Shown piece by piece: positions 1-64,000 of a stretch of DNA of 64,000 bases. The translations under genes and the position numbers were made by a program. The notes under the pieces are model-generated. The model made no database searches and was not told the origin of the DNA. It was given only the letters and a program-made list of their open reading frames with translations. The DNA comes from an uncultured Clostridia bacterium (GTDB taxonomy: Bacteria; Bacillota; Clostridia; TANB77; CAG-508): positions 1 through 64,000 of the forward strand of contig CANRNR010000002.1 in assembly GCA_947632035.1 (NCBI GenBank), read 5' to 3'. Position 1 is the stretch's first letter. Each line of letters begins with the position of its first letter.

Positions 1-1
1 T

Positions 2-295
2 AAAATAGAAAATAAATATAAATAATTATAAAAAATAAAATAGAAAATAAATATAAATAATTATAAAAAATAAAATAAAAAATAAATATAAATAAATTAT
101 AAAAAATAAAATAAAAAAATAAATATAAATAAATTATAAAAAATAAAATAAAAAATAAATATAAATAAATTATAAAAAATAAAATAGAAAATAAATATAA
201 ATAAATTATAAAAATAAAATAGAAAATAAATATAAATAAATTATAAAAATAAAATAAAAAAATAGATATAAATAAATTATAAAAAATAAATATAT
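2..295. repeat. Tandem direct repeat array, ~8 copies of a 35-37 bp AT-rich unit (AAAATAGAAAATAAATATAAATAA(A)TTATAAAAAAT)
   Basis: Direct reading: unit recurs head-to-tail with single-base variants (G/A at unit pos 7, 1-2 nt length variation). No interspersed unique spacers. Confidence 0.85.
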
Positions 296-797
296 AAAAG
301 AATAATCATAAGTAAAAGTAAAAAATATAACAAAAAAATAACACTTGCAATGGTAAAAAATAGAATGTGGAATAAACATAAAACAGACATACAAGATAAA
401 AAAATATGTTGTCAAAAAAACAAATAATAAAAAATATTATATTCATAATAGGAACAAGAAAGTTTAATAGTAAAATTTCAAAAATGTAAAAATAACTTAG
501 CTAACAAATAAAAAATATGTAAAGAAATTTAAATTTTAAAAAATAATATGCAAAAAAATGCTGAGGAATAGTGCATTACGAGAGAATTATAAAAGAACAA
601 AACAAAATCAAGCAAAGAATACATAAAAAGTTACAAAAAGGATATGCAAAGATATAAACTAGCAATATTTTGAAAGCAGAATGAAATTCAAAAATGAAAT
701 TGCTAAATAGACAAATATTGAATCAAGGTGTTACATATTTTGATTTTAGATATGAATGGTTAGTGTACTAAAAAATTTGAAAGCATATTATAAGAAA

Positions 798-1091
798 TTA
801 TTTAGATAATTTTTTTGAATATAAAAATATTTTGTTACTTTTTAAATATTTTATTAAATAAATAAAAATATATAAAATATTTTCATGATTAAAACCAATT
901 AAACTAAATATTAAAATTGGAAAATAAAAAATAATAAAAATAAATATTTTTAAATTTATATTTTTAAAAAATAAATTAATAAAGCAAAAAATAAAGCATG
1001 CTAAAAAAATATTAAAAAATAAAGTTGAATAATCAATAATACCAAATAATTTATTTTTAAAATGATAATTTTGTGGAAAAATAAATTTCAT
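798..1091 (-). CDS. small hydrophobic membrane protein, hypothetical (possibly part of conjugation module)
   Basis: 97-aa ORF with 2-3 predicted TM stretches, co-oriented with downstream-pointing T4SS-like genes. Extremely AT-rich, so could be spurious. Confidence 0.25.
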   Translation of the reverse strand: MKFIFPQNYHFKNKLFGIIDYSTLFFNIFLACFIFCFINLFFKNINLKIFIFIIFYFPILIFSLIGFNHENILYIFIYLIKYLKSNKIFLYSKKLSK

Positions 1092-1152
1092 AAAAACTCC
1101 TATAATAATTTTATAGATAATAATTAATAATTAATAATTTTATTTTTATATA

Positions 1153-2037
1153 TTAATTATTTTTTAATTTAGATATTCCCATTTGAAAATTAGATGAAAC
1201 GTCGGTAGATATTCCTCCAATTAATGATCTCATATATTGATTAGCATATATTAAAGAATAGATTCCACCTATATACATTAATTTGGACAAAATATTTTGA
1301 GATGAAAAATCAAAAGAAAAAATAATTAATAAAATAATTGCTATAAAAGATTGTTGTAATAATAAAGATAAAGTAATTCTAAACCAGGATTTAAAAAGCC
1401 ACGAAGTAGAATTATTAATTAAACTTAATATTGCAAATGGTGTTAAGAAAATAAATACTTTTACAATAACAAATCTAAGCGAATATGAAAAAATTAAGTT
1501 AAATAAACTAATAGAAATAAAACTTTTAATTATTCCATCAAAAGAGAAAATATTAAAATCTGTCTTTCCAACAGAAATTATACTATTTAATTTATTAATT
1601 AATTCAGAGAAAGAAATCTCATGACCAATAATTGTAGACCCAATATTTCTAATACTTTGTGAGATAATAGAATTTAATTCTAAAAATTGTTTGCAAATAA
1701 AATAAGAACAATTCATAATTATTCCAAAAATAATTAATTTAAAAATAAATTGATAAGGTCTTTCTATTTGTAAATTGAGGTAATAAGAATATATTAACCT
1801 AATGCCATAATATAAAGAAAATCCAAATAATAATGAATTAGCTAGCAATAATATACCATTAGAGGCATTTGTTCCAAATAATTTTTCTAATAAAGGTTGA
1901 TTTAAAATGTCAGGTCCAATAAAAGTTAATTCATCTAATATTTGATAAACATTATTATCAATAGAAGAAAATAATGTTTGAAAAATTTCGTTTATTGTTT
2001 GTATTATGGTGTTAGTAAGTGATATGTTTTCTTCCAA
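1153..2037 (-). CDS. polytopic membrane protein, VirB6/TrbL-like conjugal transfer protein candidate
   Basis: 294 aa with multiple hydrophobic helices across the length. Sits immediately downstream of a pilin-like small protein and a coupling-protein ATPase in the same orientation. Confidence 0.4.
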   Translation of the reverse strand: MEENISLTNTIIQTINEIFQTLFSSIDNNVYQILDELTFIGPDILNQPLLEKLFGTNASNGILLLANSLLFGFSLYYGIRLIYSYYLNLQIERPYQFIFKLIIFGIIMNCSYFICKQFLELNSIISQSIRNIGSTIIGHEISFSELINKLNSIISVGKTDFNIFSFDGIIKSFISISLFNLIFSYSLRFVIVKVFIFLTPFAILSLINNSTSWLFKSWFRITLSLLLQQSFIAIILLIIFSFDFSSQNILSKLMYIGGIYSLIYANQYMRSLIGGISTDVSSNFQMGISKLKNN

Positions 2038-2048
2038 TACAATACCTC

Positions 2049-2402
2049 CTATTTTAATAATGTTTGTATTGCTGATAATACTAAATCAAGAATGAGTATA
2101 AATGCATAAGAAAATAAACTGCCTCTAATTAGTTTTTTTGCGGTTCTAATTCTTTCTTCATCACCAAAACTAAATTTTTTCATAAATATTCCAACAGCTA
2201 CTGCAACTGCAGCGGCAGGAGTAGATAATTTTAGCATCCAACTTTCGATTTTTTCAAAAGCAGAGTTTAATTTATCTACAACTTCTGGAGCGCCATCAAA
2301 AAAACTGGCTTGTACGAAAGTAGGGATAATTAATAATATAAATAAAATAAATATAGTTTTAAAAATTGCTTTAATATTGAAATTTTTTTTATAAATAAAC
2401 AT
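2049..2402 (-). CDS. small membrane protein, VirB2/TrbC pilin-like candidate
   Basis: 117 aa. N-terminal signal/TM, central Ala/Val-rich hydrophobic helix (STPAAAVAVAVGIF), C-terminal TM. Size and topology typical of T4SS pilin-like subunits. Confidence 0.35.
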   Translation of the reverse strand: MFIYKKNFNIKAIFKTIFILFILLIIPTFVQASFFDGAPEVVDKLNSAFEKIESWMLKLSTPAAAVAVAVGIFMKKFSFGDEERIRTAKKLIRGSLFSYAFILILDLVLSAIQTLLK

Positions 2403-2535
2403 ATAAGTCCTCCTTAAAAATAATTTTAAAATATAAAAATTGATAGCTAATAAAAAACAAAGAATAAAAAATAAGTGAAAAAAATAAAAAATAAATAATA
2501 AGTATAATTAATAAAAAATAGATAATAAATAATAA

Positions 2536-4338
2536 TTATTTAAAATATGGAAATAAATTAATTTTTTTTGGGGGTATTATTTTAGAACCATCAGATAAAA
2601 AAGCTAAACAAGTAAAATTTTGAAGCTCTTGGGAGAAAAAATTAGTATCAAAAATAAAATCAGAATGTACATATGTACTAATCGTTTCAGAAATACTTGA
2701 ATTTTTAGAATTTAAAGAGTTTGTAAAATAACTAAAAACTGTTTCTTTTGCATTTTCAGAAATTCCCTTTGAGATTTTTTCTTTATCTTCTTTACCGATT
2801 TGTTTCTGAGCAGTTTCTATTGTAAAAATGTCATCATTTCTAAACCATAATTTATTTATTAGATTTTGAATAATAACTTTAACTGCAGATTCATCATGGA
2901 GTGTATTTAATAATGAAGTATAACTTTGTGTTGCAACAATATTTATGCATTTAGCTTCTCTACTTTGAGAAAAAAAGTTAGCATCTGTTGCTGTGCAATA
3001 TTCTGAATATTCATCTGAAATAAAGCAAACTGGTCTAATGTCTATAGTTTCATATTTAGATAGTCTTATCATAACTTCAGTTTGAAAATCTAATTTTAGA
3101 TATGTAGCAATGATTCTAGATAAATTGGTGTATTCATTTATATTCATATTTAATACTACAATTTTTCCTTTAGTTAATACTTCCTCGAAGCCATAAAAAT
3201 TAAGTTCATCTTTTTTGGGATTAAATGTTCTTAATACATCATAGTCGGAAACAAAGCAATTAGTTATACGCGTTATTTCAGATTTTAATATTGATAGAGT
3301 TCTATTATCTAAACTTAAAAATTCTTTTTCAAAAAAGGTTATAGCTGAAAGTAAATCATAAATTTGATTATCATTAAATTCATTTTTTAAAAACTTTTCA
3401 CGTAATAAATTTATTTTTTCTAAATAATAATTTGGAATGTTTACAAGCTTATGTAATTCTTCAAATGTAACATAATTTTCATTGTATAGTCTACAAAGTT
3501 TTATACATTCTTCTAAAACTTGAGCTGCTTTATCTATCCAGTATGATTCAGAATTATTTTTTGAAAATAATAACAAAATTGTTTTTAAACGTTCAGCTAA
3601 AATTGATGCTTTTAAATGTGGTTTATCTAATGGGTTATATTTAAATTTACCTTTTAATTCAATGACTATAACATCATTTTTACGATTAAATTCATTTGAA
3701 AATTCTAATACTTTCTTATAATAATTGCCTTTTACATCTAAAATTAACATTCCTAATTTTTCATTTGGATTATTGTGTTCATATTTTATTAATTGCTTTG
3801 TAAATGGATACATAGCACTACTTGTTTTTCCCGTTCCGATAGTTCCTGTAATTAAAATATTTTGGTATAGACTTTTTTCCGGTAAGTAAATTTTTTCTTC
3901 GGATTTTTCTATTTTGCCAACTAAAAGCTGTAAAGGAGCAGAGATAGTATTTGAATCTATAAAAGAATATTTAGAATTAGTTTGATTAGAGATTAATGAA
4001 ATTTTTGATGAATTTTTAAATTTATTTTTTAAAATATTATAAAATTTAAAAAGATCATTTGGCTTTTTAATTGCTTTATTTATATTATTAGATATGTTTT
4101 TATTTTTCTTATTTTTTAGTATATTATTTAACAATTTAGAAATTAAATTATAAAACATATTAAAAATAAAAACAGAAGAGTATAAAGTTGTTATACAAAA
4201 CCACATTTTACAATATTTCCAAATAATAGGTTGCTCTATGCAAATATTAAAAGGATGAAGACCATAATTTACAATAACTTCATTTGAAATATAAAGTGGA
4301 GAAAAAATTTTATAGAATGTAAAACAATAAATAAGCAC
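2536..4338 (-). CDS. type IV secretion coupling protein (VirD4/TraG/TraD family ATPase)
   Basis: 600 aa. N-terminal TM helices, then Walker A GTIGTGKTSS and a downstream MLILDVKGNY motif resembling the TraG/VirD4 vviDPKGE box. Walker B-like DEYSEY acidic stretch. Confidence 0.6.
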   Translation of the reverse strand: MLIYCFTFYKIFSPLYISNEVIVNYGLHPFNICIEQPIIWKYCKMWFCITTLYSSVFIFNMFYNLISKLLNNILKNKKNKNISNNINKAIKKPNDLFKFYNILKNKFKNSSKISLISNQTNSKYSFIDSNTISAPLQLLVGKIEKSEEKIYLPEKSLYQNILITGTIGTGKTSSAMYPFTKQLIKYEHNNPNEKLGMLILDVKGNYYKKVLEFSNEFNRKNDVIVIELKGKFKYNPLDKPHLKASILAERLKTILLLFSKNNSESYWIDKAAQVLEECIKLCRLYNENYVTFEELHKLVNIPNYYLEKINLLREKFLKNEFNDNQIYDLLSAITFFEKEFLSLDNRTLSILKSEITRITNCFVSDYDVLRTFNPKKDELNFYGFEEVLTKGKIVVLNMNINEYTNLSRIIATYLKLDFQTEVMIRLSKYETIDIRPVCFISDEYSEYCTATDANFFSQSREAKCINIVATQSYTSLLNTLHDESAVKVIIQNLINKLWFRNDDIFTIETAQKQIGKEDKEKISKGISENAKETVFSYFTNSLNSKNSSISETISTYVHSDFIFDTNFFSQELQNFTCLAFLSDGSKIIPPKKINLFPYFK

Positions 4339-4654
4339 AAAAAATAAAGTGGATAATAAGCGTTTAATTAATAGAACACCTCCTATTTAGAGAAATAATT
4401 TTTTAATTTTAATTTGGAACCTTGTAGATTATGAAAAATTTTAATATCAAAGAAAGTATAAATTGAATAAAAAAATATAAATGAATTTATAATAAGGAGA
4501 ATAAAGAAATAATCCAATAATTCGATATAAAAATCACCTCTTTCCATTTTTTACCATAATACATCAAAATTTTAAATTTGTCTATACTTTTTTGAAAATT
4601 TATGGTAAAATCATATAATAATTATAGAAATTGAAATTTAGAAAGGAGATCATC

Positions 4655-4840
4655 ATGGATATAAAGAAAGATATGACAATAGGAGAATTATTAGAAAAAG
4701 CTCCAGAAAAGGCTGATATTTTATTAGAAGCTGGTATGCATTGTTTAGGTTGTCCTGCTTCACAAGCAGAAACAATTGAAGAAGCATGTGAAGTTCATGG
4801 AATTGATGTAGATGAAATAATAGAAAAATTAAATGCATAA
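4655..4840 (+). CDS. DUF1858 domain protein (hybrid-cluster-protein-associated redox disulfide protein)
   Basis: MDIKKDMTIGELLEKAPEKADILLEAGMHCLGCPASQAETIEEACEVHGID matches the DUF1858 CxxC family. RBS AGGAGA 6 nt upstream of ATG 4655; the 4631 ATG is less likely. Confidence 0.75.
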   Translation: MDIKKDMTIGELLEKAPEKADILLEAGMHCLGCPASQAETIEEACEVHGIDVDEIIEKLNA

Positions 4841-4923
4841 ATTAGAAAAGGCTATCAAAGGTTAGGAAATTTATTTGAAATGTAGAAAAAATTCATAAAA
4901 AATTCACAAAATGATAAAAAAAG

Positions 4924-4958
4924 GTTGACAAAAATAAAAAAATAGTTTAAAATAAAGC
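4924..4958 (+). promoter_or_regulatory. sigma-A type promoter for tRNA operon (TTGACA-17-TAAAAT)
   Basis: TTGACA at 4924, 17-nt spacer, TAAAAT, ~40 nt upstream of first tRNA. Confidence 0.45.
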
Positions 4959-4998
4959 TTGTGTTAGCTCAGAAATGGGTGTGGCAAGCTTTAGACTT

Positions 4999-5074
4999 GG
5001 GTCATTAGCTCAGGTGGTAGAGCACTTGACTTTTAATCAAGTTGTCCGCGGTTCGAGTCCGCGATGGCTCACCA
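4999..5074 (+). tRNA. tRNA-Lys (anticodon UUU)
   Basis: GGGTCATTAGCTCAGGTGGTAGAGCACTTGACTTTTAATCAAG...GGCTCACCA: cloverleaf with 7-bp acceptor stem, anticodon loop CTTTTAA, encoded CCA. Confidence 0.9.
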
Positions 5075-5127
5075 AACTAGGATTTAAACTTTAAAATTTA
5101 AATCCTAGAATAAACTTTTTAATTTAT

Positions 5128-5202
5128 GGCCCCGTGGTCAAGCGGTTAAGACATCGCCCTTTCACGGCGGAGACATGGGTTCGATTCCCGTCGGGGTCAC
5201 CA
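5128..5202 (+). tRNA. tRNA-Glu (anticodon UUC)
   Basis: GGCCCCGTGGTCAAGCGGTTAAGACATCGCCCTTTCACGGCGG...GGGGTCACCA, anticodon loop CTTTCAC, encoded CCA. Confidence 0.9.
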
Positions 5203-5206
5203 AAAT

Positions 5207-5518
5207 GCCACTTTAGCTCAGCTGGTAGAGCAACTGACTTGTGGGATAGATAAAACTATGGTTTTATTTTGAACTATCTTGCACCTTTACATAGAAATAT
5301 GTAAAGTGGATACCGCTAATTCGGGGAAAGCTTTAAAATGCTAATCCCGAGCTAGAAAACAATTCGTTTTCGAGTGTAGAGACTTTATACGGTATACCTA
5401 AGGTAAAAAATACTAAGGTAAAGAGAAAGTCCAGACTACAAACACATAAAATGTGGTAATGAAAGTTATAGTAGTATGAATCAGTAGGTCATCTGTTCGA
5501 ATCAGATAAGTGGCTCCA
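5207..5518 (+). tRNA. tRNA-Thr (anticodon UGU) interrupted by a group I intron; exons 5207-5242 and 5479-5518
   Basis: Exon 1 GCCACTTTAGCTCAGCTGGTAGAGCAACTGACTTGT and exon 2 AATCAGTAGGTCATCTGTTCGAATCAGATAAGTGGCTCCA join to a canonical 76-nt tRNA. This is near-identical to Bacillus tRNA-Thr(UGU) through ...GCAACTGACTTGTAATCAGTAGGT.... Acceptor GCCACTT/AAGTGGC, T-arm ATCTG-TTCGAAT-CAGAT. Confidence 0.85.
5243..5478 (+). ncRNA. group I self-splicing intron (IC3-like, tRNA-anticodon-loop type), ~236 nt
   Basis: Inserted after anticodon position 36 (U), intron ends in G (omegaG). Core elements resemble the Azoarcus/Agrobacterium tRNA introns: AAUUCGGGGAAAGC (P4 region), GUGUAGAGACU (P7 5' strand), ACCUAAGG, and GACUA downstream. 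Confidence 0.75.
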
Positions 5519-5754
5519 ATAAACGCTTCTTAACTTGTTTTATAACTTGTTATGAGGTGTTTTTTTTGCTTAAAAATAAGTGCCTTTTACAAAGTATATC
5601 TTATTTATATAAAATTAATAAAAATATTCTGAAAATTTTGACATTTGTAGTTATTTTTATGATATAATACAAATAAATTAGCACAAATGTTTCGTATTAT
5701 TAATTGAAAGGAGGACTAATTCAATTATCTAAATAATTGAATTATAAATAAATT

Positions 5755-6144
5755 TTGTATTGTTTAAATTGTAAAAAATTGATTAGTAATAAGAAAAAAT
5801 TTTGTAATAATATATGCCAAAAAGAATTTGAATATAAAAATTATATAAATAGATGGAAAAATAATCAAACAAATGGGATTAGAGGAGATTATCAAATTTC
5901 TTTACATATAAAGAGATATTTAATGGAAAAATATAATTATAAATGTAGTAGATGCGGATGGGGAGAAAAAAATATATATACAAATAAAATTCCATTAGAA
6001 GTAGAACATATAGATGGAGATTATACTAATAATAATGAAGAAAACTTAATATTATTATGTCCAAATTGCCATTCACTTACAAGTACATATAAAGGAGCAA
6101 ATAGAAATTATGGAAGAAAACAAAGAAAAAAATATTCAAAGTAA
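5755..6144 (+). CDS. HNH endonuclease (free-standing, zinc-ribbon + HNH)
   Basis: C-terminal EVEHIDGDYTNNNEENLILLCPNCHS is a canonical HNH motif; N-terminal CxxC...CxxxC zinc ribbon. The 5755 start is TTG with no nearby RBS. An internal ATG (MEKYNYKCSRCGW) with AAGAGA RBS would give a 73-aa HNH-only product. The 3' end overlaps the next gene by 35 nt. Confidence 0.6.
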   Translation: MYCLNCKKLISNKKKFCNNICQKEFEYKNYINRWKNNQTNGIRGDYQISLHIKRYLMEKYNYKCSRCGWGEKNIYTNKIPLEVEHIDGDYTNNNEENLILLCPNCHSLTSTYKGANRNYGRKQRKKYSK

Positions 6145-6865
6145 AGTAGTAATTGTTACAGGTGGTTCTAGAGGTATAGGAGCTCAAATTGTTAAAACAT
6201 TAGCAAAAGAAAATTATAAAATTATTCTAAATTATAATAAGTCAGAACAAAAGGCAAAACAAATACAAGAAGAGCTAAAAAATGATGGAAAAGAAATTGA
6301 AATTTTTAAAGCTGATGTTTCAAAAAGGGAAGATGCTAAAAGCCTAATAGAATTTACTTTGCAAAAGTACGGAACTATTGATGTGTTAATAAATAATGCG
6401 GGAATTTCACAATCAAAATTGTTTACAGATATAACAGATGAAGATTGGAACAATATGATAAATATAAATTTAAATTCAGCTTTTTATTGCACACAAGAGG
6501 TTTTAAAAACTATGATAAATAATAAAGATGGTTTAATTATAAACATATCTTCTATTTGGGGGTTAACTGGTTCTTCTTGTGAAGTAGCGTATTCTGTAGC
6601 AAAATCTGCTTTAAATGGAATGACTAAAGCATTAGCAAAAGAACTAGGATTGTCAAATATAAGAGTTAATGCTATTGCACCAGGAATTATAGATACGGAT
6701 ATGAATTCATATTTAACAAATGAAGAAATAGAAAAAGTGAAAGAAGAAATACCATTAAATAAGATAGGAAAAACAGATGACATTGCAAGGTGTGTAAAAT
6801 GGTTAATTGAAGATGAATATACAACTGGACAGATTATTTCTATTAATGGCGGTTGGTATATTTAA
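6110..6865 (+). CDS. SDR family oxidoreductase, 3-oxoacyl-ACP reductase (FabG)-like
   Basis: VVIVTGGSRGIG Rossmann motif, NNAG, catalytic YxxxK (YSVAKSAL), PG motif (APGIIDTDM). Confidence 0.8.
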   Translation: MEENKEKNIQSKVVIVTGGSRGIGAQIVKTLAKENYKIILNYNKSEQKAKQIQEELKNDGKEIEIFKADVSKREDAKSLIEFTLQKYGTIDVLINNAGISQSKLFTDITDEDWNNMININLNSAFYCTQEVLKTMINNKDGLIINISSIWGLTGSSCEVAYSVAKSALNGMTKALAKELGLSNIRVNAIAPGIIDTDMNSYLTNEEIEKVKEEIPLNKIGKTDDIARCVKWLIEDEYTTGQIISINGGWYI

Positions 6866-6885
6866 AGGTAATCTTATATATAAAA

Positions 6886-6921
6886 AATAAAAATTCCAGT
6901 AATTTTTTATTGGAATTTTTA
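6886..6921. terminator. rho-independent terminator hairpin (bidirectional)
   Basis: AAAAATTCCAGTAATTTTTTATTGGAATTTTT: stem AATTCCA/TGGAATT flanked by A and T runs. Confidence 0.6.
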
Positions 6922-6981
6922 TAATTATTATTAGCTATTTTTATAAATCAAGATATAATAATGTAAAGAGAAATTACATTA

Positions 6982-7440
6982 TTATTCTGATATTTTTCTT
7001 TTATAGTTTCCAGAAATTAATTTTGGAATATAAGTAATAATCTTATATACTGCTAAACGAATCTTCTTACTCCAAATATAAGATTTTCTTAATTTTCTAG
7101 GTGTAGCAACAGAAGTTTCATCTACTGCAACTAATGAAAGTTCTACTTTTTCAATTGGGAATATATAGTTAGAACCACCATTGTTATCCCATTGATTCTT
7201 TTCATTTCTAAAACAGAAATTAAATGTTTCTCCTTCAAGTAAGTTAACTTCAGTTTGAAAACCTAATTCTGTTTTTTCCATTTTAATTTCATTTACATTA
7301 TCCCAATTAAGACCAAATCCATAATGAAGATAAACTTCTTCTGAATTGTCTTGAAATAAATTACCTGTATAAGATATTTTTACAGTTGTATTTTCAACTA
7401 ACTTATCAGTATTAAAAAAAATATTCTTTACTAATTCCAT
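6982..7440 (-). CDS. hypothetical protein, possible starch-binding CBM (CBM25/26-like) domain
   Basis: 152 aa; NEKNQWDNNGGSNYIF resembles W..DNNG.NY signatures of starch-binding modules. Weak assignment. Confidence 0.35.
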   Translation of the reverse strand: MELVKNIFFNTDKLVENTTVKISYTGNLFQDNSEEVYLHYGFGLNWDNVNEIKMEKTELGFQTEVNLLEGETFNFCFRNEKNQWDNNGGSNYIFPIEKVELSLVAVDETSVATPRKLRKSYIWSKKIRLAVYKIITYIPKLISGNYKRKISE

Positions 7441-7529
7441 TTAAATTCTCCTTATTTTTTTATCTCTTGTTCTCTATTTTGATATTATAATATTAAAAAA
7501 AATATAATTCAAGTGTTTTTGACAAAATT

Positions 7530-8102
7530 TTAATTTGTTCCGACAATTTTTCCAACAATATAGAAATCATCTTTAGGATTTAAGCAAATATCCTCAACAT
7601 TTTTATCTTCTGCCCTTAGAACCACACCATCTTTACGAATAATGAATCTACGTATTAACAATTTGTTTTTATAAGAAAATAGTCCTAAGTCTCTATTATC
7701 TAAAGGTGCATTAAATTCAACATAAGCATAAGATCCTTCTTTTAATTTTGGTTCCATTGTATTATCAGTAATTTTTACTGCAATAGATGCTCCTGGGATT
7801 GTAGGAGGGCAATCAATTAAAGAACCTAATGAATCAAAAGTAGGAATTTTATCATAAGGAATATGTTCTTCTATTTTATAAGAGTGATGTTCTTCTGTAA
7901 GTTCTTTATCATATGTATGCATTAAAGGACGGTAAGGAATGCCCATAGTTTTACACATATTTCTTAAAACTTTATGACTAGGATTTCTTTCACCTTTTTC
8001 AATATGAGTTAAATGACCTGTATTTATATTAGTTCCTCTAGCAATTTCTGCCTTTGTTAGCTTTTTTTGCTTACGAATATAAGCAATCATTTCACCTATC
8101 AT
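7530..8102 (-). CDS. XRE-family HTH + S24 (LexA/cI-like) peptidase-domain repressor
   Basis: N-terminal HTH (IRKQKKLTKAEIARGTNINTGHLTHIEKGER), C-terminal S24 fold. The S24 catalytic motif reads TDNTMEP where GDSM is expected (Ser replaced by Thr). Start reassigned to ATG 8102 (MIGEMIAY), 7 nt after an AGAGGAG RBS. Confidence 0.7.
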   Translation of the reverse strand: MIGEMIAYIRKQKKLTKAEIARGTNINTGHLTHIEKGERNPSHKVLRNMCKTMGIPYRPLMHTYDKELTEEHHSYKIEEHIPYDKIPTFDSLGSLIDCPPTIPGASIAVKITDNTMEPKLKEGSYAYVEFNAPLDNRDLGLFSYKNKLLIRRFIIRKDGVVLRAEDKNVEDICLNPKDDFYIVGKIVGTN

Positions 8103-8289
8103 AATGATACTCCTCTTCATTTAAACTTATTTTCAAAATTATTATATATAAAAATAAAAAACTTGTCTAGATAAAATAACAAAAAAAGATAAATTATAAT
8201 AAAATACAACTTTTTTTTATTGTAAAACTTACATATTTGTGGTAATATTATTTCATACAAAAGTATATATTTTATTTAAGAGGTAAAGT

Positions 8290-10131
8290 ATGGAAAATAA
8301 TGAATTAGAAAATAAGGAATTAAATGAAACAGAAGAAAAATTAGACTTAAAAGATGTTAATGCACAGCAACAAGAAAAAAAGGATAATTTATCAGAAACT
8401 AGTAAAAATTCAACAAATAATAAAGAAAAGAAAAAAGAAGAACAAAAAGAAAATAAAGTAGTAGAGAATAAAAATAAAAAATCTAAAAAACTACCTGTAG
8501 TTTTAACTTTATTTATTCTTTTATTTTTAATGATATTTTCAATCATTTTTTCATTATTAAATATGAATAATGAAAAAATATTAAATGGAATTTCTATGTT
8601 AGGAATAGATATAGGAAACCTTACTATTGATGAAGCAAAAAATAAAATAAATGATGCGATAGATAATAGATTTCATGATGAAAATAATAACTTAATTTTG
8701 AAAAGAAATGATAATGAGACTAGTGTAACAGCAAATACATTTAATGCAAAGTTTGATGTAGATACAGCTATTACAGAAGCATACAATATTGGAAGAAGTG
8801 GAAATATAATTACTAACAATTATGCTATTTTATGGACTAATTTATTCAAAAAACAAATTGAACCAACTTTATATTTAGATGAAGAATTGTTAAACTCTAC
8901 AATTAAAGATGTTGGGGCAAAAATGCCAGATGCATTAGTTCAAAATAGCTATTATGTAGAAGATGAGGAATTAATAATAGTAAAAGGAAAAGCAGGTTAT
9001 GTTATAGAAGAACAAAAATTAAAAGACAGTATATATGCACAATTAAGAAATATTCATACAAGTTATCAAGTTATAGAAATTCCTGTAACATATAAAGAAC
9101 CTGGCGAAATTGATTTAGAAAAAATACATAGTGAAATTTATAAAGAACCACAGAACGCTTATGTTGAAGAAAATCCAAAAACAGTTCATAGACATGTAGA
9201 TGGAGTAGACTTTAAGATGTCTATGGAAGATGCTAAAAAATTATTAGAACAAGATAAAGAAGAATACACTATACCACTAAAAATAACAGTACCAAAAATA
9301 ACAATAAATGATTTAGGAGATGAAGCATTTCCTAATTTACTAGCAACATTTTCAACAACATATGACTCAAGCAATTATAATAGAAGTACAAATATAGAGC
9401 TTGCTTCTAAAAAAATGAATGGTACAGTTGTAATGCCTGGTGAAAATTTCTCATATAATACTGTAATCGGAAAAAGAACTTTAGAAGCGGGATATAAAGA
9501 AGGAACAGCATATATAGGTGGAAAAGTAGTTCCAGATGTAGGTGGAGGAATTTGCCAATTATCTACTACTTTATATAATACCGCATTACTTGCAAACTTA
9601 AAAATTATTGATAGAAGTAATCATTTATTTTTAACAGGCTATGTTGCAGCAAGTAGAGATGCAACTGTATACTATGGAAGTATAGATTTTGTATTCCAAA
9701 ATACTAGAAGCTATCCTATAAAAATAGTATCAAACTCAAAAAATGGAGTTTGTAAAGTAAGTATATATGGAATAAAAGAAGAAGTAGAATATGAAGTAGT
9801 AATTCAATCTAAAATAACTTCTTATATAAATCAAACTACAACATACAAAGATGACCCAACCCTAGAAAAAGGTAAAGAAGTTGTTGAACAATATGGCTCA
9901 AACGGATGTAGAAGTGAAGCATATCGTATATTAAAATTAAATGGAAAAGTGGTTAATCAAGAATTATTATCAAAAGATACATATAAACCATTAGAAAGAA
10001 TTGTACGTAGAGGAACAAAAGATGTACCAAAAGCTCCTGAGACTTCTACAGAAACAAATACATCACCAACTGAAGAAACAAATGCAAATGTTGAAAATCA
10101 AAATACAGAAAGTCAAAACGTGGAAACTTAA
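8290..10131 (+). CDS. VanW family protein with C-terminal G5 domain
   Basis: N-terminal charged region + TM; VanW core (MPGENFSYNTVIGKRT...GGGICQLSTTLYNTAL...NHLFLTGYV); C-terminal G5-like segment (YKDDPTLEKGKEVVEQYGSNG...RIVRRGTKD). Confidence 0.8.
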   Translation: MENNELENKELNETEEKLDLKDVNAQQQEKKDNLSETSKNSTNNKEKKKEEQKENKVVENKNKKSKKLPVVLTLFILLFLMIFSIIFSLLNMNNEKILNGISMLGIDIGNLTIDEAKNKINDAIDNRFHDENNNLILKRNDNETSVTANTFNAKFDVDTAITEAYNIGRSGNIITNNYAILWTNLFKKQIEPTLYLDEELLNSTIKDVGAKMPDALVQNSYYVEDEELIIVKGKAGYVIEEQKLKDSIYAQLRNIHTSYQVIEIPVTYKEPGEIDLEKIHSEIYKEPQNAYVEENPKTVHRHVDGVDFKMSMEDAKKLLEQDKEEYTIPLKITVPKITINDLGDEAFPNLLATFSTTYDSSNYNRSTNIELASKKMNGTVVMPGENFSYNTVIGKRTLEAGYKEGTAYIGGKVVPDVGGGICQLSTTLYNTALLANLKIIDRSNHLFLTGYVAASRDATVYYGSIDFVFQNTRSYPIKIVSNSKNGVCKVSIYGIKEEVEYEVVIQSKITSYINQTTTYKDDPTLEKGKEVVEQYGSNGCRSEAYRILKLNGKVVNQELLSKDTYKPLERIVRRGTKDVPKAPETSTETNTSPTEETNANVENQNTESQNVET

Positions 10132-10171
10132 ATATAGTAACTCAAAAAAAATTATATAAAAGGAAGTAAGA

Positions 10172-11033
10172 ATGAGTTTAGAACAAGAAACTAGATTTTT
10201 AATGAAAAAATATCAAATTACTGCCAACAAAAATTTAGGTCAAAATTTTTTAATAGATGATGAGGTTATGAAAACCATTGTAACATCTGCTGAAATTACA
10301 AAAAATGATATTGTAATTGAAATAGGACCACGGATTAGGCTCATTAACAGCTAAACTATTAGAAAATGCTAAAAAAGTAATTGCTATTGAAATAGATAAA
10401 AAAATGGAAAATATATTACAAGATAGATTTTCTATTTATAATAATTTTACTTTAATAAATGAAGATGTATTAAAAATAGATTTACATAAACTGATAAAAG
10501 AGCAAAATCCAGAAAATAATAATGTAAAAATAGTAGCAAATTTACCATACTATATTACAACACCAATTATTATGAAATTATTAGAAGAAAAATTACCTAT
10601 TCAAAGCATTACTGTAATGATACAAAAAGAAGTTGCAGATAGGTTATCTGCTATTCCAGGTGAAAAAAATACAGGTGCAATTACTTATTGTGTTTACTAT
10701 TATTGTGAGGCAGAGGAAGTTTTAAAAGTTCCTAATAGTTCATTTATACCAGAACCACAAGTGGATTCAGAAGTAATAAATTTAAAAATTAGAAAAAATC
10801 CACCTGTAAAATTAGATAATGAAGAATTATTTTTTAAGCTTATTAAAGCAAGTTTTATGCAAAGAAGAAAAACTTTGTTAAATTCACTTTCTAATTCTGG
10901 CATTATACCAAAGGAAAAAGTAAGGAAATTATTAGAAAAATTAAATTTAAATGAAAATGTAAGAGGGGAAGAACTAACAATAGAGCAATTTGCACAGATG
11001 GCAAATATGCTAAATTTACCACTTGACAAGTGA
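10172..11033 (+). pseudogene. rsmA: 16S rRNA (adenine1518/1519-N6)-dimethyltransferase RsmA/KsgA, interrupted by +1 frameshift
   Basis: N-terminal part (NLGQNFLIDDEV...EIGP) and C-terminal part (NLPYYITTPIIMKLLEE...) lie in different frames. Removing one C at ~10331 (GGACCA-C-GGATTAGGC) restores EIGPGLGSLTAKLLENAKKVIAIEIDKKM. Confidence 0.85.
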
Positions 11034-11083
11034 TTAGAATTTTATTATAATAAATTCTAGACTTGAAAAAGAATTTAGCATAT

Positions 11084-11159
11084 GCGTCATTAGCTCAGTT
11101 GGTAGAGCAGCAGACTCTTAATCTGATGGTCGGAGGTTCGATTCCTCTATGACGCACCA
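11084..11159 (+). tRNA. tRNA-Lys (anticodon CUU)
   Basis: GCGTCATTAGCTCAGTTGGTAGAGCAGCAGACTCTTAATCTGATGGTCGGAGGTTCGATTCCTCTATGACGCACCA: perfect 7-bp acceptor stem, anticodon loop CTCTTAA, G27-A43 mismatch, encoded CCA. Confidence 0.8.
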
Positions 11160-11224
11160 AAAAGCACTACATTAATAAAATTCTTTATCAATTTGAAATA
11201 TTTTTAAAGACAATTATAAAATAA

Positions 11225-11257
11225 CACTAAGTTTAAATAACTTAGTGCTTTTTTTAT
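11225..11257 (+). terminator. rho-independent terminator after tRNA-Lys
   Basis: CACTAAGTTTAAATAACTTAGTGCTTTTTTT stem-loop + U-tract. Confidence 0.7.
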
Positions 11258-11425
11258 TGTGAAACAACAAGGTTCTCGGGTACCCGCCCACAATCTTTGA
11301 TTGTGATGGTGGGTGAGGTTCTTATACCACTTATGTAATAAAATTGACCATCTAGTAGAAAAATAATGAAAAAAAGTAAATAATATGTTATCATGATAAT
11401 AACAAAGAAGAAATGGAGAAAAAAG

Positions 11426-11866
11426 ATGGATATTGAAATAAAAGTTGATGAAAATTATGAAAATCCAAAAGTTGTAATTTATACAAAGCAAGTAGACAAG
11501 AATGTGTCTGATATTATAGATAGTATATCTAATGTAAATCAAGAAGTTTTAAAAGCTTACAAAGACGAAAAAATGTATATTTTACATCAAAAAGATATTG
11601 AGTCAATCTATTCTGAAAATGGAAAAATATATGTAAGATGTGAAAAAGAAATATATACTATAAAAAATAGATTATATGAACTAGAAAATTTACTTAATAA
11701 AAGAAAATTTTTCAGAATATCAAATTCAGAAATAATTAACTTTGAAAAAGTAAAAAATATTGATTTTAAAATTCTTGGAACTTTAATTATAAATTTCAAG
11801 AGTGGAAATATAGCATATGCTTCAAGAAGGTATATACCAAAAATAAAAGATTTTTTAGAAATGTAA
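11426..11866 (+). CDS. LytTR-family DNA-binding domain protein
   Basis: LytTR signature region FFRISNSEIINFEKVKNI...GNIAYASRRY. Start placed at MDIEIK (GGAGAAAAAAG RBS). Classic partner of the downstream DUF3021 membrane protein. Confidence 0.75.
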   Translation: MDIEIKVDENYENPKVVIYTKQVDKNVSDIIDSISNVNQEVLKAYKDEKMYILHQKDIESIYSENGKIYVRCEKEIYTIKNRLYELENLLNKRKFFRISNSEIINFEKVKNIDFKILGTLIINFKSGNIAYASRRYIPKIKDFLEM

Positions 11867-11880
11867 AGGAGTTGATTAAT

Positions 11881-12366
11881 ATGAAAAAAGAAAATTTTGT
11901 AAAAAAAGTTCTTGTATCATCTTTAAAAGGATTCCCTATTGGTGTAACTCTACTTATGTTAGCTTATGTTAGTATCTATTTTATTACAGATGAAAATGTA
12001 TTTGTTAATGAAGTTAGTCAGTTAGAAAATATAAAAACATTGATTTCTCAAACTGTTACTGCAGGCTTAGCTTATTGCTTAATATTCATGGGGCAAAATA
12101 TATTTGCTAACCTTGATAGTGTAGAAAGACATAAAAAGCATCCATATCAAACAATAGGAACGATAGTAGCTACATTTTTAATTTATATACTTGGAACAGC
12201 TATTTTGGCAAGTAAATATGTATTTTCTGAAAACATCGGAACTGTAAATATTGTTGTATCAATATTAATTTATGTTACTTATATAGTATATACTACAATT
12301 AAATGGATAATTGAAGAAAATGAAATAAGAAAAATAAATAAAAAGTTGGAAGAAAAAAATTCATAG
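11881..12366 (+). CDS. DUF3021 family membrane protein
   Basis: 4-TM small protein immediately downstream of the LytTR gene; AAGGAG RBS 10 nt upstream of ATG 11881. Confidence 0.7.
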   Translation: MKKENFVKKVLVSSLKGFPIGVTLLMLAYVSIYFITDENVFVNEVSQLENIKTLISQTVTAGLAYCLIFMGQNIFANLDSVERHKKHPYQTIGTIVATFLIYILGTAILASKYVFSENIGTVNIVVSILIYVTYIVYTTIKWIIEENEIRKINKKLEEKNS

Positions 12367-12443
12367 TAAAAATAAGAAATTTGATTGTTAGCAGTATCTA
12401 AATAAAATAGATATTACATAGAAAGAGTTTATTATTAAATAGT

Positions 12444-12476
12444 AAAAATCGCTAAGTAAGAAACTTAGCGATTTTT
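12444..12476 (+). terminator. rho-independent terminator
   Basis: AAAAATCGCTAAGTAAGAAACTTAGCGATTTTT perfect hairpin flanked by A/T runs. Confidence 0.75.
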
Positions 12477-12532
12477 ATGTGCCAATTTGAATGTGGCGTG
12501 TTGACAAGAAAATTTATGGTATAAAAATAATT

Positions 12533-12595
12533 TTAATTAAAAACTCTCTTGACTTAAAGCAAAATAAAAAGTATTATAATTGCATATAATAAAAG
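12533..12595 (+). promoter_or_regulatory. promoter element TTGACT-17-TATTAT with conserved downstream box; copy A of a duplicated ~60-bp element
   Basis: AATTAAAAACTCTCTTGACTTAAAGCAAAATAAAAAGTATTATAATTGCATATAATAAAAGGG. Near-identical copy at 17300-17364. Confidence 0.6.
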
Positions 12596-12637
12596 GGAAA
12601 ATTTAAACTATGGAAGTAACAAAAAGGAGATAAAAAT

Positions 12638-15220
12638 ATGTTACAACTAAAAAATATTACCAAAAATTATTTATCAGGAGAAAACGAAGTTCAAGCATTA
12701 AAAGGAATTAGCGTTGAATTTAGAAAAAGTGAATTTGTATCTATTTTAGGTCCAAGTGGTTGTGGAAAAACAACTTTGCTTAATATCATAGGCGGATTAG
12801 ATAGGTATACTTCTGGAGATTTAATAATTAATGGAAAATCTACAAAAGAGTTTAAAGATAGAGATTGGGATGCATATAGAAATTATTCAGTAGGATTTGT
12901 TTTTCAAAATTATAATTTAATACCTCATCAAACAGTATTATCAAATGTAGAGCTTGCACTTACTCTTTCAGGTGTTTCTAAATCAGAAAGAAGAAAAAGA
13001 GCAATAGAGGCTTTAAAAAGTGTAGGACTTGGAGACCAAATTCATAAAAAGCCTAATCAAATGTCTGGTGGTCAAATGCAAAGGGTTGCAATAGCAAGGG
13101 CATTAGTAAATGACCCAGATATAATCTTAGCAGATGAGCCAACAGGAGCACTTGATACAGTTACCAGTAATCAGATTATGGAAATCTTGAAGAGCATTTC
13201 AAAAGACAAATTAATAATTATGGTAACTCACAATGGAGAATTAGCAGAAAAATATTCTTCAAGAATAATAAAAGTATTAGATGGAAAAGTAATAGAAGAT
13301 TCAGATCCTTATGAATCAAAAGAGGAGAAAAAGGAAGATACTAAAAAGAGAAGAACATCTATGAAATTCTTTACAGCACTAAGGCTTAGCTTAAATAACT
13401 TAATGACTAAAAAGGGAAGAACATTTCTAACTTCTTTTGCAGGAAGCATTGGAATTATAGGAATTGCACTTATATTATCAATTTCAAATGGTGTGCAAAA
13501 CTATATTGATAAAGTTCAAGAGGATACACTTTCTTCATATCCAATAACTTTGCAAGAGCAATCCGTTGATATGTCAAGCATAATGACATCTTTCATGGAA
13601 TTGAATGAAGATAGAAATCATGAGGATGGAAAAATTTATTCAGTAGAAATTATGGGCGATATGCTAAGCACAATGTCTAGCAAGATAGAAAAGAATAATC
13701 TAAAAGAATTTAAAAAATATTTAGATTCTGAAGGAAATGAAATTACCAAAAATAGCAATGCAATACAGTATGCATATAATTTGAACCTTAATTTGTATTC
13801 TTCAAATACTAAAGATGGAGTGGTTCAGGTAAATCCTAATCAAGTAATGAAAATTGTAGGATTACAAAGTGAGCTACCAGAAGCAATGCAAGGGCAGGCA
13901 TCAATAATGATGAGCGGTAATAATATTTGGCAAGAAATGTTAGATAATGAAGAATTACTTAAATCACAATATGATGTTTTAGCAGGAAAATGGCCAGAAA
14001 AATATAACGAAGTGGTTTTAATTGTAAATGAAAATAATGAAGTTAGTGATTATATGCTATATTCATTAGGAATAAAAGATCAAGATGAATTAAAAGACAA
14101 AATGCAGGACATAAAAGATGGTAAAGAAGTAGAAAAAACTGAAGAAGAAGTTTTTAGCTATGATGATTTATTAGATTTATCATTTAAATTGGTTTTAAAT
14201 ACAGATTATTATAAAAAAGAGCATGGTGTATGGACTGATAAAAGTGATGATAAAGATTATATGAAAAAATTAGTAGACAAGGCAGAAAGCATAAATATAG
14301 TAGGAATTATAAGACCAAATAGTGCATCAATAAATACAGCTTTAGCAAACGGAATAGGATATAGTAAAGATTTAAAAGAATATGTTATAAATAAAATAAA
14401 TGAAGCAGAAATTGTAAAAGAACAAAAGAAAGATAAAAAGGTAAATGTATTTACAGGAATTGATTTCCCTGAGGATAAAGATGATGCAAGTTTTAGCTTT
14501 AATGATTTATCAACTGAACAAAAAATGAAACTTGCTACATTAAGCCAAGAGGAACTTGCAAAACTTATGCAAACTTATGCAGATAATGCAAAAGCAAGTT
14601 ATGAAGATAACTTATCAAAATTAGGTGTGGTAAATTTAGATGAACCAAGTGCAATTTATATTTATCCAACAAATTTTGACGCAAAAGAGAATATAACTGA
14701 AGAAATTGAGAATTATAATACAAGACAAAGAGAAGATGGAAAAGAAGCAAATGTTATTACTTATACAGATATGATAGGAATTATGATGAATTCAGTATCA
14801 GTAATAATTGATGTAATTAGCTATGTTTTAATTGCATTTGTTTCAATTTCATTAGTAGTTTCATCAATTATGATAGGAATTATCACATATATTTCAGTAT
14901 TAGAAAGAACAAAAGAGATTGGTATTTTAAGAGCTATTGGTGCATCTAAAAAGGATATTTCAAGAGTATTCAATGCTGAAACTTTAATTGTTGGATTAGT
15001 TGCAGGTGCATTAGGAATTGAAATCACAGTACTATTATGTATACCAATAAATGCATTGATTGCTGCACTTTCAGGAGTAAGTGGTGTATCTGCTGCATTA
15101 CCATTTAAAGCAGGAATTGTATTAGTTATAATTAGTATGATTCTTACTATGATAGCTGGTTTAATACCATCTAAGATGGCAAGTAAAAAAGACCCAGTTG
15201 AAGCTTTAAGAACAGAGTAA
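12638..15220 (+). CDS. ABC transporter, fused ATP-binding and FtsX-type permease (MacB-like)
   Basis: Walker A GPSGCGKTT, signature LSGGQMQRVAIARAL, Walker B IILADEPTGALD, then large extracytoplasmic domain and C-terminal FtsX 4-TM permease. Confidence 0.85.
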   Translation: MLQLKNITKNYLSGENEVQALKGISVEFRKSEFVSILGPSGCGKTTLLNIIGGLDRYTSGDLIINGKSTKEFKDRDWDAYRNYSVGFVFQNYNLIPHQTVLSNVELALTLSGVSKSERRKRAIEALKSVGLGDQIHKKPNQMSGGQMQRVAIARALVNDPDIILADEPTGALDTVTSNQIMEILKSISKDKLIIMVTHNGELAEKYSSRIIKVLDGKVIEDSDPYESKEEKKEDTKKRRTSMKFFTALRLSLNNLMTKKGRTFLTSFAGSIGIIGIALILSISNGVQNYIDKVQEDTLSSYPITLQEQSVDMSSIMTSFMELNEDRNHEDGKIYSVEIMGDMLSTMSSKIEKNNLKEFKKYLDSEGNEITKNSNAIQYAYNLNLNLYSSNTKDGVVQVNPNQVMKIVGLQSELPEAMQGQASIMMSGNNIWQEMLDNEELLKSQYDVLAGKWPEKYNEVVLIVNENNEVSDYMLYSLGIKDQDELKDKMQDIKDGKEVEKTEEEVFSYDDLLDLSFKLVLNTDYYKKEHGVWTDKSDDKDYMKKLVDKAESINIVGIIRPNSASINTALANGIGYSKDLKEYVINKINEAEIVKEQKKDKKVNVFTGIDFPEDKDDASFSFNDLSTEQKMKLATLSQEELAKLMQTYADNAKASYEDNLSKLGVVNLDEPSAIYIYPTNFDAKENITEEIENYNTRQREDGKEANVITYTDMIGIMMNSVSVIIDVISYVLIAFVSISLVVSSIMIGIITYISVLERTKEIGILRAIGASKKDISRVFNAETLIVGLVAGALGIEITVLLCIPINALIAALSGVSGVSAALPFKAGIVLVIISMILTMIAGLIPSKMASKKDPVEALRTE

Positions 15221-15440
15221 TAATTAGAAATTATAATAAAAAACAAAAAGATTATGCAAAATAAAATTGTCGGTATATTTAATAAAAGGTATACCAAAAT
15301 TTTATTTTGCATATTTACATAATGTATAAAATATGATAAAATCATAAACAGAGTTTTTATTACTAAGTATATTAAAAAGAAAATTAGTGATAAGTGTTTT
15401 GTGAAACCATTAAATTATTTCATTTTAAGGAGGACAAAAT

Positions 15441-17141
15441 ATGAGTTTCATTACTGACAATCTTGGCATAATAGGAATTATCCTTGGTTGCATTATAGCA
15501 GTAATTGCTATTATTGTATTCTTTGCCAAAATTTACAAAGTTGCAGATGTTGACAAAGTACTGATTATTACAGGTGGTAAAAAACCTGTAATCAAGATTT
15601 CAGGCGGCGCCTTTGTAGTTCCAGTTTTTCGGAAAGCAAGCTATTTTGATTTATGTATGTTAACAGTCAAAGCAGACAAAGATGAAATCAAAACCAATAC
15701 AGCCGTATCTATTATAGCTGATTGGACTGCTCAGATTCGGCCATGCATTACTAATGAAGAAAAGCTTCGCACAGCAATTATTTCATTTAAAGAACGTGGA
15801 AAAGATGGAATTATTGCAGATGTTAAACTGACGCTTATGGGTGCTGTGCGTGATGTTGTTGCATCCATGACTCCAGAAGAAATTTTGAGAGACAAAGAAA
15901 GATTTAAACAAGAGGTCCAAAAAAGTGTTGATGATGAAATGAACAATATGGGCCTCGATCTTGTATCTTTGAACATTCAGGATGTCTCTGATTCTAGTGG
16001 ATACTACGAAAACATTGCGGCTCTAGACTCTTCTGACAAGAAAAAAGCGGCTCAAATTAAGACTGCTGAAGTCGAAAGAGAAACTCGCGAGAAGAAAGCA
16101 GAAGCAGGTAAAGCAGCAGATATTGCAGAAGCGAAAGCAAAGCAGGCAACTGAAATTGCAAAAATGGAAGCTGAACTTGCTGAAAAGGAAAAGCGCAAGG
16201 ATACTGACATGAAATTGGCAGAATTCAAAACTCTTACCGATACTGCCAATGCAAATGCAGAAGTTGCCGGCGAGCTCCAAAAGACCATTCGTACACGTGA
16301 GGTTGAGCAGCAAAAAGGTGCTGTTAAGGTCATGATAGCTGAGCAGGAAAACTTAGCTGCCCAAAAAGAGCGTGAAGTAATAATTACTCGTGCAGAAGCT
16401 GAGAAAGATCAAAAGCGCATTAGTGCAGAAGCAGAGAAGCAAACTTTGCTCATTAATGCAGAAGCTGATGCCAATAAGAAAGCTATCGAAGCTGATGCAA
16501 CAATCAAGGTGGCTGAAAGTGAAGCTGAAGCAGCTCGTAAACAGGCAAAAGGCGTTGCTGATGTTGAAATAACAAAGGCAGAGGCTAGCAGAACAGTTGC
16601 TGTCAAACAAGCTGAAGCTCTTAAAATAACTGCTGAAGCTCAAGCTGAAAAGATTAAAGCAGAAGGTAATGCTGAAGCCGAAGTTATTAAGCAAAAAGCT
16701 ACTGCGGAGGCTGAGGGTATTAAAGCTAAGAAAATGGCGGAAGCAGAAGGCGAAAAAGCCCTTGCTGAAGCTCGTTCTGCAAATGACAAGGTTAATTTTG
16801 AGATTGAAAGTTTGAGAATTCAAACTGATGCTAAAATTAAAATTGCCACATCTGTTGCCGAAGTTATGGCTAATGTTGGTCAGAAAGCTGAGTTCATCAA
16901 TATTGGCGGAGCAAGCAACCCAAACATAACAGGTACTGGAACAGGTAATGTTTTGATTGACACTCTCATGCAAATTCCTGTTTTAATGAAGCAACTTGAC
17001 GTACAGAATGAAGCGCTTAACGGAAGGCCAGTAACTGATGAAGTTAAGAACCTTTCCAACGCAATTCTTTCTGGTCTTTCAGCTGTAAGAAAAACTGACG
17101 TAGAAGAAACTCCTACGCAGGAACCATCTGATAAGGATTAA
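15441..17141 (+). CDS. flotillin-like SPFH/Band-7 family protein (FloT/YuaG-like)
   Basis: N-terminal TM, SPFH domain, long Ala/Glu/Lys-rich flotillin-repeat coiled coil (AEAEKQ..., AEAQAEKIKAEG...). Markedly higher GC than surroundings. Confidence 0.75.
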   Translation: MSFITDNLGIIGIILGCIIAVIAIIVFFAKIYKVADVDKVLIITGGKKPVIKISGGAFVVPVFRKASYFDLCMLTVKADKDEIKTNTAVSIIADWTAQIRPCITNEEKLRTAIISFKERGKDGIIADVKLTLMGAVRDVVASMTPEEILRDKERFKQEVQKSVDDEMNNMGLDLVSLNIQDVSDSSGYYENIAALDSSDKKKAAQIKTAEVERETREKKAEAGKAADIAEAKAKQATEIAKMEAELAEKEKRKDTDMKLAEFKTLTDTANANAEVAGELQKTIRTREVEQQKGAVKVMIAEQENLAAQKEREVIITRAEAEKDQKRISAEAEKQTLLINAEADANKKAIEADATIKVAESEAEAARKQAKGVADVEITKAEASRTVAVKQAEALKITAEAQAEKIKAEGNAEAEVIKQKATAEAEGIKAKKMAEAEGEKALAEARSANDKVNFEIESLRIQTDAKIKIATSVAEVMANVGQKAEFINIGGASNPNITGTGTGNVLIDTLMQIPVLMKQLDVQNEALNGRPVTDEVKNLSNAILSGLSAVRKTDVEETPTQEPSDKD

Positions 17142-17299
17142 ATACTTATTCTAAAGTAACTTTAAATCTTTTGAAGATGGTAAAAATACAACTATAATAA
17201 AACTCTAAATGATTAACACAATTCACAATTATTATCACTAACAAAACTTTTTAGAAGGTATTCTATTTTATGAATGCCTTCTTTTTCTATTTAAAATTT

Positions 17300-17364
17300 T
17301 AATTAAAAAATCATCTTGACTAAAAACAAAATAAAAAGTATTATAAATGCATATAATAAAAACG
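17300..17364 (+). promoter_or_regulatory. promoter element, copy B of duplicated ~60-bp element (TTGACT-17-TATTAT)
   Basis: AATTAAAAAATCATCTTGACTAAAAACAAAATAAAAAGTATTATAAATGCATATAATAAAAACG, ~90% identical to 12533-12595. Confidence 0.6.
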
Positions 17365-17436
17365 AAAAAATATAAAAATATAACAACATAAATAATTAAA
17401 AAAGTAAACATAAGAATAAAAAAGGAGGGAAAACAT

Positions 17437-18387
17437 ATGCTAGAAATGTACAATACAGATATTGAAACAAATAAAACAACAAAAGTAAAAGAGTATAAAA
17501 AAGGTAATTGGATAAATCTAGTTGCACCCTCTGAAGAAGAAATAAAAGAAGTATGTGAAAATGTAAAAATACAAGATGATTTCATAAGATATGCCTTAGA
17601 CTTTGAAGAAAAAGCTAGAATTGATTTAGAAGAAGATGACCAAACCACATTATTTGTTATAGATGTTCCAATTCGTGAAAAAGAAGATGAAAATATTGTA
17701 TACAGTACAATGCCAATTGGTATAATTCTAGTAAGAGATGACTACTTTATCACAGTTTCAATTAGAAGAAATGACATCATTCAAAGTTTTACAAAGGATA
17801 ATATGAAAAATGTAATTACCTATAAGAAAAGTAGATTTCTATTACAAATTTTATATACAAATTCATCATATTATTTAAATTTATTAAAGAAAATTAACAA
17901 AGAAACAGAAATAGCAGAGTCTGATTTAAAAAATTCTATGAGAAATAAAGAATTATTAAAGTTATTAAGTTTAGAAAAAAGTTTAGTTTATTTTACAACT
18001 TCCTTAAAATCAAATGAGTCTGTTATGGAAAAAACAATGAGAGGGAAAATAATAAAACTTTATGAAGAAGACGAAGATTTATTAGAAGATGCAATTATTG
18101 AAAATAGACAATCCATTGAAATGGCAAAAATATATAGTGACATTTTAAACGGAACTATGGATGCTTATGCTTCAATAATTTCTAATAATTTAAATAGAGT
18201 TATGAAAGTTTTAACATCAATTACTATTGTTTTATCAGTACCTACAATGATAGCAAGTTATTGGGGAATGAATGTACCAGTTCCACTTCAACATAATCCA
18301 TTCGGCTTTTTGATTATAATAGGAATTTCTATTCTTATTTCAATAGTAGTAACTTGGTGGCTAAACAAGCAAAATATGCTAAAATAG
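17437..18387 (+). CDS. corA: CorA family Mg2+/Co2+ transporter
   Basis: 316 aa, C-terminal two TM helices with YWGMNV (GMN) signature. Confidence 0.85.
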   Translation: MLEMYNTDIETNKTTKVKEYKKGNWINLVAPSEEEIKEVCENVKIQDDFIRYALDFEEKARIDLEEDDQTTLFVIDVPIREKEDENIVYSTMPIGIILVRDDYFITVSIRRNDIIQSFTKDNMKNVITYKKSRFLLQILYTNSSYYLNLLKKINKETEIAESDLKNSMRNKELLKLLSLEKSLVYFTTSLKSNESVMEKTMRGKIIKLYEEDEDLLEDAIIENRQSIEMAKIYSDILNGTMDAYASIISNNLNRVMKVLTSITIVLSVPTMIASYWGMNVPVPLQHNPFGFLIIIGISILISIVVTWWLNKQNMLK

Positions 18388-18500
18388 CAAAAAAATACAA
18401 AATTGGATAAATATGCCTCTAAAACAAAGAATAAAAAAATAAAAATAGAATATACTAAATCATGAAGACATTTTTTTATAAAAAAAGGAGGCTAGCTAAA

Positions 18501-18689
18501 ATGAAAGTTATAGATAAAATAGCACTTGCATTAGTTATAATTGGTGCAATCAACTGGGGATTAATAGGAATATTTAATTTTAATTTAGTAGATACAATTT
18601 TTGGTGTTATGTCAGTAATAAGTAGAATTATATACATCCTAGTTGGTATATCAGGATTATGGGCAATAAAGATTTTATTTGATAAATAG
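18501..18689 (+). CDS. DUF378 family small membrane protein
   Basis: MKVIDKIALALVIIGAINWGLIGIFNFNLVD... typical DUF378; AAAGGAGG RBS before ATG 18501. Confidence 0.7.
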   Translation: MKVIDKIALALVIIGAINWGLIGIFNFNLVDTIFGVMSVISRIIYILVGISGLWAIKILFDK

Positions 18690-18720
18690 GATTTTTTAAA
18701 TTTATAATTAATAGTTAAAT

Positions 18721-18834
18721 AAAAAAATATCATAATTTTTGCACCTTGTTGTCGCGTCGCAATCGTTACGATTGCTCGCTCCATACGCGCTTCGCTTGAA
18801 CGCTACGCGGTGCTACAAATTATGATATTTTTTT
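18721..18834. repeat. GC-rich MITE-like element: ~26-bp terminal inverted repeats flanking a 63-bp GC-rich core with internal hairpin
   Basis: Left arm AAAAAAATATCATAATTTTTGCACC; right arm GGTGCTACAAATTATGATATTTTTTT (near-perfect reverse complement). Core contains GCAATCG-TTAC-CGATTGC hairpin. GC content far above local background. Confidence 0.6.
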
Positions 18835-18878
18835 ATAGAATATAAAATTAGAAATTCATTACTACTATATAGTAGACT

Positions 18879-18946
18879 GCTCCAAGCGCACTTCACTTCG
18901 TTACGTTTGAACGCTGCGCGGTGCTTGCAAACTATAATGTTTTTTC
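18879..18946. repeat. partial second copy (right half) of the GC-rich element
   Basis: CTTCGTTACGTTTGAACGCTGCGCGGTGCTTGCAAACTATAATGTTTTTTC aligns with CTTCGCTTGAACGCTACGCGGTGCTACAAATTATGATATTTTTTT of the first copy. Confidence 0.55.
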
Positions 18947-19088
18947 TTTATGTAAAATATAAATTGTAAATTAATTACGCTATATATTAGATTGCTACAA
19001 ATTTTAATTTATAGCATATAAACGATTGAAAAATAAGTAAATTTACTATATAATATCAAACATAAGTAAATAAAGGAGGAGAAAATAA

Positions 19089-20669
19089 ATGTTAACTGCT
19101 ACAGGAGTTACAGTTCGTTTTGGTAAAAGAACTTTATTTGAAGATGTTAATATTAAATTTAATAAAGGTTGTTGCTATGGAATTATTGGAGCAAACGGTT
19201 CTGGAAAATCAACTTTTTTGAAAGTTTTATCTGGCGAAATTGAGCCTAGTAAAGGTGAAGTTTCAAAAGAAAAGACAGAAAGAATATCAGTATTAAAACA
19301 AGACCACTTTGCATTTGAAGAATATACAGTAATGGATACTGTTATTATGGGTAATGGTGAGCTTTATCAAATTATGAAAGAAAAAGATGCAATATATAGT
19401 AAACCTGATTTTTCAGAAGAAGATGGTATGAGAGCTGCAAAGTTAGAAGAAAGATTTAGCGAGTTAGATGGATGGAATGCTGAAACTGATGGTGCAGTTT
19501 TATTAAATGATTTAGGAATAGAGCCAGAAAAACATTATATGCAAATGAAGGATTTAGAGGCAAAAGATAAAGTAAAAGTATTACTTGCACAAGCTTTATT
19601 TGGAAATCCTGATATTTTATTATTGGACGAGCCTACAAACGACTTAGATTTAAAAAGTATTAGCTGGTTGGAAGAATTTTTAATAAATTTCGAGAATACA
19701 GTTATTGTAGTATCACATGATAGATATTTTTTAAATAAAGTATGTACACATATTGCAGATGTGGATTTTGGAAAGATTAAAGTATACCCAGGAAATTATG
19801 ATTTCTGGTATGAATCAAGTCAGCTTGCATTAAAACAAATGAAAGAAGCAAATAAAAAGAAAGAAGAAAAAATTAAAGAATTACAAGACTTTATTGCAAG
19901 ATTTAGTGCAAATGCTTCAAAATCAAAGCAAGCAACATCAAGAAAGAAATCACTTGAAAAAATTGAATTAGATGAAATAAAGCCATCTAATAGAAAATAT
20001 CCATACATAGATTTTAAGCCAGATAGAGAGCCTGGAAAAGAAATATTACATGTAAAAAATATTTCAAAAACAATAAATGGAGAAAAACTATTAAATAATG
20101 TTTCATTTACAGTAAAACAAAATGATAAAATAGCATTTTTAGCAGATAATGAGAATGCAAAAACAGTTTTATTCCAGATAATAGCAGGAGAAATGGAGCC
20201 AGATGAGGGCGAGCTTGTATGGGGAACTACAATTACTCAAAATTATTTTCCAAAAGATAATAATTATTTATTTGATACGGACCTTTCAATTACAGATTGG
20301 CTAAGACAATATTCAAAAGACCCTGATGAAACTTATGTAAGAAGCTTTTTAGGAAGAATGTTATTTTCAGGAGAAGAAGCTTTAAAGAAAGTAAATGTTC
20401 TATCAGGTGGAGAAAAAGTAAGATGTGTATTTTCAAAAATGATGCTTTCAGGTGCAAATTTCTTAATTTTTGATGAGCCTACAAACCATTTAGATATGGA
20501 ATCAATTACTGCATTAAATGAAGGAATGAAGAAGTTTAAAGGAAATATGTTATTTACTTCACATGACCACCAACTTATGCAAACAGTTGCAAACAGAATA
20601 ATAGATTTAAAGCCAGATGGAATTGTTGATAGAGAAGTAACTTATAATGAATATTTGGGTGTAGAATAA
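19089..20669 (+). CDS. ABC-F family ATPase (tandem ABC domains, no TMD)
   Basis: Two complete NBDs (GANGSGKST...LLLDEPTNDLD and LSGGEKVRC...FDEPTNHLD) joined by a charged linker (KKKEEKIKELQDFIARF). Confidence 0.85.
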   Translation: MLTATGVTVRFGKRTLFEDVNIKFNKGCCYGIIGANGSGKSTFLKVLSGEIEPSKGEVSKEKTERISVLKQDHFAFEEYTVMDTVIMGNGELYQIMKEKDAIYSKPDFSEEDGMRAAKLEERFSELDGWNAETDGAVLLNDLGIEPEKHYMQMKDLEAKDKVKVLLAQALFGNPDILLLDEPTNDLDLKSISWLEEFLINFENTVIVVSHDRYFLNKVCTHIADVDFGKIKVYPGNYDFWYESSQLALKQMKEANKKKEEKIKELQDFIARFSANASKSKQATSRKKSLEKIELDEIKPSNRKYPYIDFKPDREPGKEILHVKNISKTINGEKLLNNVSFTVKQNDKIAFLADNENAKTVLFQIIAGEMEPDEGELVWGTTITQNYFPKDNNYLFDTDLSITDWLRQYSKDPDETYVRSFLGRMLFSGEEALKKVNVLSGGEKVRCVFSKMMLSGANFLIFDEPTNHLDMESITALNEGMKKFKGNMLFTSHDHQLMQTVANRIIDLKPDGIVDREVTYNEYLGVE

Positions 20670-20782
20670 ATATATTTAATTTTAAAATAGGTTTAGAAAT
20701 AAACCTATTTTTGAAGAAATTAAGCAGTAAACAATAGTAGTTATTAAAATTAATTTATGTAAAGGAAGAAGAGGTAAAATTA

Positions 20783-22975
20783 TGGAAGTACAAGAAAAGA
20801 TTGCAAATCGAATAGCAGAAGAATTAAACATAAAATTGTTACAGGTAACTAAAACTATACAATTAATTGATGAAGGAAATACTATTCCATTTATCGCACG
20901 TTATAGAAAAGAAGTAACTCGGTGGACTTTCAGATGAAGTGTTAAGAGATTTCGGAGAAAAACTAACTTATCTTCGCAATTTAGAAGCAAGAAAAGATGA
21001 GGTAAGAACTTCTATTGAAAATCAAGGTAAATTAACAGAAGAAATAGTAATAGCATTAGAAAATGCGAAAACTTTATCTGAAGTTGAAGATATATATAGA
21101 CCATATAAACAGAAAAAGAAAACAAGAGCTACAATAGCAAAGGCAAAGGGGTTAGAGCCATTAGCAGAAATTATATTAGAGCAAAAAGAAACAAAACCGA
21201 TAGAAGAAATAGCACTACAATATGTAACTAAACCAGAAGAAATAGACGAGAATACACCAAAAGAGAAAATAGTAGAAAGTGTAGAAGATGCAATTCAAGG
21301 AGCAAAAGATATTATTGCTGAAATGATTTCTGATAACCCTGAATATAGAAAACAAATAAAAAGAAGATGTTATAGAGATGGATTTATTGTAACTAAAGCA
21401 ATAAATCCAGAAGAAAAGACAGCATATAATATGTATTATGAATTTAATGAAAAAGTAAATAGAATACCAAGCCATAGAATATTAGCAATAAATCGTGGAG
21501 AAAAAGAAGAAGCTTTAAAAGTAAAGTTAGATAAAAATGAAGAAGATATTTTAAGTTACATAAAACAAGATACAATTAAAGGAAAAACACAATTTACTGA
21601 AATTTTAGAAGACACTATTTTAGATAGTTGGCAAAGATTAATAGAGCCATCTATTGATAGAGAAATTCGTTCAGATTTAACAGAAAAGGCAGATGCACAA
21701 GCTATAAAAGTTTTTGGAAAAAATGCAAAACCATTGTTATTAGCAGCACCACTTAAGGGATATACTGTTATGGGATTTGACCCAGCATATAGAACAGGTT
21801 GTAAAATTGCAGTTATTGACGAAACAGGAAAGCTTTTAGCAACAACTACTGTATATCCAACAGAGCCACAAAATGATGTAGAAGGAGCAAAAAAGGAGCT
21901 AATAAATTTAATAAAGAAATACAAAGTAGGTGTTATTGCTATTGGAAATGGTACAGCATCTCGTGAATCTGAAAGTTTTGTATCAAATATGATAAAAGAA
22001 ATAGACGAAGATGTGCATTATGCAATAGTAAGTGAGGCTGGAGCTTCTGTATATTCTGCATCTAAGCTTGCAACAGAAGAATATCCAGATATAAATGTAT
22101 CTTTAAGAGGAGCAATTTCAATTGCAAGAAGGCTTCAAGATCCACTAGCTGAGCTTGTAAAAATAGATCCAAAAGCAATTGGTGTAGGGCAATATCAACA
22201 TGATGTAGACCAGAAAAAGTTAACAGAAAGTCTAACAGGAGTTGTTGAAGATGCAGTAAATGAAGTTGGAGTTGACGTAAATACTGCAACACCATCACTT
22301 TTATCTTATGTTTCTGGAATAAATAAAACAATTGCTAACAATATTGTAAAATATAGAGATGAAAATGGAAAATTAAAAGAGAGAAAAGAGCTTTTAAAAG
22401 TAGATAAATTAGGAAAAGTTGCTTATGAGCAATGTGCAGGATTTATAAGAATACCTGGTGGAAAAAATCCGCTTGAAAATACAGCAGTTCACCCAGAAAG
22501 TTATGAAATTGCAGAAAACTTACTTAAAAAAATAGGTTACAAAAAAGAGGATTTATTAGATAAAGCAAAGCTAAAAGAAATAAAAACTAATTTGGCAAGC
22601 ATAAAAATTCCAGAGACAGCACAAGAATTATCAGTAGGTGAAATGACTTTAAAAGATATAATAGATGAGTTATCAAAACCTGGTAGGGACCCAAGAGATG
22701 AAATGCCAAAACAAATTTTAAGAGCAGATGTATTAAAATTTGAAGATTTAATAGAAGGTATGACATTAACTGGAACAGTTAGAAATGTAACAGATTTTGG
22801 TGCTTTTGTAGATATCGGTGTAAAGCATGATGGCTTAGTTCATATTTCAAATTTAAGCAATAGCTTTGTAAAAAATCCAGCAGATGTTGTTTCAGTAGGT
22901 GATATCGTTAAGGTTAAAGTAATTGGAATTGATAACGAAAGGCAAAAAGTTCAGCTTTCTATGAAGGATGCATAA
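20783..22975 (+). pseudogene. tex: transcription accessory protein Tex (YqgF/HhH/S1 domains), N-terminal +1 frameshift
   Basis: ATG 20783 encodes MEVQEKIANRIAEELNIKLLQV...IPFIARYRKEVT, then the frame breaks. Deleting one C at ~20918 (ACT-C-GGTGGACTT) restores TGGLSDEVLRDFGEKLTYLRNLEARK and runs through to the C-terminal S1 domain (GTVRNVTDFGAFVDIG). Confidence 0.85.
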
Positions 22976-23305
22976 TTTATAAAAAAATATTAATAAAAAT
23001 TTAAATGAAAATAATAAAGTTAAAATATATAATAAAAAACTTTTTACATAAATATTCAAAAAAGTATTTACATAATTTTAAATGTATGCTAAAATGTAAA
23101 AAGTTTTTTAATATCTGAAGCAGGAGAGATTATTTACAAAAAATAGTTTCTCCTTTAGTCGTGCAAAAAATAATTATTATGATAAGGAGGTGCAATTTTT
23201 TAAAGGTATTTAAATTATTATATTTATAATATGTGTTTAGTTTTGTCTCTTTGAAAATATAATAATATAAATTATTGAAAAATTATCAATAAGGAGTAAT
23301 GAAAA

Positions 23306-25387
23306 ATGGAAAGTGATGAATTTCAAAAAGAAAAACATAACTTAGAAGAGATACTAAAAAAATACAAAGATATTATGGAATATTATGATTTAAGATTAGA
23401 TGCTATCCCGAGAATTTATAAAGATAATCCCATAATGATGGAAAATTCCTTTAAAATGTACGTAGGAAAATTAAGAATAATGCAAAAGAATGTAAACAAA
23501 CCATACTTTGCAAGAATAGATTTTGCAAGAGATGGAGAGGAAAAAACTGAAAAATTGTATATTGGAAAAGTAGGAGTAATAGATGAAGAAAATAACAACA
23601 TTACAATAGATTGGAGAGCTCCGATATCTTCAATGTACTATGATAGCAATTTAGGAAGAGCATCATATGAAGCTCCTGAGGGAGTATGTAAAGGAGAGTT
23701 ATTACTAAAAAGACAATATGACATAGAAGATGGTATACTAAAAAGTTTTCAAGATGTTGATACTGTATCAAATGATGAATTGCTGAAACCATATTTAAAT
23801 GCAAGTGCGGATAATAGATTAAAAAATATAGTTTCTACAATACAGCAAGAGCAAAATGAAATTATAAGAGAGCCAATCAATAAAAATATAATTATACAAG
23901 GTGTTGCAGGAAGCGGAAAAACAACAGTTGCACTACATAGAATAGCATATCTAGTATATAATAATAGAGATACTATAAAGCCAAATCAATACTTAGTTAT
24001 AGGTCCTAATAAATTCTTTGTTAATTATATTTCTGGGGTACTACCAGATTTAGATGTTGAAAATGTAAATCAGTTAACATATGAAGAATTGTGTGCAGAA
24101 TGTTTAAATGAGAATATCAAGTTAATTGATGAAGATAAAAAGTTAATTACATCTATTTCAAATGAAAAATTATTAAATTATGAAAAATTTAAAGTTTCAA
24201 TGAGATTTAAAGAAGCTATAGATAAATTCATATTAGAATTAGATAAAAACATAATTCCAGAAAAAGATATAGAAATAAAAGATTATATAGTTATACCAGA
24301 GCAAATAATAAAAAACATATATAATTCAATACAAAATTCAAATATATATGAAACAATAAAGAGCAAGTTGGATAGAACAAACATAGAATTATGTAAATAC
24401 GTAGAAGAAAATTATGATGACATAATGGAAAAAGAAGTAAAAAGTATATGTAAAACAAGCTTGAAAAAATATTTTGATAAATTAATTCCAAACGTGATAA
24501 ATACATATATAAAATTTCTTACAAATTTAAAAAGATATATAAATTTTGAACAGTTTGAAAACATAGAGCAAAAAGTGCAAAACAATATAAAAAACATAAA
24601 ACAAAGAAAAGTAGAGTTTGAAGATTTAAGTGCTTTAATTTATTTAAAATGTAAACTATTAGGAATAGAAGAGTATAGAGAATATAGGCAAGTTGCAATA
24701 GATGAAGCACAAGATTTCGGAGACTTTAATTTTTTTGCTTTAAAAACATTACTGAAAAATGCAACTTTTAGTATATTCGGCGATTTAGCACAATCAATTT
24801 ATCAATATAGAGGAATAGATAATTGGAATGAAGTAAAAGATATAAGTTTTAATGATAAATGTGAAATTAAATATCTTTTGAAAAGCTACAGAACAACAAC
24901 AGAAATAATGAATTCTGCAAATAACATAACTAATTACATAAATTTAAATACTGCTAAACCAGTAATAAGGCATGGAAATTTAGTAAAATATATTAGCTAT
25001 AATAATGAAGATGACCAAATTAGTAATATTGAAAATATATTAGAAAAATATAAAGAGAATGGTTATAAAACAATAGCTGTAATATGCAAAGATGAAAATG
25101 AAGCAGTCAACATAAACAAAAAGTTGCATGATAAAAATATCATAGTGAATAACATAACAAATTCAGATACTCAATATAATGGTGGAGTATGTACAATAAC
25201 TAGTTATTTGGCTAAGGGGTTAGAATTTGATGGCGTTGTTATAGCAAATGCTTCGGAAGAGAAGTATAATTCAGATAAAGACATAGATATGAAATTATTA
25301 TATGTTGCTATGACAAGACCTTTGCATGAATTAAATGTACTATATAAAGACAAAATTGTTAAACCATTAGAGGTTGAGATAAAATGA
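23306..25387 (+). CDS. helD: HelD-like UvrD-family DNA helicase (helicase IV-type)
   Basis: HelD N-terminal domain (YIGKVGVIDEENNNITIDWRAPISSMYY), Walker A GVAGSGKTTVALHRIAYL, UvrD-type motifs (DEAQDF, YRTT). Confidence 0.7.
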   Translation: MESDEFQKEKHNLEEILKKYKDIMEYYDLRLDAIPRIYKDNPIMMENSFKMYVGKLRIMQKNVNKPYFARIDFARDGEEKTEKLYIGKVGVIDEENNNITIDWRAPISSMYYDSNLGRASYEAPEGVCKGELLLKRQYDIEDGILKSFQDVDTVSNDELLKPYLNASADNRLKNIVSTIQQEQNEIIREPINKNIIIQGVAGSGKTTVALHRIAYLVYNNRDTIKPNQYLVIGPNKFFVNYISGVLPDLDVENVNQLTYEELCAECLNENIKLIDEDKKLITSISNEKLLNYEKFKVSMRFKEAIDKFILELDKNIIPEKDIEIKDYIVIPEQIIKNIYNSIQNSNIYETIKSKLDRTNIELCKYVEENYDDIMEKEVKSICKTSLKKYFDKLIPNVINTYIKFLTNLKRYINFEQFENIEQKVQNNIKNIKQRKVEFEDLSALIYLKCKLLGIEEYREYRQVAIDEAQDFGDFNFFALKTLLKNATFSIFGDLAQSIYQYRGIDNWNEVKDISFNDKCEIKYLLKSYRTTTEIMNSANNITNYINLNTAKPVIRHGNLVKYISYNNEDDQISNIENILEKYKENGYKTIAVICKDENEAVNINKKLHDKNIIVNNITNSDTQYNGGVCTITSYLAKGLEFDGVVIANASEEKYNSDKDIDMKLLYVAMTRPLHELNVLYKDKIVKPLEVEIK

Positions 25388-25497
25388 TATTAACATAAAT
25401 AACCACTTTAAAAATAGCAATAACATTGAATAATTGAGAAAAATGTGGTATACTTATAGAAGTAGGATATAACTTCTATGTAAGAAAGGATGTAGGC

Positions 25498-25701
25498 ATG
25501 ATGTGGGAGGCTATAGTAATAATTTTGATAGTTTGTTTGGTATTCTGGAAAATCATACGGGCGATATGCAAGCCGATTTTTGATTATGTTTACGGGAGCC
25601 TAGTAAAACTTCTAACCGGAACAGGAATGTCTGAACAGGCTGCAAAAGCATTGATATCAGTAGTATTCATAGTACTTATACTGTGTATCATTTGCAATTA
25701 G
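25498..25701 (+). CDS. small hydrophobic protein (2 TM), hypothetical
   Basis: 67-aa ORF followed by strong terminator; function unknown. Confidence 0.4.
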   Translation: MMWEAIVIILIVCLVFWKIIRAICKPIFDYVYGSLVKLLTGTGMSEQAAKALISVVFIVLILCIICN

Positions 25702-25708
25702 CATATCC

Positions 25709-25745
25709 TTAAAGGAAAGCACTTAATAATGCTTTCCTTTTTCAT
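25709..25745 (+). terminator. rho-independent terminator
   Basis: AAAGGAAAGCACTTAATAATGCTTTCCTTTTT. Confidence 0.7.
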
Positions 25746-25749
25746 TTGA

Positions 25750-25786
25750 AAAAAGGTACTCTAATAATAGAGTACCTTTTATTTAT
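25750..25786 (-). terminator. rho-independent terminator for minus-strand HD-GYP gene
   Basis: AAAAAAGGTACTCTAATAATAGAGTACCTTTT palindrome. Confidence 0.65.
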
Positions 25787-25797
25787 TACAATAATAA

Positions 25798-26850
25798 TTA
25801 TTTATACTTCTCTTGGATGCTTTGAATTTCATCATAATGGTTATTCAAAATATCTAAAAATACTTTTGCAAGTTCTGGGTCAAATTGTGTTCCAGAGCAT
25901 CTTTCAAACTCAGCTTTTACAACATCTATAGGAAGGCTATCCCTATATGTTCTTTTAGATGTCATTGCATCAAAAGTGTCAGCAATAGCTGCAATACGAG
26001 CAAAATAAGGAATATCATTTCCTTTTAATTTACTAGGATAACCAGTTCCGTCAAATTTCTCATGGTGATGTTTAACTATAGGAATAATATCTTTAAATGC
26101 TTCTGCATTACATAAAATATGTGCACCAATTGATGGGTGATTTTTAATTTGAGAATATTCATCATCTGTTAGTTTAGATTCTTTTAATAAAATACTATCT
26201 GGAATACCTATTTTTCCAATATCATGGAAAAGACCACCAACTTTTAAAGTTTTTAAATCCTCTTCAGGAAGGCCTAAGTGTTTACCTAATAAAACTGAAT
26301 ATTCTGAAACTCTATCAGAATGACCTTTAGTATATGGATCTTTAGCTTCAACAGTATATCTTAAAGTTTCAATGCTATCTAAATAAGCTTTTTCTAATTT
26401 TTCCAATGTATCTGAAAGCTCATCATTTATTCTTTTAATTTCATTCATTTGGGCAATTGATTTTATTCCAGATTCAATAAGTAATAAAAGTTGGTCGAAT
26501 TTGTCACTTTTTTCACAATAGCCCTGAATATCTAATTTTCTGATTGTTTCAAGAGGTGGAGCTAAATCTTTATGACCAGTTAATAGTAAAATATATAACT
26601 CTTTATTAAATTTCCTAATTTCTTCTACAACCTTATCTCCATGAATTGGTGTCATAATAAAGTCTAATATCATTAAATCAAAATGTTCATTTTTTACTTT
26701 TTCAATTGCTTCCATTGGGTCTGTTACACCTGTAAGGTCGTAGCCAGAACGCTTTAAGAAAACTGATAAAGAATCAACAATTCCTTCCTCATCATCTACT
26801 GCAATGATTTTATAGCCTGTATTATTTGCTGATTGCATATTTTTTCTCAT
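25798..26850 (-). CDS. response regulator with HD-GYP c-di-GMP phosphodiesterase domain
   Basis: REC domain (IIAVDDEEG...LILD...TGHKD), then HD-GYP: HDIGKIGIPD...HHHEKFDGTGYP. AAGGAGA RBS upstream. Confidence 0.85.
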   Translation of the reverse strand: MRKNMQSANNTGYKIIAVDDEEGIVDSLSVFLKRSGYDLTGVTDPMEAIEKVKNEHFDLMILDFIMTPIHGDKVVEEIRKFNKELYILLLTGHKDLAPPLETIRKLDIQGYCEKSDKFDQLLLLIESGIKSIAQMNEIKRINDELSDTLEKLEKAYLDSIETLRYTVEAKDPYTKGHSDRVSEYSVLLGKHLGLPEEDLKTLKVGGLFHDIGKIGIPDSILLKESKLTDDEYSQIKNHPSIGAHILCNAEAFKDIIPIVKHHHEKFDGTGYPSKLKGNDIPYFARIAAIADTFDAMTSKRTYRDSLPIDVVKAEFERCSGTQFDPELAKVFLDILNNHYDEIQSIQEKYK

Positions 26851-27039
26851 AGGCCATGTCTCCTTTTTTTAATATAAATCCTTTTAAATTGCTTTGCTTA
26901 TTATATTTACTAAAAAGTAGATTTACACGTATACAAAGCTACTTTATTTATTTTTTCTTAAGTTCATTTGCATTATAACATAAGTAGACAAAATATACAA
27001 ATTTTTTCAAAAATTTTTTGGTTCTGATTTTATATGTTT

Positions 27040-28134
27040 TCATAATACTTGTTTTAAAATCTTTATTAAGTTTTCATAATCTTTAGGAATTCTTATTCTT
27101 GCATACCTACTATCTAAATTTATAAAATTATTAGCATTTTCAGCAATTACTCCTTGTTTCATTAGTTCTTTTGTTAAATTTTCATACTTATTAGTTTTTA
27201 TAGTAAATATTGGCGTTTCAATGCTAGTATATAAATAATTATCTTTATTTAATATTTCAAATATTTTCTGATTTGCCTGAATTACTTTATCTTTTAAGTT
27301 TTTCATTTCTTCATAATTTTGTAAAATGTTTATAAAAATATTGCAAGATAAATCTGAAAAAGGGAATGGTATTGTAATTATATCATATACTTTTATAAAA
27401 TTTTCATTGGATACTATATATCCAATTCTATGATTTGGTAATCCAAAAAATTTTGATGCACTTCGTAATACTGCAATATTATCATATTTATTTATTAATG
27501 TTATTGCAGAATTTTCTAAACTCATATAGTCTCCATATGCTTCGTCTATTATAACTGTTATATTGTACTTTTGAGCTTTAATTACGATTTTTTCAATATC
27601 ACTTATACTAATTATTTGACCTGTTGGATTATTTGGATTATCTATATATATTACATTATATTTACTTTCTATCTTTTCTAAAAACTCACTTACTATAAAT
27701 TTATAATTATTTTTTTCTTGCAGACTATAATATTCGTAAATTCCTTTTTTTAATTCTACCTCTGAAATGAATCTTGGAAATTGTGGAGAACATCCTAATA
27801 CAAATGTATTTTCATTAATTAAAAATTGACTAAGATTTCTTAAAATTCCCATGATTCCTGCACCAAAAGATATATTTGTTTTGTTTAAATTACTAATGTT
27901 AGAATACTTTTTCCAGAAGTGGATTAGTTCTTCTTTTAATTTTTCATACGAATTTATGGGATATTCGTTAATGACACAACTTCCTCTTTCTACATATTTT
28001 TTTATAATATTTTCACTTAAAAATGGATTTGTTCCCAGAGAACAATCTATAAATTTGGATTTTGTTTCCAATATTATACCTTCATTTTCCATATAATCTC
28101 TTACTCTAAATTGTTTATAAAAATTATCTATCAT
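27040..28134 (-). CDS. class I/II PLP-dependent aminotransferase, HisC (histidinol-phosphate/aromatic aminotransferase) family
   Basis: IYIDNPNNPTGQ, PLP-lysine region SASKFFGLPNHRIGY. Preceded by a T-box leader. Confidence 0.65.
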   Translation of the reverse strand: MIDNFYKQFRVRDYMENEGIILETKSKFIDCSLGTNPFLSENIIKKYVERGSCVINEYPINSYEKLKEELIHFWKKYSNISNLNKTNISFGAGIMGILRNLSQFLINENTFVLGCSPQFPRFISEVELKKGIYEYYSLQEKNNYKFIVSEFLEKIESKYNVIYIDNPNNPTGQIISISDIEKIVIKAQKYNITVIIDEAYGDYMSLENSAITLINKYDNIAVLRSASKFFGLPNHRIGYIVSNENFIKVYDIITIPFPFSDLSCNIFINILQNYEEMKNLKDKVIQANQKIFEILNKDNYLYTSIETPIFTIKTNKYENLTKELMKQGVIAENANNFINLDSRYARIRIPKDYENLIKILKQVL

Positions 28135-28139
28135 ATTTT

Positions 28140-28520
28140 TTCCTCACTTTTCTTATTAAATTTTATAATAAAAGTTTCACCAATATTTTTCCATTTTCTT
28201 TATATGTGTTTTTATTTTTTTATACATAAAAAAACTCCTATCCTCAAAAATTTAAGGACAAGAGTTAAAATACCCCTGCGGTACCACCTTAATTAGCTTA
28301 AAGCTCACTTATTATTCATATACTATCATATATGCCCAATTTTTACGATTTGGGTTATCGTCAACGCCTACTCTTATTTTACATAATTTCTGGTTGCCCT
28401 CATCAGTCCATTCAGTAAAACTCCTTGCGTAGTATTTCCACCATCAACTACTCTCTATAGCCTTTTATTAAACTTACTACTCTGAATCAACGGTTTAATT
28501 ATTTGATTTATACTATAATT
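28140..28520 (-). promoter_or_regulatory. T-box riboswitch leader
   Basis: Minus-strand reading contains the canonical T-box sequence GCTAATTAAGGTGGTACCGCAGGGG (plus coords 28274-28298) ~140 nt upstream of the aminotransferase start. The upstream region is less AT-rich with no ORF and an AGAGAG/GTAGTA stem-I-like segment. A possible UAC (Tyr) specifier is in ...AAAUACUACGCAAGG.... Confidence 0.7.
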
Positions 28521-28716
28521 ATATGATTTAAAATATATAATATATAATATCATTTTTTATTTATAACGTCAATATTTTAATGGATTATGTTTTGTTGTAT
28601 TGGATTTTTCAAATAGACATTGACATGTTTACATAAAACGATTATAATATTGTATAATAATTTGGTGTTATAAAAAGGAAATATTTTATGCTTTTTATTT
28701 TATAGAAGGAGTATTT

Positions 28717-30006
28717 ATGAACCAATTTTTAAAGTTATATAATAACAGTAAAAATCCACTAGATGATGATAAAACATTAGAAAAAATAGTAAATGCATAT
28801 ATTTTAAAGGGAAATGGAAGAGAGATGTTTTATAGGGAAATTGAAAAAATTGGAACTGAAGGGAAAACATCAACTCCACCACCAGTAACAGAAAAAAATC
28901 AATTTTGGTCTGTACTATTTAATAATTGGAAAAGAAATATACTAAATGATAATGGAAAAATAAATCCTAAAAAATATAAAGGACATTTTAGTGAATTAGT
29001 TATGAATTTAAAGCAAATTCCTGATATTTCAACATATGATGAATTGTGCAATATAGTAAAAAGATATCCACTTATAAGTAAATATGGCATAATGCCAAGT
29101 GTGGATAGAATATGGAATGTTATATTATCTAGAGATATAAATGGAACAAAAGAAAATGATATTGTTCCTAATTATAGATTATATATTAATTCAGAGGCTA
29201 AAGATACATATCAACTGGTAGCTGGATTTATTGGAAAATGTGCCAAAAGAAAAATGCCTTATTATTTAAAATTCATAGATGTTCCAGAAGATTACAAAGA
29301 CAGAGCAGACAGTATAGTAATATGGGCTGATGAAAAAACATTGTTTCAATATATTGAAATATTGAATGAAATAAAAAATGAAATTCCTAATGTTATTTCA
29401 AGATGTAAAGAACCACCAATATTAACAATGAAAATAAATAATTGGATAGGATTTGGAACAGAACCAAAAGGAAATGATGATTCTTATACATCAGCAAGAA
29501 TAAAATTACTAATGAATTCTATAAGTACTGTTATGCGTCAATGGATTATTGAAAATCAAGATAAAAAAATTATTTATGGAAAAACCAGGTTTTCAATTAA
29601 ACAATATATAGCAGCTAAAGCTATAAAAGATGAATTTGATATAATAAAAGAACAGATAAAAAAAAGACCACAAGTATCAACAAGGTATGGAGTTAAAATT
29701 AATGAATTAGATAAAGATTTATATGTTAAACTGTGTTCTGAAATAGTGAATGAAGTAATACCTGCTATTAAAGCTAATCATTACAGAATAAAATATAAAA
29801 AGAATGGCGGAAATATGTTTTTTAATTTTTCTAATTCGATAAATGAAATTTTTAGTATGATATCAAAATCTGATAATAGTAAGGCAAGTATATTTGAAAA
29901 GATTAGAGAGAATATAAGATTAAATTCAAAACAATATGGAATAGATGAAAAAAAGTTTATATTTAATGACGATTATCTAACAAGTATCAAAGAAGAAGAG
30001 AGATAA
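28717..30006 (+). CDS. hypothetical protein (429 aa), no recognisable domain
   Basis: Long ORF with RBS; no motif recognised. Sits beside the NRPS/HK locus. Confidence 0.5.
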   Translation: MNQFLKLYNNSKNPLDDDKTLEKIVNAYILKGNGREMFYREIEKIGTEGKTSTPPPVTEKNQFWSVLFNNWKRNILNDNGKINPKKYKGHFSELVMNLKQIPDISTYDELCNIVKRYPLISKYGIMPSVDRIWNVILSRDINGTKENDIVPNYRLYINSEAKDTYQLVAGFIGKCAKRKMPYYLKFIDVPEDYKDRADSIVIWADEKTLFQYIEILNEIKNEIPNVISRCKEPPILTMKINNWIGFGTEPKGNDDSYTSARIKLLMNSISTVMRQWIIENQDKKIIYGKTRFSIKQYIAAKAIKDEFDIIKEQIKKRPQVSTRYGVKINELDKDLYVKLCSEIVNEVIPAIKANHYRIKYKKNGGNMFFNFSNSINEIFSMISKSDNSKASIFEKIRENIRLNSKQYGIDEKKFIFNDDYLTSIKEEER

Positions 30007-30007
30007 A

Positions 30008-30056
30008 AAAACAGACTATAATGCATATACATTATAGTCTGTTTTCTGCTGTTTTT
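30008..30056. terminator. bidirectional rho-independent terminator
   Basis: AACAGACTATAATGCATATACATTATAGTCTGTT hairpin with flanking T run. Confidence 0.7.
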
Positions 30057-30067
30057 CTAAAAATTTA

Positions 30068-31897
30068 TTAAACTGGTAAAGAAATATTAAATGTAGTTCC
30101 TTTTCCTTTTTCAGTTTCATATGTAATATTTCCATTAAAGTGAGCACGAATAGTAGAATATGACATAAATAAACCAAGTCCTGTGCCATTTTTTCCTTTT
30201 GTAGTAACCATTTCTTTAAATAGCTTTTCTTGTACACTTTCAGGAAGACCACCTGCGTTATCTTTAATAGAAATAGTAATTTTCCTGTTTGTACCAGATA
30301 AAATTAAATCAATTTCTTCATTAGTTTTTCCGTTATATGCTTGAATAGCATTTGAAATCATATTGTTAATTACTTGTACTAAGCTATTTATGTTTCCTTT
30401 TAATATAATGTTAGGGTCTGCTTCCATTTTTACATTTAAAGTAATTAGGGCATTTTTTAATTCATGTTTCATTAAAATATCAACACGTTTTACTAGTTCA
30501 TCTAAATTAAATGAAACTGCTTGTTCTTCAGATAAAGTAACTGCTTGTCCTTTTACAGCAGTAATTACATCTGACATATATTCAGTATAATTTCTAATTT
30601 TTTCTACCCATTCTGTCATATCGCTTGCAATTGCGTGATGGTCATCTACTGTAACTTCTGGGTCTCCTACAGAAGAATTATACTCTTTTATTAAATCTGT
30701 TAAGCCTTCAGCAGCTCCTGCGATTGACATAATAGGAGTTTTTAAGTTGTGTGCAATACCACCAATTAACTGTCCAAGTGAGGCTAGGCGTTCTCTTTCC
30801 ATAAGCATATTTTGGTTTTCTCTAATTGTTTGCATATCCATCATGTGCTGAGTAGTGTCTTTAAATAGGATTAGAATTCCTAAAAATGTTTTATCGTTTT
30901 TTATATTATTAATTTCAATATTAAAATATTTTTGCTTATCTTTAACACTTTTTTCAAAATAGTAAGTTTTGTCAGTATCTTTAATAGAATTTATACACTT
31001 TTTTACATCTGATAAATTCATATTAAAATAGTTTTCATCATTAATTAATTCATCTATATTTTTATTACGAATATTATTGGATTTAAAATTAAACATATCT
31101 AAAAATGTCTTATTAAAATCAATAATAACATTTTCATCATTAATTACTAAATATCCATCTGACATTCTATCTACAATTCTTTGAAGCGCAATAGGAGTTA
31201 TTTTCATAAAATCAAATTTAAAAATAGCGAAAGCAATTATCAAAACCATAAAGGTAAATGAAATAGGTGTAGAATATGTTGTCATATTAACTACTTGAAG
31301 AGTAGCCAATAAATTAATGCTAAGTGGTATTAATGTACTAATAATTATTAGTATAGATTGTTTAGAAAAGAATCCTGAATTTTTAATTGAATATTTTAAT
31401 AAATAAATAAAACCAATAATAAATAATGTATATGTATAAAGGCTATGGACCATAAAATAATCACCATAAACCATTTGGTCTACATGAGGAGAATATACTT
31501 TAAAAATTAAATGATGATATTCATTGGTAAATGAAATAATAGCAGTTATTATTGGTATAATTAATAAAAGAAAATGATACCATTTAATTTTTAATTTAGT
31601 CTTTGCAAATATGATACCTACTGCTAAAAATGCAATTGGTGAAAACCATACTCCAATTCCTGCAAATTTTTCAAAAAGAAATGGATCAATGTCTGTATTT
31701 TGAAATAATATTTGCAAAATTGAACCAAAAGTCCAAATAAACATAAAAATAAGTAGAGTTAAAAAAGCAGTTTTTAGCTGGCTTTTTTCCTTTCTTTTAT
31801 AAAGCATATAAATCATTAAAATAATCAAAACGTCAGATACAATCATAGCACATAAAGAACCTAAATTTTCCATAACATCCTCCTTATAATAGTTCAA
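30068..31897 (-). CDS. sensor histidine kinase with N-terminal polytopic membrane sensor domain
   Basis: ~6-7 N-terminal TM helices, PAS-like linker, H-box IAHNLKTP, N/G boxes (NAIQAY, DNAGGLPE, GTGLGLFMS). Start overlaps NRPS stop by 14 nt. Confidence 0.8.
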   Translation of the reverse strand: MNYYKEDVMENLGSLCAMIVSDVLIILMIYMLYKRKEKSQLKTAFLTLLIFMFIWTFGSILQILFQNTDIDPFLFEKFAGIGVWFSPIAFLAVGIIFAKTKLKIKWYHFLLLIIPIITAIISFTNEYHHLIFKVYSPHVDQMVYGDYFMVHSLYTYTLFIIGFIYLLKYSIKNSGFFSKQSILIIISTLIPLSINLLATLQVVNMTTYSTPISFTFMVLIIAFAIFKFDFMKITPIALQRIVDRMSDGYLVINDENVIIDFNKTFLDMFNFKSNNIRNKNIDELINDENYFNMNLSDVKKCINSIKDTDKTYYFEKSVKDKQKYFNIEINNIKNDKTFLGILILFKDTTQHMMDMQTIRENQNMLMERERLASLGQLIGGIAHNLKTPIMSIAGAAEGLTDLIKEYNSSVGDPEVTVDDHHAIASDMTEWVEKIRNYTEYMSDVITAVKGQAVTLSEEQAVSFNLDELVKRVDILMKHELKNALITLNVKMEADPNIILKGNINSLVQVINNMISNAIQAYNGKTNEEIDLILSGTNRKITISIKDNAGGLPESVQEKLFKEMVTTKGKNGTGLGLFMSYSTIRAHFNGNITYETEKGKGTTFNISLPV

Positions 31898-34800
31898 TTT
31901 CTTTAAAATATTTTATATATTTATTAATATATTCTTTATCAATCTTAGGCCAATTAAAATTAAGCGATGATAAATAAGTCTTTGTTAGATTAGATGTGAT
32001 TTGAGTTTGATTAGTATAACTATTAGAAATGTCAGTATTTAAATCGTTTATAATTCCGTATAAAATATCATTTTGAGATTTATCTTTTAATACTTTTTCA
32101 ATTTCTTTATCAAAATCCTTGTTTGATACTATGTTAATTTGATATTTTGCATCATCAAGATAATTCAATAATTCTTCCATAGTAATAGTGTTATCATTGA
32201 ATAAATGAAAAATACTGAAATCTTTTAATTCATTTTCAATAATTAATATAATAGCTTTTGCACAAACGTCAACAGGAGTAAATTCTAACTTAATTTTAAG
32301 AATATCGTTAGGAATCATTTTTAATTTTACAAATGATTTAATTCTATTTACAAAAGAGTTCTCTTCTGAATTGATTTGGAATTTTCCATCTTCATATCTA
32401 TTAGTAATATTTCCTAAACGCAAAATTTGTGCATTTAAACCATTATTAATTTCTTGCAATATATATTCTTCCGCTTCAAATTTACTTTCAACATAGACGT
32501 TTTGTAATTTTTGACCAATATCTAAATCTGATTCTGAAAATGTAGATAAAGTATTACTATTTCCGCAAACACTTGTTGAAGAAATATGAATGAATCTTTT
32601 ATCATATTGTTTACTAATCTTAACTATACTTTTAGTCAAATCAACATTTATAATTTTAAAATTCTTTTCGTTTCCATAATGCTTTACAATTGCAGCAGCG
32701 TTAACAATAATAGAAACATTTTTTATTAAATTTATAAATTCATCGTGAGATAATCCAAAATCTTCTTCTAACACATTTCCGGTAATTACAAAAATTCTTT
32801 TTCCAATATATGAATCTAATGTGTTATCAAAATAAAAATGCAATACATTAATGAAACGTTCATAAGCATTATCTTTGCCTTTATTTCTAATAATACAATA
32901 GATTTTTCCAGTATCATTTTTAATAAATTCATTTATAATATGACTTCCAACGAATCCATTTCCACCTAATAATAATATATTGTTTTTCTTATTGCAAGTT
33001 ACATTATTCTTCAATGTTTCTTTATTATTTTTCTGTAAAATTACTTTTATTGCTTCCTCATCTGAAATTTTAACTTCATTATTTGTAACTTCATGAACTT
33101 TAGATAATTCCCTTATTGTAGTATATTTGAAAATATCCGAATATGGAATATTAATTTTATGTGCTAAAAGTTCAGTTTTAAACTTTATAGCAAGTAAAGA
33201 GTCTGCACCTGATTCAAATAAATCATCATCAATTCCAATCTGTGTATTTAATAAATTAGACCATATATCACAGAATAATTTTTGAGTTTCATTTTGAGGT
33301 GCTACTTTTTCTACATTATCTTGCTTTAATGATATTTCCATATTTTCCAAAGCTTTTTTATCAATCTTTCCATTTGAAGAAAGTGGTAAAGCTTCTAAAC
33401 TTAATATATATTTAGGTATCATATATGCAGGAAGTTTCTGTGCTAAGTAAGTTCTAATATCATTTGGATCTATTTTTGTATTTGAAGTATAATAGCAAAC
33501 TATATATTTTGAATCTTTACTCTCATGGCAAACGACAGCTACATTATTAATGTTAGGAAATAAAGAGATTTGCTTTTCTATTTCAGAAAGTTCTATTCTT
33601 AATCCTCTGATTTTTACTTGATAATCTTTTCTTCCAATATATACAATTTCACCATTTTCGGTAAATGCACCAATATCCCCAGTTTTATATAATTTTCCAG
33701 GACCGAATGGATTATCGATAAATGCGTTTTTAGTTAGATCTTCATTATTTATGTATCCTAAACTAACACCATCTCCACTAATACATATTTCACCATTAAA
33801 TCCTATAGGTCTTAAATTAGAATCTTTATCACAAATGTATATTTGTGTATTATAAAAAGGTTTTCCTATAGTTATTTTATTACTATCTGTAACTACTTTA
33901 TATGTAGAGCAAGAAGTACATTCAGAAGGACCATATTCATTACAAATAGTTGCATTAGTTAATTTTGCTAAATTTTCATATACAGAAGGTGTTAAGCTTT
34001 CTCCACCTAACTGAATACTTTTTAACACGTTTAGACAGTTAGGAGCTGAGTCGATTAATAATTTAAGCTTAGATGGTGTGATTAACATATAATCTATTTT
34101 ATACTTTGTAATTAATTCACCAATATAAATAGGTATTTTACATTGTTCTTCATTAGCCAAAATAACTTTTTTACCACAAGTAAAAGGAATCCATATTTCT
34201 ACAGCGAACATATCAAATGAAATTGAACAAATACTTAAAAAAGTACTATAATTATCAATTTTCATATGGTTTTTGTATGATAAAATTAAATTTGCCATAC
34301 CTAATTTTTTTACTATAACACCCTTAGGAAGTCCAGTTGAGCCTGAGGTATATACAATAGATAAAATATCTTCATTAGATATATAAATATTTAAGTTATT
34401 TTTACTATAATTATTTAAGTTTAATTCATTTAAAAATAACTTATTAGTAAAATCAATTTTCTTTATAGTAGAATCAGTAATTAGTAAAGTTGCATTACTA
34501 TTATCTAACATATATAAAATCCTATCAAAAGGAAGACTGCTGTCAATTAAAAGATATGCAGCACCAGACTTTATAATAGCAAGCATACTAATTATAGTTT
34601 CAATTGAACGATTAAGCATGATACCTACAATTTGGTTTCGTTTAATATTACAAGTATCAACTAAGTAGTGAGCCAATTGATTTGCTTTTTCATTTAGTTC
34701 TTTATAAGTAAGCGAAATATCCTCAAATACAATAGCTATATCATTAGGATGAAGTTCTACTTGTTTTTCAAATAAATTTACTAAAGAAATATTTTTATTA

Positions 34801-37800
34801 TATGGCATATATGTATTATTAAATTCATTTTGTATTTTTGTAATTTCATCTTCACCCAATATTGATATAGAACCAATTGTAGTAGAGGGTGAGCATTTAG
34901 TTAATATTTTTAATATATTTATATAATGATTTAAAAGTCTTTTTATATAATCATCTGTAAAAATCTTAATGCAGTATTCAAAATTAATAGAGAAATCATC
35001 AGCATTAGGTATAATTTCTAATGCTAAATCAAATTTAGCATTAGATGTTTTAGGAATATAATATGAAGCATGTATATTTCCTAAATCAATATCTTTAAAG
35101 CCATTATTTTGATAAATAAACATAGTATCAAATATAGGGCTTCTAGAAACATCTCTTTTTATTTTTAAATCTTTTACTAATTCATCAAAAGGATAATTTT
35201 GGTGTTCAAAAGCATTTAAGCATAGTGATTTAACTTGTTTAAAATAATCATAGATACTAGAGTTAGTATTTAAGTTTAAACGAAGTGCTAAATTATTTAC
35301 AAACATTCCTAATAAACTATTAAGTTCAGGTTTTTCCCTGTTCATAATAGGAGTACCTATTGTAATATCTTCTTCGCCTGTATATTTATATAATAAAATA
35401 AAATATGCAGATAACATTAACATATAAGGAGTTATATTTAGTTGTTTTGAAAGTTCTAAAATAGATTTGGTTAAAGTTTTATCTAAATTATAAGAAATAG
35501 TATTACCTTCTATAGATTTTTTTGTAGGTCTAGGTAAAGTCATTGGCATATCTAAAGGTGTAACTTCCTTAGAAAATTTATCTAACCAATAATTTTTATC
35601 TTCTTTATAAGTGCTACTTTCAAAATATTTATTTTCCCATACAGAATAATCTTTATAATCGATTTGTTTATCTTCTAAAATACCATCATTATAAAGAGTA
35701 GTTAATTCTTTTAATAAAATTGATAGAGATGTTCCATCACTAATACTATGGTGCATATCAATTAAAAGTAGAGCTTTTTTATTTTCAAACAAGATTACTT
35801 TCGTACGGAACAAAAGAGATTTATGTAAATCAAAAGGCTTTACATAATTTTCAATAATATTTTCTCTATCTTTCCAAATTCCATTTTCTACATCTAATGT
35901 AAAATCAAATTCATTAGTTACTTTTTGAACTAAATTATCATTAACAATTGCAAAATAAGTGCGCAATGAAGAATGCCTATTTATTAATTGCTTTAAACAA
36001 TTTTCCAATTTTTTAACATCTGGATAACTATCTAATAAAAGACCACCTGCAATATTATATAATGTAGAGTTTTCATCCATTTGAGAAGCATAATAAATTC
36101 TCTTTTGTGCAGAAGAAGCAGGGTAAAAATCCTTGGCTTCTATATGCTCTATTGTATCTAATTTTGGCGCATTTACTTGACTTGCAATAAAATCAGATAA
36201 ATCTTTTATTATAGGATAGTTAAGAATATCTTTTACATTTATTTTTATATTTATCTTTCCATATAACATTGTACACAAATGTATAGCAGATAATGAATCT
36301 CCACCTAAGTCAAAAAATGAATCTTCTATACTAATTTCATTCTGGTGTAATAAAGTTTGCAAGCAATTTATGATAATTTTATCTAAATCATTTCTAGGTT
36401 TTACTACTTCATAACTAGCATTTTGAGTAGGTTCTGGCAAAGCTTTATGGTCAATTTTGCCATTAATATTTAAAGGAAACTCTTTTAATACTGTAATATA
36501 AGTAGGCACCATATAAGCAGGAAGAGAAGATTTTAAAAACAATTTTAATTGTTTAATATCTATGTTATCTTCTGCAGTTATATATGAACAAATAATACTT
36601 TGATTATCTTGTTTTTTTACTAAGGTATATGTTTGTTTTACACCAGAATATTCTTTTAATTTACTATCAATTTCAGAAAGTTCTACACGAAAACCACGAA
36701 TTTTTACTTGATTATCAATCCTTCCCAAAAATTCTATTCTACCATCTGGCAAGATGCGTGCTAAATCACCAGTTCTATATATTCTGCCATCAGCAAATGG
36801 ATTAGATAAAAAGTTTTCTTTTGTTAAATCATCACGATTTAAATAGCCTAAGCCAACGCCATCTCCACCAACCCATAATTCTCCAGGAGCACCTATTGGT
36901 TGCAATTTTTGAGACTTAGAAACAATATAGCAAGTTGAATTAGCAATAGGATAACCTATAGGAATAGTAGGTCTATCTAATTTACGATCAATAGTATAAC
37001 AAGTAGAAAATGTAGTATTTTCAGTTGGTCCATAACCATTTATTACAGTTAAATTAGGATTTTCTTTTTGTATTTTTTGAATATGACTTACAGAAAGAAC
37101 ATCTCCACCAGTTAATAAATAACGAACACTATTAAAAATGTCAGGAGCTTGTTCACAGATATAGTTACTTAAAGAAGCAGTAAGCCATATTATTGTAATT
37201 TTATTTTCTTTTAAATAGTTTTCAAGATAAGCTATATCTAGCAATTTTTCTTTTGGAATTAGATATAAGGTATAACCATTTAAAAGAGCACCCCATATTT
37301 CAAAAGTACAGGCATCAAAAACTATCGAGCCAGTTTGTAAAATTCGCTCATTCTCTTGGAATTTTATATAATTAGTATTTTTTACTAATCTTACAATGTT
37401 TTGATGACATACCATAACTCCCTTTGGATTTCCGGTAGAACCAGATGTATACATAATGTAAGCTAAATCTAATGGAGAGCTAGAAATTTGTTTATTTAAA
37501 ATTGGAGAATTTTTACCATATATACTTTCTAATCCTAGACTAATATCTATTACAGGAATAGTAGTTTCAATTTTAGCTAAATACGATTTTGTAGCTAAAA
37601 TTAATTTTGAGTTAGAATTTTCTAGAATATAATCAATTCTTTCTTTAGGATATTGTACATCTAAAGGTAAAAATGCGGCACCTACTTTGAATATTGCTAA
37701 AATTCCAATAATTGATTCTAATGATTTTTCCATAAATAAGCTAACGACATCACTATTATGTATACCTTTTTGAGACAAAACATATGCTAATTTATTAGCT

Positions 37801-39281
37801 TTTTCATTTAACTCCTTGTATGTTAATGAGGCCCCTTCAAAAACAAGAGCAACATTATCAGGAGTAAGATTTACTTGCTCTTCAAAAAGTTCGATAACAG
37901 TTTTATTTTTAGGGTAATCAGTTTTTGTATTATTAAATTCATAAATTAGTTTATGCCTTTCTTCATCAGTAATAATTTCAATATCTGAAAGCTTAATATC
38001 TTTATTTTCTAATACTTGTGAAATAATAGTTAAAATTCGGTTATGAATGTTTTTCATGTCTTCTGCAGTATATTTATCTATTTTATAATCATAAGCAATA
38101 TTAAGCTCATTTGTATCATTTAAATCAAAAATATGAATATCAATATCATCTGCGATAGTTTTATTAAAATACCATACACTATCGTGAGGAATAGTCTCTT
38201 GTTCCTCATTCATCTTGGTAATTTGATATGAAATCATAATATTATATAATGCTGGTAAATCATTTTGCCTTTTTCTTAAATCCTCTATAATACTTTGATA
38301 TGAATATTTTTGATGTCTTAATAAAGACATAGAATTAGTAGCAATAGAACTTAAAAAACTGCTAAAGTTTAAAGTATTATCAATAGAAACTCTAAGGGGT
38401 AGTGTACTAACAAACATACCAGTAGTATTTTTTTCTTTAAAATTAGAACGATTTAAAATAGGGGTACCAATGCAGAAATCTTCTAAATTAGATACTCTAC
38501 TAACATAAAGTGAAAAAACAGCTGTTAAAAAATTAAAAATAGAAGCTCTGTTTTCCATGCAATATTCTTTTATTTGATTTAATAAATCTGAAGGAATAAA
38601 ACATTCTTCTCTTAAAGCATTTGTAGAATCATTAGAATTAGAAATGGCGCTTATACTTGGAATTGTAGCACTATCAGGAATAGTAGAAAATAATTCATTC
38701 CAATAAGCTTTATCTTTTTCATATTTGCTACTTGTTTTATATTCATTTTCAGCTTCAATGTAATTTATATATGAATATGTAGAAGAATCCTTAGAAGTAT
38801 AAGGTTCATTTTTAATATAAGAAGAATAAATCTCTATAATTTCATTTACAACAATTCCTAATGTCCATGAGTCAGCAATTAAATGGTGCATATTAACAAT
38901 AAATCCACCATGGTTATTAGGAAATCTAAAAACAACAAATTTAAATAAATATGAATTATATATACTAAAAGGTTTTGCAACTATTTCATTTGCAAGGCTA
39001 GAAAGTTCACTCTTAGAAGCTACATCAACTATTTCAATATCAAAGTCTTCATAGGAATTTATATATTGCATTACAGTTTCTTTTTCATTTGTAAGCATAG
39101 TTCTACAACTATCATTTTGCTTAATAAATTGCTTAATAGCCAAAATGAATTTTTCAAAATCAACAGGACCATTAATAGTCATAGTTCCAGCAATATTGTT
39201 TATATTAGTTCCTTTGTAATATTCTTCCGTATAATAAATTGACTTTTGCGGATTTGTTAAAGAATATAGCTTTTTATCCAT
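31884..39281 (-). CDS. nonribosomal peptide synthetase, two modules + terminal reductase (C-A-T-C-A-T-R)
   Basis: C domain with HHxxxDG (MHHLIADSWT); A1 core YTSGSTGNPKG; T1 GGDSLSAI; second C (HHSISDGTS); A2 YTSGSTGLPKG; T2 GADSLLAI; C-terminal thioester reductase GGNGFVGSHI with YxxxK (YVESKFEAEE). Start at MDKKLYSL with GAAGGGG RBS. Confidence 0.9.
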   Translation of the reverse strand: MDKKLYSLTNPQKSIYYTEEYYKGTNINNIAGTMTINGPVDFEKFILAIKQFIKQNDSCRTMLTNEKETVMQYINSYEDFDIEIVDVASKSELSSLANEIVAKPFSIYNSYLFKFVVFRFPNNHGGFIVNMHHLIADSWTLGIVVNEIIEIYSSYIKNEPYTSKDSSTYSYINYIEAENEYKTSSKYEKDKAYWNELFSTIPDSATIPSISAISNSNDSTNALREECFIPSDLLNQIKEYCMENRASIFNFLTAVFSLYVSRVSNLEDFCIGTPILNRSNFKEKNTTGMFVSTLPLRVSIDNTLNFSSFLSSIATNSMSLLRHQKYSYQSIIEDLRKRQNDLPALYNIMISYQITKMNEEQETIPHDSVWYFNKTIADDIDIHIFDLNDTNELNIAYDYKIDKYTAEDMKNIHNRILTIISQVLENKDIKLSDIEIITDEERHKLIYEFNNTKTDYPKNKTVIELFEEQVNLTPDNVALVFEGASLTYKELNEKANKLAYVLSQKGIHNSDVVSLFMEKSLESIIGILAIFKVGAAFLPLDVQYPKERIDYILENSNSKLILATKSYLAKIETTIPVIDISLGLESIYGKNSPILNKQISSSPLDLAYIMYTSGSTGNPKGVMVCHQNIVRLVKNTNYIKFQENERILQTGSIVFDACTFEIWGALLNGYTLYLIPKEKLLDIAYLENYLKENKITIIWLTASLSNYICEQAPDIFNSVRYLLTGGDVLSVSHIQKIQKENPNLTVINGYGPTENTTFSTCYTIDRKLDRPTIPIGYPIANSTCYIVSKSQKLQPIGAPGELWVGGDGVGLGYLNRDDLTKENFLSNPFADGRIYRTGDLARILPDGRIEFLGRIDNQVKIRGFRVELSEIDSKLKEYSGVKQTYTLVKKQDNQSIICSYITAEDNIDIKQLKLFLKSSLPAYMVPTYITVLKEFPLNINGKIDHKALPEPTQNASYEVVKPRNDLDKIIINCLQTLLHQNEISIEDSFFDLGGDSLSAIHLCTMLYGKINIKINVKDILNYPIIKDLSDFIASQVNAPKLDTIEHIEAKDFYPASSAQKRIYYASQMDENSTLYNIAGGLLLDSYPDVKKLENCLKQLINRHSSLRTYFAIVNDNLVQKVTNEFDFTLDVENGIWKDRENIIENYVKPFDLHKSLLFRTKVILFENKKALLLIDMHHSISDGTSLSILLKELTTLYNDGILEDKQIDYKDYSVWENKYFESSTYKEDKNYWLDKFSKEVTPLDMPMTLPRPTKKSIEGNTISYNLDKTLTKSILELSKQLNITPYMLMLSAYFILLYKYTGEEDITIGTPIMNREKPELNSLLGMFVNNLALRLNLNTNSSIYDYFKQVKSLCLNAFEHQNYPFDELVKDLKIKRDVSRSPIFDTMFIYQNNGFKDIDLGNIHASYYIPKTSNAKFDLALEIIPNADDFSINFEYCIKIFTDDYIKRLLNHYINILKILTKCSPSTTIGSISILGEDEITKIQNEFNNTYMPYNKNISLVNLFEKQVELHPNDIAIVFEDISLTYKELNEKANQLAHYLVDTCNIKRNQIVGIMLNRSIETIISMLAIIKSGAAYLLIDSSLPFDRILYMLDNSNATLLITDSTIKKIDFTNKLFLNELNLNNYSKNNLNIYISNEDILSIVYTSGSTGLPKGVIVKKLGMANLILSYKNHMKIDNYSTFLSICSISFDMFAVEIWIPFTCGKKVILANEEQCKIPIYIGELITKYKIDYMLITPSKLKLLIDSAPNCLNVLKSIQLGGESLTPSVYENLAKLTNATICNEYGPSECTSCSTYKVVTDSNKITIGKPFYNTQIYICDKDSNLRPIGFNGEICISGDGVSLGYINNEDLTKNAFIDNPFGPGKLYKTGDIGAFTENGEIVYIGRKDYQVKIRGLRIELSEIEKQISLFPNINNVAVVCHESKDSKYIVCYYTSNTKIDPNDIRTYLAQKLPAYMIPKYILSLEALPLSSNGKIDKKALENMEISLKQDNVEKVAPQNETQKLFCDIWSNLLNTQIGIDDDLFESGADSLLAIKFKTELLAHKINIPYSDIFKYTTIRELSKVHEVTNNEVKISDEEAIKVILQKNNKETLKNNVTCNKKNNILLLGGNGFVGSHIINEFIKNDTGKIYCIIRNKGKDNAYERFINVLHFYFDNTLDSYIGKRIFVITGNVLEEDFGLSHDEFINLIKNVSIIVNAAAIVKHYGNEKNFKIINVDLTKSIVKISKQYDKRFIHISSTSVCGNSNTLSTFSESDLDIGQKLQNVYVESKFEAEEYILQEINNGLNAQILRLGNITNRYEDGKFQINSEENSFVNRIKSFVKLKMIPNDILKIKLEFTPVDVCAKAIILIIENELKDFSIFHLFNDNTITMEELLNYLDDAKYQINIVSNKDFDKEIEKVLKDKSQNDILYGIINDLNTDISNSYTNQTQITSNLTKTYLSSLNFNWPKIDKEYINKYIKYFKEIELL

Positions 39282-39474
39282 TATAGTAAAACCCCTTCGC
39301 ATACTAAATATTTACTAATGAAAGTATATACTAACTGCATATAAAAATCAATCAAAATATTGCAAAAAACTTCCTTTTATTGTAAAATTAGATTGAAAAA
39401 ATTTAAAAGAAATAAAATTTTAATTTTTACTTAATTTTGTGTATTTATAGCACATTAGAAGGGATGGAAAAAAT

Positions 39475-49924: not shown

Positions 49925-51193
49925 TTATTTAAGTTCTTTTCTTTGTATTATATCATTTGCAATAGGTTTAGTTATTTCATAAATTAATAATGGGGGTACC
50001 GCATTACCAGTTTGAACTCTTTCCTGCACAATTCCGCCTAAAAATTCATATGTGTCTGGAAAACTTTGTATTCTTGCTCTTTCTCTTATACTTAATCCTC
50101 TTGCCTGTGTTGGATGTCCAAATTGAAATTGGGGTCTAATTCCACCAGCTAATTGGGTTGGACTAGGCATATCTAATCTTAATCTAATTCTTTGTTTAAA
50201 TTTTTTATACATTGGTTCACCTGGAACAGTATTATTAATTTTTTCAATAGTTTCTTGAGGATGATTTGGTGCTATATGATTAAATATTTTTTTCGATTCT
50301 TCTTGTTCCAAATAAGGTGATTCTCCTCTCATCATCCTTTGAAATTCGTTTTTGGCAGTACAATTATAGTTTTCTTTTTGCTCATTATTATTTAGGCTAG
50401 GCAAATCAGATATTGCTTCTCCAACAGTTCTAAACTTAGTCTTTCCTAATTCAATATTATCTGTATCTGAAAATTTTCCTTCTGGAAAAACATATCTTTC
50501 AGATAATCCAGTATTTCTTTTTACACCAACAAATAATAAACGGATTCTAGTTTGTGGAACTCCATACTCTGCAGCATTTACTAATTTTACGGTTGTATTA
50601 TATCCTAATTTATCCATATAATCTTTTATATCATTTTCAAATTTTCCACCTGCAGTAGTCCTCAAACCTGAAACATTCTCTAATATTATATAATCCGGGT
50701 TAAATATTTTAATATATTTCATATATTCTAAAAATAGGAAGTTTCTTTCATCATTATCATTATGTTTTCTATTTGCTATTGAAAAACCTTGACATGGTAC
50801 ACCTCCAGTAATTAAATTTATATGTTCTATCCCATAGTCTTCTAATTTCTTTTTTACCAATTCAGGAGGAACGGTTCTAATATCACCTAAGCAGCCTAAT
50901 GCCTTTGGATGATTATGTATCCATGTAGACATTGCAGGTTCTAAATAATCAATTCCAAATACAGATTCAAAACCCGACCAAGCACAGCCGACAGAAAAGC
51001 CACCTGCTCCACAAAACAAATCCATCATTAATAATTTATCTTTATCAGGTTTTTTAAAATTTTTTTCATTCAAAAATACTGCACTCTTTGTATTCAAATA
51101 AGAACTTTTTTCTACTGGAATATTCTTATCCCATACATTTTTTCCTTTATGTTTATTATTTTTTTCAGAAAGTGTAGTTTGCGTATTGCTCAT
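49925..51193 (-). CDS. DNA (cytosine-5)-methyltransferase
   Basis: Motif I DLFCGAGGFS, motif IV GGVPCQGFS, motif VI ILENVSGL, motif VIII QTRIRL, motif X GNAVPP. A large target-recognition region lies between VIII and IX. Confidence 0.9.
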   Translation of the reverse strand: MSNTQTTLSEKNNKHKGKNVWDKNIPVEKSSYLNTKSAVFLNEKNFKKPDKDKLLMMDLFCGAGGFSVGCAWSGFESVFGIDYLEPAMSTWIHNHPKALGCLGDIRTVPPELVKKKLEDYGIEHINLITGGVPCQGFSIANRKHNDNDERNFLFLEYMKYIKIFNPDYIILENVSGLRTTAGGKFENDIKDYMDKLGYNTTVKLVNAAEYGVPQTRIRLLFVGVKRNTGLSERYVFPEGKFSDTDNIELGKTKFRTVGEAISDLPSLNNNEQKENYNCTAKNEFQRMMRGESPYLEQEESKKIFNHIAPNHPQETIEKINNTVPGEPMYKKFKQRIRLRLDMPSPTQLAGGIRPQFQFGHPTQARGLSIRERARIQSFPDTYEFLGGIVQERVQTGNAVPPLLIYEITKPIANDIIQRKELK

Positions 51194-51440
51194 ATTTACA
51201 ACTCCAATTTATATATATAAACATTTTTTTTATTTATATCATAAAAATTATAATTCTACAATAATAAATATTTTTATTTATTATTTTATAACATTTATTA
51301 AATATTTACTTGTACAAATATACATAAATAAAAATGAATAAATTTGATATTTAACGTAATCAATAAAAAATATAGCATAATGTAAAAACATATGATATAA
51401 TGATGGCATAACAAATTATAAATATATGAAAGGGGAAAAA

Positions 51441-52910
51441 ATGGAAGATCAAGAAAACAATTCTAATGAATTAAATAATGAGAATGAAGCTAAAAAAATG
51501 GATGCAACAGAAGCAAATGTGACAGACGAAAAAGTAACAAACGTAAATTCAACAGATGAAAATGTAGCAAACGAAAATAGCTCACAACAAGAGGAAAATA
51601 ACAAAGTTATTAAAACAAAAGAAGAAAAAAAGGAAGTTAAAGGTAGTTATATTACAGGAATTATAGGTGCTATAATTGGTGGATTAATTGCAACAGTTCC
51701 ATGGATACTAATGTATGTGTATGGAAATATGATGTTATCTGCTTTAGCAATAATTATAGCTGCTGGTGAATTTTACGGCTACAAATTATTTAAAGGAAAA
51801 ATGACTAAAGCATTGCCTGCAATTATAATGGTAATATCAGTATTAATTGTTGCATTAACTACTTTTGGAGTAATACCAGCTATTTTATTACATAATAATG
51901 AACTTACAGTAAGTATGGATACAATGAAACTTTTATATTCAGACTCTGATTTTATAGATGGAATAACACGAGATGGATTAATAGCTATAGTATTTACATT
52001 ACTTGGAGCTAGTGCAATTACTGCAAATATTAAGAAAAAGTTGCAAGAAGGTGAAACAGAAAATATTGATTTAGGAAATGCAGAGAAAATAGAAAAAGCT
52101 AAAAATTCAGCAATAGAAAAGGTAAAACCTATTTTTGAAAAATATAATGCAGTTGAAAAAGAGAATGGAATATTAAAAGATGATTTAAATGCAGAAATTA
52201 ATGAAAGTCCAGAACTAAAAGAAGCATTATCATATTTAAAATCTTTAGGAATTGTTAAAAAATCAAATGGTAGATTTTATTATTCGCAAGAAGCAGAAGG
52301 TAAGCAAACTTTAGAAAAAAGAAAGAAGAAATCTAAAATTATAACTATAGTAATAGCTGTAATATTTGTATTAGTAATAGTTGGAAACTTTGCTTATGTA
52401 CAATATGAAAACATGAAGCCAGTTCAAGTTTCAGATGATGTAATAAGTTTTGAAGTAAGTAAAAATTGGGAAGAATTTACGAATTATTATCAATCAGGAT
52501 GGAGCTATAGTAGATACATAAACACCCCTGAACCAAAAGTAGATGAAGAGATTGAAGAAGGGGATTATTCAAAATATCCTGCATATCTTAATGTAAGTTA
52601 TAATGAAATATATAGTACAAGATTTGATACAATAGAAGATATTAAGAATACAATGCAGGAATCTGTTGAAGGAGCAGAAGAAAAGCCATCAGTATATGAA
52701 GATGAAATAGTAAAATCAAGTAAAGGTTATGATTGCTTAAAAATAAAAATTGTGTTTAATGAAGAACCTGCACAAGTTGAGTATATTTATTATATGAAGA
52801 AGGATAATTTTATTGCTAGTATAGATGCATATAGCTTTAATTTAGATGATGATGCAGAACTAGAAAAAACAGTAGATAAAATTGCTGATTCTTTTGAATG
52901 GGTAGAATAA
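51441..52910 (+). CDS. hypothetical membrane protein with acidic low-complexity N-terminus
   Basis: N-terminal E/N-rich region, 4-5 TM helices, internal TM at ~residue 300, extracytoplasmic C-terminal domain. AAAGGGGA RBS. Confidence 0.5.
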   Translation: MEDQENNSNELNNENEAKKMDATEANVTDEKVTNVNSTDENVANENSSQQEENNKVIKTKEEKKEVKGSYITGIIGAIIGGLIATVPWILMYVYGNMMLSALAIIIAAGEFYGYKLFKGKMTKALPAIIMVISVLIVALTTFGVIPAILLHNNELTVSMDTMKLLYSDSDFIDGITRDGLIAIVFTLLGASAITANIKKKLQEGETENIDLGNAEKIEKAKNSAIEKVKPIFEKYNAVEKENGILKDDLNAEINESPELKEALSYLKSLGIVKKSNGRFYYSQEAEGKQTLEKRKKKSKIITIVIAVIFVLVIVGNFAYVQYENMKPVQVSDDVISFEVSKNWEEFTNYYQSGWSYSRYINTPEPKVDEEIEEGDYSKYPAYLNVSYNEIYSTRFDTIEDIKNTMQESVEGAEEKPSVYEDEIVKSSKGYDCLKIKIVFNEEPAQVEYIYYMKKDNFIASIDAYSFNLDDDAELEKTVDKIADSFEWVE

Positions 52911-53105
52911 TGTTATGTTTAGCTTAAAATTTTTAAAAGTAAAGCGATAGGTCGTCATAAAAAGACAATATAAAATGAATAAATTATAAAAATAAAGGGG
53001 ATAAATTATTAAAAATTTATCTCCTTTATTAGTAATTCAATCTATTAAATTTACCTTATTTTAGCAGTTACTTTATGAAAATACCTACTAGTAAAGTATA
53101 AGAAA

Positions 53106-53414
53106 TTAAATAGAATTTTTCAACTGTGCTATTTTTGTGTCCATTGCTGATATTTGTGCTAGTTTTGCATCTAATTGATTTTGTTTCAATTTTATTTCTT
53201 CTTCTAGTAGCATACATATTTTTTCCATCTGATCTGGGTGTATAGAAAATAAATCAGCTTCACCACTTTTTAGGTCATCATATAATTTCAAAAATTGCTC
53301 TTTATTTAAATCTTGACGAATATTAGTAGATTGTGGTGTAGGAAGTCTTTTTTGTGTACTAAAAATATTTTTAATAAAATTTTTTATTTTAATAAATATA
53401 TTATTTTCACTCAT
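53106..53414 (-). CDS. hypothetical coiled-coil protein (102 aa)
   Basis: ORF with heptad-like C-terminus (QNQLDAKLAQISAMDTKIAQLKNSI); downstream of a large hypothetical gene in the same orientation. Confidence 0.4.
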   Translation of the reverse strand: MSENNIFIKIKNFIKNIFSTQKRLPTPQSTNIRQDLNKEQFLKLYDDLKSGEADLFSIHPDQMEKICMLLEEEIKLKQNQLDAKLAQISAMDTKIAQLKNSI

Positions 53415-53434
53415 TTAAATCATTCTCCTAAATT

Positions 53435-55534
53435 CTATTTTAATAAATCTTCTATGCGAGATATTTTTTCATTAAGTTCAGCTTTTTGCTTTTCTAATGC
53501 TTCGGCTGATTTTTGAGCATCTTCCATTGATTTCTTTGCTTCATTTTCTTCTGCCATTGCTTGCATTGTTTCTCTTTTTGCTTTTTCTTCATTAGCTTTT
53601 GCCAAATCGGTTTTTTGAGTAGCATCATAATATTCTTTTTGTTTTTCTAATAATAGTACATTACACCTTTCCAATTCTCCATTTATGCTATCTAAAGCTC
53701 TCATAAGTTCTAAAAATTTAGAAGCAAAATCCATTACTTTAGCTCTATTTTCAACAGGTGTTTCAGAACTAATTAAAGGTTCATAAGGGTTTGTTGTTTG
53801 ACCATCAATGTCCTCTTCAACATTAGGTAATGACTTATTATGAAGTTTAGAATTATCAGTATCAGGTGTTTCAGAACTTTCTGAAATATCGGTTGCTTCA
53901 GGGGTATTATGTGCTTCTGAAGCATATGGAATTTCAGAAGTATTATCTATTTTTGAAACTTCATCTATTTTAGTTTCATTACTATCAAATAAATCTCTTT
54001 GAGTCAAACCAGCTTCAATTATACCTTTCTTAAAATCATTATATGAAAGCCCGTCATCCTTATGTTTTTCAAAAAAATCAAATGCATATCCATATTCAAG
54101 TATAGATGCATCTAAAATACTACTTAATTTATCAGAATGTATAATACCAGCATTAATTGAACTAAGACTCTTGGCCATTCTCATATATAAAAATGCTTTT
54201 TGCGATTCTGATTCTAATTTATCATCAGGAACATCAAAAATTTTTAATCTATTAATTAATTCATCTTTTAACTTATTATTATACAAATTACTAAAAGAAT
54301 AACTAGCATTGAGAAGTAATCCTTCCATAATTTCTGGAGTAATAATATTTCCTATATTCTGATTAACCCCATCCAAAAATTCTCTGTTAGATTGCAATAT
54401 TTCAGATATATCTTTTCCTCTACGATTAGTATATTTTTTATCTTGAGGTGGTGTAGTAGGTTCATTAGGTAAAATGTTTTGAGAGCCTAAATCACCATCT
54501 TGATCTAATTCTGAAGGAATTGTAGGATTTTTTACAGTAATTGGTTCATATCTAGAATTTTGCAAATTATTGAATCTTTCAATCAAATAATCATAATATT
54601 TTTCTGATTCATGACGAACACTAATAATCTTTCCATCTGAACCAGCTTTTTCTCTTAATTCTCCTCTAGATAATTGAATCAAATCTAAAGCAGATTCTTT
54701 AGGTAAAATATAGGTTGCTTTTCCATAATCTTCTAAACATTGCCCATCTTTATTTACTTTAAAGAAATTTTCCGCAATAACTAAATCTGAATCAGCAATC
54801 TCAAAAATGATAGTACCTGTGAATCTATCTCTACCAAGACGTACTCTTTCTATTTTAAAATTTTCTTTTAAAAAGTCTAATCTTTTTTTAGCAGATAAAG
54901 CTTCTATATATTGATTATTGCCATGATTAGAACTTCCTTGAGTATTATTCTCATTATTATCCTGAATAATATTATTATTTCTAGATCTTGGCTTTTCCAT
55001 GTTAGGTGGAAATATTTCACCTTGTAACATATCAATAGGCAAATCTGAAAAATAAGAAGTTAATACATCATATTCTGTAAAACTACCAGGGTTTGAAGTA
55101 TCTAACTTATGATCTTCATCTGTTTCAACTAGAGCTTTAATATCATCTAATGCACCTTGATCTATCTCTCCTTCTTCAGCAGACATCCTTAACTTAATTA
55201 TATCTTTTTCTAATAAAGCTTGATTATAGACCTCCATATTACGAGATTCAGAAATTTTTTCTAATGTTTCAATAGCATGGCTATACATACCATTTTCTCT
55301 ATAATATTTTGTAACCTCTAAAAACAACTTATGAAGTTTTACAGGTGGTAACTTTCCAATATATTTATTTAATATTGTTCGTTGTATGTAAGTTATCGCA
55401 TTTTCAGAATAAGGACTTCTCAAATATTCAATGCATTCATTACACAAATTTTCTTCTCTAAAAGGATCATTTGAATCAGCTTTTATTTGCCTAATATTTC
55501 TTATATATACTTTTTCTTTTCTTTCCTCGCTCAT
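53435..55534 (-). CDS. large hypothetical protein (~700 aa) with C-terminal coiled coil
   Basis: Likely start MSEERKEKVYIRN (AAGGAAGG RBS), since the upstream 50 codons look like translated AT-rich leader. No recognisable catalytic motif. Confidence 0.5.
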   Translation of the reverse strand: MSEERKEKVYIRNIRQIKADSNDPFREENLCNECIEYLRSPYSENAITYIQRTILNKYIGKLPPVKLHKLFLEVTKYYRENGMYSHAIETLEKISESRNMEVYNQALLEKDIIKLRMSAEEGEIDQGALDDIKALVETDEDHKLDTSNPGSFTEYDVLTSYFSDLPIDMLQGEIFPPNMEKPRSRNNNIIQDNNENNTQGSSNHGNNQYIEALSAKKRLDFLKENFKIERVRLGRDRFTGTIIFEIADSDLVIAENFFKVNKDGQCLEDYGKATYILPKESALDLIQLSRGELREKAGSDGKIISVRHESEKYYDYLIERFNNLQNSRYEPITVKNPTIPSELDQDGDLGSQNILPNEPTTPPQDKKYTNRRGKDISEILQSNREFLDGVNQNIGNIITPEIMEGLLLNASYSFSNLYNNKLKDELINRLKIFDVPDDKLESESQKAFLYMRMAKSLSSINAGIIHSDKLSSILDASILEYGYAFDFFEKHKDDGLSYNDFKKGIIEAGLTQRDLFDSNETKIDEVSKIDNTSEIPYASEAHNTPEATDISESSETPDTDNSKLHNKSLPNVEEDIDGQTTNPYEPLISSETPVENRAKVMDFASKFLELMRALDSINGELERCNVLLLEKQKEYYDATQKTDLAKANEEKAKRETMQAMAEENEAKKSMEDAQKSAEALEKQKAELNEKISRIEDLLK

Positions 55535-55693
55535 AAATGTATCAAATTCCTTCCTTATTATATTACTTTTAAGTTTATCATAAGGAAAAATTATAATCAA
55601 TAAAAATGAAAAACGTAATACAAACATAAAATAATTGTAATTATTTTGTAATATATATTTGTGTAGATTATGAAAAGAATTCAATTATAAAAA

Positions 55694-56407
55694 TCAAATT
55701 TTTTGATATTCACCATTTTGATAGACAAATTTGTCTCCCTTTTTAGCTGAGTCATACAAGTCTTTAGGAAATTCTATTTCTTCAATTCCCTCTAAACCTC
55801 CGGTAGCTTTATTGTTTAAGTCATATAACCAAATTCTTCCTAAATATTTTTCATCAACTTCATAAATATGTCCATCTATTCTTTTACTGTTTAAATATTG
55901 GTCTTGCTCTTTAATTTTTTCATTAATCATACTATTTATTTGATTTTCAATAGCCAAAGTATCTTCTTTTTCTAAAATAAAGTTTTCTCCTTGTTTTCTT
56001 AAAACACTCCCTAAAGTTGTACCTTTAGGCAAATCTTCGATTTTCTTTGTAATTACTTCATGACTTTTATTTGAATTGCAAATACATAAATTATATTCAT
56101 TTTTTCTGTCAGTAGCTATATTATATACATAGTACATTTCGCCTTTATCTATAGTTTCTAAAGCATAATTTTGTAAGATATTTGTTCTTTCAAGTAGCAT
56201 TTCGTTCTTATATTTTGAAATTATCTTCTTGCTGCCTATTTCTAAATTATCTGCGAGTAAATTATTCCAAGTATTGTTCTCTTTAGAAATTTTGTGATTA
56301 GTTATCAAATTTCGTTCTAAATAATTTGATAATTCTTTTATAAAATTTTGCACAAATTTATTCTCCTTTAAATTATTAAATAAATCATTTACTAAGTCTA
56401 AATTCAA
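55694..56407 (-). CDS. hypothetical protein (237 aa)
   Basis: ORF with RBS, no identifiable domain; first gene of a 3-gene minus-strand set. Confidence 0.45.
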   Translation of the reverse strand: MNLDLVNDLFNNLKENKFVQNFIKELSNYLERNLITNHKISKENNTWNNLLADNLEIGSKKIISKYKNEMLLERTNILQNYALETIDKGEMYYVYNIATDRKNEYNLCICNSNKSHEVITKKIEDLPKGTTLGSVLRKQGENFILEKEDTLAIENQINSMINEKIKEQDQYLNSKRIDGHIYEVDEKYLGRIWLYDLNNKATGGLEGIEEIEFPKDLYDSAKKGDKFVYQNGEYQKI

Positions 56408-56649
56408 TATATAATCACTCCTTCATTTTTTAATTTTTTTATAATGGAAAAATACTATAAGATTTAATAGTATCAAGAATAAAATTTAAGAGTAATTATA
56501 TATTGTTTTCCATAAATTTACAATAGATTCATTGCAAATTCTTAATATTTATAATAGATTTATCGTAAATTCATAAAGCTTTCTTAATATTTATAAACAA
56601 TTTTTAATCTTGATTATAATAGTTTGCAAATGACATAATTCTTTAATTA

Positions 56650-57501
56650 TTATTTTTCATAACTTTCACCAGTAGCATAATCAATAACTATTCCTGGTTG
56701 AACATTATAACAATATACATTAAACTGCACTCCTTTTCCAGAATCTTCAATTGACCATGCTTCCATTTCTACTCCACTTGCTAAAAGATTATTATTTTCA
56801 AAAATAGGTGTTACTCGATATAAAACATGATTACTTTTGTTTTCATTTAAGTACCCAGCTACTTCATTTTCAAAAGGTAGCATCCCTTCTGTATTTAAAT
56901 ATCTTGTCCCAGTTATCAAATTATTTTTATTTGCATTTTCTCCTGCTAACTGCCACCCAATTAGATGACAACGATTATATAAGTATTTATCTTTTATTAA
57001 ATTATCGTATCTTTTTTGTATCCATCCAGATGGCTTAATTCCACCGATTTCTCCTCTTTGAGCATCTTCTGGAGGCATAATTTCTTTGCCAATATTAGCA
57101 TATGCTACACCACATCTACCTAAGATATCTAATTCACTATAATTTTCAAAAGATTCTTTGGTATAATCTTCTTCTGCAAAATATGGAATATTGCCATTTA
57201 TTTCAACGAAAGGCATTCCAGAATATTCTGGAATTGTAGATAAATCAAAAGTAGTAGTTTCATTTTGTGCTACGTTTGAATTATTATTTGGATTGTTGCT
57301 TTGAATACCACTTTCAATGTTACTTTCATTAGTACTTTGATTATCTATTTGTGCTATATTTTGAGAATTAAATAGTTCATTATCTTGACTAAAAATGTCG
57401 AAGTTGCCAGTTAAATAACAAAAAATAATAATACAGATTACTATTGCTGAACCTAATATTTCTTTGTAGATATTTTTCTTTTTACTTCTTTTTCTCCCCA
57501 T
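56650..57501 (-). CDS. DNA/RNA non-specific endonuclease (EndA/NucA family), membrane-anchored/secreted
   Basis: N-terminal basic stretch + TM/signal, low-complexity N/Q/S-rich linker, catalytic region with NRCHLIGWQLAGENAN (DRGH-type motif). Confidence 0.75.
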   Translation of the reverse strand: MGRKRSKKKNIYKEILGSAIVICIIIFCYLTGNFDIFSQDNELFNSQNIAQIDNQSTNESNIESGIQSNNPNNNSNVAQNETTTFDLSTIPEYSGMPFVEINGNIPYFAEEDYTKESFENYSELDILGRCGVAYANIGKEIMPPEDAQRGEIGGIKPSGWIQKRYDNLIKDKYLYNRCHLIGWQLAGENANKNNLITGTRYLNTEGMLPFENEVAGYLNENKSNHVLYRVTPIFENNNLLASGVEMEAWSIEDSGKGVQFNVYCYNVQPGIVIDYATGESYEK

Positions 57502-57796
57502 AAGATTACCTCTTATTAATTATTTTCTTTAGCTATACTAACATAAAAATAAACAATTATCAATAATTAAAAACGACCTAATTTAATATAAAAATTATAT
57601 TAATTGCATAGAATTAATATAAAGCATATTGCATATAAAATTACAATTCACAAAGTTAAAAAGATTTCATACTATAAAGTATTAATGAAAAGAGAGGTGT
57701 ATTTTTATTATAAACAGAAGGAATATTGTAGATATTGTACCTACAAATGTAAATTATAATTATGACATTTTTAGAAAAAATGTTGATGAATTAAAA

Positions 57797-58645
57797 ATGC
57801 TGTATCCATTTTTAGAAATTGGAATTATTGGATATAGTATACTAGGAAAGGAAATTCCATACATAAAGATAGGGAGGGGAGAAAGGCAGGTATTATACCA
57901 TGGATCAATACATGCAAACGAGTGGATAACCTCAGTTCTTCTTATGAAATTTATAGAAAACTTTTGTAGAGCATATATTAGTAATTCTAATATTTATGGT
58001 TATTCAGCTCAAAATTTATTTAATAAAGCTTCACTATATATTGTTCCAATGGTAAATCCTGATGGAGTAGATTTAGTAACAGGAAATATAGATAAAAATG
58101 GTAGCATATATCAAAATTATGTATACCTATCTAAGTTCTATCCAAGCATCGTATTTCCAAATGGTTGGAAAGCAAACTTCAATGGTGTGGATTTAAATTT
58201 ACAATTTCCAGCAGGGTGGAGAAATGCTAGAAACATCAAGTTTTCACAAGGATTTACAAAGCCAGGACCTAGAGATTTTGTAGGAACAGGGCCATTAACC
58301 CAAAGAGAAGCAATAGCACTTTATAACTTTACATTAACACATAATTTTGAATTGAGCCTTTCATACCATACACAAGGAAAAGAAATCTACTGGCAATTTT
58401 TAAATTATGAGCCACAAGGAACAAAAGAAATAGGAGAGGCTTTTGCAAAAGCATCAGGTTACCTACTTACAGAAGTACCATATAATTCAAGTTTTGCAGG
58501 ATATAAAGATTGGTTTATTCAAAATTATAATAAACCAAGTTATACTATTGAAGCGGGGGTTGGAGAAAATCCACTTTCAATTTCACAGTTTCAAGAAATT
58601 TATAATGATAATATTGGAATATTAGTACTTGGAATGATGTTATAA
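57797..58645 (+). CDS. M14 family zinc carboxypeptidase (gamma-D-glutamyl-meso-diaminopimelate peptidase-like)
   Basis: HGSIHANEW (HxxE zinc ligands). The reading frame stays open upstream to 57689 with no ATG but a strong AGAGAGG RBS, so the true N-terminus likely starts at a non-ATG codon near 57707. Confidence 0.7.
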   Translation: MLYPFLEIGIIGYSILGKEIPYIKIGRGERQVLYHGSIHANEWITSVLLMKFIENFCRAYISNSNIYGYSAQNLFNKASLYIVPMVNPDGVDLVTGNIDKNGSIYQNYVYLSKFYPSIVFPNGWKANFNGVDLNLQFPAGWRNARNIKFSQGFTKPGPRDFVGTGPLTQREAIALYNFTLTHNFELSLSYHTQGKEIYWQFLNYEPQGTKEIGEAFAKASGYLLTEVPYNSSFAGYKDWFIQNYNKPSYTIEAGVGENPLSISQFQEIYNDNIGILVLGMML

Positions 58646-58806
58646 ATTAAAACACATAGATTTGTTAATAGAATTTGAAATATTTTGAAAACTTTATAAT
58701 TTGATTCTAATTTTTTTAAAATGACAAAAGCAAAACTATATGATATAATAACCAAAATTATGTGTGAAGTATATTATTATATAAAAAAATAGGAGAAGAA
58801 CTAGAA

Positions 58807-59247
58807 ATGAGCGAAGATGAAAAGTTTATTGATATAGCGATAGAAATTAGTAAAAAAGCTAAATATCCTTATGGTGCTATTATTGTAAAGGATGGAAAAA
58901 TAATTGGTAGAAGTGATGATAAAACTTTAATGGAAACGAGTATGTATTCTCATGCAGAATTAGAAGCAATAGAAAGTGCATCAAAAAATAAAAATTTATA
59001 TGGTGATTTAAAAGGTGCAATAATGTATGTATCTTGTGAACCTTGTATGATGTGCATGGGTGCAATACTATATGAAGAATTTTCCAAAATTGTTTATGCT
59101 GCAACATTACAAGATTCTAATGATAACTATTGCTCAGAAATGATTACGAATATAGATGAACTTGCCAAATATTCTAAAAATAAAATAGAAATAATAAAAG
59201 AATTACATAGGGATAAAGCAATAGAAATCTTAAAGAATGCAAAATAA
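58807..59247 (+). CDS. CMP/dCMP-type zinc deaminase (TadA/guanine deaminase family)
   Basis: HAELEAI...SCEPCMMCMGAI zinc-binding signature (H(A)E ... PCxxC). Confidence 0.8.
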   Translation: MSEDEKFIDIAIEISKKAKYPYGAIIVKDGKIIGRSDDKTLMETSMYSHAELEAIESASKNKNLYGDLKGAIMYVSCEPCMMCMGAILYEEFSKIVYAATLQDSNDNYCSEMITNIDELAKYSKNKIEIIKELHRDKAIEILKNAK

Positions 59248-59468
59248 AGAAGAGCGCATTGTTTTGGTGAATTTATAAGATAACTATTACAAACAAAAGA
59301 TATACTCTTATTATTTAAAAGTATATCTTTTTGATTTTCAAAAATTATTTTATTTTCTTTTTTTTATTTCTAGCAGATATCCCGTAATAGAACATATCAA
59401 CAATATTGTTTCTAAAATTATTCCAAATATAGACTTTATATAAATATTATATAATATCCATAAAATTC

Positions 59469-59744
59469 CTATTGGAATACCAAGTAATTTATATATATTC
59501 GTTCTCTTTTTCCATTTTTCTTTTCATCGATTAAGAAAATGATATTTCTTATCAAAGCAACAATACACATTGCAAAACCTGTCCATGCACTTAGGAATAT
59601 ATATGCTATACCATTTGCAGTAAGTGACAAAAAACTTAATATTAAAACTTTTTTTCTATCTTTTGCATAATATGTTAATGCTAACAATGCATAAGTAATA
59701 ATAGTAAATACTTGTGATAATATGTATGCTACATTCAAATCCAT
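59469..59744 (-). CDS. small membrane protein, YgjV-like (possibly truncated)
   Basis: 91 aa, 3 TM; the family is usually ~2x this length. Confidence 0.4.
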   Translation of the reverse strand: MDLNVAYILSQVFTIITYALLALTYYAKDRKKVLILSFLSLTANGIAYIFLSAWTGFAMCIVALIRNIIFLIDEKKNGKRERIYINYLVFQ

Positions 59745-59765
59745 TATTTATCCTCCATTCAAATA

Positions 59766-60272
59766 TTATTTCAATTTTAACATATACAATTTTCTTAAGA
59801 ATCCATTTGATAATTTTGTTTCTTTTACGAATTCTAAACCTACTTTTTCAAGAGTTTTGCAACTGCCTATATTATTAGGATGAGCCATAGAAATAATGTA
59901 ATCAAATCCTAGTTTTTTAGCTAATTCTAATTCTATAGTTTGTAATTTAGTGGTTATACCATTTCCTCTATATTCTGGTAAAACTAAATTTCCACCCAAC
60001 TCACATACTGTATATTTTTCCAATCCAAATTCCTTCTTAAAATCTGCAAGCATATCTTGTGAAACATATAATTGAGCCATTCCAACAAGTTTATTTCCAT
60101 CATATGCTCCATATAAAGGTGCATAATTTTTTTCATCAAACATACTGTCAAGCTCCCATTGTTCATAAGGTATAAAATAATTCTGATTTTCTAATCCTTC
60201 TAAAACAGTTTTTATAAGACTAAATAATTGCCCTTTATCTTTTTCTTCAATTTTCTTAAAAATTAAATTCAT
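59766..60272 (-). CDS. GNAT family N-acetyltransferase
   Basis: Acetyl-CoA binding motif A region VLPEYRGNGITTKL; 168 aa. Confidence 0.8.
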   Translation of the reverse strand: MNLIFKKIEEKDKGQLFSLIKTVLEGLENQNYFIPYEQWELDSMFDEKNYAPLYGAYDGNKLVGMAQLYVSQDMLADFKKEFGLEKYTVCELGGNLVLPEYRGNGITTKLQTIELELAKKLGFDYIISMAHPNNIGSCKTLEKVGLEFVKETKLSNGFLRKLYMLKLK

Positions 60273-60289
60273 AAATTAATATCTCCTTT

Positions 60290-64000: not shown

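Follow-up and report, generated by a model that had tools for sequence, protein, structure and literature searches.

A group I intron in the tRNA-Thr(UGU) gene of an uncultured Clostridia bacterium and an adjacent HNH endonuclease gene that may be its homing partner

Positions 5207-5518 of the window (the whole 64-kb stretch of DNA analyzed here) hold a tRNA-Thr(UGU) gene split by a group I intron, as a preliminary description of this DNA had proposed and as is confirmed here. Exon/intron boundaries that recur at 107 independent genome loci among the matches listed, together with a hand-drawn structure of P1-P9 and the tRNA arms that is 96.4% paired over 95 distinct sequences (33-40% when the partners are slid), put this observation far beyond chance. 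Judged from its sequence, the locus is very probably a functional tRNA gene, interrupted between positions 36 and 37 by an ORF-less intron of IC3 type. The more interesting part of the locus is the adjacent HNH gene. We regard the chances as evenly balanced that, in bacterial chromosomes, intron and HNH gene act together as a collaborative-homing module, with more than 100 gut Firmicutes species preserving every stage of the birth and death of a mobile intron.

The tRNA gene and its array comprise the following elements.

4925-4953, plus strand: promoter-like site TTGACA-17-TAAAAT (11/12 matches, consensus scan only), upstream of the Lys/Glu/Thr array
4999-5074: tRNA-Lys(UUU), array member upstream of tRNA-Thr
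5128-5202: tRNA-Glu(UUC), array member between tRNA-Lys and tRNA-Thr
5207-5242, plus strand: 5' exon of tRNA-Thr(UGU), GCCACTTTAGCTCAGCTGGTAGAGCAACTGACTTGT, called by ARAGORN on the joined exons and in intron mode; acceptor 5' strand, D arm, anticodon-stem 5' strand, C32, U33, and anticodon U34 G35 U36
5242: U5242, the -1 nucleotide and last base of the 5' exon
5243-5478, plus strand: group I intron, IC3-like, without ORF, 236 nt (RF00028, covariation, 107+5 homologous introns at the same site)
5478, plus strand: omega G, the final intron nucleotide; the intron ends AUG as in other '5Ug' introns
5479-5518, plus strand: 3' exon of tRNA-Thr(UGU), AATCAGTAGGTCATCTGTTCGAATCAGATAAGTGGCTCCA; A37, A38, anticodon-stem 3' strand, variable loop, T arm, acceptor 3' strand, discriminator U, and encoded CCA

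Once the exons are joined, ARAGORN recovers a canonical tRNA-Thr(tgt) of 76 nt, complete with D, anticodon, and T arms; the acceptor stem has 7 bp, and CCA is encoded. The program's intron-aware mode reports tRNA-Thr(tgt) i(37,236) exactly at 5207-5518, and its default mode calls no tRNA there. These runs bear out the earlier statements that the two exons reassemble into tRNA-Thr(UGU) and that the interruption falls right after anticodon position 36; the terminal U of the 5' exon (U5242) and the terminal G of the insert (G5478), also pointed out before, are read directly from the sequence. The omega position is G in 108 of 108 introns. Only one splice register, that after position 36, gives both the U-1/omega G pair and a 7-nt anticodon loop; therefore, an ambiguous Asn/Thr boundary, as described from Patescibacteria (PMC13011429), does not arise here.

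The preliminary description had considered such an intron unusual in a low-GC Firmicute, a view that does not survive comparison with other genomes. In one scan, at least 112 species-representative genomes had the same intron at this very site, and the tRNA-Thr 36/37 U/G class is already catalogued as "Thr.5Ug" in Williams 2020 (bioRxiv 10.1101/2020.01.27.920355). Among the matches listed, nearly all carriers are MAGs of uncultured gut Clostridia or Bacilli. Of the species representatives, the nearest is an "uncultured Clostridia" MAG from rabbit gut, with 94% identity over tRNA and intron and ~70-80% in the flanks. Comparison with orthologous loci, which had been suggested as a check, reveals that intron presence is polymorphic: syntenic empty sites were seen, at one of which (L251) window positions 5242 and 5479 align to adjacent bases, the intron being precisely absent, and pairs of intron-plus and intron-minus loci exist whose flanks are 97-99% identical. 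The possibility that the intronless metagenome contigs are spliced transcripts was rejected for the syntenic multi-kb loci, which also lack the HNH gene body.

Downstream of the tRNA gene lies an ORF that had been absent from the preliminary description.

5755-6144, plus strand: free-standing HNH endonuclease gene, 129 aa, TTG start (PF01844, PHROG HNH families)

It begins 236 nt downstream of the tRNA-Thr gene, and its 3' end overlaps the start of a short-chain dehydrogenase ORF (6110-6865). The protein matches Pfam PF01844 at 25.0 bits (cut-off 21.4) and PHROG HNH families down to E=1.6e-20, with N-terminal CxxC...CxxxC motifs and an intact EVEHIDG...NLILLCPNCH core. Its catalytic core (amino acids 62-121) is ~51% identical to the HNH protein of the T5/BF23 tRNA region ('hegA', T5p073), and a search against solved structures gave marginal matches only (DotN, McrA). 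Free-standing HNH ORFs of this kind have a median dN/dS of 0.22. The window gene has a TTG start and no Shine-Dalgarno sequence at the normal distance; a candidate sigma-70 promoter at 5639-5670 was dropped because its spacer is 19 nt and the consensus scanner did not report it.

HNH homologues lie downstream of, or inside, the tRNA-Thr intron at 69 loci, and the counts that follow cover the assessable loci among the matches listed. Of 88 short-intron loci, 45 have a full-length HNH gene on the same strand, 61-237 nt downstream; HNH fragments are found downstream in 18 more, and 24 show no trace of HNH. Eight of the 10 complete long-intron loci carry the HNH ORF inside the intron, in the P5 loop (frameshifted or cut short in two of them); the other two have a PD-(D/E)XK ORF and no ORF, respectively, and a ninth in-intron HNH copy (L095) is truncated by a contig edge. 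These in-intron copies are 62-75% identical and belong to the same clade as the free-standing HNH. Full-length HNH was found beside only 1 of 106 intronless alleles, with C-terminal remnants at 21. Fisher's exact test of the association gives p=3e-18, a value that ignores shared ancestry and sets species-representative genomes against non-dereplicated metagenome contigs. The HNH gene is itself polymorphic at this conserved locus, with syntenic loci seen both with and without it. The single intronless allele with a full-length HNH (L187) is a 2.4-kb contig labelled cov 1.86; this short, low-coverage contig could be a spliced transcript.

With moderate confidence, we take the HNH gene at 5755-6144 to encode a homing endonuclease that stands free of the intron, belongs to a clade associated with tRNA-Thr, and acts as the collaborative-homing partner of the intron. 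In favor of this reading count the association figures given above, the median dN/dS, the precisely empty syntenic sites, the intron-plus and intron-minus pairs with near-identical flanks, and the position of six of the best eight phage homologues of this HNH within ~100 nt of a tRNA-Thr gene. The enzyme would cut intronless tRNA-Thr(UGU) alleles, and repair of the double-strand break from an intron-plus, HNH-plus donor would copy intron and HNH gene jointly, while the intron, by splitting the target site, would protect its own allele. After fixation, the endonuclease would decay, and both intron and HNH gene could be lost. Within a lineage labelled as Bacilli, this HNH gene would have moved into the P5 loop, giving a classical mobile intron. 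The stages that may be represented are then (i) an endonuclease next to a tRNA gene without the intron (phages, L187), (ii) an endonuclease next to an ORF-less intron (the window), (iii) an endonuclease in the P5 loop whose C-terminal end reads into the ribozyme core (Bacilli-labelled MAGs), (iv) decayed endonuclease remnants, and (v) precise intron loss.

A less probable but serious alternative is that the intron splices and the HNH gene is a mere neighbour, a tRNA-Thr-associated free-standing endonuclease spreading by "intronless homing" in the manner of T4 SegB and the T5 tRNA-region HNH. The statistical association would then stem from tight linkage (<300 nt) and shared ancestry, not from cooperation. 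Free-standing endonucleases are documented in phage tRNA clusters (PMC2330249), and the closer phage homologues of this HNH (39-54% identity) abut tRNA-Thr genes and coexist there with intronless copies. Since these phage homologues, and likewise L187, stand beside intronless tRNA-Thr genes, immunity does not strictly require the intron. The short-intron loci lacking any HNH trace point the same way, as does a pair of loci (L050 and L212) that have an HNH remnant in common and flanks of 98% identity yet differ in the presence of the intron. Against it stands the occurrence of the same HNH clade inside the tRNA-Thr intron at the eight complete loci and at L095, an arrangement that benefits the element only if the intronless site is what the enzyme targets. 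Copies inside the intron and copies downstream of it moreover exclude one another, with a downstream copy in none of nine assessable long-intron loci, and in the Clostridia lineage a full-length HNH beside an intronless allele is almost never seen.

The slightly favored reading, a collaborative-homing partnership, has its precedents in two phage systems (the 2009 psbA/F-CphI work and Bonocora & Shub 2009; reviewed in PMC3984707). The shared features are an ORF-less intron with an endonuclease gene directly downstream, joint presence or absence of the two, and related loci with the same endonuclease inside the intron, which is the predicted end-product of the pathway. The host here, however, is a chromosomal bacterial tRNA gene and not a phage protein gene, and the HNH is of a tRNA-Thr-associated clade; the defining point of collaborative homing, a cleavage site that coincides with the insertion site, is a prediction here. 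With the free-standing endonucleases of phage tRNA clusters, T4 SegB (GIY-YIG) and T5 F-TflI/II/IV (HNH) (PMC2330249), the locus shares a small endonuclease gene wedged between tRNA genes. Those systems differ in having no intron and in acting between co-infecting phages, and the T5 protein shares the catalytic core only. In the cyanobacterial tRNA-fMet gene, an anticodon-loop group I intron likewise has its own endonuclease, I-Ssp6803I (PD-(D/E)XK, PF11645) (PMC13011429), and one member of the present family (L111) has a PF11645 ORF in its intron (E=5e-14). The cyanobacterial intron differs in its tRNA, its site (33/34), and its phylum, and the window copy has no internal ORF.

Bacterial tRNA introns are described as mostly lacking homing endonucleases and therefore as hardly mobile (PMC13011429). 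At the present locus, the endonuclease lies outside the intron, so that surveys limited to long introns would miss it. The family provides natural intermediates between free-standing and intron-embedded endonucleases, along with same-species presence/absence pairs; if the module is real, this would be the first such mobile-intron series outside phages and would allow the Bonocora-Shub pathway, by which mobile introns are proposed to form, to be tested directly.

With the splice sites proposed earlier, all helices from P1 to P9 can be drawn, with strong covariation.

5240-5283, plus strand: P1, UGU/GGGAUAG (5240-5249) with CUAUCUUGCA (5274-5283); U5242.G5281 wobble at the 5' splice site
5250-5256 with 5261-5267, plus strand: P1a hairpin inside P1; compensatory change in 6/7 pairs
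5268-5273, plus strand: UUUGAA bulge inside P1, invariant
5285-5306, plus strand: P2, 9 bp (5285-5293 with 5298-5306); compensatory change in 8/9 pairs; recovered by RNAalifold
5294-5297, plus strand: P2 GAAA tetraloop
5310-5395, plus strand: P3, AUACCG (5310-5315) with CGGUAU (5390-5395); 3/6 pairs compensatory, e.g., C-G 64 / U-A 31
5318-5320, plus strand: J3/4, AAU
5321-5326 with 5345-5350, plus strand: P4, invariant
5330-5331 with 5340-5341, plus strand: P5, shortened
5351-5375, plus strand: P6 (5351-5353 with 5373-5375) and P6a (5355-5360 with 5366-5371); 6/9 pairs compensatory
5379-5432, plus strand: P7, pseudoknot and guanosine-binding helix; G5379, bulged A5380, and GACUU 5381-5385 with AAGUCC 5427-5432
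5396-5419, plus strand: P8, ACCUAAG (5396-5402) with CUAAGGU (5413-5419); outer pairs covary, inner non-Watson-Crick positions conserved
5435-5475, plus strand: P9 of a three-way junction (5435-5439 with 5471-5475); 1 pair compensatory
5443-5446 with 5452-5455, plus strand: P9a; 2 pairs compensatory
5457-5460 with 5465-5468, plus strand: P9b; 3 pairs compensatory; GAAA loop 5461-5464

Within P3 lie the P4-P6 domain and the P7 5' strand, and P3 and P7 form a pseudoknot. The layout of the conserved core equals the curated SS_cons of Williams' alignment: all six P7 pairs, invariant in the 95 sequences, correspond to its A/a columns, and the three-way P9 junction has the architecture of its IC3 seeds. 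The U.G wobble at the 5' splice site is invariant in 95/95 distinct sequences, and the P1 pair next to it covaries (G-C 69 / A-U 25). In total, 42 base pairs show compensatory changes (97 homologues; 95 distinct sequences), among them pairs of P3, P5, P6a, and P8, with P4 and P7 invariant. None of 500 shuffles reached the observed paired percentage, the counts of both-side changes (by pairs or by cells), or the covariation score; the count of further pair types was not distinctive (134/500 shuffles). RNAalifold independently recovers P1a, P2, P3, P4, P5, P6a, P8, P9, and P9b.

The four sequence blocks quoted in the preliminary description are all present (AATTCGGGGAAAGC at 5318-5331, GTGTAGAGACT at 5375-5385, ACCTAAGG at 5396-5403, and GACTA at 5434-5438), but two had been mislabeled: ACCUAAGG is the 5' strand of P8, in the tetraloop-receptor region, and not P7, and GACUA is the beginning of P9, the true 3' strand of P7 being AAGUCC at 5427-5432.

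We infer catalysis from the anatomy, conservation, and covariation, which are themselves observed. The Lys-Glu-Thr array, probably co-transcribed, would be transcribed as a first step, and pairing of the anticodon stem would hold the exons together while the intron folds. An exogenous guanosine bound in P7 (5379-5385 with 5427-5432) would attack the phosphate after U5242, at the U.G wobble of P1; G5478 would then take its place in the same P7 site, and the 3'-OH of U5242 would attack after G5478, joining the exons with an anticodon loop of CUUGUAA. The spliced product would serve this organism, whose GC content is 26%, as its main decoder of threonine codons.

It is unlikely that this group I fold fails to self-splice autonomously in vivo, either by needing a host protein cofactor or by splicing poorly, through loss of the P5 receptor and a variant P8 receptor. 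The P5 of the window's clade is truncated (GCUU-UAAA-AUGC), while that of most relatives is longer, with a receptor-like CUAAG...UAUG. The P8 of the window reads CCUAAG...UAAGG, which we take to be a variant of the 11-nt GAAA-tetraloop receptor, and its 3' strand has UAAGG where most relatives have CCUAAG...UAUGG. The Azoarcus intron has two contacts between a GAAA tetraloop and an 11-nt receptor, L2-P8 and L9-P5. Because the extended P5 receptor is missing and the P8 receptor is a variant, tertiary docking of the window intron may be weaker than in most relatives; the intron is also very AT-rich and scores under the Rfam cut-off. However, the short-P5 form is common to more than a dozen species (e.g., L031, L033, L045, L050, L055, L062, L094, L102, and L138) with intact exons, which argues that it is functional, and neither the core helices (P3, P4, P6, and P7) nor the two GAAA loops are damaged. 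Small IC3 tRNA introns such as those of Azoarcus and Anabaena, moreover, generally self-splice in vitro.

Still less probable is a dead pseudogene whose intron does not splice, with an intronless tRNA-Thr(UGU) elsewhere in the genome doing the work. A second copy could lie outside the 64 kb visible, and related organisms hold intronless alleles with identical exons (23 intronless alleles from metagenomes have exactly the exon 2 sequence of the window). Yet the exons are intact in every intron homologue, the 5' exon is invariant across 97 of them, and an invariant exon sequence and catalytic core combined with compensatory helix evolution over more than 100 species imply selection on both tRNA and ribozyme. 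The gene also keeps its place in the Lys-Glu-Thr array, whose order is conserved, behind the promoter-like site. ACA makes up 51% of Thr codons in long ORFs, and ARAGORN finds no second tRNA-Thr within the 64-kb window; therefore, a dependence of the host on self-splicing for an essential tRNA, as had been suggested, is plausible.

The insert matches RF00028 (Intron_gpI) at 5255-5456 over the full model (1-253) with 42.3 bits and E=1.4e-9 in a 451-nt search, so the Rfam check proposed earlier succeeded by E-value and fell short of the curated gathering cut-off of 50 bits. At that threshold, Rfam reports no family at 5207-5518 and none of the introns at 18 relatives' loci, and in E-value mode over the whole 64 kb, the match is lost; it appears only in the 451-nt E-value search. 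According to Williams 2020 (bioRxiv 10.1101/2020.01.27.920355), none of the Rfam seeds is bacterial. Although no family is reported here at gathering score, the chance that the insert is another kind of element (a group II intron, an IS or MITE, an archaeal-type bulge-helix-bulge intron, or an assembly artefact) is negligible, as RF00028 is the sole meaningful match, all group I hallmarks are present, the identical intron-bearing sequence occurs in three independent assemblies of the source organism and the same intron in more than 100 other genomes, and the insert contains no transposase, terminal repeats, or group II domains.

The likeness to the Azoarcus and Agrobacterium IC3 introns noted earlier is upheld: the closest curated seed is Bbo3.Arg.5Ug, a classical tRNA-Arg 36/37 intron of IC3 type (160/196 aligned nt identical, pairwise). 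The intron has a P2 with a GNRA loop, no P2.1, a short P5 without P5abc, a GAAA hairpin at the P9 junction, and the core blocks AAUUCGGGGAA, AAUCCCGAGC, GUGUAGAGACU, and AGUCCAG; its assignment to IC3 comes from this architecture and the pairwise seed match. With the Agrobacterium-type tRNA-Arg ("Arg.5Ug") and Azoarcus tRNA-Ile(CAU) introns, it shares the insertion position, a P1 with three exon nucleotides, the P2 GAAA loop, a short P4-P6 domain, the bulged-A P7, CCUAAG in P8, and a GAAA loop in the P9 region. It differs in its tRNA host, an extra P1a and the invariant UUUGAA bulge in P1, its high AT content, the loss of the P5 receptor, and its putative HNH partner gene. It falls within the Thr.5Ug class as defined in Williams 2020 (seed Rba53.Thr.5Ug), sharing tRNA-Thr, the 36/37 site (fifth anticodon-loop nucleotide), U-1, omega G, the AUG end, and an IC3-like core. 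That seed, in contrast, is GC-rich and sits in tRNA-Thr(GGU) rather than UGU, and it is among the seeds least similar to the window intron (137/196 aligned nt identical).

The main threonine tRNA is thus hidden both from default tRNA finders and by the Rfam cut-off, in the window and at 18/18 relatives' loci tested. Since the intron escapes default finders, many gut Clostridia and Bacilli MAGs will seem to lack tRNA-Thr(UGU), for which intron-aware searching or a bacterial tRNA-intron model would be the remedy.

In viral contigs, the pattern GACTTGTG-N45-75-AATTCGGGGAAA (junction plus P4) had zero matches. A generic P7-P8 pattern matched 21 viral contigs, in which the introns called by ARAGORN were mostly in tRNA-Leu, also in Met, Asn, Pro, and Ser, with no tRNA-Thr intron among the calls. 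Searches of phage genomes with blastn gave similarity at the level of the core only, 72% over 163 nt, in huge-phage records.

The preliminary description had proposed that two exons reassemble into a tRNA-Thr gene, and this was borne out: joined, they form a 76-nt tRNA-Thr(UGU) of textbook form with an encoded CCA, and intron-aware ARAGORN places tRNA-Thr(tgt) i(37,236) at 5207-5518, the very same coordinates. Exon 1 ends in U5242 and the insert in G5478, as had been noted, and no other splice register yields a U/G pair together with a 7-nt loop. Default ARAGORN and Rfam at gathering thresholds missed the interrupted gene and called only the two upstream tRNAs.

4999-5074, tRNA-Lys(UUU), upstream of tRNA-Thr (default ARAGORN/Rfam)
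5128-5202, tRNA-Glu(UUC), upstream of tRNA-Thr (default ARAGORN/Rfam)
5207-5242, + strand, tRNA-Thr 5' exon GCCACTTTAGCTCAGCTGGTAGAGCAACTGACTTGT (window sequence)
5479-5518, + strand, tRNA-Thr 3' exon AATCAGTAGGTCATCTGTTCGAATCAGATAAGTGGCTCCA (window sequence)
5755-6144, + strand, HNH endonuclease ORF, 129 aa (Pfam PF01844; PHROG HNH families)

In long ORFs, ACA accounts for 51% of Thr codons; with a GC content of 26% and no second tRNA-Thr in the 64-kb window, the cell likely depends on splicing of this tRNA.

An Rfam E-value search of 5150-5600 gave one meaningful match, a full-model hit to RF00028 at 5255-5456 (42.3 bits, E=1.4e-9) that scores below the curated 50-bit cut-off and was lost to filters in the whole-window E-value scan. 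The secondary structure was drawn by hand against Williams' curated bacterial tRNA-intron alignment, in which the closest seed is a classical IC3-type tRNA-Arg 36/37 intron. It comprises the following elements, and the intron ends in AUG.

5240-5249 with 5274-5283, P1, UGU/GGGAUAG with CUAUCUUGCA, including the U5242.G5281 wobble
P1a, an extra hairpin inserted within P1
P2, 9 bp with a GAAA loop
5310-5315 with 5390-5395, P3
P4, P6/P6a and a shortened P5
P7, a pseudoknot in which G5379, one bulged A and GACUU face AAGUCC 5427-5432
P8, containing a receptor-like CCUAAG motif
P9/P9a/P9b, forming a three-way junction that holds the second GAAA loop

All four sequence blocks previously quoted as resembling P4 and P7 are present, but ACCUAAGG belongs to P8 and GACUA to P9 rather than P7. 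In an alignment of 97 sequences, the hand-drawn structure was 96.4% paired, versus 33-40% with the partners slid, and 42 pairs showed compensatory change. None of 500 shuffles matched the observed percentage paired, the number of pairs or of cells with two-sided change, or the covariation score; the count of further pair types was not distinctive (matched in 134/500). P4 and P7 were invariant, as expected of a catalytic core. Unguided RNAalifold recovered the tRNA arms, P1a, P2, P3, P4, P5, P6a, P8, P9, and P9b, with a P1 register differing from the hand-drawn one, which we favour because its fourth intron pair covaries between G-C and A-U. A conserved, covarying group I fold thus lies within an intact tRNA-Thr(UGU) gene, and the initial reading of a group I intron is correct given the RF00028 match, the P1-P9 fold, and the covariation in relatives. 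We conclude from these comparisons that the insert is a genuine IC3-type group I intron, selected for both ribozyme fold and tRNA function; it would self-splice via the standard two-step guanosine pathway.

The same intron is widespread in relatives. Scanning species-representative genomes with GGTAGAGCAACTGACTTGTB (the end of exon 1 followed by a non-A37 base) returned at least 119 loci. When the 119 matches listed and one viral contig (L025) were submitted to ARAGORN, tRNA-Thr(tgt) i(37,N) was called in 107 of the 120. Among the matches listed, 97 introns measured 218-245 nt and 10 measured 437-659 nt, five more loci carried the same intron cut by the locus edge, and every intron copy kept U-1, omega G, and an identical 3' exon start. 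The hosts listed were nearly all uncultured gut MAGs; most bear the labels Clostridia, Clostridium sp. (CAG:245, CAG:492, CAG:508, CAG:780, and UMGS...), or Clostridiales, and a minority Bacilli, Erysipelotrichaceae, Mollicutes, or Lachnospiraceae. The closest of those listed was a rabbit-gut Clostridia MAG (94% identity across 312 nt). At the gathering score, Rfam reported no intron in the 18 relatives' loci tested, so routine annotation misses the entire family. The Williams 2020 preprint enlarged the set of group I intron settings in bacterial tRNA genes from 4 to 21, and its seed alignment holds 'Rba53.Thr.5Ug', a tRNA-Thr(GGU) intron at 36/37; the tRNA-Thr 36/37 class was therefore already catalogued. 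The rarity first ascribed to a tRNA-Thr intron is thus not upheld, as the window intron belongs to a large family that lacks annotation, within a class already catalogued. In a 2026 survey (PMC13011429), 4,934 complete genomes yielded 333 tRNA group I introns from 18 phyla, 81% of them IC and only 12 with endonuclease genes, and its authors conclude that mobility of these introns is limited; Thr(UGU) introns in Bacillota go unmentioned in its text. Our literature search found no paper describing this tRNA-Thr(UGU) intron family.

Three sets of scanned loci showed other arrangements. The 437-nt 'intron' of Clostridium sp. CAG:780 (L097:6284-6796) combines two intron variants, by partial tandem duplication or as a chimera, and contains a stray 3'-exon piece; it is probably a strain-mixture assembly artefact or recombination product. 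A gammaproteobacterial MAG (L084, about 3802 onward) and the viral contig (L025:1187-1497) carry a different, IA-like group I intron with core GGGTGAATTCAGGGAAACC (in L025 also GCAGAGACTA...ATAGTCC) at the same 36/37 site, which was colonised more than once. In two Cytophagales/Ohtaekwangia MAGs (L040, about 630; L076, about 6195), the anticodon UGU of a tRNA-Thr-like gene is followed directly by a short GC hairpin, CCCGATAGC(A/T)ATCGGG, which replaces the normal 3' side of the loop.

The HNH ORF, absent from the preliminary description, begins 236 nt downstream of the interrupted tRNA-Thr and is homologous to ORFs downstream of or within the same intron at 69 other loci. Of the 88 listed short-intron loci whose downstream sequence was long enough to assess, 45 had a full-length homologue on the same strand, 61-237 nt beyond the tRNA; fragments occurred in 18 others, and 24 short-intron loci had no HNH trace. 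In the long introns listed, the ORF occupies the P5 terminal loop (62-75% identity to the window's), with eight complete copies (L070 being frameshifted and L117 cut short) and the edge-truncated L095, and its C-terminus (...YSLYGNPEL...) is encoded by the P5'/P4'/P6 core; none of nine assessable long-intron loci had a downstream copy. The gene thus occurs in alternative placements and as remnants. In one further long intron (L111:5658-6382), a 147-aa PD-(D/E)XK ORF (PF11645, E=5e-14) in the P6 loop replaces HNH, so a second endonuclease family colonised the same intron. Free-standing HNH ORFs had a median dN/dS of 0.22, and the linked gene is under purifying selection. The window copy has a TTG start and no Shine-Dalgarno sequence at normal distance (5708-5757); AAGGAGG lies at 5708-5714, 40 nt upstream of the start, with a 9-bp hairpin between (5720-5728 with 5733-5741). 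One relative (L138) is similarly arranged and most have ATG and a normal Shine-Dalgarno; the unusual start region may mean that expression is low or regulated.

Metagenomes scanned for the intronless allele, defined by the same exon 1 joined to 12 nt of exon 2, yielded at least 120 loci. Among the matches listed, 23 intronless loci had the window's exact exon 2, and several kept synteny with the window (identity about 75-80%) around a precise empty site. In one (L251), window 4500-5242 and 5479-5520 map side by side, no HNH gene body is present, and dehydrogenase, CBM, and LexA-like genes come next. Only 1 of 106 assessable intronless loci listed had a full-length HNH, and 21 had a 23-42-aa C-terminal remnant. 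Full-length HNH is strongly tied to the intron (Fisher p=3e-18, from phylogenetically non-independent samples in two different collections). Intron state differs between loci with 97-99% identical flanks (CAG:245-type L055 versus L187 and L195; L105 versus L194; CAG:508 L050 versus L212), and gain or loss is therefore recent.

A tblastn search of the HNH protein against phage genomes gave 106 records at 39-54% identity. According to ARAGORN, in six of eight phages from the best of these (Enterococcus phage iF6, Xanthomonas phage XbC2, Streptomyces phage Jada, Synechococcus phage DSL-LC03, Salicola phage SCTP-2, and Escherichia phage WPEC5) no more than about 100 nt separates the homologue from an intronless, often unannotated tRNA-Thr gene, which marks this clade as a tRNA-Thr-associated endonuclease family. 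The HNH gene of the T5/BF23 tRNA region, a setting with documented free-standing homing endonucleases (PMC2330249), is about 51% identical to the window's in the catalytic core. Several phage records (L267-L274: MT909815, OR003938, MF360958, PV654397, and others) leave ARAGORN tRNA genes unannotated, including tRNA-Thr(UGU) adjoining HNH genes, and in iF6 the HNH homologue itself is unannotated.

We propose that the HNH enzyme would cut intronless tRNA-Thr(UGU) genes and that repair would then copy intron and HNH together, matching the description of 'collaborative homing' in two phage systems (PMC3984707); after fixation, the endonuclease would decay, and intron and HNH would be lost. Alternatively, the HNH gene may spread independently of the intron and be no more than a linked neighbour. 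This view retains substantial weight because the phage homologues coexist with intronless tRNA-Thr genes, one short contig (L187, labelled cov 1.86) carries HNH but no intron, and 24 of the listed short-intron loci show no HNH trace, all of which count against strict immunity by the intron. The value added here is the free-standing HNH partner and a series of states found in nature. Should the proposed cleavage specificity be confirmed, collaborative homing would reach beyond phages to tRNA genes on bacterial chromosomes.

Two genes flank the tRNA array, and other features lie further along.

2536-4338, - strand, TrwB/TraG-like type IV (conjugative) coupling protein
7530-8120, - strand, LexA-like repressor (HTH + peptidase S24)
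about 10172-10354 and 10404-11033, + strand, rRNA adenine dimethylase (PF00398), apparently split into 60-aa and 209-aa ORFs
28251-28499, - strand, T-box leader (91.3 bits, just below the Rfam gathering score of 93; E=1.3e-18)

Intronless relatives keep the LexA-like gene in synteny, which places it outside the mobile unit, and the coupling-protein gene may mark a nearby conjugative element. In four Billgrantia/Halomonas loci (L048, L063, L071, L141), 19 nt identical to part of the D and anticodon arms of tRNA-Thr, GGTAGAGCAACTGACTTGT, with CATCAGTTGG after them, occur in a non-tRNA context and may be a tRNA gene remnant. The dimethylase split recurs in the source contig's gene calls and could be a frameshift or pseudogene.
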